In this document: in pieces, positions 1 through 64,000 of the stretch
Layout of the letters: every line of letters begins with the position of its first letter
Numbering within the stretch: position 1 is the stretch's first letter
Origin: an uncultured Gemmatimonadales bacterium
GTDB taxonomy: Bacteria; Gemmatimonadota; Gemmatimonadetes; Gemmatimonadales; GWC2-71-9
Assembly (NCBI GenBank): GCA_963842945.1
Contig: CAWJIM010000021.1
Span: 192,001 to 256,000 of the forward strand
DNA length: 64,000 bases
Direction: 5' to 3'
Program-made: the position numbers and the translations under genes
Notes under the pieces: model-generated
What the model was told of the DNA's origin: nothing
Databases searched by the model: none
The model's input: the letters and a program-made list of their open reading frames with translations, nothing else

Positions 1-635
1 AAGTCCACCTTTCTCCGCACCCTCAACCGGATGCACGAGCTGTCGGACCATGGCTGGATCACCGGCCGGGTGCTGCTCGACGGCGAGGACATCTACGCGC
101 CGAGGGTCAACGCCATGCAGCTCCGGCGCCGGGTGGGCATGGTCTTCCAGCGGCCCACGCCGTTTCCCACGATGTCGATCTACGACAACGTGGCGGCGGG
201 GCTGCGGGTCAACGGCCGGCTGCCGCGGGCCGGAGCTGGATGCAGTGGTCGAGCGGGCGCTGCGCCAGGCCGCGCTGTGGGACGAGGTGAAGGACCGGCT
301 CCAGCGCCAGCGCGATGGCGCTGTCGGCGGCCAGCAGCAGCGGCTCTGCATCGCGCGCACCATCGCGCCCTCGCCGGATGTGATCCTGCTGGACGAGCCC
401 ACCGCCTCGCTCGACCCGCAGGGCACCCAGCGGATCGAGGAGCTGCTGTTCGAGCTCAAGCGAGACTTCACCATCATCATCGTGACCCACAACATGCAGC
501 AGGCGGCCCGGGTGTCGGACACCACCACCTTCTTCTATCTGGGCAGCATGGTCGAGACCGGGCCGACCCGCCAGATCTTCACCGCGCCGCGGCAGGAGCA
601 GACCGAGGCCTACATCACCGGGAAGGTTCGGATGA
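1..635 (+). CDS. pstB: Phosphate ABC transporter ATP-binding protein, copy 1 (5'-truncated by the window, frameshifted)
   Basis: Starts [11 protein letters not shown] (Walker A end), then [27 protein letters not shown] and [14 protein letters not shown] across ORFs 31..663 and 50..892. The likely stop is TGA 633-635, overlapping the next ATG. Confidence 0.9.
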
Positions 636-1489
636 GCACCACGATGCAGCCCGAGACCCGTGACGTGCAACGGGCACCAAGGGACGACGCCTACGCTCCC
701 CGACGCTCCGATGCCGCCGCTCGGTCCGCGGCGAGCCCGGCGATCGATGTCCGCGACTTCGATTTCTTCGTACGGCCCGCGCCAGGCGCTGAGAGGCCTG
801 AACTTCGCGATCCCGCGGCAGGGCGGTCACGGCGATCATCGGGCCGTCCGGCTGCGGCAAGTCCACCTTCCTCCGCTCCATCAACCGGCTGAACGACCTG
901 ATTCCCGGGCGCCCGCCACCAGGGCGACATCCTGGTCGAGGGCGTGTCGGTGTTCGGCCCGGGCACCGACCTGGTGTCGCTCCGGCAGCGGGTCGGGATG
1001 GTCTTCCAGCGGCCCAATCCGTTCCCCAAGACGATCTTCGAGAACGTGGCCTACGGCCCGGCGCTCAACGCGCTGGTGACCCGGCGCGATCTGCCCGATC
1101 TGGTCGAGCGCTGCCTCCGCCAGGCGGCGCTGTGGGACGAGGTGAAGGACCGGCTCGACGAGCCCGGCACCGGACTCTCGGGCGGGCAGCAGCAGCGGCT
1201 CTGCATCGCCCGGGCGCTCGGCAACGAGCCCGAGGTGCTGCTGATGGACGAGCCCTGCTCGGCGCTCGACCCGATCGCGACCCAGCGGGTCGAGGAGCTG
1301 ATCTTCGAGCTGAAGCAGGACTACACCATCGTCATCGTGACCCACAACATGCAGCAGGCGGCGCGGGTGTCCGACTACACCGGCTTCTTCGATCGGGGCG
1401 AGCTGATCGAGTTCGATGAGACCGAGCGGATCTTCACCAAGCCGGCCCACGAGCGCACCGAAGCCTATATCACCGGGAGATTCGGATGA
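632..1489 (+). CDS. pstB: Phosphate ABC transporter ATP-binding protein, copy 2 (frameshifted in 5' part)
   Basis: [12 protein letters not shown] at about 840-877. ORF 944..1489 has [25 protein letters not shown] and YITGRFG. Confidence 0.9.
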
Positions 1490-2232
1490 GCGTCGACGTC
1501 CATCGGCATTTTCACGACGAGCTGAGCCACGTCAAGGTGCGGCTGCTCACCATGTCCGGTGAGGCGGAGGCCGCGCTCGGCCTGGCGGTCGACGCGCTGC
1601 TGGAGCGCGACAGCGAGAAGGCCGCGGCGGGTGATCGCCGGCGACCGGGTGATCGACGCATGGAAGTGGAGATCGAAGAGCAGTGCATCAATCTCCTGGC
1701 GCTGCAGCAGCCGATGGCGCGAGACCTCCGCATGCTCACGTCGGCGCTCAAGATCGCCAACGACCTCGAGCGGGTGGGCGACCACGCGGTCAACATCGCC
1801 CAGTCGGCCGAGCGGCTGCTTCAGGCCCGGCCCATCGCGCCGGAGCCCGAGATCGTCGAGATGGCTCGACTGGCCCGGGAGATGCTCTCCGATGCGCTGG
1901 AGGCCTTCATTCGGGGCGACGCCGCGGCGGGGCGCGAAGTCTGCCGGCGGGACGACAAGGTGGATGCGCTGCACCGCTCGGTCTTCCGGATCCTGCTGAC
2001 CCACATGATGGAGGACCCCCACACCATCGGCGCGGGTATGGAGCTGTTCCTGGTGAGCCGGAACCTGGAGCGGGTGGCCGACCTGGCAACGAACATCGGC
2101 GAAGACGTGGTGTTTCTGGTGGAGGGGCGCTCGATCAAGCATCACGCAGAAGACCGGGAGAGGCAAGAGAGCTGGGAGTCAGGAGCTAGGCCCAGCTACT
2201 CTCCATACGGAATCCAGATGTTCTTGATCTGA
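1486..2232 (+). CDS. phoU: Phosphate signalling complex protein PhoU
   Basis: [25 protein letters not shown] and [13 protein letters not shown] motifs; ATGA overlap with pstB. Compensating frameshift near 1620-1660; the 3' end is uncertain. Confidence 0.92.
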
Positions 2233-4638
2233 GTGGCTTGCTCGAGAAACTCTTCGCCCGCCCCGAGGCTGGCGTTGGCCCAATCGCGAGAGGCAGCCTC
2301 CTCGACCCAGGTCCGCTTCATGTTGCCGGCCGAGAGCCGTTCCACTTCCGCTCCAGTCTCCTGGTCCCCGAAGTACCAGATCCCATCCACATCGTCGTGA
2401 GTGGCAAGGATCCGTCCCAACTCCCGAGGGTCGCCGGTCACGATGTTGATGACACCGTCGGGCAGGTCCGAGGTCTCCAGCACCTGATACAGATCCGTGG
2501 CCGCCAGCGGGGCCGCAGCCGATGGAATCGCTACTACGCTGTTGCCCAGCGCGACGCCCGGAAGCACGGTGGACACGAAACCAAGCAGCGGCCACTCGCG
2601 GGGGAGCCACCACGCCCAGGACGCCGATCGGCTCCGGCATGGCCAGGGTGACGTTGCGATACGGCGTATGGTGGACCGCGCCATCGTACTTGTCGGCCCA
2701 GGCCGCATAGGTGTACATCCGCTCGATGGTCAGGGCGACTTCATTCTCGCCTGACCCGCCGAACGTTTGCAGTCGAGCCACAAACTCCTCGGCTCGGGCC
2801 GCCAGATTCTCCGCCAGGTAGTAGAGCACCTGAGCCCGGGCATGAGCCGTGGCGTGGGCCCAGGTGGCCGCCTTGTGCGCCGCTTCGACGGCATTGCGAA
2901 TGTCTTTTCGGTTCCCCTGCCCCACTTCACCCAGGTGTTTCCCCGCCCGGTCCAGCACCGGGATACTGTAGCCCGAATCAGGCCGGACTTGTTTGCCGCC
3001 GATGTACAACTTGGGCGTGCGATCGATTGGCGGTAAGGCGGTAGGGCGGTAAGGCGGTAAGACGTGAGCGGATGACTTTGCAGTCGCGTTGCGGGCACCA
3101 GTTTTCCGGAACTTACCGCTTTTCCGACTTACCGTCTTACCGCCTTCCTGCCCCGCTGCCCGGCCGCCCCGCTCCCCTACCCATTTCACATACTCCCTCA
3201 GCCCCTCTCGTCCGCCTTCCCGGCCAAAGCCGCTCTCGCGGTAGCCGCCGAAGCCGCTGGCGGCATCGAAGACGTTGGTACAGTTGATCCAGATGGTGCC
3301 GGCCTTGAGCTGCGGGGCAATATCGAGCGCCAGGTTGATGTTCTCGGTCCAGACGCTGGCGGCCAGGCCATAGCGCGTGTTGTTGGCCAGCTCCACCGCC
3401 TCCGCCGGGGTGCGGAAGGTCATCAGCACCACGACCGGCCCGAAGATCTCCACCTGAGCGATGGTAGCCGCCGGCGAGACCTCGGTGAACAGCGTGGGCG
3501 GGAAGAACCAGCCGTCCCGGGGGCAGCTCCAGGAGGGCTGCCAGAGAGTAGCGCCCTCGTCTTCGCCTCGGCGCACCAGCTGCTGAATCTTCTCCAGCTG
3601 CACCGGCGCGATGATGGCGCCCATGTCCACCGCCTTGTCCAGGGGATCGCCCACCCGGAGCGTCTCCATTCGCGCCTTGAGCTTGGAGACCAGACGTTCC
3701 TGTGATCCTTCGTGCACCAGGATGCGCGATCCGGCGCAGCAGACCTGGCCCTGGTTGAACCAGATGGCGTCCACCACGCCTTCCACCACGCTGTCCAGGT
3801 CGCTGTCGCCGAACACGATGAACGGGGACTTTCCGCCCAGCTCGAGTGACAATTTCTTGCCGCTCCCGGCCGTCGCCTGGCGAATGAGCCGTCCCACCTC
3901 GGTCGAGCCGGTAAAAGCGATCTTGTCCACATCGGGATGCTTCACCAGGGCTTCGCCAGCCCGCCCATCCCCCGTCACGATGTTCACCACCCCGGAGGGG
4001 AGCCCGATCTCCTCGCACAGCTCTGCGAACCTCAGCGCCGTCAGAGAGGTGAACTCGGCGGGCTTGAGCACTACGGTGTTTCCCATGGCGAGCGCGGGGG
4101 CAATCTTCCAGGCCAACATGAGAAGCGGAAAGTTCCACGGAATGATCTGCCCGATGACTCCCACCGGCTCCCGCTCCGGCAGCTCCTGCTCCATCAGCTG
4201 GGCCCAGCCGGCATGGTGATAGAAGTGACGCGCTACCAGCGGCACGTCGATGTCGCGGGATTCCCGGATCGGCTTGCCGTTGTCGAGTGATTCCAGGACG
4301 GCAAAGAACCGGCTGTGCTTCTGGATTTGCCGGGCAATTGCGTAGAGGTAGCGGGCCCGGCCGTGCCCGCCCAGCGCCCACCATTGCGGCTGAGCCTTGC
4401 GTGCGGCGGCAACCGCGCGTTCTATGTCGGCTGGACTCGCTTGGGTCAGGGTAGCGAGAGGCCTCGCCGTGGCGGGATTCAGCGTCTCAAACGTCTCTCG
4501 GCCCGGCTCGCTCCACCGTCCCCCGATAAACAGCCCGAACCTCCGCCCTCGGTGCTCGAGCCATTCCTCCACCCGCCCGGGAGGCTCGGGCGCAGGCCCG
4601 TATTCCATTGAGTGGAAGATCTCAGGAACTGAGGCCAC
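2196..4638 (-). CDS. Two-domain aldehyde dehydrogenase (DeoC-associated), frameshift near 2600
   Basis: IIPWNFP, FTGSTEVG, LELGGKSP, GQVCCAGSR and EIFGPV motifs, then a second ALDH-like domain continuing in ORF 2196..2708. GTG start inferred at 4638. Confidence 0.88.
3029..3175. repeat. Inverted octamer tandem arrays inside the ALDH inter-domain linker
   Basis: 4x GGCGGTAR at 3029-3060, and about 8 degenerate CTTACCGC-like units at 3112-3175 in the reverse-complement orientation. Confidence 0.8.
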
Positions 4639-4664
4639 GAACCGTGCCTTTGTGGTGAGATGTC

Positions 4665-5676
4665 CTAGGCACTGGGATGCCGGTGGACTGCCGAGTACCT
4701 GCCGGTAACGTAATGCTCCAGCTGGCGCTCGATGTCGGAGAGCAGCGTGCTGGCGCCGATCCGGAATAGATTTGGCCGGAGCCACAGATCGCCCAGCTCA
4801 TCCTTCATCAACGCCATCCAGTCCAGCGACTCTCGCGCCGAGCGGATCCCGCCTGCGGCCTTGAGCCCGACCAGGTGGCCAGTCCGCTCCTGGTACTCTC
4901 TGATAGCCCGACACATCACCAGTCCAACCGGCAGGGTGGCGTTCACGGACTCCTTGCCGGTCGAGGTCTTAATGAAGTCGGCGCCTGCCATCATGCACAC
5001 CAGTGCGGCCCGGGCAACGTTCCGCAGCGTGGCAAGCTCTCCAGTGGCGAGGATGGTCTTGATGTGGGCGTCACCGCAGGCCTCCCGCATGGTCCGCACC
5101 TCGTCATAGAGCGCGGACCAGTTCTCGGTCAGCACATGAGCCCGGGTGATGACCACATCGATCTCTTCCGCACCGGCCTCGACCGACGCGCGTATTTCCG
5201 CGATTCGCTGCTCGATAGGGTGAAAGACCGGCGGGGAATCCGGTGGAGACGGCAGCCACTGGTATCCCAGAGCCCTCCAGTGCTGCCACCGCTGTCTCGA
5301 CGAATGCGTGATAGACGCAGACGGCAGCGGCCCGGATGGGAAGCTGCCGCGCCTCCATCGACTCGAGCAGATCAACCCGAACCGGCCGCCGCGCCTTGGC
5401 GCAGAGACGCCGCACTCGGCCCGCCGTGTCGTCGCCCTGCAGGGTCGTCAGATCGATCAGGGTGATGGCCCGGAGCAGCCAGGCGGCCTGCCACTGCCGC
5501 TTAACGGTTCGCCTGGTCCGGAGCGTGGCCGTCCGCCGCTCGATCGCACTACGGTTGACCCGGACCTCCTGGATCCAGTCGAGCTCCAGGGGAGTACCGG
5601 GGTTTCTGGGGGTGACCGGCACCTCCAGGGCGCCCGTCGATGAGGAAGGAATTCGCGCCGGCGGCAGCGAGGGCAT
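4665..5676 (-). CDS. deoC: Deoxyribose-phosphate aldolase, frameshift near 5215
   Basis: IDLTTLQGDDT, AVSTGFPAG, EIDVVI, GADFIKTSTGKE, GLKAAGGIR and FRIGAS motifs across ORFs 5104..5709 and 4665..5375. Confidence 0.93.
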
Positions 5677-5724
5677 GTTGGAAGTTACCGGCCGCCTGGC
5701 ATTCGACAACTGCAGCCGACTTCG

Positions 5725-6486
5725 TCAGGTCTGCTCGCGGTACCCCAGGGTGTCCACCGTGCGGGCCAGCGCGCGATGCTTGGACACCAATGCGGGATCG
5801 CGGAATATCGAAATCAGCACCGCGCCGGTGACGAAACCGCCGGCATGGGCCCAGAAGGCAACACCGCCTTCTCCGCTCGCCAACCCACCGCCCACCAGCT
5901 GAAGCAGGAACCAGTACCCTAGCATGAGGTACGCCGGGACCACGATGCGGGTGATGAAGATCCCCAGTATCACCAGCATGTGAACCCGAACTTTCGGGTA
6001 CAGCACCACGTAAGCGCCCATGACCCCGCTGATGGCGCCCGACGCGCCGACCATGGGGACGGCGCTCCCTGGGTTGACCAGGGTCTGCGAAGCGGCAGCG
6101 GCAAGCCCACAGATGATATAGAAGAAGAAGTAGCGGATGCGGCCCATCGAGTCTTCCACGTTGTTCCCAAAGACCCAGAGGAACCACATGTTCCCAATGA
6201 GGTGAAACCAACCGCCATGGAGAAACATGGAGGTGAGCGGGGTGTACCAGCTGGGATCCCCCTCAATGACGCAGGCCATCGTGCGGCTCATGGGGATGCT
6301 GAAGCCGTCCGGCAGCCGGCCCAGAAACTCTCCCGGGATGAGGCCGAGCTCGCAAACCGAGCGGGAGAGGCTGGGTTCCGCGCCCATTCCCTGCACCACA
6401 ACCCAGGACACCACGTTCAACCCGATCAGGAGCAGGGTAACGAGGGGTGTGGCGAGGGTGGGATTATCGTCTCGGTAGGGGAACAT
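5725..6486 (-). CDS. Rhomboid family intramembrane serine protease
   Basis: SMFLHGGWFHLIGNM, VGASGAISG and VAFWAHAGGF motifs; multiple TM segments. Confidence 0.92.
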   Translation of the reverse strand: MFPYRDDNPTLATPLVTLLLIGLNVVSWVVVQGMGAEPSLSRSVCELGLIPGEFLGRLPDGFSIPMSRTMACVIEGDPSWYTPLTSMFLHGGWFHLIGNMWFLWVFGNNVEDSMGRIRYFFFYIICGLAAAASQTLVNPGSAVPMVGASGAISGVMGAYVVLYPKVRVHMLVILGIFITRIVVPAYLMLGYWFLLQLVGGGLASGEGGVAFWAHAGGFVTGAVLISIFRDPALVSKHRALARTVDTLGYREQT

Positions 6487-6512
6487 GGCTCAATATAGCC
6501 GAGCCGGTGGAG

Positions 6513-7638
6513 TCACTCAGACGGTGCTTCGGTATTAACGAGCTCGGGTTTGGAGACCGGCGGGCGGCGGAGCTCCTGCTCCAGCGAGGGACGGTCATCC
6601 TTGGTGAACGGCTCCAGCGCTACCGGCTGCCCGGTATCGGCCGACCGGTAGAGCGCGCGGATAATCCGGACGTCGGCCAGACCCTCCCAGCCCGAAGGCT
6701 CGGCGGCGTTTCCGTTGATGATGCTCTCGGAAAAGCTGATCAGCTCGGGCGCGAACTGGTCCCGCTTGGGAAAAGTCTTGCTCCGGGTGCGGCCCTCCAC
6801 GGTAACCTTCTGCTCCAACACTTCGGCATAGTCATAGGCGGGATCAAGCACCAACTGTCCTTTGGAGCCGACTACCCGGTAATGGGAGACATCGGCCGCC
6901 CCAAAGCTGCAGGTAAACGTGGCCAGCCGCTCGCGCCCGGGGAACCGAAGAATGGCGCTGGTGGTCTCCTCACACTGCAGAAAACGCTGATCTCCCTTGT
7001 TGGCGCTGAACGCCACAACCTCCATCGGCTCGGCCCCAAACAGATTCCGCACCGCGTTGATGCAGTAGATCCCGATGTCGTACAGCGTCCCACCGCCAAG
7101 CTCCCGGGGATTGAGGCGGATGTCGCCGTCCTTCACCGTCATGGTGAAGACTGAGTCGAACAAGCCGAGGGTCTCCCAGCTTCCCACTCTGGACCAGATC
7201 GATCGCCTTCAGGTTGGCTTCCTCGAAGTGGAGCCGATAGGCGACCATGAGCTTGGCCTGATGTTCTTCGGCCACCCGGATCATGGAGCGGCAGTCTTCC
7301 TCCGTCACCGCCATGGGCTTCTCGCACAGGACGTGAATCCCGCGGCGGAGAGCCCGTTCGGAATACTCGCGGTGGAGATGATTGGGGAGCGTTATATAGA
7401 CCGCGTCGACCGCACCGCTGTCCAGGCACTCGTCGAATTCTTCGTAGGAGTACCGCCCCCGGACCTTATACTTGCGTGCCAGCTTCTCCAGCTTCTCGGC
7501 GTCGCTGGAAACGAGGGCGGTCAGCTCGGAGTTTTCGGCGTGGGCAAAAGCCGGCAGCACGGCGACCTGGGCGATGTGTCCCAGACCGACGACGGCGTAA
7601 CGGACCTTCTCGGCGTGCGGCGAGACCTTGCGGGGCAT
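6513..7638 (-). CDS. Gfo/Idh/MocA family oxidoreductase, frameshift near 7165
   Basis: YAVVGLGHIA, HVLCEKPMA and GGGTLYDIGIYC motifs across ORFs 6970..7638 and 6513..7187. Confidence 0.88.
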
Positions 7639-7645
7639 CGGGACC

Positions 7646-7698
7646 GCTACGGCTATTGGCTATGAATCGGAGACGCGGTCACAGCCAATAGCCGTAGC
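7646..7698. terminator. 20-bp inverted repeat, probable terminator
   Basis: GCTACGGCTATTGGCTATGA (7646-7665) pairs with TCACAGCCAATAGCCGTAGC (7679-7698), with 1 mismatch. Confidence 0.6.
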
Positions 7699-7703
7699 CC
7701 TCT

Positions 7704-7853
7704 TTACAAAGCCCTTCTGCCCTGAATCAACTGCATCACGGCCATGATCACCGCGATGACCAGCAGGACGTGGATGAAACCCCCGAGGGTGTAGGATGTG
7801 ACGACCCCCAGCAACCACAGCACCAGGAGTATCACGAAGATCGTCCACAGCAT
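7704..7853 (-). CDS. Small membrane protein, lmo0937/DUF5670-like (49 aa, not in the ORF track)
   Basis: MLWTIFVILLVLWLLGVVTSYTLGGFIHVLLVIAVIMAVMQLIQGRRAL, with a strong GGAGGAGGT RBS just upstream. Confidence 0.85.
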   Translation of the reverse strand: MLWTIFVILLVLWLLGVVTSYTLGGFIHVLLVIAVIMAVMQLIQGRRAL

Positions 7854-8003
7854 GGCTACCTCCTCCCGTTCGGTAAGCCTCCAAAGACCAGCCGTGCCCC
7901 AAGGGTGAGGCGAGATTCAACCTAACGCAGCCAGGGTGGCCACCGTCGTGAGCCATGTCACGGGTGATACGCTCCTTATTTGTGCCAAAACGGCAGCTTT
8001 GCA

Positions 8004-8019
8004 CGGTATGGCGCTTGCT
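8004..8019 (+). promoter_or_regulatory. Putative sigma54 (-24/-12) promoter of dnaK
   Basis: CGGTATG-GCGC-TTGCT has GG-N10-GC spacing; a TGCCAAAACGGCA palindrome lies at 7983-7995. Confidence 0.45.
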
Positions 8020-8076
8020 CCTGCACCCGCTCGACCCGTGTGCGAGTGACAGACTGGCATCCACGGCAACACATGA

Positions 8077-10020
<1,944 letters not shown>

Positions 10021-10023
<3 letters not shown>

Positions 10024-10121
10024 GCGGTAAGAGGTAAGCGGTTAGCGGGGGTCTTCGAAAATCGTCGGAGGCCCCCGTGCCCGCTTATTCCTTAGCCGAC
10101 CCTCACCTCACCTCTTACCGC
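10021..10121 (+). terminator. GC-rich hairpin flanked by inverted heptamer arrays after dnaK
   Basis: Core stem CGGGGGTCTTCGA/TCGGAGGCCCCCG (10046-10077). Outer GCGGTAAGAGGT (10024-10035) pairs with ACCTCTTACCGC (10110-10121). TAAGCGG-like unit x4. Confidence 0.65.
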
Positions 10122-10210
10122 AGTCTGGCCGAAACTCCCCACCGGGCTTCGGGGTAGGGTTAAATTGATCTCAGGCCGCATCACCCAAACGCTTTCTCGA
10201 AGGACCTTCG

Positions 10211-11776
10211 ATGTCCGCACGATCATTGAACTGGCTGAAGTTCGGAGGGTTGGTCGCCCTGGCCTTTGCTCTTGGGCTGCTCTTCGCCGGCCTGCTCGAT
10301 CTGCCCAGCCGTTCCTCGGCTCAGGTTCAGGGTCGTCAGGCTTCTCCGATAACCCAGGTGCCGGCTCCTTCGATCCCAGCCGCGCGACCCCTGCAGGACC
10401 TGAGTGAAGCCTTTGCCGCCGTCGCGGAGCACGTAAAACCGACCGTGGTCTACATTCGCTCTCAGCGCACCGAGCAGACCACGCGGCAGCGAGTTCCTCC
10501 CGGCATGGAACGGTTCTTCCCGCGGTTCCGGCAACAGCCCGACATCGAGCAGGGCAGCGGCTCGGGTTTCGTTATCTCCGCCGATGGTTACATCCTGACC
10601 AACAACCACGTGGTCGAAGGCGCCGAACAGGTCACGGTTCGCCTGCTGGACCGCCGTGAGTTCAAGGCCAAAGTCATCGGAAGCGACGCCAACACCGATG
10701 TGGCCGTGCTCAAGATCGACGCCAAGGGACTCCAGCCCGTGGCCTTGGGCAATAGCGACGATGCCCGGGTGGGAGAATGGGTGCTGGCCATCGGGAATCC
10801 CCTGGGTGAGGGGCTCACCTTCACGGTCACCTCCGGCATCGTGAGCGCCAAGGGCCGAGCGCTGCAAGGGCTGCCGGGCCGCGGCCAGGGCAGCATTCAG
10901 GACTTCATCCAGACCGATGCAGCTATCAACCCGGGAAATTCGGGTGGACCCCTGGTGAGTGTCCGGGGCGAGGTCATCGGGATCAACTCCGCGATAGCCA
11001 GCGAGACCGGCTTTTACTCGGGCTACGGCTTTGCCATCCCGATCAATCTGGCGCGCACGGTCATGAATCAGCTGATCGAGACCGGCTCAGTGCACCGGGC
11101 GGCGTTGGGTGTCTCGATCGACAACGTGACCCTCAACGACGCGGCCTACGTCGGTCTGCCGGAGATCCGAGGGGTCGTGGTCAAGGACATCCCCAGTGAC
11201 GACTCGCCGGCCAAGGCAGCAGGGATTCTCCCGGGCGACGTGATCATCTCGGTGGATGGGAAGCCGGTCGAGAGAGTGGGTCAACTTCAGCAGGTGATCG
11301 GATTCCGCAAGCCGGGTGAGATGGTCAAGGTCGAGGTTGCCCGGAAGGGCGGAGTGCGGAAGACCTTTAACGTCAAGCTCCAGGCCCTGAATGACCAGCC
11401 GCAGTTGGCAGCCGCTGACCAGGGTGACTCGGATAACGCCGATAACACCGGCGGTTCGGCCATGAACCGGCTGGGCGTGAATGTGGAACCGGTCACTCCC
11501 GATGTGGCCCAACAGCTTCAACTGCCGTCGAACATGCGCGGGTTGGTGGTGACCGCCGTTACGCCGGGCGGACCGTCGTGGCAGACGCTGTACGACGACC
11601 CCCAGAACAACGGCCCCGACATCATCCTTTCGGTCGAGGGTAAGTCAGTGAGGACCGAGGCCGAGCTGCGGAATGCGCTCCAGGCCGAGAAGCCGGGCAG
11701 CATCGTAACCCTGGGCATCTATAACCCGCGGGCGCAGGGCCGCCGGGTGGAACGGGTTCGGCTGGCGGACAAGTAG
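10211..11776 (+). CDS. DegP/HtrA (Do family) serine protease with two PDZ domains
   Basis: GSGSGFVI, LTNNHVV and IQTDAAINPGNSGGPL motifs; N-terminal signal/TM. Confidence 0.95.
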   Translation: MSARSLNWLKFGGLVALAFALGLLFAGLLDLPSRSSAQVQGRQASPITQVPAPSIPAARPLQDLSEAFAAVAEHVKPTVVYIRSQRTEQTTRQRVPPGMERFFPRFRQQPDIEQGSGSGFVISADGYILTNNHVVEGAEQVTVRLLDRREFKAKVIGSDANTDVAVLKIDAKGLQPVALGNSDDARVGEWVLAIGNPLGEGLTFTVTSGIVSAKGRALQGLPGRGQGSIQDFIQTDAAINPGNSGGPLVSVRGEVIGINSAIASETGFYSGYGFAIPINLARTVMNQLIETGSVHRAALGVSIDNVTLNDAAYVGLPEIRGVVVKDIPSDDSPAKAAGILPGDVIISVDGKPVERVGQLQQVIGFRKPGEMVKVEVARKGGVRKTFNVKLQALNDQPQLAAADQGDSDNADNTGGSAMNRLGVNVEPVTPDVAQQLQLPSNMRGLVVTAVTPGGPSWQTLYDDPQNNGPDIILSVEGKSVRTEAELRNALQAEKPGSIVTLGIYNPRAQGRRVERVRLADK

Positions 11777-11800
11777 GGCGGAACGACGGAACGCAGGAGC

Positions 11801-11837
11801 ATAAGAAGTCCCCTGACATTGGCAGGGGGCTTCTTAT
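11801..11837 (+). terminator. Rho-independent terminator after degP
   Basis: 15-bp stem ATAAGAAGTCCCCTG / CAGGGGGCTTCTTAT. Confidence 0.7.
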
Positions 11838-11874
11838 ATCTCCCGCCCTTCCCGTCCTGAAGTAACTTCCTCCT

Positions 11875-12573
11875 ATGACTATGCGCGGGATGATCTTCGA
11901 TGTCGACGGGACCCTGGTAGACACCAATCCGGCCCACGTCGAAGCCTGGTGCCGCGCCTTTCGCCGGCTCGGTTTTCAGATTCCGCCGGAGCGGATCGTG
12001 CCCGAGATCGGCAAGGGCGGCGACAAGCTGGTCCCTTCTCTTCTGGGTGCCGAGGTGGAGGAACGGCTGGGAGAGGAGCTTCGGAGAGCTCAGAAGGCCG
12101 AGTTCCTCGAGATTGCCCGGACCCAACGTTTCCGGGTATTCCCCGGCGCCACCGAGATCTTCAATGCCCTCCGGGGCCGGGGCATCCGCACGGCCCTCGC
12201 CACCTCCAGTGATGAGAAGCATCTGGCCGCAACGTCGGCAAGCGCCGGCATCGATCTGACTCGGCTGCCCGACGTGGTCGTTTCCAAAAGCCCGGACGAA
12301 CCAAGCAAGCCGTCGCCCGACTTGGTGGTGGACGCGGTGCACAAGCTCGAGCTGCCGGCTTCACATTGCGCCATGGTAGGTGACACGGTGTATGATGGGG
12401 AGGCCTGCCAGGGCGCGGGTGTCGCCTTCCTGGGGGTTCTCACGGGGCCTGCCGCCGAGCAGCCGCTGCTCGACGTGGGCGCCATTGCAGTCTGGCGAGA
12501 CGTGGGCCACCTGCTGAGCGAGCTGGACCGGGCCATCGATATCGCCGCCCTTGCCGCGACAGCCGGCGACTGA
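11875..12573 (+). CDS. HAD-IA family hydrolase
   Basis: IFDVDGTLVDT, ATSS, SKPSPD and MVGDTVYD motifs. Confidence 0.9.
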   Translation: MTMRGMIFDVDGTLVDTNPAHVEAWCRAFRRLGFQIPPERIVPEIGKGGDKLVPSLLGAEVEERLGEELRRAQKAEFLEIARTQRFRVFPGATEIFNALRGRGIRTALATSSDEKHLAATSASAGIDLTRLPDVVVSKSPDEPSKPSPDLVVDAVHKLELPASHCAMVGDTVYDGEACQGAGVAFLGVLTGPAAEQPLLDVGAIAVWRDVGHLLSELDRAIDIAALAATAGD

Positions 12574-12604
12574 CCGGCACAATTTCTTCCAGGAGCGCCG
12601 TCCG

Positions 12605-12874
12605 ATGACGACGAGTGAAGCCACCGACTGGATGAACCATCCCGCCATCAGAGCCCTGGTCGATCAGGCGAACATGCTGGCACTGGAGGAGCGCATTACC
12701 CTGGTCAAGGGGCTGATCCCCGCTATTGCGAACGGGTTGTCGGACGAAGAGTACGATCGGTTCGTCACCTTCGTGCGGCTAAAGGGCGAGCGCTACCTGG
12801 AGGCCAAATCCCATCCTGGTACCGGCCGGGCGGAGCGGCACACTCCCGGTGAGCGAGAGCTGGAAGGGAGGTAA
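12605..12874 (+). CDS. Small hypothetical protein (89 aa)
   Basis: AGGAG RBS upstream of ATG 12605; helical, protein-like composition; fills the gap between genes. Confidence 0.65.
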   Translation: MTTSEATDWMNHPAIRALVDQANMLALEERITLVKGLIPAIANGLSDEEYDRFVTFVRLKGERYLEAKSHPGTGRAERHTPGERELEGR

Positions 12875-12929
12875 GTCGGCAGCGGGGCAGCGGGCAGCGA
12901 AAGATCCATGTCGAGCCTGAAAGAACTGC

Positions 12930-14594
12930 ATGATCCAACGAACATCCCGAAGCATTCTTCTCGCGATGGGGCTCGTACTCGTGTCCTGTCGAGCTGAACC
13001 CCCGAAGGCGGCCGATACTTCCGGCCGCAACTCCGAGTCTCCTATTGAGACCAAGCTGGCCCAATACACCAGCGTCTCGCTGACCACCGATCTGACCAAG
13101 CTCAGCCCCCACGAGCGGCAAATGCTGCCGCTGCTGATTGCTGCCGCAAGGTCGATGGATGAGATCTTCTGGCGACAGGCCTATGGCGACCGGGAGGCCC
13201 TCCTCAGGAGCATCACCGATCCGGCGGTTCGGCGCTACGCGGAGATCAACTACGGACCGTGGGACCGGCTGGACAACAATGCGCCGTTCATCGATGGAGT
13301 GGGACCCAAGCCGCCCGGGGCCGGCTTCTTTCCCCGTGACATGACCAAGGAAGAGTTCCAGTCGGCCGCTCAGTCGAAAGCCGGAAAGCAGCTCCGCAGC
13401 CAGTACACCATGGTTCACCGGGATTCGGCCGGTCGGCTGGTGCCGACGGCCTATCATCAGGTCTTTGCCAGTCAGGTGGCAGCAGCAGCGGCCAATCTCA
13501 GAAAGGCCGCGGTGCTGGCGGATGATCCCGGACTGCGGAAATACCTGGAGCTGCGGGCCCGTGCGCTGGAGACCGATGACTACCAGGCCAGTGATCTGGC
13601 ATGGCTGGACATGAAGAACAACACCATTGATCTGGTGATCGGTCCCATCGAGAACTACGAAGACCAGCTCTTCGGCTATAAGACTGCCAACGAGGCCTTC
13701 GTCCTGGTAAAGGACAAGGAATGGAGCGCTCGGCTCGCTCATTACGCGGCCATGCTCCCGGGACTGCAGCAGGAACTGCCGGTCCCGGCCGCCTACAAGC
13801 GGGAACGGCCGGGCACTGATTCCGATCTCAACGCCTACGATGCTGTCTACTATGCCGGAGACGCCAACGCCGGATCCAAGACGATCGCCATCAACCTGCC
13901 GAACGACGAGGAGGTGCAGCTTCGGAAGGGGACCCGGCGACTACAGCTCAAGAATGCCATGCAGGCCAAGTTCGAGAAGATCCTGCTGCCGGTGGCCGAC
14001 GAGCTGATCGCCCAGGACCAGCGGAGTCACCTCAACTTCGATGCCTTCTTTTCCAACGTCATGTTCCACGAGGTGGCGCACGGGCTGGGGATCAAGAACA
14101 CCATCAACGGGAAGGGAACCGTGCGCGAGGCGCTGAAGGAGCAGCATGGCGCCCTGGAAGAAGGCAAGGCTGATATCCTGGGCCTCTACATGATCACCAA
14201 GCTCCATCAGCGGGGGGAGCTGAAGGCTCCGCTGGAAGACAATTACGTCACCTTTCTGGCCAGCATCTTCCGCTCGATCCGCTTCGGCGCTTCCAACGCC
14301 CACGGGAGAGCCAACGCCACTCAATTCTCCTTCTTCGAAGAACGGGGCGCATTCAGCCGCGACTCCACTACTGGACGCTATCGAGTGGACTTTCCGAGGA
14401 TGAAGGAAGCGGTGGATGCCCTGGCCGGCCAGATACTGCGCTTCCAGGGCGACGGAGACTACGTGGGCGTCACCCGCTTCATGGAGCAACGTGGCAAGCT
14501 TTCACCGGTGCTCCAGCAGGATCTCGACCGGCTGGGAAGTAAGGGAATTCCGGTGGATGTCGTGTTCGACCAGGGCGAGCAGATCCTGAAATGA
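12930..14594 (+). CDS. Zn-dependent dipeptidyl-peptidase III-like (M49) lipoprotein
   Basis: Lipobox-like LVSC; IGPIENYED, IAINLPND, FHEVAHGLG and LEEGKADILG motifs. Confidence 0.85.
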   Translation: MIQRTSRSILLAMGLVLVSCRAEPPKAADTSGRNSESPIETKLAQYTSVSLTTDLTKLSPHERQMLPLLIAAARSMDEIFWRQAYGDREALLRSITDPAVRRYAEINYGPWDRLDNNAPFIDGVGPKPPGAGFFPRDMTKEEFQSAAQSKAGKQLRSQYTMVHRDSAGRLVPTAYHQVFASQVAAAAANLRKAAVLADDPGLRKYLELRARALETDDYQASDLAWLDMKNNTIDLVIGPIENYEDQLFGYKTANEAFVLVKDKEWSARLAHYAAMLPGLQQELPVPAAYKRERPGTDSDLNAYDAVYYAGDANAGSKTIAINLPNDEEVQLRKGTRRLQLKNAMQAKFEKILLPVADELIAQDQRSHLNFDAFFSNVMFHEVAHGLGIKNTINGKGTVREALKEQHGALEEGKADILGLYMITKLHQRGELKAPLEDNYVTFLASIFRSIRFGASNAHGRANATQFSFFEERGAFSRDSTTGRYRVDFPRMKEAVDALAGQILRFQGDGDYVGVTRFMEQRGKLSPVLQQDLDRLGSKGIPVDVVFDQGEQILK

Positions 14595-14612
14595 TCCGCC
14601 TCGAGATCCGTC

Positions 14613-15404
14613 GTGGCTAAGCCTGAGGTTCACGTCAGGAGTGTTCGGAGACGCCGAACCGAGCCTCCGACGCCTCCCCTGCCCCAGCCGCCGAACATTC
14701 GGAACTGGCTGATTTATGCGGGCATGGTAACGCTGGTTGCCGCCCTGATGCTGGACGGGTTCCTCCGGGACCACCCCCAACATCCCCTTCCCAAGCTGTC
14801 GTACGCGACCGAGGTGCGCTCGGCTCTGGCCGAGGTGGGCGACTCGCTTCAGGTCGTGGTCTCCTGGGACCTCACTTTGTCCGATCCGGAAGGACGGCCC
14901 GATTCCGTTCTGATCAAGGTCACTCACGGCCAGGAAAACCGGTCGGTGCTCGCGACCCAGACCGCAAGCCAGTTGTCGGATACCGTCTACCTGCCCTCGC
15001 CCGGGAGAGGCGAGACCCTGGCCGGGCTCTCCTGTGTCGTGACCGCACACCTGGGGTACCCGGTGGATGAGAGCTGTACGCCATGGCAATACGTTCGTCC
15101 CAGCGCCGCGGCGGCCGGGACGGTGAGTCAGATTGTGATCAAGCCGAACGGCCTTCAGGTAGATCCGGACGTGGGAGGGAAGTGCGCGCAGTGGCAGCGC
15201 GCTCACCCGGACCGCCCGGTCTGGATAGAAGTGAACGTCACCGCGGTTCCGGAGTGCACCGGTCCCAACCACAAGCCGGCCGTGGCGCAGTTCTGCGCCT
15301 TTGCCGTGCTCCCCGGCGGAAGGCGGGTCAAAACCGCAGCCTCGAGCAACAACCGCTACTGCGATGGGCTTTTTGTCGAATGGAGTCGGGAGCTGTATTC
15401 CTGA
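14613..15404 (+). CDS. Hypothetical membrane-anchored Cys-rich protein
   Basis: Basic/Pro-rich N-terminus, one TM segment, then a beta-rich domain with 6 Cys. Confidence 0.65.
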   Translation: MAKPEVHVRSVRRRRTEPPTPPLPQPPNIRNWLIYAGMVTLVAALMLDGFLRDHPQHPLPKLSYATEVRSALAEVGDSLQVVVSWDLTLSDPEGRPDSVLIKVTHGQENRSVLATQTASQLSDTVYLPSPGRGETLAGLSCVVTAHLGYPVDESCTPWQYVRPSAAAAGTVSQIVIKPNGLQVDPDVGGKCAQWQRAHPDRPVWIEVNVTAVPECTGPNHKPAVAQFCAFAVLPGGRRVKTAASSNNRYCDGLFVEWSRELYS

Positions 15405-16249
15405 GCCTGTTCGCTGCGCTTGAGGTCGGTGACATCCCGCTGAGTTCCCCAGGCCCCCGCCAGCTGTCCCCGCTCGAAGATCCCCACCAGGTTGTTCACG
15501 AAATACTTGGACTTGCCGTACCGGTCGATCTCATGGGACTGGGCATCCTCCAGCCGATACCCGCTTCGGATGAAGCTCCGGAGGTAGGCGACGTTCTCAG
15601 GGTTTGACGGGGGACAAAACACGACCAGGCGGGTTCCGACCACGTCGGCGGCAGTCCGGAAGCCGTACATCCGGGCGAACGCGTCGTTACACTCCGCCAG
15701 GACCGAGTACAGATACAGATGCTCGACCTGCTCGTCCTCCGGCAGTGTGATGTCCAGGGGCTGCTCGTGACGAAACCGCCAGGTAGCTTCGGTGGTGACC
15801 TCGCGCAGAGGAGCCGAATCCGCTTCTCCGTCCGCCGTGTCTTCCGCGCCATGCCTCGGTGGCTGATCGGGCCGTTCCCTGGACGCGGGGCGCGTCGCCT
15901 GCGGGTCTGAGGGGGTCCGGTGGACGGGGTCGGTTCTCCGGAACCTGGAGCACAGCAGGACCAGAAGGACTCCGGCAACCGCGAGCACCGGATCGCGGGC
16001 TACCAGGGTCGCGAGTCCGAGTGCCAGAATACCCGGCCCGGTCCCGCCATAGAGTGCGCTCACCGCTACGGCTACGAGCAGAGCCGGGCGACCATCGTAT
16101 GCCCCTGCCGCCAGCTTCCTCACACCCAGTAACAGCAGAACGCCCAAAGCCACCGACACCGCCGCAAGACCATACCGCAGGAGTGGGGTAGACAGGGTCG
16201 GAGGGGGGCGGAAGCGAGGTGAGGTAGACACCAGGAGACGGTTCCTCAT
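15356..16249 (-). CDS. Membrane sensor (DUF4118-like TM + PAS) with no output domain
   Basis: LRYGLAAVSV...SALYGGTGPGILA TM region; PAS-like ECNDAFARMYG...WGTQRDVTDLK. Confidence 0.7.
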   Translation of the reverse strand: MRNRLLVSTSPRFRPPPTLSTPLLRYGLAAVSVALGVLLLLGVRKLAAGAYDGRPALLVAVAVSALYGGTGPGILALGLATLVARDPVLAVAGVLLVLLCSRFRRTDPVHRTPSDPQATRPASRERPDQPPRHGAEDTADGEADSAPLREVTTEATWRFRHEQPLDITLPEDEQVEHLYLYSVLAECNDAFARMYGFRTAADVVGTRLVVFCPPSNPENVAYLRSFIRSGYRLEDAQSHEIDRYGKSKYFVNNLVGIFERGQLAGAWGTQRDVTDLKRSEQAQEYSSRLHSTKSPSQ

Positions 16250-16328
16250 CGGTGGTATCTGAAGCTAGAGCCGCTATCGAGGGGGCACAACCAAGACGAT
16301 GCGTCACCCGCGGTCACCAGTCGCACAA

Positions 16329-16360
16329 AAGCCGGAGGGACACGATGGTCCCCCCGGCTT
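16329..16360 (-). terminator. Rho-independent terminator of the stress-protein gene
   Basis: AAGCCGGAGGGAC / GTCCCCCCGGCTT stem, followed by a T-run on the minus strand. Confidence 0.7.
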
Positions 16361-16382
16361 CAGGTACTCTCAGCGTGCTGTA

Positions 16383-17069
16383 TTAGACCCGCGAGAGACG
16401 CCGCTCCGGCCCGCTGTAACTGGAATCATGCCGGTATCTCCGCTCGTTGCCCCGCCAGGCCTCGGTTTCGCCCTGACCGTTTGCGTCACCGGTACGCTCT
16501 ACTCTGGCCTCTTCCCGGCGGACCGTATCGGATACCCGCTCGGTGCCCAGGGAGCCGAGGTCCCCGCCGCTCTCGTAGAGACAGGTCCGGGCCTCTTCAG
16601 GGCGGTTTCCGGGTGAAACCGTGACCAGGGTGCCACCCGCCCGGAACCCCTGATCGAAGTGCTTGGCATCCTCCTCGGGCACGCCCATCCCCACCAGGGC
16701 ACCCAGGAGGCCCCCAGCGGCCGCGCCGATCCCGGCGCCCGCAAGGGTCGAGGCCAGCGTTCCGCCCGCGAGGATGGGGCCGACACCGGGAATGACCAGG
16801 GCGCCGACTCCCGCGAGCAGCCCAATCACCCCTCCCAGCACACCACCACCGATGGCGCCGGTGGCTGCGCCCTCCGCTGCCTGCGTACCGGTCCCCTGGA
16901 TGAGATCCTCCTGCTTGCTGCGGTCCTTGATGGCTACGCCGATCTGACTCTCGGAGAAGCCCCTCTCCTTGAGGCGCTGAATCGCCCGCTCGGCGTCCGC
17001 CTGATTGTGAAAGAGACCCACCACCGTACCGCTGGTTCGGGTGGTCTCGTTGTTTCGATTGCTCATCAT
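16383..17069 (-). CDS. General stress protein (YflT-like, glycine zipper)
   Basis: VVGLFHNQADAERAIQRLKERGF, a long Gly/Ala-rich segment and LVGMGVPEEDA; AAGGAG RBS. Confidence 0.8.
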   Translation of the reverse strand: MMSNRNNETTRTSGTVVGLFHNQADAERAIQRLKERGFSESQIGVAIKDRSKQEDLIQGTGTQAAEGAATGAIGGGVLGGVIGLLAGVGALVIPGVGPILAGGTLASTLAGAGIGAAAGGLLGALVGMGVPEEDAKHFDQGFRAGGTLVTVSPGNRPEEARTCLYESGGDLGSLGTERVSDTVRREEARVERTGDANGQGETEAWRGNERRYRHDSSYSGPERRLSRV

Positions 17070-17212
17070 GAATCTCCTTGTTCTTCCATGTCGAAAACTC
17101 GCGTGCGATCACTGCCAGCCGACAACGTAGACCTCGTAAGAGGATGATGGAGTGATCAGTCTCACCGAAAATGCAGCGGGAGCAGAAGGTGGATGGGTTA
17201 TACTATAGGCAC

Positions 17213-17294
17213 GCGAACGTGGCGGAATCGGCAGACGCGCAGGACTTAGGATCCTGTCCCGAAAGGGGTGCGGGTTCAACTCCCGCCGTTCGCA
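17213..17294 (+). tRNA. tRNA-Leu (anticodon TAG)
   Basis: GCGAACG/CGTTCGC acceptor stem, D-loop GGCAGA, anticodon arm CAGGA-CTTAGGA-TCCTG, long variable arm and T-loop GGTTCAACTC. CCA is not encoded; a TATACT -10 lies just upstream. Confidence 0.96.
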
Positions 17295-17428
17295 TTCGAG
17301 ATGTTCGGCCCCGCTTCCCTCCCTTCCCCGCTTCCCGCTTCCCCGCCTCCACCCCCCGGCACGTCCATTGCTCTGTCCGCTCTTCCGGTCGTACTAGCCT
17401 CTGAAATCACGCTTTACGGAGTCGGGCC

Positions 17429-18178
17429 ATGTCAGACAGACGGGTTAACGGGCATCTTGCGTCAACCGGCATCCTGGTCCTGATCTTGGGGCTGCCGTTG
17501 TTCGGCTGCGCGGGCAAGTCGGCTGAAGCCGCCCCGGCACCGGCGGCAGCATCCCGCCGGGCCACTACGGTGCAGCCGGCGGTCAGGACGGAGCAGGACC
17601 GGCGCATGTCCCGTCTGGAGCTCGCCCTGCTGGAGAAAACGGCGCAAGTCGAAGACCTGCAGGGCCAGCTGGACGAGGCCCGGGAAGAGGTAGTTCGCGC
17701 CATGGCCAAACTGCAGACCCTGGCCAGCAGAGCGGAGGCGGCATCGGGCATGGCAGAGGCCGAGGTTGCGCTCCAACCCCTCAAAGTCCGGTCGGCCCAG
17801 CAGACGGTGCCCGAGGCCACCCAGGCGACTCGGCTCCTGCGGGAGGCGTCCACCGAGTTCAACCAGGAGAATTACGGCGGGGCCTTATACCTGGCGACCC
17901 AGGCCAAGGCCCTGGCGGCCGCTGGTACCGGGCGGCTGTCAGGTCGGGATCGTACGGCTGACCGGCCCGGTGAGAAGCCATTCGCCGTCCCCGTCCCGCT
18001 CAAGGCTGTCGGCTCGGGAAATGTGCGTGAGGCACCGGGCACCACTGCCCCAGTGGCATTTGCGGTGGCGGGTGGGGACAGTCTGACCGGTTATTCCTAC
18101 CTGGAGGACTGGGTTCGGATCAGCGATGGCATGGGGCGGGGCGGCTGGATCTTCCGGAAGCTGATTGTCCGCCGCTAG
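17429..18178 (+). CDS. Hypothetical lipoprotein with coiled coil and C-terminal SH3b-like domain
   Basis: LFGC lipobox, heptad helix, and NVREAPGTTAPV...WVRISDGMGRGGWI. Confidence 0.7.
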   Translation: MSDRRVNGHLASTGILVLILGLPLFGCAGKSAEAAPAPAAASRRATTVQPAVRTEQDRRMSRLELALLEKTAQVEDLQGQLDEAREEVVRAMAKLQTLASRAEAASGMAEAEVALQPLKVRSAQQTVPEATQATRLLREASTEFNQENYGGALYLATQAKALAAAGTGRLSGRDRTADRPGEKPFAVPVPLKAVGSGNVREAPGTTAPVAFAVAGGDSLTGYSYLEDWVRISDGMGRGGWIFRKLIVRR

Positions 18179-19828
18179 CTAGGCCTTTCCCTTCGACTTG
18201 GCCGGCTTCGTGCCGGCCCGCACCACCCGGTTCCGCCCGGCGCGCTTGGCGGTATAGAGAGCCTCGTCCGCATTCGCAATCACTTCCTCCGCCGTCTCCC
18301 CATCGTTCGGGAACTCGGCTATTCCGATGCTCAGGGTGATCTTGCGCCCGGCAAACTGGTGGGACTCGACCCGGGCTCTGATCCGCTCCGCCACTTCATT
18401 TGCCACCTCCCCGCTGGTGCCGGTTAGCAGCACCGCGAACTCTTCCCCGCCGTATCGGGCCGTGCAATCCTCGTCCCGGGTGGAGTTCAGCAGAATGGTC
18501 GCCACCTTCTTGAGGACCTCGTCTCCGGCCGGGTGACCGAACGCATCGTTGTACTTCTTGAACTCGTCGACATCCGCCATGAGGACGCTGAACGCCCCCT
18601 TATGGCGATAGGACCGGAGCAACTCCTGGGAGAGGCGCTGGGTGAGATAACGGCGATTGTACAGGCCGGTGAGCGAATCCGAGGTTGAGAGCCGTTCCAG
18701 ATCCTCGTTCTGCTTGCGCAGCCGATCGTTCATCGCGTCCAGCTCCTGGCGACCCTGCCGGAGCCGGGCGACCATGTGGTTGAACACATCGGTCAACTCC
18801 CCGACTTCGCCGGTGGCGGCAGGCAGGTCCACCGCCAAGTCGCCCTCGGCCACCTCGACCGCGCCCTGAATCAGCCGCTCGAGCGGCCGCACGATCCGGA
18901 TTCCGAGGCGGTATGCTGTGAAGCCGACGGTGAGCAGCAGTCCGCATACCATGAGCAGGGTCCCATTGCGGAATCGCCGGATCTGCTGAAAGGCGGCCTC
19001 GGCTGGAATCTCGGAGACGACGGCCCACTTGGCCCTCGGAATTCGCTTGAGGCTTCCCACCACTTCCGCGCCCGACAGGCCCTCGTAGCCGATCACCAGT
19101 CCCTCGCGCGACTTGAGCCGGTCAAGCGTGCGCGGCTTGAGACGTGACTTCATGAATTCGGCGGAGCTCTCGGCGGTCCCCACCAGCATGTCGCCGGCGA
19201 TGGTGATCAGGAAGGCCTGGCCCCCGCGCGGGGCAAAGACCCGCAATCCTTTTTGCGCCCCGCGGAGGCTGAGCCGCGCCGCGAGCGCCCCGAGCATATG
19301 GCCCTCTCCACGCTTGACCGGCACCGCCACCACCAGCACCCCCCTGGTCAGCGACGCGTCCCAGCTCGCCTGGCCCACTAGCGCGTCATTGGTACTCAGC
19401 TCCTTGGCCCAGTCGGGCGGAAGGGCGATCGCCTTGCCCTGGGGACCGGTAGCGGCAACCGGCCGACCCTGGGGATCGAACACCACGAGATCTTCGTACT
19501 CGTTGAATCGGTCACGTACCGAGGTGAGATAGTCGTTGAGGCGTTCCTGCGAGTTTCCTGGCCGCTGCCGGGACAGCTTTTCCGACACCTCGTAGGAGCT
19601 GGCGAACACCCGGAGGTCGTACAGGCGCTCCTTCAGCCATACATCCATCTCGCGGGCTGCCTGGCCGCTGGAGCTGAGCAGCTCCTGTTTGATCTTTGCT
19701 TCCAGGGCGCGGCTGTTCTGACTATAGGAAATCCATGCGGTGAGCCCGGACGGCAGCAGGGCAACGATCAGCGCAAACACCAGAATCTTGCTTCGGACCG
19801 TGTCCAGTTTCAGCCGCAGCTTAGGCAA
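18179..19828 (-). CDS. Diguanylate cyclase (dCache-HAMP-GGDEF)
   Basis: Two TM segments flanking a periplasmic domain, HAMP, DSLTGLYNRR, RxxD I-site (RDED) and RYGGEEF. Confidence 0.93.
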   Translation of the reverse strand: MPKLRLKLDTVRSKILVFALIVALLPSGLTAWISYSQNSRALEAKIKQELLSSSGQAAREMDVWLKERLYDLRVFASSYEVSEKLSRQRPGNSQERLNDYLTSVRDRFNEYEDLVVFDPQGRPVAATGPQGKAIALPPDWAKELSTNDALVGQASWDASLTRGVLVVAVPVKRGEGHMLGALAARLSLRGAQKGLRVFAPRGGQAFLITIAGDMLVGTAESSAEFMKSRLKPRTLDRLKSREGLVIGYEGLSGAEVVGSLKRIPRAKWAVVSEIPAEAAFQQIRRFRNGTLLMVCGLLLTVGFTAYRLGIRIVRPLERLIQGAVEVAEGDLAVDLPAATGEVGELTDVFNHMVARLRQGRQELDAMNDRLRKQNEDLERLSTSDSLTGLYNRRYLTQRLSQELLRSYRHKGAFSVLMADVDEFKKYNDAFGHPAGDEVLKKVATILLNSTRDEDCTARYGGEEFAVLLTGTSGEVANEVAERIRARVESHQFAGRKITLSIGIAEFPNDGETAEEVIANADEALYTAKRAGRNRVVRAGTKPAKSKGKA

Positions 19829-19877
19829 GACAGCTCCTCGGTCAGGTTAGGTAGCGCCGATAGGGTGAGGCCACTGA

Positions 19878-19894
19878 AGCAGGTACCAGGCCAA
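19878..19894 (-). promoter_or_regulatory. Putative sigma54 promoter of the diguanylate cyclase
   Basis: Minus strand TTGGCCTG-GTAC-CTGCT (GG-N10-GC), about 50 bp upstream of the start. Confidence 0.45.
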
Positions 19895-20073
19895 TCCTTA
19901 TGGCTATGGTGCGCAACGACATAGGTGGATGAAGCGGGGCGGAAAAAGCGGTGCGCTGCCGACGGTCTGGCAGATTCCCTGAGCCGGCCTAGTCTCGCGC
20001 CGGCAGCTTTCGGACGGTGCCGGTCAGGGCGGCAATGCGAAGCTTGTAGATGGTGGGAATGTCGGTCGGTAAG

Positions 20074-20103
20074 TTGACACTCAGCCGCGGGCGGTCTTAG
20101 CTT
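20074..20103 (+). promoter_or_regulatory. sigma70-type promoter of the leader/regulator transcript
   Basis: TTGACA (20074-20079)-N18-TAGCTT (20098-20103). Confidence 0.65.
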
Positions 20104-20133
20104 GCCAGCGAACGATCATCAGCCGGAGCAACA

Positions 20134-20226
20134 ATGTATCACGGTCTGCGGCACCTCCTCGAGCTCAATCCCCGGCGGCACAACCGCTGGCTTCGCTGCG
20201 CACCGCGCAGAGACCAGGGAGCGTAG
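20134..20226 (+). CDS. Putative attenuation leader peptide (30 aa)
   Basis: MYHGLRHLLELNPRRHNRWLRCAPRRDQGA; GGAG RBS; lies between the promoter and a terminator. Confidence 0.6.
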   Translation: MYHGLRHLLELNPRRHNRWLRCAPRRDQGA

Positions 20227-20291
20227 GCCTTAGCTAGAAGCTCGGACAGTACGTCCTGCACCCAGGCCCGCTCAAGATGAGCGGGTTTTTT
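20219..20291 (+). terminator. Attenuator: terminator with overlapping antiterminator
   Basis: Terminator GGCCCGCTCA-AGA-TGAGCGGGTT plus T-run (20265-20291). GAGCGtaGGCCT (20219-20230) can alternatively pair with AGGCCCGCTC (20264-20273). Confidence 0.7.
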
Positions 20292-20314
20292 GTTGAGCTT
20301 TTACTGGAGTCGCA

Positions 20315-21922
20315 ATGACCAACCCGGCTACCGGGGATGTCCCGCGGATCGTGGTTCATCCCCCCGCCTTGCTGCCGTCCGAAACGAAGCCCCGCCCCAG
20401 CGAGGCTGAGACGGACCCAGCTCCGCTGCTCCGGACTGAGACCGGTGAGGCCAGGAAGCTGGGGACTCTGGTCGACGTCAGCCAGACCCTTGCCGGACAT
20501 CTGAGTCTCCCGGCGGGGCTTTCAGGCGTCCTCCTGATTCTGGTCCGCCGCTGTTCGGTGCTTCGTGGAGCCGTGGCTCTCTTGAGCGAGCAAACCGGGG
20601 TCTTGGAGATCAGGGCCCAGGTAGGGCTGCACCACGATCGGGAAGGCGGTCACTACGGTGCCGCCCAGGGAATCCTCGCGGAGGCAGCCACCACGGGTGA
20701 GACTATCGTCATCGCCCGCCAGGTCGATGGAAACAGCGAACACACCGCGCTGGCAGTTCCAATTGTCTTGCACCGGCGCTGCATCGGCTCGTTGATGGTC
20801 GAAGTGCGATTTCGTCCCGAACGCGACGTGGATCGGCTGCTGAAATTTCTGCGGGTGGTGGCCTCCATGATTTCGCAGGCGGTCCGGATTCACCGGCTGC
20901 TCGAGGTGGAGCGGCAAAAGCTGGTCGCCGAGAACGCTCAGCTGCGCCAGGAGCTGCAGCAACGGAATCCCCTTTTCAATCTCGTGGGGGCGAGCGGCCC
21001 GATGCGTGAGCTCTACGAATCGGTGGCCAGGGTCGCCGGAAGTAACACCACGGTGTTGATCCGGGGCGAATCGGGTACGGGCAAGGAGCTGGTCGCTCAA
21101 GCCATCCACTTGCACTCGCCCCGAGCCAAGAAACCCTTCATCAAGGTGAACTGCGCGGCGTTGCCGGAGACTCTGGTCGAATCCGAGCTGTTCGGCTACG
21201 AACGAGGGGCGTTTACCGGAGCGCTGCAGCGGAAGAAGGGGCGCTTCGAGCTGGCCGACGGCGGAACGTTGTTCCTGGATGAGATCGGCGAGCTGAGTCC
21301 GGCCACCCAGGTAAAGCTGCTGCGGGTCCTGCAGGAGCGAGAGTTCGAGCGGGTAGGAGGAACGGAGTCGGTTCCGGTGGACGTGCGGGTGATTGCGGCC
21401 ACCAACCGGGACCTGGAGAAAGCACTGGCCGACGCCAGCTTCCGGGAAGATCTGTACTACCGGCTGAACGTCTTCCCCATCTTCATCCCGCCGCTTCGCT
21501 CCCGAAAAGCGGACGTGCTTCCCCTGGCAGATCACTTCATCGAGAAGTACGCCCGGGAGCACGGGAAGAACATCCGGCGGATCTCCACGCCGGCTATCGA
21601 CCTGCTCTCCAGCTATCACTGGCCCGGCAACGTGCGCGAGCTGGAGAACACCATCGAGCGAGCCGTCCTGCTGGCGGACGGAGAGGTCATTCATGGCTAT
21701 CACTTACCGCCGACGCTGCAGACCGCGGACGCCACCGGCACGGTAGTGAGCACTTCGCTGGATGGTGCGGTCGAGGCCTTCGAGCGCAGTCTGATCGAGG
21801 ACGCCCTCAAGACCGCCCGGGGTAATCGGTCCCGGGCCGCGAGGCTCCTGGGCACCACTCAACGGGTGATCAGCTACAAGGTCAGGAAATACGGGATAGA
21901 TCCGGCTCGACTGAAGTCGTGA
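20315..21922 (+). CDS. sigma54-dependent transcriptional activator (GAF-AAA+-Fis HTH, NifA-like architecture)
   Basis: [29 protein letters not shown] and [10 protein letters not shown] motifs; C-terminal HTH; N-terminal GAF-like region. Confidence 0.95.
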
Positions 21923-22149
21923 CCGCCCTTCGCTTCAGGAGCCGCCTCAGTGCGGGAGGAGTAGGCGGCGACCGCGGCAACGAGCAGATTGGCCACGATG
22001 ACCGGCAGCGCGTGGAGCATGATGCCGTACACCACCCAGAGGAGCGCGGCTGCGGCCTGGGTCAGGCGGAGAGCTTGCTGGGTCTTGCGGGAGTAGGAGG
22101 CCAGGAACACGGCCGTCGCGAGCCATCCCAGCGCGTCGGCGGCTCTCAT
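21874..22149 (-). CDS. Small membrane protein (YgjV/PQ-loop-like)
   Basis: Three hydrophobic segments ([25 protein letters not shown]); ATGA coupling to the HAD gene. Confidence 0.7.
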
Positions 22150-22956
22150 GCGACCGCCGGGTGCTTATCGGGATGGGCTCCCCGGATGATCAGGGAGTCA
22201 GTCCGCGCCTTGTCCCACTCCTGCAGCACAAAGCCGTGGGAGCCAAAGAAGGCGCGGATGGCGCCGGCGTCGAGTTTGACGATCTCTTCCAGCACCGGCA
22301 CCATCACGCTGAGCACGTCGTCGCTGAGCACGGTTCTCCGGGCGATCGGGGTAAGGAACTTGTTCTCGGACACCGCGACCGTCAGTCCGTCCATCCGGTT
22401 CACGTGCAGCATGACATGCACGTCCGACCCGCCGTCTCCAACGTAGACGATGCGATCGCCGCTCAGTCCCAGCTCGGCCCGAAGCTGGTCCAGCACGGCC
22501 ACCTTCCCGTACCCGGCCGGTGCCCTGATGATGGACTGGATCTCGCCCGTTTCCGGGATCGTAGCGGAAACGGGTGCCGTGGATCCGCTCGGGCGGAACC
22601 ATTCCGGCCAGCGCAGCACGGATCACTTCCTCCGGCGCGGCCGAGATGACGCAGAAGGTGAAGCGGAACCCCTGCAGTGAGTCCAGCACCCGGCCGAGCA
22701 CCGCGATATGCTGCTTCAGGCGGATGCGACGGCCCACCTCTTCCAGGTCCTCCTTTCGAACCCGCCGGTATTCCGGATCGTGGAGCAAAAGATAGGAGAG
22801 CTCGGCGCCCTGATTCACCAGATGCATGGACGAGAGCCCCGAGCACTTTTCCTCGAACCCGCCGATGCCGAGCATCTCGCTCAGGAGGAAGCCGGAATCG
22901 TTGAAGCTGAGCGTCTGATCGAAGTCACTGGCCAGCAGATAGTGCTTTGGGTTCAT
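22146..22956 (-). CDS. HAD-IB family phosphatase (phosphoserine-phosphatase-like fold), frameshift near 22555
   Basis: [11 protein letters not shown] (motif I), VISAAP (II), GYGK (III) and YVGDGGSD (IV) across ORFs 22198..23130 and 22146..22619. Confidence 0.85.
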
Positions 22957-23288
22957 GGGCGCTTGACCACCGTCTGTGACCGGGCGGCGACCTCCCGCCG
23001 CACGATGGCGGCGTCGAGAAACGCCTGCTCCAGCGGAGCCAGGCGCGGACGTCCAGCCTCGGCCGCCGCGCCGGGACGCTCGGTCAGCGGCGCCGGGGCG
23101 CAATGAATGACCGGCGCCGCCTGATTCCATTCCTTGGCGCGCTCTCTGGAGCGGGCTGCGAGCCTCGCACCGGTGTCGTTGGCCGATCCGAATGCCTGGC
23201 TCTGGGCCTGCAGCGCGCCAGCGCGACTCATTCCCAGCACCAGCATCATAGGCGCCATCATCGAGATTGTTGGATATCTCATCCGCAT
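22953..23288 (-). CDS. Hypothetical secreted protein (111 aa)
   Basis: GAGGAG RBS; signal-peptide-like N-terminus ending LQAQ; stop overlaps the HAD ATG. Confidence 0.55.
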
Positions 23289-23398
23289 CACTCCTCTGAA
23301 AACATCAAAGCTTCGCCGCATGCTGACGCTCGGCGAAGACGATCGAGTCACGATTGCGCAACGAGCCGCGACTTTCGTGGGGGTCCAGCGATACGAAG

Positions 23399-23413
23399 GC
23401 AACCCGCATGCCA
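23399..23413 (-). promoter_or_regulatory. sigma54 promoter of the 3-gene HAD operon
   Basis: Minus strand TGGCATG-CGGG-TTGC, one mismatch to TGGCACG-N4-TTGC. Confidence 0.8.
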
Positions 23414-23475
23414 CGCATGAGGCACACGAATCACCCTCGCAGAGGAGGGCTGCGCGAGATCGGACCTGAAGCAAC

Positions 23476-23522
23476 CCGACCAGATTGTCGGAAGCCTTCG
23501 GTCCAATCGACAAAATTGTTAG
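23476..23522. promoter_or_regulatory. Paired palindromic enhancer (UAS) candidates
   Basis: CCGAC-CAGATT-GTCGG (23476-23491) and TCGAC-AAAATT-GTTAG (23507-23522), 31 bp apart, upstream of the sigma54 promoter. Confidence 0.6.
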
Positions 23523-23803
23523 ATCGGATGGGTGACGCTATCTGGAGAATCGCCGGTCCTGCAGCAGTTCACGGCAGGTCGATTGCGCGGAGCAAGACCA
23601 GTCGAGGCACCGAGGATTCTGGTGGGCCCACAGGATTGAGTCGCCCAGGGGGCCGGAGTGTCCCGGCCGAGCGGCCGAGTGCTGGCTGGGGTCGGCCTGG
23701 GGTGCCATGGGCGGCGGCTGGTCCGATGACCGCCCAGTGCAACGATTGGCGCGGCGCTGTCCAAATTGACCCTGAGGTCAGCGTCAGGGTAGATTCCCGC
23801 ACA

Positions 23804-25057
23804 ATGAGTTCCATCACCGTCGAGAAGACTGCCGAAGATTCCGCCTCCAAGTCATTACGTGTGACGGTACCGGTAGACCGCATCCGCGAGGCGGAAGAGC
23901 GGGCCTTGAAGTACTACGCCAAGCGGGCCCGGCTGCCGGGCTTTCGACCGGGCAAGGCGCCGGACACCGTCGTCCGCAAACGCTTCGGCGATGCCATTCG
24001 CCAGACGGTACTCGAAGAGGTGATTCGGGAGAGCTGGGAAACCGCCAAGACCAATGAGTCGCTCAAACCGATTACCGATCCCTCGATTCGCAATCTGAAG
24101 TTCGAAGAGGGAAGCCCCATCGAGTTCGAGCTGCACGTGGAAGTGCGGCCCGAGCTCAAGCTGGATCGAACCGGCGGCTTCCGGCTGGAGCGCCGGGTGG
24201 CGCCGGTGAGCGATGAGGCGGTGGCGGAGCAGGTGACCCGAATTCAGGAGCACAAGGCTACCTGGATCCCGATCGAGGGGGCCAAGCCGGCCCCAGGGCA
24301 GATGGTTCGAGTGGAGGTTGCTCCGGTAGAAAACGGAGTGGCCGGATCGGCTCAGCCTCACGATCTGGTGCTGGGCGAGAACCAGGCCATTCCGGAGCTG
24401 GAAGAGCAGATCATGGGGCTCCTCCCGGGCGAGACCACGGAAACCGAGGTCCGCTTTCCCGAGGATCATCCTGACGAGTCCCGCCGGGGTCAGACTCGCC
24501 GGGTGCGGATCACGCTGCACGAGGTCAAGCGGCAGGAGTTGCCGCCGCTGGACGATGCGCTGGCGCGCGAGTCGGGAGATTTCGAGGGCCTCGATGCGCT
24601 CAGGGCCGCCATCCGCCAGGATCTCGAGCGCGAGGCGGGCCGCGAGGCCGATGCCCAGCTCCGGCAGCAGCTGATTGCCCAGATTGTCGAGGCTAACCGG
24701 GTCGAGGCTCCGCACTCCCTGGTTCACCGGCTGCTGCACGGGTACGCCGAGATGTACAAGGTCCCCCAGGACCAGCTGGAGGGGTTCGAGCAGCAGTTTC
24801 ATGGGATCGCGGAAACCCAGGTCAAACGCGATCTCGTGCTGGATGCTCTGATCGAAGCGCACGGTCTCCGCGCCACCGAGGCGGATATTGACGAGCGAAT
24901 CAACAGCATGGCCGCTGCCCGGGGAACGCCTGCCAGCCAGGTGTACGCTTCCCTGCAAAAGGCCAACCGGCTCCAGGAGCTGGAGCGGGTGCTTACCGAA
25001 GACAAGGTCTTCGATTTCCTCCTGAAGCAGTCCACCATTGAAGAGGTCAAGTCTTGA
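23804..25057 (+). CDS. tig: Trigger factor
   Basis: [10 protein letters not shown] signature and FKBP-like middle domain; lies directly upstream of clpP-clpX. Confidence 0.95.
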
Positions 25058-25059
25058 CG

Positions 25060-25692
25060 ATGGCCACTCTGTATCCGCCCTATATCATCGAGCGTTCCAG
25101 TCGCGGCGAGCGCACCTACGACATCTTTTCCCGCCTGCTGATGGACCGCATCGTGTTTCTGGGCGCTCCCATCAATGACGATGTCTCCAACATCATCATC
25201 GCGCAGCTCCTGTTCCTCGAGGCCGACAACCCCGATAAGGACATTTACCTCTATGTCAACTCGCCCGGCGGGGTGGTTTCAGCCGGCATGGCCATCTACG
25301 ACACCATGCAGCACTTGAGGGCGCCGGTGAATACCATCTGCATGGGGATGGCTGCTTCGATGGGGTCCTTCCTCCTGGCGGCCGGGGCCAAGGGCAAGCG
25401 CAGCGCGCTACCTCATTCCCGAATCATGATCCACCAGCCCTCGGGCGGGGCCCAAGGGACTGCGGCGGACATCGAGATCCAGGCCCGCGAGATCCTCTAT
25501 CTCCGCTCCAAGATGAACTCGCTCTACGCCCTGCATACCGGGCAGCCGATCGAGACCATCGAACGAGACATGGATCGCGACCGGTTCATGAGCGCGGAAG
25601 AGGCCAAGGCCTACGGTTTGATCGACAGCGTGTTCACGCCGCACAAGGAGTTGGTGCCACACACGAACGGCAAGGACCGCAAGGAGACTTGA
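25060..25692 (+). CDS. clpP: ATP-dependent Clp protease proteolytic subunit
   Basis: [28 protein letters not shown] and [11 protein letters not shown] motifs. Confidence 0.98.
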
Positions 25693-25753
25693 CGGTCGGG
25701 AGACCCGGGGGCACTTTACCCGGCACCCAATCACCTCCATCACGAAGCGCTCC

Positions 25754-26997
<1,244 letters not shown>

Positions 26998-27001
<4 letters not shown>

Positions 27002-27708
27002 GACAAGCAGGGCAGCGGGGCAGCGGGGCGGCGGCGGCAGAGCCGAAGCAGTCGGAAGGAAGTCTCAGGGGCGCACTGGGTGCGCCCTTCTCACGTGCGG
27101 CTGGTGCACCCAATCCACTGGCCTCCCAGCCGGTCGAGTTTGTCGGCTCGTTTCCCGACCCCGGCGTACGGCTGGAGCCTTTGCTACCCGAGATCGCCTT
27201 TATCGGGCGATCCAACGTGGGCAAATCGAGCCTGATCAATGCCCTGCTGGTCCGACCCGGGCTGGCCCGGGTCAGCGGCTCTCCCGGCAAAACCACGCTC
27301 CTCAATTTTTACCGGCTGCCATCGCTGTATCTGGTGGATCTGCCGGGCTATGGCTTTGCCCGGGCCAGCAAGGCCGACCGGGCCGGCTATCGGAAGCTCG
27401 TCAACGGCTATCTCCGGAGCAGGCAGATGCTGAGCGGGATCGTGTGGCTGCTCGACATTCGACACGACCCATCGAAGGAAGATCGGGAGATGCAGGAGTT
27501 ATTGATCGAGAGCGGCCGACCCGTGCTAGCGGTCTTGACCAAATCGGATAAGTTGAGCCGCTCCGCCACTGCTGCCCGTCAGCGTGAGCTGGCGGAGATT
27601 CTGCAGCTCCGGACGGAACAGATCGAAATGACCAGCAGCCGCTCGGGACTGGGAACATCCGAGCTGGCCCAGAGTGTCTTGGCCGCCGTCCAGGGGGGAA
27701 GCCGATGA
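26998..27708 (+). CDS. engB: Ribosome biogenesis GTPase YihA/YsxC (true start may be downstream)
   Basis: [22 protein letters not shown] and TKSD motifs. Confidence 0.93.
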
Positions 27709-28322
27709 GCCTGCGTCATATTGGTCTTGCGGTTCTGGCGCTGGGGTGCGCTCACCCGGCCACCGGCCAGTCTCAGGATCAGGGCCGGCCCCTCCCCCAG
27801 GGGTATGGCAGCCTGACGCAGGACGATCTCTCGCTCCGAGTCGGGGACGATAACCTGGTCATCCGATTCGTCCCGCTCGATCCGAGATTGATGCCCCTCC
27901 TCGCTCGGGACGCCGCTCAGTCGCTCCGGTTCCTGCTGGACAGCCATAAGCGCGCAATCGATTCCGTGGCGTCGCGCGCCGGAGTGGCCACGCCGGGTAT
28001 TGGGCTGGTCAGCTTCTTCGGACAACGCGCCGATGCCAGGTTCGACCCCCAGACCTTGACGATCCTTATCCGAAACCGGGTTTTCCGTCCCCTCGGCGTG
28101 ATTGCCCTGAGCCCGAAGTTCAATTCTCAACAGCTCGGCGTACGAGAGCAGGCGAGTGCGCTGTACCTGTTCGAGGAGGAGATACCGGTGAACGACTCGT
28201 TCTTGCTGTCCTACGGGGTGTTGACCTCGGAAGACTGGGAGCGGAAGCTGCCGTTATTGGACCGGGAGCGAGCCCGGGTGGCCGCCCGTTCCCGAACCGA
28301 ACCGATCGACACCGGCCGGTAA
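27705..28322 (+). CDS. Hypothetical lipoprotein
   Basis: ALGC lipobox-like signal; ATGA coupling with engB. Confidence 0.7.
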   Translation: MSLRHIGLAVLALGCAHPATGQSQDQGRPLPQGYGSLTQDDLSLRVGDDNLVIRFVPLDPRLMPLLARDAAQSLRFLLDSHKRAIDSVASRAGVATPGIGLVSFFGQRADARFDPQTLTILIRNRVFRPLGVIALSPKFNSQQLGVREQASALYLFEEEIPVNDSFLLSYGVLTSEDWERKLPLLDRERARVAARSRTEPIDTGR

Positions 28323-28415
28323 CCACCCTCAAGGCCGGCGCTCAGTAACATTCCCAGGATTTACCAATAGTTGCGCTCATCAGCGGGTCGGCCTGGCTGG
28401 CCGTCCGGGCCCACC

Positions 28416-28431
28416 GCAATGACCCTGCCAA
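28416..28431 (-). promoter_or_regulatory. Putative orphan sigma54 promoter
   Basis: Minus strand TTGGCAGG-GTCA-TTGC; an upstream CCCCACCACTG direct repeat lies at 28473 and 28488. Confidence 0.5.
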
Positions 28432-28576
28432 AGCCTGCGGCAGCCCCCATGGGAGAGCTGGTTTCAGGTAAACCCCACCACTGCAATCCCCACCACTGGT
28501 GTCCCAACTTCCCCCTGCCCATCATTAAACTGTACGCGCACTTCCACCCCCTCACGGGGACTGAACGAGACCCCCC

Positions 28577-29422
28577 ATGGTCCTGCTACCGCTGCGCGCA
28601 GTCCGCCTGCCCAAGGCTACCGAACAGTTTTACGACGGCTGGCTGGCCGATCTCGAGGAACAGCTGTCGCAGCCGAAGGCTGACTGGCACCGGATCACCC
28701 GCGAGCTGCTGTTCCAGATCACCTACCCGGGCGCTCAGGATTATGAAGGAATGCTGCAGGACCCCAAGACCCCGGAGGCGAGCCGGGTGGCCCTGCTCTC
28801 CCTGGATCCTCGAAACATTACCCTCGAGCCGGAGTATTACGCCGAAGTTGACGCCGAGCGGTACGCCCGAGTGAAACCACTGATCTGGCTCTGGCAGAGC
28901 TTCGATCGCTCCCCGCTGGGGGGCGGGAACGTGCATCTCGGAGTTCGGCTCCGCCGAGTTCTCGCCCGACACATCTTTGCCCGGGTGGGCCGCAACTTCA
29001 AAGCGTTTCAGTTCGTGGAGTTTTCCTTCGGCTACAACCTGGAGGTGGGCGACGATGTGGTGGTCCACCGGAACGTGCTGCTGGACGATCGCGGGGGAAT
29101 TACCCTGGGCAACCGGGTGAGCATCTCCGACTACGCCAACATCTACAGCCACACCCACAGCATCGTGGACCAGAAGGATGTCACCAACGCACGAACTGTT
29201 CTCGAAGACGACGTTCGAATCACCTATCACGCCACAGTACTCGCGGGAGTTCGCGTCGGTCGAAACGCCATGGTAGGGGCCAATGCGGTCGCGACCAAGG
29301 ACGTGCGGCCCTATCACGTGAACGTGGGCATTCCTGCCAAGTCGATTCGAATCAAGCCGAACGCGCCACCGGAGGCCTACGTGACCGAGCGCGTGGTTCG
29401 AAGCCAAGCCCGGGAGCCCTGA
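28577..29422 (+). CDS. Hexapeptide-repeat (left-handed beta-helix) acyltransferase
   Basis: LEVGDDVVV, ITLGNRVSI, VRVGRNAMVGANAVATKDV and VGIPAK motifs. Confidence 0.88.
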   Translation: MVLLPLRAVRLPKATEQFYDGWLADLEEQLSQPKADWHRITRELLFQITYPGAQDYEGMLQDPKTPEASRVALLSLDPRNITLEPEYYAEVDAERYARVKPLIWLWQSFDRSPLGGGNVHLGVRLRRVLARHIFARVGRNFKAFQFVEFSFGYNLEVGDDVVVHRNVLLDDRGGITLGNRVSISDYANIYSHTHSIVDQKDVTNARTVLEDDVRITYHATVLAGVRVGRNAMVGANAVATKDVRPYHVNVGIPAKSIRIKPNAPPEAYVTERVVRSQAREP

Positions 29423-29456
29423 GCTGGCGCGCCGTCAGGCTCCTTCTCCCCTCTCG

Positions 29457-31775
29457 ATGGCGGCTGTTGCCGCCCTGGCCGCAGTGGTGTCCATCATTGC
29501 GGTGATCCTGACGACCCACGGACTGCCTCGGCTCCCAGTTACCCTGCTGCTCTTCTTTACCCTGGCGCTGGTGGCTGCATCGCACCTGCGCCGCGACTGG
29601 GAGATTCCGCTCCACCTCGTCTCTACCGTCCTCCTCGGGGCCATCGCCTGGTGGGCGGAGGAACGCGTCTGGTGGATCTCGCTGCTCGCCTTGTCCAGCG
29701 TGCTGGGGACCTTCTGGGTCGCGTTGCTCCGAGCCCGGCGGCGCTCCGTTGATGCGGAGGCCAAAGCCGATCAGCTGGCGGTGCAGGTCGACCGCCGCAT
29801 CAGCGAGCTGTTTTCGCTGCAGGAGCTGAGCTATGTCCTGTCGGAGTCGATTCAGCTCGACCGAGTGGTGGACCAGGTGGCGAAGTATGCCGCTCGGTTC
29901 CTCCAGACCGATGGAGCCATCGTGGTGGTCGTCGAGATGGACGGCAAGGTGCTTCGGGTGGTGGCCGGATCGGGGACGCTGGAATCGATGGTCGGCCAGG
30001 TCAGCGCGGACTCGGAGAGCGCACTGGTTCGGTTCGCCATCGGCCGCGACCGGATCGAGGTGGCCCAGGGAGAAGAGACCCCCACCGTGGACCTCATCGG
30101 CGGAGTGCTGGTGCGCTCCGCCGCCGTGGCGCCGCTCCGGGCTCAGGGCATCACGATGGGTGCCCTGGCCGTAGCCGACCGGCGCGGGGGCCCATTTACC
30201 ACCGAAGACCTCTGGCTGCTGTCTACCGTAGCGACCAACGCCTCAGTCGTCCTCGCCAACAGCCGCCTGTATGAGATGGTCCGCCGCGGCCAGGAGGAGT
30301 GGGAAACCGCCTTCAACGCCCTGGCTGAGGGCATTGCCGTCGTTGGGCCGACCGGCGCAATCCTCAGGGCCAACCGCGCTCTGGCCACCTTGGCGCAAGT
30401 GGCCGAGCCGGAGCTGGTAGGACGAAACTTTTCGGAGCTGTTTGCCGGAGCCGCGGAACCGGTATCCGGTATGATCCAGGCGGCCTATCGCGGAGAGAAA
30501 GGCGCTCCCCTGGTCGTCCGGCTGGACGAGAGTCATCAGGTGCTGAGGCTCACTGCAGCACCGTTGGCAGGGGTTGAGCCGGGCTCGGTGGTGATCCTCA
30601 TCGAAGACGTGACCGAGCAGCGTATGCTCGAGGCGCAAATCATTCAGAACGACAAGATGGCCTCGATCGGGCAGCTGGTCTCCGGCGTGGCCCATGAGCT
30701 GAACAATCCCCTCACCTCGATAGCCGGCCTGGCGGAGCTGTTGCTGGAGCGACCGGCCCACCCCGATCTCCCCCGGGAGCACCTCCGGGTCATCCACGAT
30801 CAAGCCGAGCGGGCCGGGCGAATCGTGCGTAATCTGTTGACCTTTGCCCGGAAGGGCGGAGTCAGCGAGAAAACGGCGGTGGACCTGAACGATGTGGTGA
30901 CCCGGACGTCGCTGCTGATCGTTTATGAGCTACAGCTGCATGGTATCGATCTGAATTCCGAGCTGAGCTCCGATCCGGTCATCGTTCTGGGAGACCGCTA
31001 CGAGCTGCAGCAGGTTTTGCTCAATCTGATCACCAATGCCGTGCAGGCAGTTACCGCACTCTCCGTCGAGCTGGGCCGGCGCATCACCCTGATCACCAGG
31101 CGGGAGGACGGAGAGGCAGTGCTGCGAGTGAGAGACAACGGTCCAGGAGTACCGCGGCATCTGGCGCCCTACCTCTTCACTCCATTCTTCACGACCAAGG
31201 CACCCGGAGAAGGTACCGGGTTGGGACTCTCGCTCAGCTACGGTCTGGTCAAGGCGCACGGCGGAGATCTCACCTACGAGCCGCCGGGTGACGAGGGCGC
31301 CGAGTTCCGGGTGAGCCTGCCCCTCTACGAAGCCGACCTGCCGGCCGAGGTTGCTGCCACAGGCACACAGAACGGCCAGTCACACCGTCGCATTCTCGTG
31401 GTCGACGAAGACCCGGCAGTGCACCGGCTGGTCCGCGCGCTGTTCGCCCCGGACGGGCACGCGGTGGAATCAGTGAGGTCCGGGGAACAGGCCCTCAGAT
31501 TGGCACAGGAGGGAGAATACGACATGATCATCGCAGATGTGCGGATGCCGGCCGGATCTGACGAACCGTTCGCCGACGTGTTGCTGCACACCTGCCCCCA
31601 CACTCGAAACCGGCTGGTCGTCGCCTGCCGCGGTGAAGAGGAGCTGCCCCCGCGCTTCACTGAACAATCGATCCACCGAGTCAGGAAGCCGTTCAACCCG
31701 CGGGACCTGCGGAGCGTGGCGAAAGAGATTCTCAGTAGCCTGCCGCGCTCGCCGGCTTCCAAGGGAGCACGCTGA
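29457..31775 (+). CDS. Hybrid sensor histidine kinase (TM-GAF-PAS-HisKA-HATPase-REC)
   Basis: VAHELNNPL, LNLITNA, DNGPG, PFFTTK and GTGLGLS motifs; C-terminal ILVVDED receiver. Confidence 0.93.
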   Translation: MAAVAALAAVVSIIAVILTTHGLPRLPVTLLLFFTLALVAASHLRRDWEIPLHLVSTVLLGAIAWWAEERVWWISLLALSSVLGTFWVALLRARRRSVDAEAKADQLAVQVDRRISELFSLQELSYVLSESIQLDRVVDQVAKYAARFLQTDGAIVVVVEMDGKVLRVVAGSGTLESMVGQVSADSESALVRFAIGRDRIEVAQGEETPTVDLIGGVLVRSAAVAPLRAQGITMGALAVADRRGGPFTTEDLWLLSTVATNASVVLANSRLYEMVRRGQEEWETAFNALAEGIAVVGPTGAILRANRALATLAQVAEPELVGRNFSELFAGAAEPVSGMIQAAYRGEKGAPLVVRLDESHQVLRLTAAPLAGVEPGSVVILIEDVTEQRMLEAQIIQNDKMASIGQLVSGVAHELNNPLTSIAGLAELLLERPAHPDLPREHLRVIHDQAERAGRIVRNLLTFARKGGVSEKTAVDLNDVVTRTSLLIVYELQLHGIDLNSELSSDPVIVLGDRYELQQVLLNLITNAVQAVTALSVELGRRITLITRREDGEAVLRVRDNGPGVPRHLAPYLFTPFFTTKAPGEGTGLGLSLSYGLVKAHGGDLTYEPPGDEGAEFRVSLPLYEADLPAEVAATGTQNGQSHRRILVVDEDPAVHRLVRALFAPDGHAVESVRSGEQALRLAQEGEYDMIIADVRMPAGSDEPFADVLLHTCPHTRNRLVVACRGEEELPPRFTEQSIHRVRKPFNPRDLRSVAKEILSSLPRSPASKGAR

Positions 31776-33159
31776 TCCGGCCCTTCACCTTGGCCGTGGC
31801 GGTTGACGCATCCGCGGTTGCCCAATAATTCCCGCCTGCCGCCAAATCCGGAGCCTCGATGAACCAGCGTGACGCGCGAAGAAAGATGTTGCCGGTCACC
31901 TCGCTGGCGTGGCCGTCCCCGTCCACCACCAATCCGTCGCCTACCCCATCGAAGATGTTTCCCCGGATCTGGGCCCGGGTGGTGTGCTCCATCACGATGC
32001 CCTGTTCCAGTCGCGATAGCCTGTTATCGTCGATCCGGTAACGCTGACTGGAATCGCCCGGCTGAGCCGGCGCCGCCACCCTGATCCCTACACCGCCCCC
32101 GATCACGACGTTCCCCAGAATCACGTTATCGTTGCCGTTTTCGCTTACGATGCCGACAGTTCGGGCACCAATGATGGTATTGCCCCTGACCGTCGACCCG
32201 CCTGAGTGCATCAGCCTGAACCCGATGAGGGCGCTGTCCGCCCGATTGTCCAGAAAGGTGTTGTTCCACCCGAACGACGACACAAACGCAGTTCGCAAGG
32301 CGGCAGAAGCGTCGTTGCGGTAGACCAGGTTACCGACCGACGGCTCTATCGCCCTCGCGTCTCCGGCCAGCAGGAGTCCCAGGCTGGATGCGCTGAGATC
32401 ATTGTCGACGATGGTATTGGAGTCACTTGCGTTGCGGAGCAGCAGGGCCGCCGCGCCGCAGTCCGCCGCCGGCACCTGGGACTCACATCGCCGAGTATGG
32501 TCGGCCCGATTGCGGGCAATGACGTTGCGAGCCGACCGCCAGAGGTGAATGCCCCAGCCGTTGTTGGCCGACACATCGTTGTCGGCGATGTAGCTGTCGC
32601 GCACCTCCATCAGCGCTATCCCGTTTTGAGCGGCCCGGGCGGTAACTCCGGTGATGCTGGTTCCGCTGGTTCGTCGGAGCAGGATGCCGCCGCCATACCG
32701 CTCGAAGCTGTCCGCCCGAATCAAGTTCAGTTGGTCCGCGACTTCCGGACGCGCCGGCGTGGAGCGCACGCCCTGATCCCGGCTCCCGGAGAGATCGGCG
32801 CCGCTGACCCGATGAGACCGGCCACCCTCCAAACGAATCCCATAGCGGTAGCCATGGATCGCGCCACCGGTGATCGATACCGCGTCCACCCCCCGGCTGG
32901 TGATGCCGGCACCCACAAAACGACCCGGTACTGAGTCGCCGCTCTCCAGAATCACCCCCGTCAGATCGATCCGGGTGCCCGATGCCGCAGCGATGATGAT
33001 GCCCTGCTCGTTGATGTCGGCGATCCGATAGCGGCCCGGGCAGACCCGCACCTCACCCTGGACCTGAGTGCCGGCACGGGTGGGTCGGATGCAGGGTGCC
33101 GTCTTGGGCGTGGACGGAGCCCAAATGGTCAGGAGCGGAAGCAGAAAAGGACTCAGCAT
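31732..33159 (-). CDS. Secreted right-handed parallel beta-helix (NosD-like) protein
   Basis: Repeated GI-x-L...N-x-I-x-x-N units; signal peptide from MLSPFLL. Confidence 0.8.
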   Translation of the reverse strand: MLSPFLLPLLTIWAPSTPKTAPCIRPTRAGTQVQGEVRVCPGRYRIADINEQGIIIAAASGTRIDLTGVILESGDSVPGRFVGAGITSRGVDAVSITGGAIHGYRYGIRLEGGRSHRVSGADLSGSRDQGVRSTPARPEVADQLNLIRADSFERYGGGILLRRTSGTSITGVTARAAQNGIALMEVRDSYIADNDVSANNGWGIHLWRSARNVIARNRADHTRRCESQVPAADCGAAALLLRNASDSNTIVDNDLSASSLGLLLAGDARAIEPSVGNLVYRNDASAALRTAFVSSFGWNNTFLDNRADSALIGFRLMHSGGSTVRGNTIIGARTVGIVSENGNDNVILGNVVIGGGVGIRVAAPAQPGDSSQRYRIDDNRLSRLEQGIVMEHTTRAQIRGNIFDGVGDGLVVDGDGHASEVTGNIFLRASRWFIEAPDLAAGGNYWATADASTATAKVKGRISVLPWKPASAAGY

Positions 33160-33620
33160 ACCCGCAACACGTCGTCCACCGCGCCGGCGTTCCCCTGGTT
33201 GAGCAAGAGCTCGATATCGTCGAGGGCGCGGCGCTCGCGGGGCCAGGCGAACCGGGCTCGCGCGGCTGCCGGGGTGAGCCACTCGAAACCGTCATGCTCC
33301 GGCCCGAGCCGAACCACCGCATCCGTCGCCACGAAGGCGGCGAACACTGGCACCAGAGCGATCTCATCGGTGCGGTGCTGGTAGAACAGCTCCACCCGGC
33401 TCAGGTTGTAGAGCGGGGCGGCTATCAGACCCGTCTCTTCCTCCAGCTCGCGCGCCGCCGCTCGGGCGGGCCGTTCAGCCGGCTCGATGTGACCATGAAC
33501 GCTCTCCCATGAACCGGGGCAGCGTCCACCGGGTGCCCGGCGAAGCGCCAGGCATTGCAGCGAGCTTCCGACCCCGCGGAGAACGTAGACATCGACCAGC
33601 GAGGTGCGAATCGATGTCAT
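33153..33620 (-). CDS. NUDIX hydrolase
   Basis: Nudix box GHIEPAERPARAAARELEEETGL; EHDGFEW. Confidence 0.9.
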   Translation of the reverse strand: MTSIRTSLVDVYVLRGVGSSLQCLALRRAPGGRCPGSWESVHGHIEPAERPARAAARELEEETGLIAAPLYNLSRVELFYQHRTDEIALVPVFAAFVATDAVVRLGPEHDGFEWLTPAAARARFAWPRERRALDDIELLLNQGNAGAVDDVLRVC

Positions 33621-33772
33621 CGCGGGAACGGTCGGGCAAACGATTCAAAGGTCATGGCTTAACAGTTATCCGCTTCCGGCATCCGCGCCAGGATCGGAGC
33701 GGCCGGACGGATCATCAGTGCGGGGTGACCGGAGTTTTATCGGGCGGAGACCGGCTCTGCGTTACTGGTTGG

Positions 33773-36007
33773 TCAAGGTCTGCGGCGGCTCAGCACCGCC
33801 TCGAGTCTTGCGGTGAGAGCCCGGGCCCGGAAGGGTTTGGTGACGAAGTCGTCGGCCCCCAGTTCGAATACCCGCACCTCATTGTCTTCGTCGCCCTTGG
33901 CGGTCAGGACCATGATCGGTATTTCGCGCGTGGCTGGACGGGAACGGAGCTGCGCCAGTACTCCGTACCCGTCCAGTCCCGGCAGATTGAGATCGAGAAT
34001 GATCACATCCGGGGCGAAACGGTCGACCTCATCCAGCGCCTGAATGCCATCTCTTGCCTCGGCCACGCGATAGCCGTCGCGCTGCAGCAGGTCCTTCATG
34101 ACCCGGCGGAGCTGTTCTTCATCTTCCACCAGGAGCACACAGGCGCCCTGCCCCCGTCCGCCCGCCACAATGCCATCGACATCGCCCGGCTCGTCGAGCA
34201 GCTCCAGTTCCATCGAGAAGTCGGAGATGGGAGTCGCCGCCGCAGGGGAGGGTGGGGCCGCTGTGGGAGTGGCCGTTCGGCCCGAGCGACCCCGGGGACC
34301 CGCGGGAGGCGGCTCCGCCGCCTCCTCCTCGCGCGGGACGTCGGTGACCCGCAGCAGCTCTTCCAGTGTGGACTCGCCGGCGAGCACATGGCGCAGGCCA
34401 CTGCCCCAGAGCGAGCGCATTCCAGCTTTGCGGGCTGCTTCGGCGATCTTCTCCGCGCTGGCGCCGTCGGCAATCCGGCGCTCCAGATCGGGATTCATGG
34501 TGAGGACTTCCACGATGCTGAATCGGCCGCGGTAGCCGGTCATCGAGCAATCACTGCAGCCCACCGCCTGATACAGCGTGATCCCGGGAGGAACGAATCG
34601 CTGCAGCCGCTCGCTCACCGGCTCGGTCGCTTGCACCAGGCATTTCTTGCAGAGCCGGCGCATCAATCGCTGGGCGACGATGCCCCGCAGCGCCGGCGCG
34701 ATCTTATAGGACTCCATTCCCATGTCGACCAGACGCGTCACCGTGTTGGGTGCATCGTTCGTGTGCAGGGTGGAGAGCACCAGGTGGCCGGTGAGCGAAG
34801 CTTGCAGCGCAATCTGCGCGGTTTCCTTGTCTCGAATCTCACCCACCAGGACCACGTCCGGGTCCTGCCTCAGAATGGATCGGAGGGCAGCCGCGAAGGT
34901 GAGTCCGGCCTTTTCGTTCACCTGCACCTGGACGATGTTCTCGCCCAACCGGTATTCCACCGGGTCTTCCACGGTCACGATGTTCACGCCGGTACCCTGA
35001 ACCGCCCGCAGTGCGGAGTACAGCGTGGTGGTCTTGCCCGAGCCGGTCGGCCCGGTCACCAGGATGATGCCCTCCTTGTTCGACAGGAGCGCCCGGATCC
35101 CTTTCTGTTCATCCTCGCTCAGTCCTAACGAGTCCAGCGCCAGGGTGGTCGCTTTCTGATTCAGCACCCGGATGACCACCTTCTCGCCGTGTGAGGCGGG
35201 AAGGGTCGAGATCCGGAGATCGATCGCCTCGCCATTCACCGAGACCCGGGCTCTCCCATCCTGAGGCCGGAGCCGGTCGGCGATGTCGAGCTTCGACATG
35301 ATCTTGATGCGCGAGATCAGGGGGACGCCGGCGCTCCGAGGGATCTTCATCACCTGGCGGAGGACCCCATCGATCCGGTAGCGAACGACCACGCCGCCCT
35401 CTACCGGCTCGACATGGATGTCGCTGGCTCGATTGGTCACGCCATCGGCAATCATGGTATCGACCAGCCGCAGAATCGGCCGCTGGCTGGCCTGTGCCTC
35501 GCTCGCGGCGGTCTCCTCATCGTCCTTGATCTGCTCCACCTCGAAGTCGCCGGAGATGCCTTCGAGCAGCCGCGCTACCGCTGTCTCGGTTTCGCGATAG
35601 ATCTCGTCCAGCTTCGCTCTGATCTTCGAAGGTGATCCCAGCAGCATGCGGACCTCTCGCCCGGTGGCAAAGGCCAGCATTTTTTCCGCATCGATGTCGA
35701 ATGGATTCGAGGTCGCTACTTCAAGGAAGGAGTCGGTCTGCCGCACGGGTACCACGTTGAATCGCCGGGCCAGCTGCTCGGGAACTGTGGTGGTAAGCTT
35801 GGGGTCTGCCTTGGAAAGCTCGGCCACCGGCAATCGAAAGCGGGCCGCGACAGCACTCAGGATCTGCTCGTCGGTGGCCAGCTTGCGGTCTACCAGAATG
35901 TCCCACAGCGGCGCATCGGGTCCCTGCTCCTGCCGCAAGGCCTTTACGGCCTCATCGGACAGGAGAGTCTCGATGGAGGGTACCAACCATTCGTCGGTGA
36001 ACTGCAT
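33773..36007 (-). CDS. GspE/PilB-family secretion ATPase with C-terminal receiver domain
   Basis: ASDIHVEP, GPTGSGKTTT, TVEDPVE, LRQDPD, STLHTN and tetracysteine motifs; C-terminal VLLVEDE...ILDLNLP...TKPF. Confidence 0.92.
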   Translation of the reverse strand: MQFTDEWLVPSIETLLSDEAVKALRQEQGPDAPLWDILVDRKLATDEQILSAVAARFRLPVAELSKADPKLTTTVPEQLARRFNVVPVRQTDSFLEVATSNPFDIDAEKMLAFATGREVRMLLGSPSKIRAKLDEIYRETETAVARLLEGISGDFEVEQIKDDEETAASEAQASQRPILRLVDTMIADGVTNRASDIHVEPVEGGVVVRYRIDGVLRQVMKIPRSAGVPLISRIKIMSKLDIADRLRPQDGRARVSVNGEAIDLRISTLPASHGEKVVIRVLNQKATTLALDSLGLSEDEQKGIRALLSNKEGIILVTGPTGSGKTTTLYSALRAVQGTGVNIVTVEDPVEYRLGENIVQVQVNEKAGLTFAAALRSILRQDPDVVLVGEIRDKETAQIALQASLTGHLVLSTLHTNDAPNTVTRLVDMGMESYKIAPALRGIVAQRLMRRLCKKCLVQATEPVSERLQRFVPPGITLYQAVGCSDCSMTGYRGRFSIVEVLTMNPDLERRIADGASAEKIAEAARKAGMRSLWGSGLRHVLAGESTLEELLRVTDVPREEEAAEPPPAGPRGRSGRTATPTAAPPSPAAATPISDFSMELELLDEPGDVDGIVAGGRGQGACVLLVEDEEQLRRVMKDLLQRDGYRVAEARDGIQALDEVDRFAPDVIILDLNLPGLDGYGVLAQLRSRPATREIPIMVLTAKGDEDNEVRVFELGADDFVTKPFRARALTARLEAVLSRRRP

Positions 36008-36072
36008 GATTGCTCTACAACGGCGGGTGGAAGGAAGCCTGGGGCCGGAGCCAACGCCGCAAAATAAGGGCG

Positions 36073-38138
36073 CTATAGCAGGCCCCACCAGTCCCGGTTT
36101 ACGTCAATGGTGACGCCTACCCGCCCGTCCCGCAGGCCGACCCCCGCCTCCAGCCGAATGATCCGCATGAGCCATTCGACCGCGATGCCGGCAACCGGAC
36201 GGATGCCGTCGGTCTCGGCCCAGGGCAGCGACTGGTAGGGCCGCCCCGCATAGCCCGCCGCGACGAACGGCGCCACGACCATATGCTGGCCAGTCGAGGC
36301 GTAAGAGCCAAGCGAGAGAGCCGGCGTGGGAACTTCGAACCTCCATTCCAACCGGCCCAGGGCCATTTCCCGGCCGCCATATGCACGGAACGGCTCCCCG
36401 ACGAGCGTACCCCGGCCGCCGAGCACAAAGCTGCGGTGCGTCGGGAGCCCATCGGTTCCGGCCGCCAGGTATAGGGTCTGATTGGAGCTCGCTATTCCCG
36501 AATCGGGCGGTCCAAACCCCGCGCACCGCCCCCCGGACGTAATTGATCGGGCCCGTTTCCCAGCTCCAGCGATACCCGCCCCTGGAGATCGCGACGGAGC
36601 GCGATCCCGCCGCTGGCTTGCTCCAGCTCCAGGCGGGCTATTCCATAACTATCGCTGCCCAATGCTGGATTCGGACGGTAGACCCCGTTGGCCGGGGAGG
36701 CCTGAACGGTCACCGACTGGCTCTCCTCGGCCCCGATACTGCCGCGAAGCGAAGTTCGTCCTCCCAGGCGGCGGACGAGGGTGAGATCGGCGCCAGTGAG
36801 CATCACGTAGTCTCCATAGTCCTGGCCGGCTTCCTGGGACGTAAATGAGTTCAGCAGTGGAGCTATCACGGGAAGGTCGCTGAAATCGCTGATCCGTCTC
36901 GAGGCAGACACCTCCAGCCGAGTGCTGCCCAGGGTCCAGCCCGCGGAGAGTGAGCCGAGCCACCGGTGATCGGACGTGCCATAGCCGATAGCGGGACGCA
37001 GCTGAAGCCGTCCTCCACTCAGCCCGAAAGTCCCACCAATCCCCAAGGCGAGACCCTGAACCCGATTGACATGTGCGATATCGCTCAACGATCCGGTGGC
37101 GAGCCGCTGGGAGGGCAGTCCAGCTAGAGTCCGGGCGCCGGCAATGCGCTCCACCTCGGCTCGCAAGGACTCCATATCCTGCCGGTTTACCGGCTGGGCA
37201 ACACCGGCTATTGCCTGGTCCAGCGGCTCGGTCCACAGAGAGTCACCCCCCGGGTGCACCAGGCCCCCGATGGCCGGCGCCGTAACTAGCTCGGCGGGCC
37301 AGGGCACATTCATGTCGTATCCGTCTATCTCCCAGCGACCCCGGATGATTCCCCGGGCTGGAAAATCCAGCCAGGTGGCCCGGCGGCGAATCTCCACCTC
37401 CTGGCGGTAGGGAAGCCAGAAGCGTCCCTCGTACAGCGCGTTCTCCAGCACCACGCTGATGTCTTCCAGCTGTCGGTCGAGATAGGAGGGCGGTGTGAAG
37501 CTGAAGCGAAATCGGACCAGCTCTGCCGTTGCGACATCGAGATACAGGGTGCCGACTACCAGCGGCCGGCTGAAAGAGCGGGGGCGTACCGCTATCTGGT
37601 GGACGGTCACCTCGCCCTGGGCGGTGCGGATCGCGATGGAATCGGTCAGGGCAAAGTCATACGCGGTGAGGCCGGCTGGGGAAACCGGATGGATGACGTC
37701 ACGCACCTCATCTCCTTCCCCGATCCGAATCACGTTCCCGAAGTTGTTGGTGACGATGCCGAGATGGTCGCGATGGTAGCTGATATCGGTCGGCAGAAAG
37801 GCGCCGTCGCGCCACCCGAGGATCACCTGCTTGCTGTGGTTGGGCGCCTGCCAATACACTTCCACCTCGAGCTGGTCGGCTTTGACCAGTCGTGGGGGCT
37901 GGGCCAGCCCTTCTCCAACCTGGGCCAGAAAGAACAGAAACCCGTGAGCCCGCGCCCGATAGCTGGTGAGCGAACTGTCGGCCTGCACCGCTACTCGGCG
38001 ATCGACCGCGCGGCGCACCAGGGCCAGGGTCTCGGGAGTGTTCCAGGATTGTGCCGGCAGCGGTGAGCGGTAAGAGATAAGAAGGAAAACGCCGAGCAGT
38101 ACTCGAGCTCCCCAATGTGCTCTCACGCTCCTGGACAT
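36073..38138 (-). CDS. Hypothetical outer-membrane protein, frameshift(s) near 36545
   Basis: Signal peptide and amphipathic beta-strand C-terminal half across ORFs 36492..38450 and 36073..36426. Confidence 0.65.
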
Positions 38139-38177
38139 GGCCTTCTTACCACTCAAATCCTGCCTCTCACGCTGCCG

Positions 38178-38775
38178 ATGCGCGCAATATCCCGGGACCT
38201 GAGGGCCCCGGCAACCGGGCTGCTGGTACTCGCGGCTGCTGCCTGCGGCAGCAAGAGGCCGGAGTGCTGTTGCACCTCCTACGGAGCCTACGGCCGCCAG
38301 AGTCGTCCCGCTGAACCGTGCCATCGTGCTGGAGACCTCAGGGCCCTCCCCATCGGATACTTCGGTGAGCTTCCCCGCAGGTACCCCACGAACAATCGTG
38401 CTTCGGCACGGACCTCCCGAAAACATCGTGTTCGCGCGGCTGTCGTTCACGGCCGGGGCGTTTCCGGACAGTGGTCAGGAGGTCACCGTCGAGGTGAAGC
38501 CGAGGCCGGGGATCTACGGAGTGGACATTCTCATGAGCAAGCCCATTCGGGGCGGCGCCCGGCTCACCTTCGAGTACGCACGGTACTTCTCCTCGCCGGA
38601 GCGGGCCCGGCAAGTGTATCGCTCCGACGGAGCATTCGAGGGAGCGCTCGCGGTTGGACACGTCCTCTCCAGCGGCGATCAGATCGAGCTGCTGCCCACC
38701 GCTCGGCTCGATCTGGACCACCTCACCGCGCCGATTGCTACCGCAGGACGGTACCTGGTGGCTGCTCCCCAATGA
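38178..38775 (+). CDS. Hypothetical lipoprotein, frameshift near 38270
   Basis: LLVLAAAAC lipobox, continuing into ORF 38326..38775; stop overlaps the trpE ATG. Confidence 0.6.
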
Positions 38776-40284
38776 GGACCAGCTACGAGGCGTTCGCCGA
38801 ACGAGCTCGCCAGGGCGGGATGGTTCCGGTCACCCACGAAGTCCTGCTGGATGGCGACACTCCGGTTACCGCTTTCGCCAAGCTTCACCAGGGGCCCTAC
38901 GGGTTTCTGCTCGAATCCCTGGAGGGAGGCGAACGCTGGGCCCGATACACCTTCCTGGCCACCGATCCGACCGAAGTGTTTCGCTATCAGGAGCCGGGAG
39001 TGCTCCCGATGGACGGCGAGCACCGGATGGAGGCTGGAGGATGCAGATGTGGCCCCGCTGGACCACCTGGGCCAGACCATGCGCCGGCACCCGCCAGTGG
39101 AGGTGCCTGGCTTGCCCCGTTTCACTGGTGGGGCGGTAGGGTACATCGGGTACGACATCGTGCGTAGCATCGAGTCGCTGCCGGCGGCGCCGCCAGACGA
39201 TCGCGATCTGCCTGACGCCATCCTGATGGTGGTGGACACCCTGCTGGTGCTGGACAACCTGTTCAATCGCGCGACCGTCGTGGCGACGGTAGACGTTCCT
39301 GGGGGCGCCTCTCCATCGGAGCTCCGGCGGCTCTACACCGGCGCGATCTCCCGAATCGACTGCTGGCTGGATCGGCTCACGGCCACCGGTCTCAACCCGG
39401 TTCTCCCGCTGGAGACCCCTCCGCTGCCGTCCACATCCGGGCCATATACCCAACAGCAGTTTCAGAACGACGTCCGCCGGATCAAGGAATACATCGCCGC
39501 GGGCGATACATTTCAGACCGTGTTATCCCGCCGGCTGGATCTGCCGGCCCCGGACCCGTTTCTGACCTATCGTTACCTTCGCGCGCTCAATCCGGCTCCC
39601 TACCTCTACTATCTCCACTGCGACGATGTCTATCTGATCGGAAGCTCGCCGGAGATCCTGGTGCGGGTGGAGGATGGGGAAGTCACCCTCCGGCCCATCG
39701 CCGGGACGCGACCGCGAGGGTCCACACCCGAGCAGGATGCCGCGCTCGCCGACGAGCTGCTGGCAGACCCCAAGGAACGGGCAGAGCATCTGATGCTGGT
39801 GGACCTGGGACGGAACGATGTGGGTCGGGTGGCGGAGTTCGGAACGGTCCGCCTGACGGCGTTCATGGCCATCGAGCGCTACTCCCACGTGATGCATCTG
39901 GTCAGTGAGGTTCGCGGGCGCCTCCGTCCCGAGCTGGATGCCATTGCCGCCCTGGCGGCCTGCTTTCCCGCCGGCACGGTTTCCGGGGCACCCAAGGTCC
40001 GGGCGATGGAGATCATTGACGAGCTGGAGCCGGTCCGGCGTGGACCCTACGCCGGAGCCGTGGGCTATGTGAGCTGGGGGGCCAGAACCCTGGATACCGC
40101 CATCGCCATACGAACCTGCGTCATGAAGGGCGGAACCGCCTGGATTCAGGCCGGTGCCGGGATTGTCGCCGATTCAGACCCCACCGCCAGAGTGGCAGGA
40201 GACCGAGGCCAAAGCTCGGGCCGTGCTGCTCGCGCTCGCCCTGGCGCACGGGCAGCAGGGCAGCGGGGAGGCGGGGCGAAGTAA
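38772..40284 (+). CDS. trpE: Anthranilate synthase component I (frameshifts near 38990 and 40190; 3' end approximate)
   Basis: FLLESLEGGERWARYTF, LRALNPAPY, GSSPE, EHLMLVDLGRND, PAGTVSGAPK and QAGAGIVADS motifs. Confidence 0.88.
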
Positions 40285-40326
40285 CAGTCTGCGCTGCCCC
40301 CCGCTCCCCCTGCCCCACCGCCCCGC
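40250..40326. repeat. Inverted octamer tandem arrays
   Basis: GGGCAGCA GGGCAGCG GGGAGGCG GGGCGAAG, then complementary CGCTGCCC/CCCC-rich units after a short spacer. Confidence 0.7.
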
Positions 40327-40338
40327 ATAATACCGAAC

Positions 40339-42021
40339 ATGCCCTACCGTCTCGTCAGCTTCTCTGGGGACCAAAGCTTCGAGCTTCCGCCCGGTCGTAC
40401 CCTGGTGGTAGGGCGCGGCGTGACCAGCGACATCGCCATCTACGATCCGACCATCTCCCGGAGCCACGCCGAGCTGATCGTGGGGACGGATGGGGTGCAG
40501 GTAAGGGATCTGGGCAGCTCCAATGGGACCTGTATCAACGGCAACCGGATCACCTCAGGACGGCTCAGTCCCAACGACTCCATCACCTTCGGTAAGGTGC
40601 TCTTTCAGCTCAAGGAGCAGAGGGCCCCGGGGCAGACACCCAATCCCGTGCCCATTCAGCCATCGATCCAGGCCGGTGATAACATCGTCCGCCAGCTCAT
40701 GGTGGGCAGCGGTGGACCGACCGGAATCACCAGCCGGAATCGCAGCTCGGGCTTCGGGCAGCTCAAGGTAGCGGCCAACACCGCCGAGGAACGCCAGGCG
40801 AAGAAGCTTTCACTGTTACTGGATATCTCGCAGAAACTCTCGGGTGAGTTCGACCAGGACCGGCTGCTGGGCAACGTAGTGGATATGATGTTCGAGGTCA
40901 TGGATGTTGACCGGGTTTCCATCCTCCTCCGAAACGAGAGCACCGGTGAGCTGGTCCCCTCGATCTCCCGGAGCCGCCTGGGCGATGCCGCCTTTCAGCA
41001 GGTGCCGCGGTCGATCGTAGACAAGGCCATTCAGGAGCGGGTGGCGGTGGTGTCGGACAACACCCGGACTGACAGCCGTTTCAAAGGACATTCGATCGTC
41101 GCGCAGAGTGTGCGGAGCGCGATGTGCTCGCCTCTCATGGCGTCCGGTGACCGGATCCTGGGTTTGCTGTACGTCGACAGCGTAACCGCGGCAAATTCCT
41201 TCAGCGATGAAGATCTTCAGTTCCTGGTAGCCTTCAGCGGGCTGGTAGCGATCGGCATTCGCAACAGCCGTTACGCCGAGCAGATTCGCCGCGAGGCGCT
41301 GGTCCGCTCCAACTTCGAGCGGTACTTCGCGCCCAACATTGCGGCCGAGATCGCGCAGCAGGACGCGGTCGTTCCATTGGGTGGAGAGCGCCGGCCCATC
41401 GCCATCCTCTTCAGCGACATCCGCGGCTTCACCGCGATGGCGGAGTCCATGGGCCCGGACGCCATCGCCAGGCTGCTGACCGAGTACTTCAGTGAAATGG
41501 TGGAGATCATCTTCGAGCACGGGGGCACGCTGGACAAATTTGTGGGCGACGCGATCATGGCCCTCTGGGGCACCCCGATCGCCCACGCGGATGATCCCGA
41601 CCGGGCGCTGCGCGCCGCTGTTGCCATGCAGCACGGCGTCGCCCGGCTGAACCAGCGCTGGGCGTCGGAAGGGCGGCCCGAGATCGGTGTCGGGATCGGG
41701 ATCAACTACGGAGAGGTCTTCGCCGGTAACATCGGAAGTCACCGCCGGCTGGAATACACCGTGATCGGCGACGCGGTAAACGTCGCCAACCGCCTGTGCT
41801 CGGAGGCTGCTGCGGGCGAAATCCTGGTCAGCGAGGCACTGTGTCAGGTGGTGAAGGACCAGGCGGATTACGAGTATCTACCCGCCATGGCCCTCCGCGG
41901 GCGAACCCGGTCGGTGCAGGTGTATCGGGTAAAGGGAGTTACCAGTCACGAGACACGAGTCCCGAGCCGCGTCTCGGATCCCACGCTTCAATTGCCCAAT
42001 CGTAGGTCTGGTCCGAGCTAA
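40339..42021 (+). CDS. FHA-GAF-adenylate/guanylate cyclase (class III)
   Basis: GR...ISRSHA...DLGSSNGT (FHA); FSDIRGFT, DKFVGDAIM and YTVIGDAVNVANRL motifs. Confidence 0.93.
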   Translation: MPYRLVSFSGDQSFELPPGRTLVVGRGVTSDIAIYDPTISRSHAELIVGTDGVQVRDLGSSNGTCINGNRITSGRLSPNDSITFGKVLFQLKEQRAPGQTPNPVPIQPSIQAGDNIVRQLMVGSGGPTGITSRNRSSGFGQLKVAANTAEERQAKKLSLLLDISQKLSGEFDQDRLLGNVVDMMFEVMDVDRVSILLRNESTGELVPSISRSRLGDAAFQQVPRSIVDKAIQERVAVVSDNTRTDSRFKGHSIVAQSVRSAMCSPLMASGDRILGLLYVDSVTAANSFSDEDLQFLVAFSGLVAIGIRNSRYAEQIRREALVRSNFERYFAPNIAAEIAQQDAVVPLGGERRPIAILFSDIRGFTAMAESMGPDAIARLLTEYFSEMVEIIFEHGGTLDKFVGDAIMALWGTPIAHADDPDRALRAAVAMQHGVARLNQRWASEGRPEIGVGIGINYGEVFAGNIGSHRRLEYTVIGDAVNVANRLCSEAAAGEILVSEALCQVVKDQADYEYLPAMALRGRTRSVQVYRVKGVTSHETRVPSRVSDPTLQLPNRRSGPS

Positions 42022-42065
42022 TCCCCGCCTCGTGACTCGCGACTCGTGACTCGTGACTCCCGACT
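41944..42065. repeat. Inverted heptamer tandem arrays between convergent genes
   Basis: AGTCACG-like x4 (41944-41971, inside the cyclase 3' end) and CGTGACT-like x5 (42031-42065). Confidence 0.8.
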
Positions 42066-42636
42066 ACCTCCCAAACCTGTACTCTCGACCCGCCTCCCGC
42101 ATCAGGTTCAACACCAGCCGTACCGGCAGGCCCATCACACTGAAGAAGTCTCCCTCGATCCGCTCCACCAGCGCCGCCCCGTAGCCCTGAATCCCGTACG
42201 CTCCGGCTTTGTCCATCGGCTCGCCGGTAGCCACATAGGCCCCGAGAAACTCGTCGTCCACCCGCCGGAAGGTCACGTTGGTGACATCGGTGGCCTGGTG
42301 CACTGTTTCATCGGCGACCAGCGCGACCGAAGTAACCACCTGATGGGTCCGGCCCTGCAGCTGCTGCAACATGCGCAGAGCTTCCGCCCTATCGGAGGGC
42401 TTCTCCAGCACGGCGTCCCGGACCACCACCGTGGTATCGGCGCCGAGCACCAGGTCACCCGGTACGCTCAGCGCCTTCTCTCGCGCCAACCGCTCCACAT
42501 AATCCACCGGAGTCTCGAACTCCCGGCGCACTTCCGGAATGTTCGGGGGAACCACCCGAACCGGGATGCCCAGCATTTCCAACAGCTGCCTGCGGCGGGG
42601 AGAAGAGGAGGCCAGCGTCAACTCGGCAACTGTCAT
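42064..42636 (-). CDS. maf: Maf family nucleoside triphosphate pyrophosphatase
   Basis: LASSSPRRRQLL, GADT, LEKP and DKAGAYGIQG motifs. Confidence 0.95.
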   Translation of the reverse strand: MTVAELTLASSSPRRRQLLEMLGIPVRVVPPNIPEVRREFETPVDYVERLAREKALSVPGDLVLGADTTVVVRDAVLEKPSDRAEALRMLQQLQGRTHQVVTSVALVADETVHQATDVTNVTFRRVDDEFLGAYVATGEPMDKAGAYGIQGYGAALVERIEGDFFSVMGLPVRLVLNLMREAGREYRFGR

Positions 42637-43076
42637 GGATTGCGGTCCAGAATGAGGGTGACCGGGCCGTCGTTGTGGATCTCTACCTGCATGTCCGCAC
42701 CGAACTCTCCAGCGGCGACCTGCAGTCCTCTTCCCCGGAGCAGATCGAGGAAGCGCTCATAGAGCGGCACCGCAACTTCGGGACGGGCAGCCGCTATGAA
42801 CGAAGGCCGCCGGCCCTTCACCGAGTCGCCGTACAGAGTGAACTGGGATACCACCAGCACAGCTCCGCCCACTTCCTCAAGCCCAAGATTCATCTTGTCC
42901 TCGCTATCACTGAATAATCGGAGGCTGGAGATCTTCTCGGCCATCCAATCTACTTGCGCCGGGGTGTCGCCATGGGTGAACCCTACCAGCACACAAAATC
43001 CCCGTCCGATCGAGCCAGCCACCCGATCATGAATCCGGACCGTCGCCTGGGAAACGCGTTGAAGGACTACTCGCAT
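42633..43076 (-). CDS. dtd: D-aminoacyl-tRNA deacylase
   Basis: MRVVLQRV, VSQFTL, GRRPSF and NDGPVT motifs. Confidence 0.97.
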   Translation of the reverse strand: MRVVLQRVSQATVRIHDRVAGSIGRGFCVLVGFTHGDTPAQVDWMAEKISSLRLFSDSEDKMNLGLEEVGGAVLVVSQFTLYGDSVKGRRPSFIAAARPEVAVPLYERFLDLLRGRGLQVAAGEFGADMQVEIHNDGPVTLILDRNP

Positions 43077-43163
43077 AGCCGGGGATCATACCCGGATGCG
43101 GTGGCGAGTCTAGAGTCGCCGGCAGAGTCGCTGCTTCGCGCTGCAAGCGGTTAGACTCCGGTA

Positions 43164-43982
43164 ATGACCTCCACCGAAATCGCTCCCGCTCCCCGGCGGC
43201 CCGAGCCACTCACCTGGCCTGACGATAGACTGACGGTCGGGTGGCTGGGACATGCCACCGTGCTCCTGAACTTTCACGGCTCCTGGCTGCTCACCGATCC
43301 CGCGCTGGAGCGGCGAATCGGCATTGGGCGTGGACTGGCGAAACTGGGCCCCCGGCGCCTGGTGCAGCCCGCGCTCCGGCCTCGGGAGCTGCCCCGGCTG
43401 GACGCAGTCCTGCTGTCCCATGCCCACATGGATCACACCGATATCGGGACGCTCCGGCACCTGCCGCGCGATGTCCCGGTCGTGGTGCAGCAGGGCAATG
43501 GAGACCTGGTTCGGCGGTTCCGGACCGTGCAGGAACTTGCGTGGGGAGAGTCAACCGAGCTGGGGAGAGTGCGGATCGAATCCACCCAGGCGCGCCATTG
43601 GGGCGCCCGCATGATCACCGACAAGCATCGCGGCTATGGAGGGTACCTGATTCAGAAGGATGGTCTGACCGTCCTCTTTGCCGGGGACACCGCGTACACC
43701 GACGTGCTCACCCCGCTGGGGCGCCGAACCAGGATTGACCTGGCCATCCTGCCCATCGGCGCTTACGACCCCTGGATCCACAATCACGCCTCGCCCGAGC
43801 AGGCCTGGACCATGTTCCGCCGGCTGGGCGCCACCCACGTTCTGCCGGTTCATCACTCGACCTTTCGTTTGAGCCGGGAGCCGTTGTCGGAGCCAATCGA
43901 GCGATTTCTGGCCGCGGCCGGACCCGAGCGCTGGCGGGTGGTGGGAACCGAGGTGGGAGCCACCTGGAGCATGGACGATTGA
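43164..43982 (+). CDS. MBL-fold metallo-hydrolase (RomA/NAPE-PLD-like)
   Basis: WLGHAT, LTDP, SHAHMDH, FAGDT and LPIGAYDP motifs. Confidence 0.9.
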   Translation: MTSTEIAPAPRRPEPLTWPDDRLTVGWLGHATVLLNFHGSWLLTDPALERRIGIGRGLAKLGPRRLVQPALRPRELPRLDAVLLSHAHMDHTDIGTLRHLPRDVPVVVQQGNGDLVRRFRTVQELAWGESTELGRVRIESTQARHWGARMITDKHRGYGGYLIQKDGLTVLFAGDTAYTDVLTPLGRRTRIDLAILPIGAYDPWIHNHASPEQAWTMFRRLGATHVLPVHHSTFRLSREPLSEPIERFLAAAGPERWRVVGTEVGATWSMDD

Positions 43983-44089
43983 GCGGACTCGGCCGATCTG
44001 TTGCTCGGATGCCGCGGGCCAATACCACAAACGGCAGGAGGCGCTCCACAGAATAGTCCGCTCCCACTTCCGTCAGATGGCTCCTCCGC

Positions 44090-44105
44090 TGGCCTTCCTC
44101 TTGCA
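44090..44105 (+). promoter_or_regulatory. Putative sigma54 promoter
   Basis: TGGCCTT-CCTC-TTGCA, 45 bp upstream of ATG 44150. Confidence 0.5.
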
Positions 44106-44149
44106 CCCTCTGTTTCTGCCCTATCAGTCCTCCCCCCCAGAGGCCCTGC

Positions 44150-46123
44150 ATGCGTCCGCGCTGGTTGCTTCTCGTCTGCGCCTCCTGGCTGGCGTCTGCG
44201 CCGGCCTGGGCACAGGCCCCCATAATTACGCCTTCGGGCGACCCTTCGATCCGGAACGACACCCTTTATAGGCTGGCGGTCGATTCCCGGAATTATCCCG
44301 GCGAGAGCGCGGTGCTCCTCCTGGACGACGGCGTCATCCGGTATGAGGCTGACGGTACCGGTACCGAGACCTACCGGCAGGTGACCCAGATCCTCACGCC
44401 CGACGCGATCGAGGAGTATGCCGAACACGAGTTTTCGTATGCACCGGGGCACCAGCGACTCACTGTCAACTGGATTCGAGTGGTCCGTCCCGATGGTACG
44501 GTGCTGAGTGAAGCGCCCAGCCAGGCTCAGGACGCCGACATTCCGGCGAGCCTGACCGACCCGGTGTACACCGACACCAAGGTTCGCCGGTACTCCCTGA
44601 GCGGAGTGGCTCCCGGCACCCTGGTCGACTGGAGCTACACGGTCGAGGAGATCAAACCATTCCTTCCGGGAGATTTCTTCGCAACCTGGAGCATCCATAC
44701 CGATGCGTTTACCCGCCGTTCGCGGTTTATTGTCGATCTCCCGGCTTCGGTCCAGCCTCACCTGGTCGAGCGCAATATCCGGTTCCGGCCCCGTGAGACC
44801 GCGGCCCGGGGCCGGCATTCGTATCTCTGGACCGCCCACGACGTTCAACCGGTTTCGCCCGAAGAGTTCATGGCCGACTCGAACGGCGTACTGATGACGA
44901 TCGGGCTCTCTGGCCCGATTACCTGGGAGACCATCGGCAGCTGGTATTCCGGGCTGTCCCGCGACCGGTATGCTGTCAACCACAGCTTACGGGAAAAGCT
45001 ACGCAGCCTGCTCAAAGAAGCCCCGACCCCCGACGATACGCTGCGGGCACTGCAACGCTGGGTGGCCCAGGATATCAGGTACGTCTCCATTGCCCTGGGT
45101 CTTGGCGGCTATCAGCCACGGATGCCGGCCGAGGTCCTGGCCACCGGCTATGGGGACTGCAAGGACAAGACAACTCTGTTCGTCGCTGCAGCCCGGGCAC
45201 TCGGCTTTCGGGCGTACCCGGTTCTCCTCAACAGCGGTGGTTGGGTTGATCGGGCACTGCCATCGCTCAGTCAGTTCAATCATGCCATTGCCATGGTCGA
45301 GCGATCTGAGGGGCGGGTATACCTCGACCTCACCGCCGAGCTGGTGCCCTATGGCGAGCTCCCCGAGTCCGACCAGGGGCAATTCGGGTTGATTGTCTAT
45401 CCGGATGGAACCTCGGAGCAGGTCACGCTTCCGGAGTCTGCACCCAGCGCCAACCTGAACCAGACCAGGATCGCGGGCTCGCTATCGGCCGAGGGATACA
45501 TCACGGCAATGTACGAGGAGCGAGGCCTTGGCAGCCGCCAGTACAGCCTGAGGAGCTTGTTCCTGGCCCCGGCGGACTCGAGTCATCGAGCCGAGTTTGC
45601 CCGCGCTATTGCCACCAACCTCTACCCCGGCGCTGAAGCTGACAGTCTGGTGGTCTTCGAGGGACGAGACCTGGCAGCGGATCCGCGGGTAGCGCTCCGT
45701 ATCGTCCGGGGCCTGGCCGCGCGGACGACCGGAAATAACCAGACCCTGATTCTGAGCCTCCCGTTGACCAGCATGCGCGGCATGGCCGACGCTGCCGCCG
45801 CTCTCGAGTCGAGGGGCCCGAGACGATTCCCCATCGATGCGGCAAAGATTATTGGACCGATGGCCACCTTCACTGATATCACCCTTACTCTGCCGCCGGG
45901 ATGGCGAGCCGAGCTGCCCCGGGATGTAGCGGCGAAAGGCAAATGGGGGACGTATACAGCCCGCTACGATCAGCAGGGCGCCACGCTGCACGTTGTCCGC
46001 AGTCTCGAAGGCGCCCGAGGCATCTACCCACCAGGGGATCTTCCCGACCTGACCGGCTGGCTTCGCGCAGTGGCCCAGGACGATGTGGCGTATCTCGTGA
46101 TCGAGCGAAACGCCACGCCCTGA
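44150..46123 (+). CDS. Secreted DUF3857 + transglutaminase-like domain protein
   Basis: Signal peptide; IRYVSIALG, GYGDCKDK, FNHAI and YLDLT (Cys-His-Asp triad). Confidence 0.88.
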   Translation: MRPRWLLLVCASWLASAPAWAQAPIITPSGDPSIRNDTLYRLAVDSRNYPGESAVLLLDDGVIRYEADGTGTETYRQVTQILTPDAIEEYAEHEFSYAPGHQRLTVNWIRVVRPDGTVLSEAPSQAQDADIPASLTDPVYTDTKVRRYSLSGVAPGTLVDWSYTVEEIKPFLPGDFFATWSIHTDAFTRRSRFIVDLPASVQPHLVERNIRFRPRETAARGRHSYLWTAHDVQPVSPEEFMADSNGVLMTIGLSGPITWETIGSWYSGLSRDRYAVNHSLREKLRSLLKEAPTPDDTLRALQRWVAQDIRYVSIALGLGGYQPRMPAEVLATGYGDCKDKTTLFVAAARALGFRAYPVLLNSGGWVDRALPSLSQFNHAIAMVERSEGRVYLDLTAELVPYGELPESDQGQFGLIVYPDGTSEQVTLPESAPSANLNQTRIAGSLSAEGYITAMYEERGLGSRQYSLRSLFLAPADSSHRAEFARAIATNLYPGAEADSLVVFEGRDLAADPRVALRIVRGLAARTTGNNQTLILSLPLTSMRGMADAAAALESRGPRRFPIDAAKIIGPMATFTDITLTLPPGWRAELPRDVAAKGKWGTYTARYDQQGATLHVVRSLEGARGIYPPGDLPDLTGWLRAVAQDDVAYLVIERNATP

Positions 46124-46130
46124 TTGATAC

Positions 46131-46159
46131 CCGAAGCCCCCGACAATCGGGGGCTTCGG
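46131..46159. terminator. Terminator between convergent genes
   Basis: CCGAAGCCCCCGA-CAA-TCGGGGGCTTCGG perfect stem. Confidence 0.75.
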
Positions 46160-46168
46160 TCATTCGGC

Positions 46169-47078
46169 TCAGCTGGCTTCAGCGTAGACAAAGCGCTCCA
46201 GAGAGACGGTGTGCTGGTTTGAGTCCGCCTGAGTCCGGATGCAGTACTGGGTGGGATAGTATCCCGACTTGCGATAGGCGGCGGGCTGCCGGATCTCGAA
46301 GCAGGCGTCGCTGGTGCGGCGAAGAAAGTCGAAGGTGATCATAGGCTCCCAGAAGATCAGCTCGCCATCGAAGGCCCCGTAGATGAACGTCCGGGTGAAT
46401 GGGGTGGACGGCTCAATCAGCTCGGGCGACCGCGAGTCGAGCAGGTGATTTCCCATCCTCGGCACCACGATTCCGACGTCGACATGCCCCTCCGGCACAT
46501 AGCGGGCTGGAATCGGCTTCCTGCCGCGCTCGAAGTCACCACAATCCACGAACTCCCCGCAGCGTCCCGGAGCTATCGCTTCGATCCGGTCCCGGTCCCA
46601 GGCAAAGAAGTGAAAATCGAAGTGGGGCCGGGCATAAATCGGCGGAGCCGGCGCCTCTCCCGGCTTGGGGGGAGGGGGATGATGTCCCTCGGCGTTCCAG
46701 TTGACGCTGATCCACTTGAAGGGAAGTTGAGCCCGGGCGACGATCTCGGTTGGCAGCTGGAGGATTCGTTCCTCATCGCCCACGCACTCGGAAGCGGCGA
46801 TGCTGGCATCGCCATTCAGATCGAAGCAACGGCTGCGGTGGTTCTTGTGGATCGGTAGCTGCTCCAGCGCTCCTCGGGTGAGCATGAACGCCGACGGCCA
46901 CGGGAGCGCCGGCGGGGGTCAGGACGACATAGCTCTCGACCCGGCCTTTGCCGATGGCTGCTGCGCTGCCGCTGTAGGTCCGGGAGTGCTCGGGAGCCCG
47001 CGATGCTAGCAGCCCAACCAGGCCGGCTGCGACAATCAGGGAAGTCAGGGCTCGGCGGCTCGGCGTCAGGACCGGCAT
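46169..47078 (-). CDS. Secreted His-motif protein (DUF5602/TTHB210-like), frameshift near 46886
   Basis: AAGGAGGT RBS and signal peptide; PHFDFHF, VPRMGNH and FIYGAFDGELIFWEPMIT motifs. Confidence 0.7.
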
Positions 47079-47095
47079 GATACCTCCTTGAAAGG

Positions 47096-47115
47096 TTATT
47101 CGTTATAACGTCTAT
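47096..47115. promoter_or_regulatory. Putative MarR operator 2
   Basis: TTATTCGTTATAACGTCTAT with palindromic core CGTTATAACG; 14/20 identical to 47621-47640. Confidence 0.55.
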
Positions 47116-47128
47116 CGAGCCAAAACAA

Positions 47129-47611
47129 TCAGGGGAATGCCCTGATCCCCGCCCGTACCTCGTCCAGCAGACTGCTGAGCTGCCGCAAGCGATCGGGGCT
47201 CAACCCGGCCATGACGGACTTGGTGTAGCGGTCGGCTGGGTCGTCCAGCCGGGCTAGCAAGGCCAGCCCAGCATCCGTGATCCGAACCAGAACGACCCGG
47301 CGATCCTCCGGATCCTGTTCCCGGCTTACCAGTCCCTGTTTGCTCAAACGGTCTACCAGGCGCGTGACGTCCGGATCCCGGTAGATCATCCGGTCGGCGA
47401 TATCGCTGCTCTTGATCGCCTTGGGGCGCGCTCCCCGCAGAATCCGGAGGATGTTGTACTGGCTGATCGAGATGCCTTCCATCCGCTTGAGATAGGTCTG
47501 CCAGCTTTCCTCGATGGCTCGGCTGGTTCGCATCAGGCCGAGCACCGCCTGTTCGTGGGGCGACCCGATAGGCCTGGTTTGCTTGAGCTCCTGGTCGATC
47601 GTCTTGGGCAT
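47129..47611 (-). CDS. MarR family transcriptional regulator
   Basis: QYNILRILRG, PDVTRLVDRL and DRRVVLVRITDAG motifs. Confidence 0.93.
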   Translation of the reverse strand: MPKTIDQELKQTRPIGSPHEQAVLGLMRTSRAIEESWQTYLKRMEGISISQYNILRILRGARPKAIKSSDIADRMIYRDPDVTRLVDRLSKQGLVSREQDPEDRRVVLVRITDAGLALLARLDDPADRYTKSVMAGLSPDRLRQLSSLLDEVRAGIRAFP

Positions 47612-47617
47612 GGCTTC

Positions 47618-47646
47618 AGATTATCTGTTGTGAGGACTATTGTCAA
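47618..47646 (-). promoter_or_regulatory. sigma70 promoter of marR with embedded operator (leaderless)
   Basis: Minus strand TTGACA-N17-TAATCT-N6-ATG. Confidence 0.7.
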
Positions 47647-47690
47647 GAGGGTAAACGTAGGGTAGGCCCGGCGGACTGGAGAACCACGGT

Positions 47691-49520
47691 TTACTCGACA
47701 GTTACCGACTTGGCGAGGTTTCTGGGCTGATCCACGTTGCAGCCCCGGCTGACCGCCACGTAATAGGAGAGCAGCTGGAGGGGGATGCTGGTCAGAATGG
47801 GGGTGAGCAAATCCAGGGTTTCAGGAATGGTGAACGTGGCATCGGCCAACCGCTCGATCTCGGTGTCTCCTCCGTTGATCAGTGCGATCACCTTGCCGCC
47901 CCGCGCCTTCACCTCTTCGATGTTGGACACGATCTTGGAGTGCACCGCGTCCCGGGGAGCGATGAACACCACCGGCATGTTCTCGTCGATGAGCGCAATG
48001 GGTCCGTGCTTCATCTCAGCCGCGGGATACCCCTCGGCGTGGATGTAGGAAATCTCCTTCAGCTTCAAGGCACCTTCCAGCGCAACCGGGAAGTTGACCC
48101 CACGGCCGAGGTAGAGGGCGTTCTTGGTGGTCTTGAGGAAGCGGTCGGCCAGCGCCTCGATCTCGCTGGTCCGTTCCAGAATCTGGGAGACCTGCTCCGG
48201 CAGCTGCTGCAGGGCATGAATGAACTGACGGCCCTGCAAAATACTGAGGTTCCTGAGCCGGGCGATGCGAAGCGTGATCAGGGACAGCGCGGCAACCTGG
48301 CTGGTGAACGCCTTGGTGCTGGCCACACCGATCTCGGGCCCGGCATGAAGGTAAATGCCGCCATCCACTTCTCGGGCTATGGTCGAGCCCACCACGTTGA
48401 CCAGACCGACCGTACGGCCGCCACGCCGCTTGGCCTCCCGAATCGCGGCCAGCGTATCGGCGGTTTCGCCCGACTGGGAAATCCCGATAACCAGGGTCTT
48501 CGGGTCAACCACCGGATTCCGGTAGCGGAATTCCGAGGCGTATTCGACTTCCACCGGAAGGCGAGCCATCTCTTCCAGCATGTACTCGCCAATGATCCCG
48601 GAATGCCAGGAGGTGCCACACGCCGTGATGATGACGCGCTCGAACTGCTTGAGCTCGTCGTCCGTCAGGTTGAGGCCGCTGACGCGCGCGGTGCCCTCGT
48701 CTTCCAACAAGTGACCGCGAAGCGTGTTGCAGATGCTCTCCGGCTGCTCGCAGATCTCCTTCAGCATGAAGTGGGGATAGCCACCCCGCTCCACCGTGGC
48801 GAGGTCCCAATCGATCTGGTTCACCGGCTTGCTGATTCGCGCCGTCTCGAGATTGCGCACCCGGTAGCCGTCGCGGGTGAGCACAACCATTTCCCCGTCG
48901 TCCAGGTAGACCACCGCGCGGGTGTGCTGCAGCAGGGGCGACGCGTCAGATGCGACGAAGAACTCGTTTTCACCGACGCCGACCAGCAGCGGAGAGCCGT
49001 TCCGGGCCGCGACAATGACCCCGGGCTCGTCCGAGGAGATGAAGGCCAGCCCATACGCTCCCTCCACATCGCGCAGCGCGGTGGCCACGGCATCTTCGAG
49101 ATTTCCCTGATAGAACTCGCCCACCAGGTGAGCCAGCACCTCGGTATCGGTGTCCGATTTGAAGGTGTGTCCCCGCTGCTCCAGCGCTTTTCGGATGGCG
49201 CCTGAGTTCTCGATGATCCCGTTGTGGATGACCGCGATGCGGCCAGACTGATCGGTATGGGGATGAGCGTTGGTTGTGGTGGGAGCCCCGTGGGTGGCCC
49301 AGCGGGTGTGTCCAATCCCAATAGTCCCCTGAGGCAGGTCCTGGTTCAGCTCACCTTCCAGCACCGAGAGCTTTCCCGCGGCCTTCATGATCTTCAGCCC
49401 ACGACCGTTCACCACGGCGATCCCGGCGGAGTCGTAGCCGCGGTATTCCAGGCGCCGCAAGCCTTCCAGCAGCAGCCCGGCTGCCTGACGCGGTCCGATG
49501 TAGCCTACAATACCGCACAT
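47691..49520 (-). CDS. glmS: Glutamine--fructose-6-phosphate aminotransferase
   Basis: MCGIVG, LEYRGYDSAG, GHTRWATHG, SQSGETAD and PRNLAKSVTVE motifs. Confidence 0.99.
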   Translation of the reverse strand: MCGIVGYIGPRQAAGLLLEGLRRLEYRGYDSAGIAVVNGRGLKIMKAAGKLSVLEGELNQDLPQGTIGIGHTRWATHGAPTTTNAHPHTDQSGRIAVIHNGIIENSGAIRKALEQRGHTFKSDTDTEVLAHLVGEFYQGNLEDAVATALRDVEGAYGLAFISSDEPGVIVAARNGSPLLVGVGENEFFVASDASPLLQHTRAVVYLDDGEMVVLTRDGYRVRNLETARISKPVNQIDWDLATVERGGYPHFMLKEICEQPESICNTLRGHLLEDEGTARVSGLNLTDDELKQFERVIITACGTSWHSGIIGEYMLEEMARLPVEVEYASEFRYRNPVVDPKTLVIGISQSGETADTLAAIREAKRRGGRTVGLVNVVGSTIAREVDGGIYLHAGPEIGVASTKAFTSQVAALSLITLRIARLRNLSILQGRQFIHALQQLPEQVSQILERTSEIEALADRFLKTTKNALYLGRGVNFPVALEGALKLKEISYIHAEGYPAAEMKHGPIALIDENMPVVFIAPRDAVHSKIVSNIEEVKARGGKVIALINGGDTEIERLADATFTIPETLDLLTPILTSIPLQLLSYYVAVSRGCNVDQPRNLAKSVTVE

Positions 49521-49531
49521 GGTCGTGAACC

Positions 49532-50923
49532 TCAGTCCAGGAGTTCTCGGCTCGCTGCCACAAGGGCTTCGGCCTCGGCTTTACTCGGTGCTTCAGCGAT
49601 CAGCCGCACAATCGGCTCAGTGCCCGAGGGTCTAACATGCAGCCAACGGTCGGACCAGGCCAACCGAAGCCCATCGCGCTCGTCGGCGGCTGCATCGGAG
49701 AATCGTTGTCGGAGCCGCTGATAGAGAGGAGGCAGATCCGAGCCGCGAGGGGCCTTCGCCTTGACGATGGTGTACCGGGGAGACTCGGCCACGAGTCGGG
49801 ACAGCGTTACCCCAGTCTGGGCAAGAAGATGCAAGATCAAGGCCACCCCTAGCGGCGCATCCCGGCCGATGTGCAGCTGCGGCAACATGACGCCGCCATT
49901 GCCCTCGCCACCGATGAGCGCACCCTCATCTCGTATGGTACGAGCCACGTTCGCTTCCCCTACGGGCGCACGGACAAGGCGGGCGCCACCAGCCCGGGCG
50001 GCGTCCTCCACCACCAGACTGGTCGAGAGGTTCACCACCACCGTGGGGACCGTACCGTCAGTGCGGCGTCGATCCAACACGGCTTTGACCGCGAAGGCGA
50101 GCGTATAGTCCTCCCCGATCGGGGTGCCGGTCTCGTCTACCAGCGCAAGCCGGTCCACGTCGGGATCCACCGCCAGGCCAACGTGCGCCCGAGTGGTTTT
50201 GACCAGCGCGCTGAGCTCGCCCAGGTTTTCAGGTATCGGCTCCGGCGCCCGGGGAAACCGACCGTCCATCTCCAGGTTAATCCCATGGACCCGGCAGGAA
50301 AGCCGCTCGAGCAGCGGGAGAATTGCCGCCGCGCCGGCGCCGCGCACGCAGTCGAGCGCTACCACGAAACGGCGCGCCTGGATGGCTGGCACATCCAGCA
50401 TTGGCAGCGCGAGGATTGCATCGAGGTGCCGTTCAATGGCTCCGGTATCCTCCCGGGCGGTGCCAAGATCACCCCAGCCCGCTCGGGGCGGCCCCCGCTC
50501 GGCGAGCGCGCGCACGGCGTGGCCGGCCTGGGCATCCAGGAAGATCCCATCCGGGCCCACAAACTTCAACGCATTCCACTCGATTGGATTATGGCTGGCG
50601 GTGAGGATCAATCCAGCCGCAGCGTGGTGATGCTCCACGGCCAATTGTACGGTTGGCGTCGGCACGATACCCAGGTCGATCACCTCCACCCCCACCGACA
50701 TCAGCCCGGCTGCGGCAGCTCGAGTAAACATGGCTCCGCTGGTGCGGGCATCCCGGCCCAACACGACGGAGCGTGGGCCCGATGGACGGGCGGAATGGCC
50801 ATTGGCTTGTGAACGGGCCCAGGAACCCAGCGCGGCGGCGTAGCGGGCGACCAGCTCGGGGGTCAGGTCGGTGCCCACGTGTCCCCGAATGCCGGAGACG
50901 CTGATCATCAGAGTGTCGGACAT
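49532..50923 (-). CDS. glmM: Phosphoglucosamine mutase / phosphohexomutase
   Basis: SVSGIRG, TASHNP, DPDVDR, GGEGNGG and RPSGTEP motifs; directly upstream of glmS. Confidence 0.85.
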   Translation of the reverse strand: MSDTLMISVSGIRGHVGTDLTPELVARYAAALGSWARSQANGHSARPSGPRSVVLGRDARTSGAMFTRAAAAGLMSVGVEVIDLGIVPTPTVQLAVEHHHAAAGLILTASHNPIEWNALKFVGPDGIFLDAQAGHAVRALAERGPPRAGWGDLGTAREDTGAIERHLDAILALPMLDVPAIQARRFVVALDCVRGAGAAAILPLLERLSCRVHGINLEMDGRFPRAPEPIPENLGELSALVKTTRAHVGLAVDPDVDRLALVDETGTPIGEDYTLAFAVKAVLDRRRTDGTVPTVVVNLSTSLVVEDAARAGGARLVRAPVGEANVARTIRDEGALIGGEGNGGVMLPQLHIGRDAPLGVALILHLLAQTGVTLSRLVAESPRYTIVKAKAPRGSDLPPLYQRLRQRFSDAAADERDGLRLAWSDRWLHVRPSGTEPIVRLIAEAPSKAEAEALVAASRELLD

Positions 50924-50934
50924 GCGGGCGAGGT

Positions 50935-51978
50935 TCAGGTGATCGGGAGCTGCGAGCCGTAAGCGTAGGCGCTGAGAAACGCCTCGACAACGCTGGCATC
51001 GAAGTGGAGGCCGGCACATCGTCGAAGCTCGTCGATGGCCCGGGAAACAGGCAGCTGAGGGCGATAGGCCCGGTTCGTGGTCATGGCATCGAACGCATCC
51101 ACCACCGCCACGATCCTGGCTTCCAGCGGAATCTGCTCACCCCGCAACGCGTCGGGAAAGCCACTGCCGTCGATCCGCTCGTGGTGAGAGCGAACGATCC
51201 GAAGCACACTGGGTGACTGCGACAGAAAGGGGGCCAGAATTTTCTCTCCCAGAGCCGAGTGCTCCATGATGTGCTGGAACTCTTCCGGAGTGAGCGGTCC
51301 CGGCTTGTTCAGGATGAATTCGCGGGTACCGATTTTCCCGATGTCGTGCAGCTCGCCCCCCAGTCGGATTTGCTCCGCCACCTCATCGCCAACACCGAGC
51401 TGAACCGCAGTCCGGGTGGCATAGCGGCTCACCCGGCTGGAATGCCCGCTGGTGTAGGCATCCTTGGCCTCGAGCGCCTGCACCAGCGTCTGCACGCCGT
51501 TTATCAGTGAGGAGCGGTTTTTCCGATCGAGCTCCTGCACCCGCATCTCCAGCATCTGCTGGTAGTAGCGGTTCTCCAGTACGAGCCGACGCTTTTCCAG
51601 CGCCTTGTGCAGCCGGGCCCGGACCTCCTCGATGATCACCGGCTTCGAGATGTAGTCCAGGGCACCCAGCTTAAGACACTCGACCGCGGTATTGACCTCG
51701 GCCATCCCGGTCAGCATGACCACGGCCATGTCGGGATAGCGCTGCAGCGCCTCGCGCAGGAAGGTCACGCCGTCCATTTCCGGCATGTAGATGTCGGAGA
51801 TGCAGATCGGGATCTCGCCCACCCGCTTCAGCACAGCCAGGGCGTCGGCACCGGAGGAGGCCTCAACTGGGGACAACCCCTGCGTCGCAATGACACGCGA
51901 CAGCACCTGCCGCACTTGCGCGTCGTCGTCCACAATGAGGCAGCGCGGACTGGCGCCATCGGAGATCGTGGCAGTCAC
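50935..51978 (-). CDS. REC-HD-GYP response regulator (cyclic dinucleotide phosphodiesterase)
   Basis: CLIVDDD...SDIYMP receiver; HSSRV, LHDIGK, HHERIDGSGFP and DAFDAMT motifs. GTG start inferred at 51978. Confidence 0.9.
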   Translation of the reverse strand: MTATISDGASPRCLIVDDDAQVRQVLSRVIATQGLSPVEASSGADALAVLKRVGEIPICISDIYMPEMDGVTFLREALQRYPDMAVVMLTGMAEVNTAVECLKLGALDYISKPVIIEEVRARLHKALEKRRLVLENRYYQQMLEMRVQELDRKNRSSLINGVQTLVQALEAKDAYTSGHSSRVSRYATRTAVQLGVGDEVAEQIRLGGELHDIGKIGTREFILNKPGPLTPEEFQHIMEHSALGEKILAPFLSQSPSVLRIVRSHHERIDGSGFPDALRGEQIPLEARIVAVVDAFDAMTTNRAYRPQLPVSRAIDELRRCAGLHFDASVVEAFLSAYAYGSQLPIT

Positions 51979-52065
51979 GCAGCGAAAGTAAACGGGGCCA
52001 ACAGCTAATAGCCAATAGTCTTGCCTGCTATTACGCTTCACATGACCCCTCCCTCGCAGGAGCCC

Positions 52066-53238
52066 ATGACCCGCATCCTCGAGCACGACCACGAGCACGG
52101 CTTTGCCACCCGGTCCGTCCATGCCGGACAGATCATCGAGCCACTGGCCGGTGCGGTCATGACCCCGATCTACCAGACCTCGACCTACGTGCAGGAAGGC
52201 CTGGGCAAGAACCGGGGATACGAGTACGCCCGCACCCAGAACCCGACCCGTGAGGCGCTGGAGCGCAACGTGGCCAGTCTCGAAGGGGCCACCTACGGCT
52301 TCGCCTTCGGCTCGGGATTGGCCGCCCTCGATGCCGTGCTCAAGCTTTTCAAGACCGGCGATCATATCGTCTGCGGCGAGAACGTGTACGGCGGGAGCCA
52401 TCGCCTGATGGAGCGGATCTACGGCAACCTGGGGTTGCGGGTGAGCTTCGTGGACATGCGAGATGTCGGCAATATCGAGCGGGCCCTCACCCCGACCACC
52501 CGGATGATTTACTGCGAGACGCCAACCAATCCGATGATGAACCTCACCGATCTCGCCGCGGTGGGAGACCTGACCCAGGCCCATGGCTACCTCTACGTCG
52601 TGGACAACACCTTCGCCACCCCGTACTTCCAGCGGCCCCTGCAGTACGGGGCCGATGTCGTACTCCACTCGACTACGAAATACCTGAACGGCCATAGCGA
52701 CATGGTGGGCGGCCTGCTGCTCACCTCCAGGGACGACGTGGCCGAGCGGCTGGCGTTTATCCAGAATGCGGCCGGCGCCGTGCCGGGCCCCATGGACTGC
52801 TGGCTGGCGCTTCGAGGCATCAAGACCCTGCCGCTCAGAATGCGTCAGCACGATGCCAACGGCCGCCGCGTCGCCGAGTGGCTTACCCGTCAATCGATGA
52901 TCAGCAAGGTCTACTACCCGGGCCTGCCATCGCATCCGCAACACGAGATCGCCTGCCGGCAAATGAGCGGCTTCGGCGGAATGGTGTCGCTGGATCTCGG
53001 TGATCCGGCCCGGGCGCGACGTTTCGTGGAAAGCACCCGGATCTTTGTGCTGGCCGAGTCGCTGGGAGGGGTCGAGAGCCTGGTGGGCCATCCCGCTTCG
53101 ATGACGCACGCGTCGGTACCACCGGCCATGCGACAGTCCATGGGTCTGACCGACAGCCTGATCCGGTTGAGCTGCGGCATTGAAGACGTAGACGATCTTC
53201 TGGCAGATTTGGACCAGGCCCTGAGGAAATGCGCCTGA
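52066..53238 (+). CDS. Cystathionine gamma-synthase/lyase (PLP transsulfuration enzyme)
   Basis: PIYQTSTY, YARTQNPT, ETPTNP, VDNTF, HSTTKYLNGHSD and AESLGGVESL motifs. Confidence 0.93.
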   Translation: MTRILEHDHEHGFATRSVHAGQIIEPLAGAVMTPIYQTSTYVQEGLGKNRGYEYARTQNPTREALERNVASLEGATYGFAFGSGLAALDAVLKLFKTGDHIVCGENVYGGSHRLMERIYGNLGLRVSFVDMRDVGNIERALTPTTRMIYCETPTNPMMNLTDLAAVGDLTQAHGYLYVVDNTFATPYFQRPLQYGADVVLHSTTKYLNGHSDMVGGLLLTSRDDVAERLAFIQNAAGAVPGPMDCWLALRGIKTLPLRMRQHDANGRRVAEWLTRQSMISKVYYPGLPSHPQHEIACRQMSGFGGMVSLDLGDPARARRFVESTRIFVLAESLGGVESLVGHPASMTHASVPPAMRQSMGLTDSLIRLSCGIEDVDDLLADLDQALRKCA

Positions 53239-53239
53239 G

Positions 53240-54256
53240 ATGAGCTCCAGCCTTCCCGCCCCTCGGCCTCGGCAGCGTTTCCCCGAAATCGCGGCAATCA
53301 CCTGGGAGCACCCGGCCGACCGGGCAGCACTGCAGACCCTCCGCACCATACCGGGAGTGGACGAAATCATTCGCAAGGTGATCGCCCTGCTCGGCGGTGA
53401 ACGCGGAATTCGCCTGCTGTTTCAGGGCAATGCAGTGCGGGTCGGACCCAACCAGTTTCCCAAGCTCTGGCACCTGCATACGGAAGTCACCACGACCTTC
53501 GACTGGAACACCGTCCCGGAGCTCTACCTCACCCAAACTCCATTCTTCAATGCTGGGGCCTACGGTATCGATGCGCCCTTCATCGTGGTGCACTCGGCGG
53601 CGGTGGAGCTGCTGGATGATGACGAGCTTCGCGTTCTCCTGTCGCACGAGCTCGGCCACGTGATGAGCGGACATGCCCTCTATCGCACCATCGCGGCCAT
53701 TCTTGCGCTGGTGAGTCTTGGGGTCCTGCCGGTGTTGGCCGAGCTCGTGGTGCTGCCGGTCCGGCTGGCCTTTCTGGAGTGGTCGAGGAAGTCCGAGCTC
53801 TCCTCCGATCGCGCCGGGCTGCTCGGCGCTCAGGATATTGTGGCGGCGCAGCGACTGGACATGAAGATGGCCGGCGGCGGCCGGGGCGATGCCTTTGCGG
53901 GACAGCTCAACGTGGATGCCTTCATGCAGCAGGCCCACGAATATGCCGCGGCAGGCGAGGGGCTCGACGTGGTATACAAGCTCCTCAGTACTCTCGCGCT
54001 CACTCACCCGATGCATACGGTCCGCGCGGCCGAGCTGCAGCGCTGGGTCGGCACCGGCGAGTACGACCGAATTCTCCGGGGAGAGTACGTGCGGCGCGGG
54101 ACCGAATCGAGTGAGCGCCCGCTCCGGGATGACGTGTCAGCGGCCGGCAGCTACTACGCGGCAGAGGCCCGTGAGCTGGCTGGACAGCTGGCCGATGTCG
54201 CCAAACGCGCCGCGGATCGCGCGCGCGAGGCGTTCCGGAACGCGCAGAAGCCGTGA
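53240..54256 (+). CDS. M48 family metallopeptidase
   Basis: WEHPADR, HELGH, ELSSDRAG and THP motifs. Confidence 0.9.
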   Translation: MSSSLPAPRPRQRFPEIAAITWEHPADRAALQTLRTIPGVDEIIRKVIALLGGERGIRLLFQGNAVRVGPNQFPKLWHLHTEVTTTFDWNTVPELYLTQTPFFNAGAYGIDAPFIVVHSAAVELLDDDELRVLLSHELGHVMSGHALYRTIAAILALVSLGVLPVLAELVVLPVRLAFLEWSRKSELSSDRAGLLGAQDIVAAQRLDMKMAGGGRGDAFAGQLNVDAFMQQAHEYAAAGEGLDVVYKLLSTLALTHPMHTVRAAELQRWVGTGEYDRILRGEYVRRGTESSERPLRDDVSAAGSYYAAEARELAGQLADVAKRAADRAREAFRNAQKP

Positions 54257-55554
54257 GACTGCTGGTTGTCGGTGGGGGAGGCCGGGAGCACGCCCTGTGC
54301 TGGGCGCTTCGCCGGGAAGAGCCCCGGGCCGAGCTGTACTGCGCGCCGGGAAACCCTGGAACCGCGGAGCTGGCCCACAATCTCGACATTGCGGCCGACG
54401 ATCTCGACCGACTGGCCGACGCAGCGGATATGTACGGGATCGACCTTACCGTGGTCGGGCCCGAGATCCCTCTGGCCGGGGGCCTGGCCGACCGGCTCCG
54501 AGCCGAGGGCCGCGCGGTGTTCGGCCCCAACGCCGCGGCGGCCCAGATAGAAGCCTCCAAAGCCTTCGCCAAGGATGTCATGGCGTCGGCGGGGGTCCGG
54601 ACGGCGGCCAGCCGGTCGTTCACCGATCTGAAGGCCGCCCTGGCGTTCGTAGATGCCCATCAGGAGCCTTTGGTGGTAAAAGCCTCGGGCCTGGCGGCGG
54701 GAAAAGGTGCAATTGTTTGCACCACCCGGACGGAGGCTGCCCAGGCTGTCCGTGCGATGCTGGAGCAGGGCGACTTTGGTGCTGCCGGCAACACCGTGGT
54801 GGTCGAAGCCTACCTGGAAGGCGAAGAGATCTCGGTCATGGCCATCACCAATGGCCGAGAGCTCGAGCTGTTGCCGGTCGCTCAGGATCACAAGCGTCTG
54901 CTGGAAGGAGATCGCGGCCCGAACACCGGTGGGATGGGCGCCTACAGTCCGGTGGCCATGGCCGGGCCGGCGCTGTTGGAGCGGGTGAAACGCGATGTTC
55001 TGTTGCCGACGTTGGAACAACTCCAGCGGATGCGGACTCCCTTTGCCGGCGTGCTCTACGCAGGACTGATGATCGATGGAGCCGGCATCCCCTGGGTGGT
55101 GGAGTTCAACTGCCGCCTGGGCGATCCGGAGGCCCAGGTGGTGCTGCCCCTGGTATCTCAGGGGCTGATCGATTGCCTCTCTCGGGTGGCACGGGGCGAG
55201 GCACCCACGCGGATCACTCCCAGCCGCGGCGCCGCCGTGACCACGGTTCTGGCATCGAGAGGCTACCCGGACACCACGGAAAAGGGCGCGCCGATCCAAC
55301 TGCCCGATGAGCTCCCCCAAGGGGTGACAATCTTCCAGGCTGGTACCAGCCGGGGCTCCGACGGGGTCCTCCGGGTCAATGGAGGGCGGGTTCTCACCGT
55401 CACCGGCGTGGCAGGCAGCTTCCCCCAAGCGCAACAGCTGAGCTGCCGCACCGCGGAGGCCGTCCAGTTCGAGGGAAAGACCTTCCGCCGGGACATAGGC
55501 TGGCGGGAAGCATCCCGGCAGCTGGCGCATTCGGCCCGAGGCTCATCCTCGTAG
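54253..55554 (+). CDS. purD: Phosphoribosylamine--glycine ligase
   Basis: GGGGREHAL, VVGPE, GLAAGKG, QDHKR, GPNTGGMGAY and EFNCRLGDPE motifs. Confidence 0.97.
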   Translation: MRLLVVGGGGREHALCWALRREEPRAELYCAPGNPGTAELAHNLDIAADDLDRLADAADMYGIDLTVVGPEIPLAGGLADRLRAEGRAVFGPNAAAAQIEASKAFAKDVMASAGVRTAASRSFTDLKAALAFVDAHQEPLVVKASGLAAGKGAIVCTTRTEAAQAVRAMLEQGDFGAAGNTVVVEAYLEGEEISVMAITNGRELELLPVAQDHKRLLEGDRGPNTGGMGAYSPVAMAGPALLERVKRDVLLPTLEQLQRMRTPFAGVLYAGLMIDGAGIPWVVEFNCRLGDPEAQVVLPLVSQGLIDCLSRVARGEAPTRITPSRGAAVTTVLASRGYPDTTEKGAPIQLPDELPQGVTIFQAGTSRGSDGVLRVNGGRVLTVTGVAGSFPQAQQLSCRTAEAVQFEGKTFRRDIGWREASRQLAHSARGSSS

Positions 55555-55570
55555 CGCCGCCCAAATCGGA

Positions 55571-56395
55571 ATGCCCGAGCTTCCCGAAGTCGAAACCATC
55601 GTTCGAGATCTTCAACCACTCGTGGTTGGGCGCCGTATCGTGCGCGCCAGCCTGAGTCACGATGATGTGCTCCGGGGCGTTACCCGCAGACAGCTGACCC
55701 GGCGCCTGGCCGGCAAGACCATTCGCGATGTTTCCCGCCGCGCAAAACACGCAGTGTTCGACCTGGGCTCGGAACGGCTGGTTATTCAGCCCGGCATGAC
55801 CGGCTCATTGACGGTGCACCGGAGACGCCTGACTTCGGCCGAGAGCCGCTATGCCGTGCTGCGGGCCGAGCTCAACCGGGGCGGCGAGCTGGTCTACACC
55901 GACGTCCGCCGACTGGGCACCATTCTCCTGCTGAATGAAAAGCAGTGGGAGCTCTACGATCGGGCGCTCGGCCCGGAGCCGCTGGATCCAACCTTCTCGG
56001 TCGAGCAGCTGGGGAGCGCACTTGGCCGGAGCCGCCAGGCCATAAAGAAAGTCCTGATGGACCAGCGCCATCTTGCGGGCGTGGGAAACATCTACGCCAA
56101 CGAAGCGCTGTTCGCGGCAGGAATCGATCCTTCCAAGCCGGCGAACCGGCTCGACACCACGGACCACCGGCGACTGCACGCCGAGCTTCGCCGGATCCTG
56201 AGCGCGGCCATTCGCTCCAACGGCACCACCTTTCGAGACTACCGCACGGGCACGGGTGAGCCGGGCAACTTTCAGCTCGAGCTTCTGGTGTACGGCCGGG
56301 AGGGCGAGCCCTGCCGCCGCTGCGGCACCCGGCTGACCGGAACTCATGCCATCGACGCCCGAATTTCGGTGTTCTGCCACCACTGCCAATCGTGA
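55571..56395 (+). CDS. mutM: Formamidopyrimidine-DNA glycosylase
   Basis: PELPEVE, LGPEPL and GVGNIYANE motifs; C-terminal zinc finger. Confidence 0.97.
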   Translation: MPELPEVETIVRDLQPLVVGRRIVRASLSHDDVLRGVTRRQLTRRLAGKTIRDVSRRAKHAVFDLGSERLVIQPGMTGSLTVHRRRLTSAESRYAVLRAELNRGGELVYTDVRRLGTILLLNEKQWELYDRALGPEPLDPTFSVEQLGSALGRSRQAIKKVLMDQRHLAGVGNIYANEALFAAGIDPSKPANRLDTTDHRRLHAELRRILSAAIRSNGTTFRDYRTGTGEPGNFQLELLVYGREGEPCRRCGTRLTGTHAIDARISVFCHHCQS

Positions 56396-57492
56396 GTCGC
56401 TCGAAACATCAGCGGCTGGTTCCCCTCCCCTCGACCGATCTCGGACAGTTGCTCTCGCGGGTGCGCTCGCTCGCGGAAAACCGGCCCGCCGTCTACCAGA
56501 TGGTGGACGCCACCGGCCGGGTGCTCTACGTGGGCAAAGCCAAGCGGCTGCGCACCCGGTTGCTCACCTATTTCCGGGCCTGTTACCCCGACGACAAGGC
56601 GGCCCGGATTCTCTACGCCGCACATGAGATTCGCTGGGACTATGTGCCCAGCGAGTTTGCCGCTTTTCTGGGCGAGCTGCGACAGATCCGGAAGATGCGT
56701 CCCTATTTCAATCACAAGGGAAACCGGACCCGCCGCTCGGTCTTGATCAAGATCGCGGGCGGCCCGGCGCCGCGGATCTACGGCGGTGGCAGCATAGCCC
56801 GCGAGGACGTCCGCTGCTATGGACCATTTCAATCCATGGCGAGGATGGCCGAAGCGGTGAGGACCCTCAACGATCTCCTGGGACTCCGCGATTGCTCCAG
56901 CTCGACGCCGGTGTTCTTTGCCGGCCAGGGCGACCTCTTCGAGCAGCCGCGTCAGGCGGCATGCATGCGGCACGAGCTGGGCTTCTGCACCGGTCCCTGT
57001 GCCGGTCTGGTCGAGGAACGAGAATACCAGCGGCGGGTGGATACCGCGGTGGCATTCCTGGAGGGTCGGACCATCCAGCCGATCGATCGGGTGATCTCGG
57101 CCATGCAACAGGCATCGGAGAACGCCCAGTTCGAAATTGCGGTTCGGTGGCGGGAAAAGTTCGAGCAGCTGGAGTGGCTGCTGGCGGCGACGAGCCGCGC
57201 CCGAAGCGCCATCGATCTGCTCACCTTCGTTTACCGGGACCCCGGCGATTTCGGGGACGACCGGGTCTATGTCCTGCGACGCGGAGTGGTGCGGGCCTCC
57301 TTCCCCTATCCCACGACGCCAATCGAGCATGAAGCCTTCCGCGCCGTAGTAGCGGAAGAAGCGCGACAGCCGGACCGCGCATCCGGTCCGCTGCCGCTGG
57401 ATGCGGTGGATGAGGTGCTGCTGATGATGGCGTGGTTCCGGGCTCACCCGGACGCGCTCCGGCGTACGAGTCCGTACGAGCAGTGGATGTGA
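56392..57492 (+). CDS. UvrC N-terminal-like GIY-YIG nuclease with UVR domain (Cho-like)
   Basis: PAVYQM...LYVGKAKRLRTRL, YGPF, a Cys cluster and the UVR motif MQQASENAQFEIA; no C-terminal RNase H or HhH domain. Confidence 0.8.
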   Translation: MSRSKHQRLVPLPSTDLGQLLSRVRSLAENRPAVYQMVDATGRVLYVGKAKRLRTRLLTYFRACYPDDKAARILYAAHEIRWDYVPSEFAAFLGELRQIRKMRPYFNHKGNRTRRSVLIKIAGGPAPRIYGGGSIAREDVRCYGPFQSMARMAEAVRTLNDLLGLRDCSSSTPVFFAGQGDLFEQPRQAACMRHELGFCTGPCAGLVEEREYQRRVDTAVAFLEGRTIQPIDRVISAMQQASENAQFEIAVRWREKFEQLEWLLAATSRARSAIDLLTFVYRDPGDFGDDRVYVLRRGVVRASFPYPTTPIEHEAFRAVVAEEARQPDRASGPLPLDAVDEVLLMMAWFRAHPDALRRTSPYEQWM

Positions 57493-57525
57493 TCACGGCG
57501 GCGGTCAGCCGCTGAACTTGACTGG

Positions 57526-58014
57526 TTATTCGGCTGAGTCGGTCAGCGGTACAATCCGGCCCCGGGGCGGAATTCCCGGTTCCAATTCCAGAATGCCGAC
57601 CGAGGGTGCCAGCTTGAACCTCCTGGGTCCGGCGCTTCCAGGGTTCATCACCGTGACGACCACGTCGACCACGGTGAGCAGCGGACGATGGGTATGGCCA
57701 TAGACGATGATCTGCGCATCAGGAAAGGCGGCGTTGAGTTTTTCCGGTGTGGGCGATCCCAGCTGATCACCATGAGTAACCACGATGTCGAATCCGTCCA
57801 GCTCTATCGTGGCGACCTCGGGCAGGCAACTGCGGACGTCGAATCCATCGGTATTCCCGAACACGGCGGTGACCGGTCCCAGGGTCTGAAGCTCAGTGAG
57901 GAGATCGAGGGATCCCAGATCTCCCGCATGAAGGATGTGATCCACCTCGGCAAAGGCATCGAAGACCTGGGGCCGGAGCAGGCCATGGGTATCTGCGATC
58001 ACGCCCAGCCGCAT
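57526..58014 (-). CDS. YfcE-like metallophosphoesterase
   Basis: IADTHG, HAGD, GNTD, THG, GHTH and NPGS motifs. Confidence 0.92.
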   Translation of the reverse strand: MRLGVIADTHGLLRPQVFDAFAEVDHILHAGDLGSLDLLTELQTLGPVTAVFGNTDGFDVRSCLPEVATIELDGFDIVVTHGDQLGSPTPEKLNAAFPDAQIIVYGHTHRPLLTVVDVVVTVMNPGSAGPRRFKLAPSVGILELEPGIPPRGRIVPLTDSAE

Positions 58015-59241
58015 CAGCGAGCGAGCGTGCGCAGCGCCACGGGGCGCGGGCCAATGCTCTCCCACAACCGGGAGAATGCGCCCAGAAGCTCCTGCGCCTC
58101 GAAGGTACAGTGGCCGAAGCGATCGACATCGATCTGAGTGAACTTCGTGTCGCGCCGGCGAGACCCACCTTTTGCCCGTAGAGTGCCGACTGGCGGAAGG
58201 GCACAATGGGGTCGCCGGAGGTATGCAGGTTCACCAGCGGGACGGTCAGCGACCCCGTGGTGGCAAAGCGGGCGAGACCGGATGGGCGGAGGGGTCGGCC
58301 TGATATCGCTCAACCCCGCATTCAAGGCGATGCGTCGTCCGAAGAACCGGCATACACCCGCGCGTGTTGTCGTAGGGTTGACCCCCAAGCCGCTGCTGGG
58401 CATCGGCGGTGCCGAACACGTTGTACCAGAGAAGCCCCACCACCGTTTCGGCAGTGGAGCGAATATCGATCCCGGCGACTGGGGCCTGGCTGACGTTGAG
58501 GAGCTGCCGGGTTGCATCGGGCCTGGCCGCCAGGGCCACAACGATTGCCGGCATATAGAAGCTGTTCCCAGCCGTCGCGCAGCGTGTCGGGAATGTTCAG
58601 CGCATCGCCCGGAAGAAGACCGGGGAAGAAGTAGTCGAACACGACCCGGAAATCGGCGATGTAGTCCAGCTGCGCCAGGAAGTCGCCGATAGGACCGCAC
58701 CCCGCCAGCGCGCCGTCAAACCGGTCGGGATGACGTTCCACAGCTCAGGGTAGCGACCAGCCCGCCTTCGGAGAATCCCACCACCACCGCCTCGATGGGA
58801 TCGGGCCGATAGCGTGCATCCATCGTGTCAACCAGCTCCAGCAAATCGTCCACGCGCGTCGGGCGCGATCAGGCCGTTGGCTCGGTAGCTGGTGGTGGCG
58901 TAGGCATAACCCAGCCCAGTCACCAGCGACGGAGCGGCTGGCCTCCTACCGACTCCTCCGGCATCGCGAGGTCGTTCTGGGGCGCGACGTAGCCGTGGGC
59001 GAACAGCACCAGGTCGCCGTTCCACTCGTGCGGAAAACAGATCCGGTACAGGCCGCCGTGCGCTAGCGACGCCGTCGGTGCATCCGGCCACGGCGCGATG
59101 CCCTGTCGACCGGGGTCCCGGTGGAGGTGGGGTGGGCCGGAGTTGTCCTCGATCGGAGCCGCCACAGGCGGCCATCCACGACGTCAAAATGAGAACGGCG
59201 CCTGAGAGCAGGCGCCGGGAGTTGTCCGGGTTCCTCTTCAC
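58014..59241 (-). CDS. Alpha/beta-hydrolase lipoprotein, multiply frameshifted
   Basis: Lipobox MAAC; fragments WNGDLVLFAHGY, ATTSYRANGL, VVGFSEGG, DGALAGCGP, LHTSGDPIVP and FGHCTF fall in different frames. Confidence 0.65.
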
Positions 59242-59833
59242 CTTGCTGTACCTCCCCATCGTGGCGCGATCTCCAGATCGAGCCCAACCTGATCGATAAT
59301 GCGCTGCACCACGAAATCTACCAGCTGGCTGACCTCGGTGGGCCGATGATAGAAACCGGGGGAAGCCGGCAGGACCACGGCCCCGCCTCGGCGACCATCA
59401 GCATGTTCCGCAGATGTACCACCGAGAGCGGCGCCTCCCGGGTGACCAGAACCAGTTTGCGCCGCTCCTTGAGAGTCACGTCCGCGGCCCGCTCGACCAG
59501 AGAGCGGCTGGTCCCGGCGGCTACGGCGGCTAGCGTGCCCATGGAACAGGGGCAGATGACCATGCCGGCGGTGCGCCTCGAGCCGGAGGCCGGGAGCGCT
59601 CCGCGATCACCGTCAGGATAGCTGACCACGGAGGACCAGTCGCCTCCCGTCGCCTGACGCAAGGCATCCAGTGACCCGATCGCACATTCCTCCTGCAACA
59701 GCCTCATCCCATGCTCCGACGTGATCAGCCAGACGGGAATCCGGTTGCGAGCCAGGATCTCCAGCAGGCGCACCCCATACGGAGCGCCGGAGGCTCCGGT
59801 CAGTGCCAGCACCAGGGGCAGCGGAGTAGTCAC
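59238..59833 (-). CDS. ubiX: Flavin prenyltransferase, frameshift near 59385
   Basis: ALTGASGAPYG, ASGS, PCSMGTL, RAADVTLKERR and PASPGFYHRP motifs. Confidence 0.92.
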
Positions 59834-60758
59834 GTGATCCGGTCGATGAGAGCAAACCCAAACACCACCAGCGACATCACACCATTCATCGAGAAGAATG
59901 CCGCATCCAGGCGGGACAGGTCGCCCGGCCGCACCAGGTGATGCTCGTACGCCAGGATCCCCGTAGCCACGATCACGCCGGCGAAGTACCACGGCGCCAA
60001 ACCCAGCTCCGTAGCCGAACAGCGCCAGGGCCGGGATAGTGATGCCGTGGAGCAGTTTTGCCAGCAGAATTGCCCGCGACTCGCCCAGGCGCACCACCGC
60101 GCTTCTGAGCCCCTCCGCGGCATCGAACCCCGCGTCCGGCAGCGCGTAGAACATGTCGAACCCGGCCACCCACGTGGCCACGGCCAGGGTAATGGCCAGC
60201 AGGAGCCAGATCGGATGGCTCCACTGCCCGGTCACCGCGAGGTATCCGCCCACCGGCGCAATCGCCAGGCTGACTCCGAGCCAGAGGTGAGGCCACCAGG
60301 TGAATCGTTTGGACAGGCTGTAGAGCAGAATCCAGGCGAGAGCCAGGGGACTCAGCAGCAGACAGAGCCGATTGAGCAGGGCGGCGGCGAGGAAAAAGAG
60401 CAGCGACGCCGCAATCACCGAGCCCCAGGCCTGTCCCAGCGAGAGAGCTCCCCGGGGCAGCTCCCGGTTGGCCGTCCTTGGATTCCGCGCATCGAACCCG
60501 CGGTCAGCGATGCGGTTGAAGCCCATCGCCGCCCAGCGGGCCGCGGAGAAGGCCAGCACAACCAGGACAACGGTCCGCCCGGTGACCGGCGCTACCCGGG
60601 ACGCCGCGAGCACGCCCAGCAGCGCAAACGGAAGCGCGAAGACCGTGTGTGGGAGCTTGACGAAGTTGACATACCGGGTGAGCAGCGATTCGCCGCGGAA
60701 GGTTTGGCCTTCGCGGGCGGGCGGACAGGCGGTCAGGCGGTCGGCGGTCGAGACTCAC
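59830..60758 (-). CDS. ubiA: UbiA-family polyprenyltransferase (MqnP-like), frameshifted
   Basis: VKLPHTVFALPF, AMGFNRIADRGFDARNPRT, YSLSKRFT and WVAGFD motifs. Confidence 0.85.
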
Positions 60759-60818
60759 TCGGTGATCCGGGTGACCGTCACCGTCTCGCCGTCTGACCGT
60801 TCCGACCACCGTTCCGCC
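60717..60818. repeat. Inverted octamer-like arrays straddling the ubiD/ubiA junction
   Basis: GCGGGCGG ACAGGCGG TCAGGCGG TCGGCGG, then GACCGTCA/GCCGTCT/GACCGTTC units. Confidence 0.6.
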
Positions 60819-62294
60819 AGATCTATTCCCAGCTTCTCCCACATCTCGTCCACCCGCCGTTTGGTTTCAGGGTCCATCGTGATCAGCTCAGGCCACTCGC
60901 GCTCGAATCCCTCTTCCTTCCACTTTCTCGTGGCATCGATCCCCATCTTGCTGCCGTAGGTGAAGGCTCGGCTGGAGTGGTCGAGCACGTCGATGGGTCC
61001 CATGGTGAACCGGACATCCCGTTCCGGATCGATGTTGTTGAGCGCGATCCACCAGGCCTCGTCGGGGTTCTGGACGTTCACCTCCTTGTCCACGACCACC
61101 AGGACCTTGGCCAGCGACATCAGCCCCTGGCCCCACAAGGCGTTCATCACCTTGTAGGCCTGACCGGGATATTGCTTGTCGATCGAGACGAACACCAGGT
61201 TGTGAAAAATTCCGGCAGCAGGCATGTGGTAGTCCACGATCTCCGGGATCGTGAGCTTGAGCAGGGGCAGGAAGATTCGCTCGGTGGCGTGACCCAGGTA
61301 GTAATCCTCCATCGGAGGACGACCCACCAGGGTTGCCGGGTAGATCGGGATCTCGCCGCGAGGTGACCGCCGTGACGTGCACCTGCGGGTAATAGTCGGC
61401 GAGGGAGTAAAACCCGGTGTGGTCGCCAAAGGGGCCCTCGAGCACCAGCGGCTCGGCCGGATCGATGTACCCTTCGAGCACCAGCTCCGCTTCGGCCGGC
61501 ACGGCCAGATCCGACGTCAGCGCCCGCGCCAGCTCGACCGGCTGGCGGCGGATGAAGCCGGCAAAGAGAAATTCGTCGATAGTGGGCGGCAGCGGCGCGG
61601 AGCCGGAGTAGATGCTGGCCGGGTCGCCGCCGAGGGCAATCACCACGGGCATCCGCTCTCCCCGCGCCGCCATCTCTCGCCAGTGGCCGGCGCCCACCTT
61701 GTGACGTTGCCAGTGCATGGCGAGCGTGTTCCGTCCCAGGACCTGAACCCGGTACATGCCGACGTTGCGAATGCCGCGGGCGGGATCGGTGGTGATCACC
61801 ATAGGAAGGGTGATGTATCGTCCGCCGTCCCCGGGCCAGGTGGTGAGAAACGGAATGCTGCTCAGATCGACCTCCTGATCCCGCTGCACCACCTCCTGAC
61901 ACGGCGCTCGCCCACCTTTTTGCCGAGGCGGGAACTTGCCGATCTCGGCCAATTTCGGCAGCATCGCCAGCTTGCCGAATAGCCCCTCGGGCACCTTCAG
62001 GTTCAACATCTCCGAGATCCGCTCCCCGATCTCGTTGAGATCAGTGACCCCGAGTGCCAGGTTCATCCGGCGGACCGACCCGAAGAGGTTGATCGCGACC
62101 GGCTGTGCGCTGCGCTGACCGTCGTCGAGCAGCACATGCTCGAAGAGCAGAGCGGGGCCTCCACCCGGGCTCTTCATCACCCGGTCGGCAATCTCGGCGA
62201 TCTCCAGGCGGGCCCGCACCGGATGGGTGATCCGGGCCAGCTCACCGATGCCGGCGATGGCCTTGATGAACTCCCGGAGGTTGTCTAATGCCAT
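60755..62294 (-). CDS. ubiD: UbiD-family (menaquinone biosynthesis) decarboxylase, frameshift near 61350
   Basis: GGPALLFE, RNVGMYR, EGPFGDHTGFY, GRPPMED and GSKMGIDAT motifs. Confidence 0.92.
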
Positions 62295-62305
62295 AGTGCA
62301 AAGGC

Positions 62306-62404
62306 GTGAACGGTTAACGGTAAACCGTAAACTAGGCGTGCCGAGACCGGGCCGAATCCCCTGACTGTGCGGCACCCGTTCAGCGTTCACTTTTTACCGT
62401 TTAC
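62306..62404. repeat. Inverted heptamer tandem arrays
   Basis: GTGAACG GTTAACG GTAAACC GTAAACT (62306-62333) versus CGTTCAG CGTTCAC TTTTTAC CGTTTAC (62377-62404). Confidence 0.75.
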
Positions 62405-63130
62405 GCTTTTAGTGGCAACGTACAAGGCGCATACCCCACCCATCAGCAGCTCGTAGTCGACCTCCATGAACCCCTGGATTTTCATCCGGCGGGCAAGCTC
62501 GGCCGGAGGCGGAAAGACCCGGGTCGACTCTGGAAGCCAGCTATAGGCGGTCGTATGTTTTGAAATCACCCGACCAATCAGGGGCAAGACCCGGCGAAAG
62601 TAGAATTCAAAGACCGGCCGGAACAGCGGCTGAGTCGGCGTCGCCATTTCCAGCACAACCAGCCGGGCCCCGGGTTTGAGTACGCGCGCTGCTTCGGCCA
62701 GTCCGCTCTCGATATCCACCAAGTTGCGGAGCCCCCAGCCGACCATGGCACCATCGAAGGTGTCGTCGGGAAAGGGGAGGTCGAGAGCGTCGGTGGTGAC
62801 GGGTACCAGCCGGGGCGCCTTCTTTCGGCCCAGCCGGAGCATTTGCGCTACGAAATCAGCGCCGACAATGCTGCCCCGGAATCCGGGCGCGCGGGCCAGG
62901 GTGGCGCCAAAGTCCAGCGTGCCGGCGCAGAGGTCGAGATAGATTCCTTCCGGAGCCCGCTTCCATCCCAACCGCTTTATTGCACGGCGGCGCCAGCCCT
63001 GATCGAAATGAAAGCTGATGATCCGGTTGAGCCGATCGTAGGTGGGAGCGATGGCGGTGAACATCGTGCGGACATACGCCCGCTTTTCCGGACCGCCTGA
63101 AACGGGTAACTGACGATCCGAGGCTAACAT
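62387..63130 (-). CDS. menG: Demethylmenaquinone methyltransferase (UbiE/MenG)
   Basis: MFTAIAPTYDRLN, LDLCAGT, LPFPDDTFD, GLRNL, RVLKPG and YSWLPES motifs. Confidence 0.9.
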   Translation of the reverse strand: MLASDRQLPVSGGPEKRAYVRTMFTAIAPTYDRLNRIISFHFDQGWRRRAIKRLGWKRAPEGIYLDLCAGTLDFGATLARAPGFRGSIVGADFVAQMLRLGRKKAPRLVPVTTDALDLPFPDDTFDGAMVGWGLRNLVDIESGLAEAARVLKPGARLVVLEMATPTQPLFRPVFEFYFRRVLPLIGRVISKHTTAYSWLPESTRVFPPPAELARRMKIQGFMEVDYELLMGGVCALYVATKSVNGKK

Positions 63131-63173
63131 AGGCGCTGAATGTAGTCTTCGGGCAAGCCCCTTCGCAAGCGGA

Positions 63174-63789
63174 ATGCACGAGTGGCCGGTCCTCGAACTG
63201 AGTGGGGCCGGCCTCACCGACCAGGAGGTGGTGCTCCGGGCTCGCTCGGGCCAGGAGGCGGCGTACCGCGAGCTGATCCGCCGCTACGAGCGCCCCATCT
63301 TTGCCCTCTTGTTCCGGATGGTCCGGGACCGGGAGCTGGCGGAGGACCTGTCGCAGGAGACCTTCGTCAAGGCGCTCAACGCCATCGACTCCTACCGGCC
63401 CGAATTCAAGTTTTCTTCCTGGATCTTCAAGATCGCCAATAACGCGGCAATCGATCACCTCCGCCGGCGTGAGTTGGATACGCTCTCGCTGGATGGTTCG
63501 CCTCACGCCGAGACCCCAGAGGCCATGCAGGCTACCGCGCTTGCAGATCGGGGCCCGGCAGGAGACTCCGCTCGACACGGTAGAAGCCAAAGAGCTGGGG
63601 ACGGCCATCGAGGCGGCCATCGGATCACTCCGGCCCGAGTACCGCTCCTGTATTCTGCTGCGCCACGTCGAGGGGCGGCCTTACGAGGAGATCGCCGAGA
63701 TCCTGAACCTGCCGCTCGGCACCGTCAAGACGTACATCCACCGGGCTCGCAACGAGCTGCGGCTCTCGCTCGCACATCTCAAAGAATGA
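63174..63789 (+). CDS. ECF RNA polymerase sigma factor (SigW-like), frameshift near 63540
   Basis: AEDLSQETFVKA, FSSWIFKIANN and YEEIAEILNLPLGTVKTYIHRAR motifs. Confidence 0.92.
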
Positions 63790-63813
63790 AACCTTCAATT
63801 CCCCCTCAACGTA
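63787..63813 (+). promoter_or_regulatory. ECF (SigW-type) promoter in front of the anti-sigma gene
   Basis: TGAAAC-N17-CGTA, followed by a GGAGG RBS. Confidence 0.6.
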
Positions 63814-63826
63814 GGAGGGTCCACTT

Positions 63827-64000
63827 ATGACCCGCTCTCCCGGATCGCATCTCTCCGCCGACGAGGTCGACGCCTGCCTGATCGGAGTGCCCGACTCCCG
63901 AAATCCAGCGGCACCTGGATCAGTGCTCCCAGTGCTTCGAACAGCTCAAGATCGATCGGGAGATCGCCGAGCAGGTGGCGGCCCTGCCGCTGATCAGTCC
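63827..64000 (+). CDS. Putative zinc-binding anti-sigma factor (3'-truncated, frameshifted)
   Basis: MTRSPGSHLSADEVDA..., then RHLDQCSQC (HxxxCxxC) in a shifted frame; directly follows the ECF sigma. Confidence 0.75.
   Translation, partial: MTRSPGSHLSADEVDACLIGVPDSRNPAAPGSVLPVLRTAQDRSGDRRAGGGPAADQS

Follow-up and report, generated by a model that had tools for sequence, protein, structure and literature searches.

We analyzed a stretch of 64,000 nucleotides, hereafter the window, in which a promoter, a short leader ORF, and an intrinsic terminator precede the gene of a sigma54 activator (Table 1). Base-by-base checking showed that the coordinates given in a preliminary description for the promoter, ribosome binding site, leader ORF, terminator, and regulator ATG were all correct. 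Transcription is predicted to start at approximately 20110. A consensus scan listed the terminator; the promoter, whose -10 box matches at 3/6 positions, was absent from the list. The terminator fragment exceeded its shuffles (z -3.45). Upstream, the promoter abuts what is left of the 3' end of a gene for a CheY-like response regulator, which is intact in relatives. Alignment to L053 is interrupted at 20072; the deletion extends to the -35 box, and the operator-like box region of some relatives is gone. Orthologous activator promoters carry palindromic TGCA-N5-TGCA boxes upstream of the -35 box, at -21 and/or approximately -94 (e.g., L047, L067, L143, and L148), which are absent from the window's clade; the T-N11-A pattern is of the LysR type. 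Downstream, an operon convergent to the activator gene encodes a secreted-looking protein of 110 residues with the conserved core C-x-P-A-P-L-[TM]-E-[RS]-P, a HAD-IB phosphatase, and a YgjV-like membrane protein. A tRNA-Leu gene (17213-17294) flanks the module, and the flanking genes at 23804-27708 are presumably trigger factor-clpP-clpX-GTPase.

Table 1. Features of the leader-activator locus, with loci carrying related leaders.
Feature	Position	Strand	Basis or remark
3' remnant of CheY-like response regulator gene	20040..20073	-	Translated, it matches the L053 receiver protein at its end; Pfam Response_reg
Sigma70-type promoter TTGACA-N18-TAGCTT	20074..20103	+	Sequence; -35 at 20074-20079, -10 at 20098-20103
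Leader ORF ribosome binding site GGAG	20125..20128	+	5 nt upstream of ATG
Leader ORF, 30 codons and TAG	20134..20226	+	7 Arg, 5 Leu, 3 His, 1 Trp, 2 Asn, 1 Cys
Candidate control codons	Asn12 (20167-69), Asn17 (20182-84), Cys22 (20197-99)	+	Comparative codon analysis
Predicted antiterminator 5' strand (region 2)	20219..20230	+	Folding; overlaps leader stop codon
Intrinsic terminator (regions 3:4) and U-run	20264..20291	+	Hairpin 20264-20288, six T to 20291
GAF-AAA+-HTH sigma54 activator	20315..21922	+	Profile matches; ATG at 20315, 23 nt past terminator
YgjV-like small membrane protein	21874..22149	-	Last gene of likely target operon; frame overlaps activator 3' end
HAD-IB phosphatase	22146..22956	-	Split by frameshift near 22545 in assembly; intact in relatives
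Protein of ~110 aa	22953..23282	-	First gene of likely target operon; signal-peptide-like N-terminus
Sigma54 -24/-12 promoter TGGCAT-N5-TTGC	23399..23413	-	Kept in orthologous loci reaching that far
Two palindromic ACA-N4-TGT boxes	23476..23522	.	31 bp apart; likely activator sites
Porin leader loci L269-L298, L252, L256, L265	Upstream of porin gene		Asn-rich, leaderless
HAD genes with own Asn/Cys leader			L260, L261, L310, L311, L316, L317, L319, L320, L322, L326-L328

A genome-wide scan of 134 promoter-like sites revealed a short ORF with a hairpin and U-run at two sites only, the window leader and a Phe-rich leader. The latter (G000:C3:180153, plus strand, same genome) combines a promoter, three consecutive Phe codons, and a terminator, and looks like a classical Phe attenuator; we take the gene behind it to be pheA-like. 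Neither blastn nor a covariance model detected a further copy of the window leader in its own genome, where the polyamine-cluster porin gene and both tRNA-Asn genes are without such a leader. An Rfam scan of the window returned one tRNA and no leader or riboswitch family at the gathering threshold. The best local scores were 18.4 bits for Trp_leader (cut-off 41) and 14.7 bits for Leu_leader (cut-off 50), and assignment to a known riboswitch or leader family was rejected.

Genome and metagenome searches supplied the activator loci, of which 175 distinct ones were screened. At 44 of them the activator is at least 67% identical, and 33 of these keep the promoter, the ORF, and the terminator core; in the remaining 11, the contig end falls before the leader. 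All 33 leader loci have TTGAC-N17/18-TA[GC]xxT at the same place. Alignment of orthologous upstream regions, proposed earlier as a check, revealed the leader ORF in 33/33 close loci with upstream DNA, some of the ORFs being leaderless. The peptides are 16 to 45 codons long, yet the leaders stop 26-49 nt upstream of the terminator. Ten relatives with 81-93% activator identity keep the promoter, ORF, Cys codon, and pairing. The covarying terminator pairs that had also been proposed did not emerge: two-sided changes occurred in 1/9 pairs, and 40-271 of 500 shuffles were as high. As the terminator stem is nearly invariant (core CCCGCT/AGCGGG; in an alignment of 27 leaders, 98.8% of its cells are paired), column covariation gives no support.

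In the activator tree (41 rows; midpoint root for drawing only), clades with and without the leader were separated with full support, and an activator clade of the same genus with 58-63% identity lacks both the leader and the HAD neighbor. A promoter and short ORF were present in 10 of 118 further loci with upstream DNA, namely three repeats of known loci, five distant activators with the same terminator, and two unrelated cases. A search that used a distant ortholog as the query found the activator in 19/301 genomes of the order, in three genera. Ten loci of genus g19, two of genus g33, and the five distant activators of the 118-locus screen gave, with duplicates removed, 15 distinct distant loci; leader and terminator were found in 13, and the two from g33 are without a leader. 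The unpublished genome G065 contributed L283, one of the 31 porin leaders described below, and L043, which was dropped as a duplicate with the same leader among the 33; none of the conclusions depends on G065 by itself. Some loci differ in gene order. L067 (5028-5870) has the order leader, porin paralog, activator; a porin end precedes the activator in L006 and L140, and a short porin remnant lies in the leader-to-gene spacers of L003/L004. The short leader-activator arrangement of the window may stem from porin loss.

The segment containing the leader stop codon had been described as able to pair with the 5' arm of the terminator. This pairing is predicted (-21.3 kcal/mol), but on its own it is not above shuffles (z -0.69). 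The terminator 5' arm at 20264-20273 is common to the predicted antiterminator and the terminator. Because the antiterminator register shifts between lineages (alignment A1), per-locus folding was used instead. Over nine lineage groups, the region-2 pairing exceeded shuffles (Fisher p 0.003), whereas a control segment did not (p 0.39); in a single-locus duplex test against dinucleotide shuffles, 13/33 loci passed at p 0.05. The sequences of the pairing strands differ between lineages. In the folding model, the RNA extended to the terminator loop, the ribosome footprint was -15/+13, and an antiterminator was counted when P was at least 0.5. With the modeled ribosome at the stop codon, this value was reached in 0/33 loci, and with the ribosome at the conserved Cys codon in 26/32. 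For the window, modeled antiterminator probabilities were 0.96 at Asn12, 0.52 at Asn17, 0.71 at Cys22, and 0.01 at the stop. The folding proposed earlier as a check predicted an antiterminator with a ribosome stalled upstream. Once the transcript is complete, the terminator prevails, also when the ribosome is placed at Cys (P 1.0 for the window). As the terminator wins at equilibrium, the switch must be kinetic or co-transcriptional. Conservation, the modeled folding geometry, and a plausible target operon support the earlier suggestion of a ribosome-dependent terminator/antiterminator switch before the sigma54 activator.

In naked RNA, the antiterminator forms in 17/33 loci, so that any upstream stall would read through. 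A consistent 1:2 protector hairpin was not found across the 33 loci; it is present in some short leaders and absent in others. In several lineages, a local hairpin includes the Cys codon, and Leu-Asn has a potential pairing partner in the RNA downstream, so that Cys and Leu-Asn may be conserved in part at the RNA level, for pairing. An RNA-library contig of 151 nt covers positions 20155-20305 and carries no information on termination. Six RNA runs contained 7-14% of the words, and the four examined were contigs, uninformative on starts, ends, and strand.

The preliminary description had counted the Arg, Leu, His, and Trp codons of the leader correctly, and the two Asn codons and one Cys codon had gone unweighed. 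In a control zone 57-84 nt upstream of the terminator, which was picked after the data had been seen, in-frame Cys occurred in 32/33 loci (8 in other frames; at most 16 in 2000 shuffles), and in-frame Asn scored 25 against 0 out of frame in the 33 close loci. The codon z-scores, here and below, were computed against nucleotide shuffles with kin treated as independent and are hence overstated; for whole close leaders they were 12.1 for Asn and 8.2 for Cys, each present in 32/33 leaders and never both absent. Leu, Met, His, and Arg were raised more mildly, and Ala was depleted (z -5.1). The Asn and Cys codons are scattered through the leader rather than set in a tandem run, and their spacing varies from adjacent to approximately ten codons, in either order. 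In all 32 loci having Cys, it lies 19-33 nt upstream of region 2, and short relatives have up to four Cys per leader. Cys22 does not vary among the 11 nearest loci, which use both Cys codons; the two Asn are each retained in 10 of these loci, and Leu, Arg, and Asp positions likewise show no variation. A 1-nt indel after Cys generates two C-termini in this clade (5 vs 6 of 11 loci). The close relative L033 lost both Asn; L056 (close) and L379 (a distant leader) lost Cys and keep Asn.

Leu, His, Trp, and Arg, which had been put forward as candidate signals, did not hold up. Trp was rejected because it is kept in just 8/11 nearest loci, Arg because it scored 24 in frame against 25.5 out of frame in the zone, His because it occurs in the zone at 3/33 loci, and Leu because the distant activator leaders have less of it than their shuffles (z -2.9). 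Those distant leaders contain 40 Asn against 5 expected, with Asn in 13/13 leaders with a terminator, and one Cys each in 12/13 (13 vs 8 expected, z 2.0). Comparison of the sequences thus points to Asn and Cys as the likely control codons, not Leu, His, Trp, or Arg. The genome carries asnS (split), gatB, asparagine-synthase-like, and cysK/M-like genes, which indicates that both tRNA-Asn and tRNA-Cys can be charged; charging of the two tRNAs would presumably track nitrogen or sulfur supply in the host. A search with PF00310 did not find gltB in this genome, which is 87% complete.

A pattern search revealed a paralogous leader before a porin gene, with 31 distinct peptides from 33 loci. Asn was present in 31/31 of these peptides (z 21.5) and Cys in 13/31 (z 0.8). 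The porin gene with this leader adjoins genes for putrescine transaminase, PotA/PotD-like proteins, and GABA transaminase, and the distant activators adjoin genes for glutamine synthetase, GlnE, and an NMT1_2-type ABC transporter. We ranked Asn ahead of Cys because the porin and distant activator leaders are Asn-dominated. The same leaders weaken a Cys-only version of the attenuator, in which Cys is the relevant signal in the window's lineage, the Asn codons are a leftover of an Asn-sensing ancestor or are kept for RNA pairing, and the target operon serves sulfur or serine/cysteine supply. Such a version fits the invariant Cys of the 11 nearest loci, its place 19-33 nt upstream of region 2, the multiple Cys of short relatives, the loss of both Asn in L033, and the database names of the HAD-IB protein (phosphoserine phosphatase-like or MtnX-like). 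However, the distant activator leaders show a bare enrichment of Cys and the porin leaders none, Asn is strongly enriched in both, and L056 and L379 do without Cys; we regard this version as unlikely.

HAD genes of other genera were examined at 28 loci, and an own leader ORF was found in 15. These leaders are enriched in Asn (z 7.7) and Cys (z 6.3), with neither in 1/15 (L307), and are followed by a GC hairpin with little U-run; their output is perhaps translational or Rho-type. A Pro-stop end is shared by 10/15 HAD leaders, and a Phe-Thr-stop end by 30/31 porin leaders, with synonymous third-position changes. Conserved terminal residues with synonymous variation are characteristic of arrest peptides, and the Phe-Thr-stop end could mark one. 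Ends of this kind raise the question of whether the window leader senses a general slow-down of translation, or a small ligand through the nascent peptide (whiB7, tnaC, and speFL types), rather than one charged tRNA. In the window, modeled stalls at nearly every codon to approximately codon 24 permit read-through, and, according to the accessible part of PMC10274678, starvation for any uORF codon induces whiB7. The C-terminus of the activator leader family, however, is unconserved, with frame shifts after Cys, the Asn-to-Cys distance and order vary, and a general sensor would need no specific Asn/Cys bias. We consider a general or ligand sensor to be improbable.

The activator is closest to NifA (TIGR01817), with 484 bits against a cut-off of 528.85 and so below it. 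It shares with NifA the domain order, the GAFTGA loop, and twin palindromes approximately 75-110 bp upstream of a -24/-12 promoter. The differences are a truncated GAF domain, a likely target that is no nif operon, and a box of ACA-N4-TGT as opposed to the TGT-N10-ACA of NifA sites. The GAF domain of the window's clade is shortened by a deletion of 14 residues and no longer contains the GEGITG motif, which suggests that activator abundance rather than a ligand may be the main control.

The adjacent sigma54 operon is the likely target of the activator. Boxes were present at each of the 24 distinct orthologous promoters that were examined, although one promoter has a single box, and the pair in the window is the best in the genome (39.6 vs 16.7 for the next of 360 sites, with a matrix trained on close relatives). 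No other twin-box sigma54 promoter was found among the 360 sites. A strict twin-box pattern gave 11 matches in 9 of 301 family genomes; three of these are the orthologous promoter, and three others precede unrelated genes. Apart from L002/L063, the close loci that extend far enough have the HAD gene next to the activator; no locus with an activator less than 67% identical does. An activator-type box also occurs at -53/-54 in 6/33 leader promoters and is absent in the window promoter.

The 28 HAD loci of other genera have either the box (7 loci) or an own leader, never both in this sample. Five of the six box genomes tested carry the activator, and it was absent from 10/10 genomes in which an Asn/Cys leader directly precedes the HAD gene. 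In these leader genomes, the best activator matches had E values of approximately 1e-87 to 1e-94, against 1e-160 or better for orthologs; in two of the ten, G409 and G504, the Asn-Cys leader was read by eye. The box-bearing HAD genes of other genera have no sigma54 consensus, and in G026 the box precedes the HAD gene in a genome without the activator, so that the boxes may serve another factor. Just downstream of the sigma54 promoter of the window (approximately 23350-23370, minus strand), most orthologs have a conserved GTT[GT]C-N6-GTGAC-like motif, a possible site of a second regulator. For the HAD-IB protein, no solved relative and no NCBIfam family was found, and its names come from the Atlas only.

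Single frameshifts split the HAD gene (approximately 22545) and asnS (G000:C2:49755-51030). As the assembly also splits asnS, the HAD frameshift is likely a sequencing error, and both are probably assembly indel errors. The condition of the locus could be taken to mean that the element of the window genome is decayed or constitutive, its terminator merely damping activator expression and its ORF no longer switching. The deleted upstream gene and operator region, the truncated GAF domain, the frameshifted HAD gene, and the dominance of the terminator at equilibrium are consistent with decay. The ten close relatives that keep promoter, ORF, Cys, and pairing, and the probable origin of the frameshift in sequencing, stand against it, and we consider decay very unlikely.

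On the basis of conservation, codon bias, and modeled folding, we think it probable that the leader is a ribosome-dependent transcription attenuator in which a stall on Asn codons, with Cys as the probable second input, admits polymerase to the activator gene. The parts, their conservation, and the codon bias are present in the sequence; the switching is predicted from folding. With Asn and Cys ample, the ribosome would reach the stop codon and cover 20219-20230, the terminator would form, and little activator would be made. On shortage, it would stall at Asn12, Asn17, or Cys22; a ribosome held at or before approximately codon 24 would free 20219-20230 to capture the emerging terminator 5' arm, and the activator would accumulate. 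The signal would be a shortage of charged tRNA-Asn (nitrogen) or tRNA-Cys (sulfur). The activator would then bind the twin boxes and fire the adjacent sigma54 operon, and, given the degenerate-looking GAF domain of the window's clade, its amount may be the main control.

A wider reading, which we put forward tentatively and hold to be somewhat doubtful, is that a family of Asn/Cys leader attenuators lets Gemmatimonadales sense their nitrogen and sulfur status directly at the ribosome. One HAD module would then be wired to this signal in two ways: in some genera the leader stands before the HAD gene, in others before the gene of the sigma54 activator. The activator of the window's clade would have a decayed sensor domain, leaving ribosome stalling as the sole input. 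If confirmed, the attenuator itself would be a nitrogen- or sulfur-sensing route that needs no protein sensor of the PII/NtrBC type, an example of a regulon that moves between one-tier and two-tier wiring with the signal kept, and a first functional hint for a large uncharacterized family of HAD phosphatases. Gemmatimonadales are an abundant soil group, and little is known of their gene control. As the leader is approximately 200 nt long, it can be tested without culture of the host, either in E. coli or with a defined translation system.

Classical attenuators (trpL, hisL, leuL, thrL, and pheL) share with this leader a promoter, a short ORF, an antiterminator that overlaps the stop codon, and a GC-rich terminator with U-run, and their control codons lie approximately 20-35 nt before the antiterminator strand, as here. 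Two amino acids are read by one leader in the thr and ilv attenuators, and the present leaders likewise combine two, Asn and Cys. The classical leaders, by contrast, respond to Trp, His, Leu, Thr, or Phe through codon runs and gate biosynthetic operons, whereas here the codons are scattered and the gated gene encodes a sigma54 activator whose likely target is the HAD operon. Since the gated gene is a regulator rather than one for making or charging the control amino acid, the leader is described as working like the classical family and is not filed as a member.

The preliminary description had held that such attenuators normally control biosynthetic enzymes; the accessible part of PMC10274678 describes one that gates an activator, the uORF attenuator of mycobacterial whiB7, which has been tested. 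As in our leader, a uORF-controlled terminator/antiterminator precedes the activator gene, and a variable peptide is enriched for one amino acid. WhiB7, however, is no sigma54 enhancer-binding protein, and its uORF is rich in Ala, which is depleted here. whiB7 also autoactivates, whereas the activator-type box is confined to the few leader promoters given above, the window's not among them. As far as the consulted text of PMC1262725 goes, trp attenuators are described in Actinobacteria, some look-alike Streptomyces attenuators failed codon-mutation tests, and related cys leaders occur without a conserved terminator. Mycobacterial polycysteine sORFs, short and often leaderless, stall on Cys codons, as predicted here, and several loci of a single organism answer one amino acid as a 'ribulon' (10.1101/834739, in its available part). 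These sORFs act on translation initiation through a polyCys tract; the present leaders have an intrinsic terminator, and their one to four Cys are interspersed with Asn. Asparagine is never mentioned in the accessible portion of PMC2965389. A literature search that left subscription journals largely uncovered, and used some sources in part, returned no Asn-codon attenuator, no attenuator-gated sigma54 activator, and none in Gemmatimonadota.

Two further observations concern leaders outside the activator family. In L302, L308, and L313, the promoter and hairpin remain before the HAD gene, and the ORF part seems to be deleted. In L244 (G028:C164:20378) and at G063:C205:14229, a Cys-rich leaderless ORF and a terminator precede a gene. 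The L244-type downstream gene had no NCBIfam match at 1e-25, and we take the gene behind these leaders to resemble beta-carbonic anhydrase/COS hydrolase.
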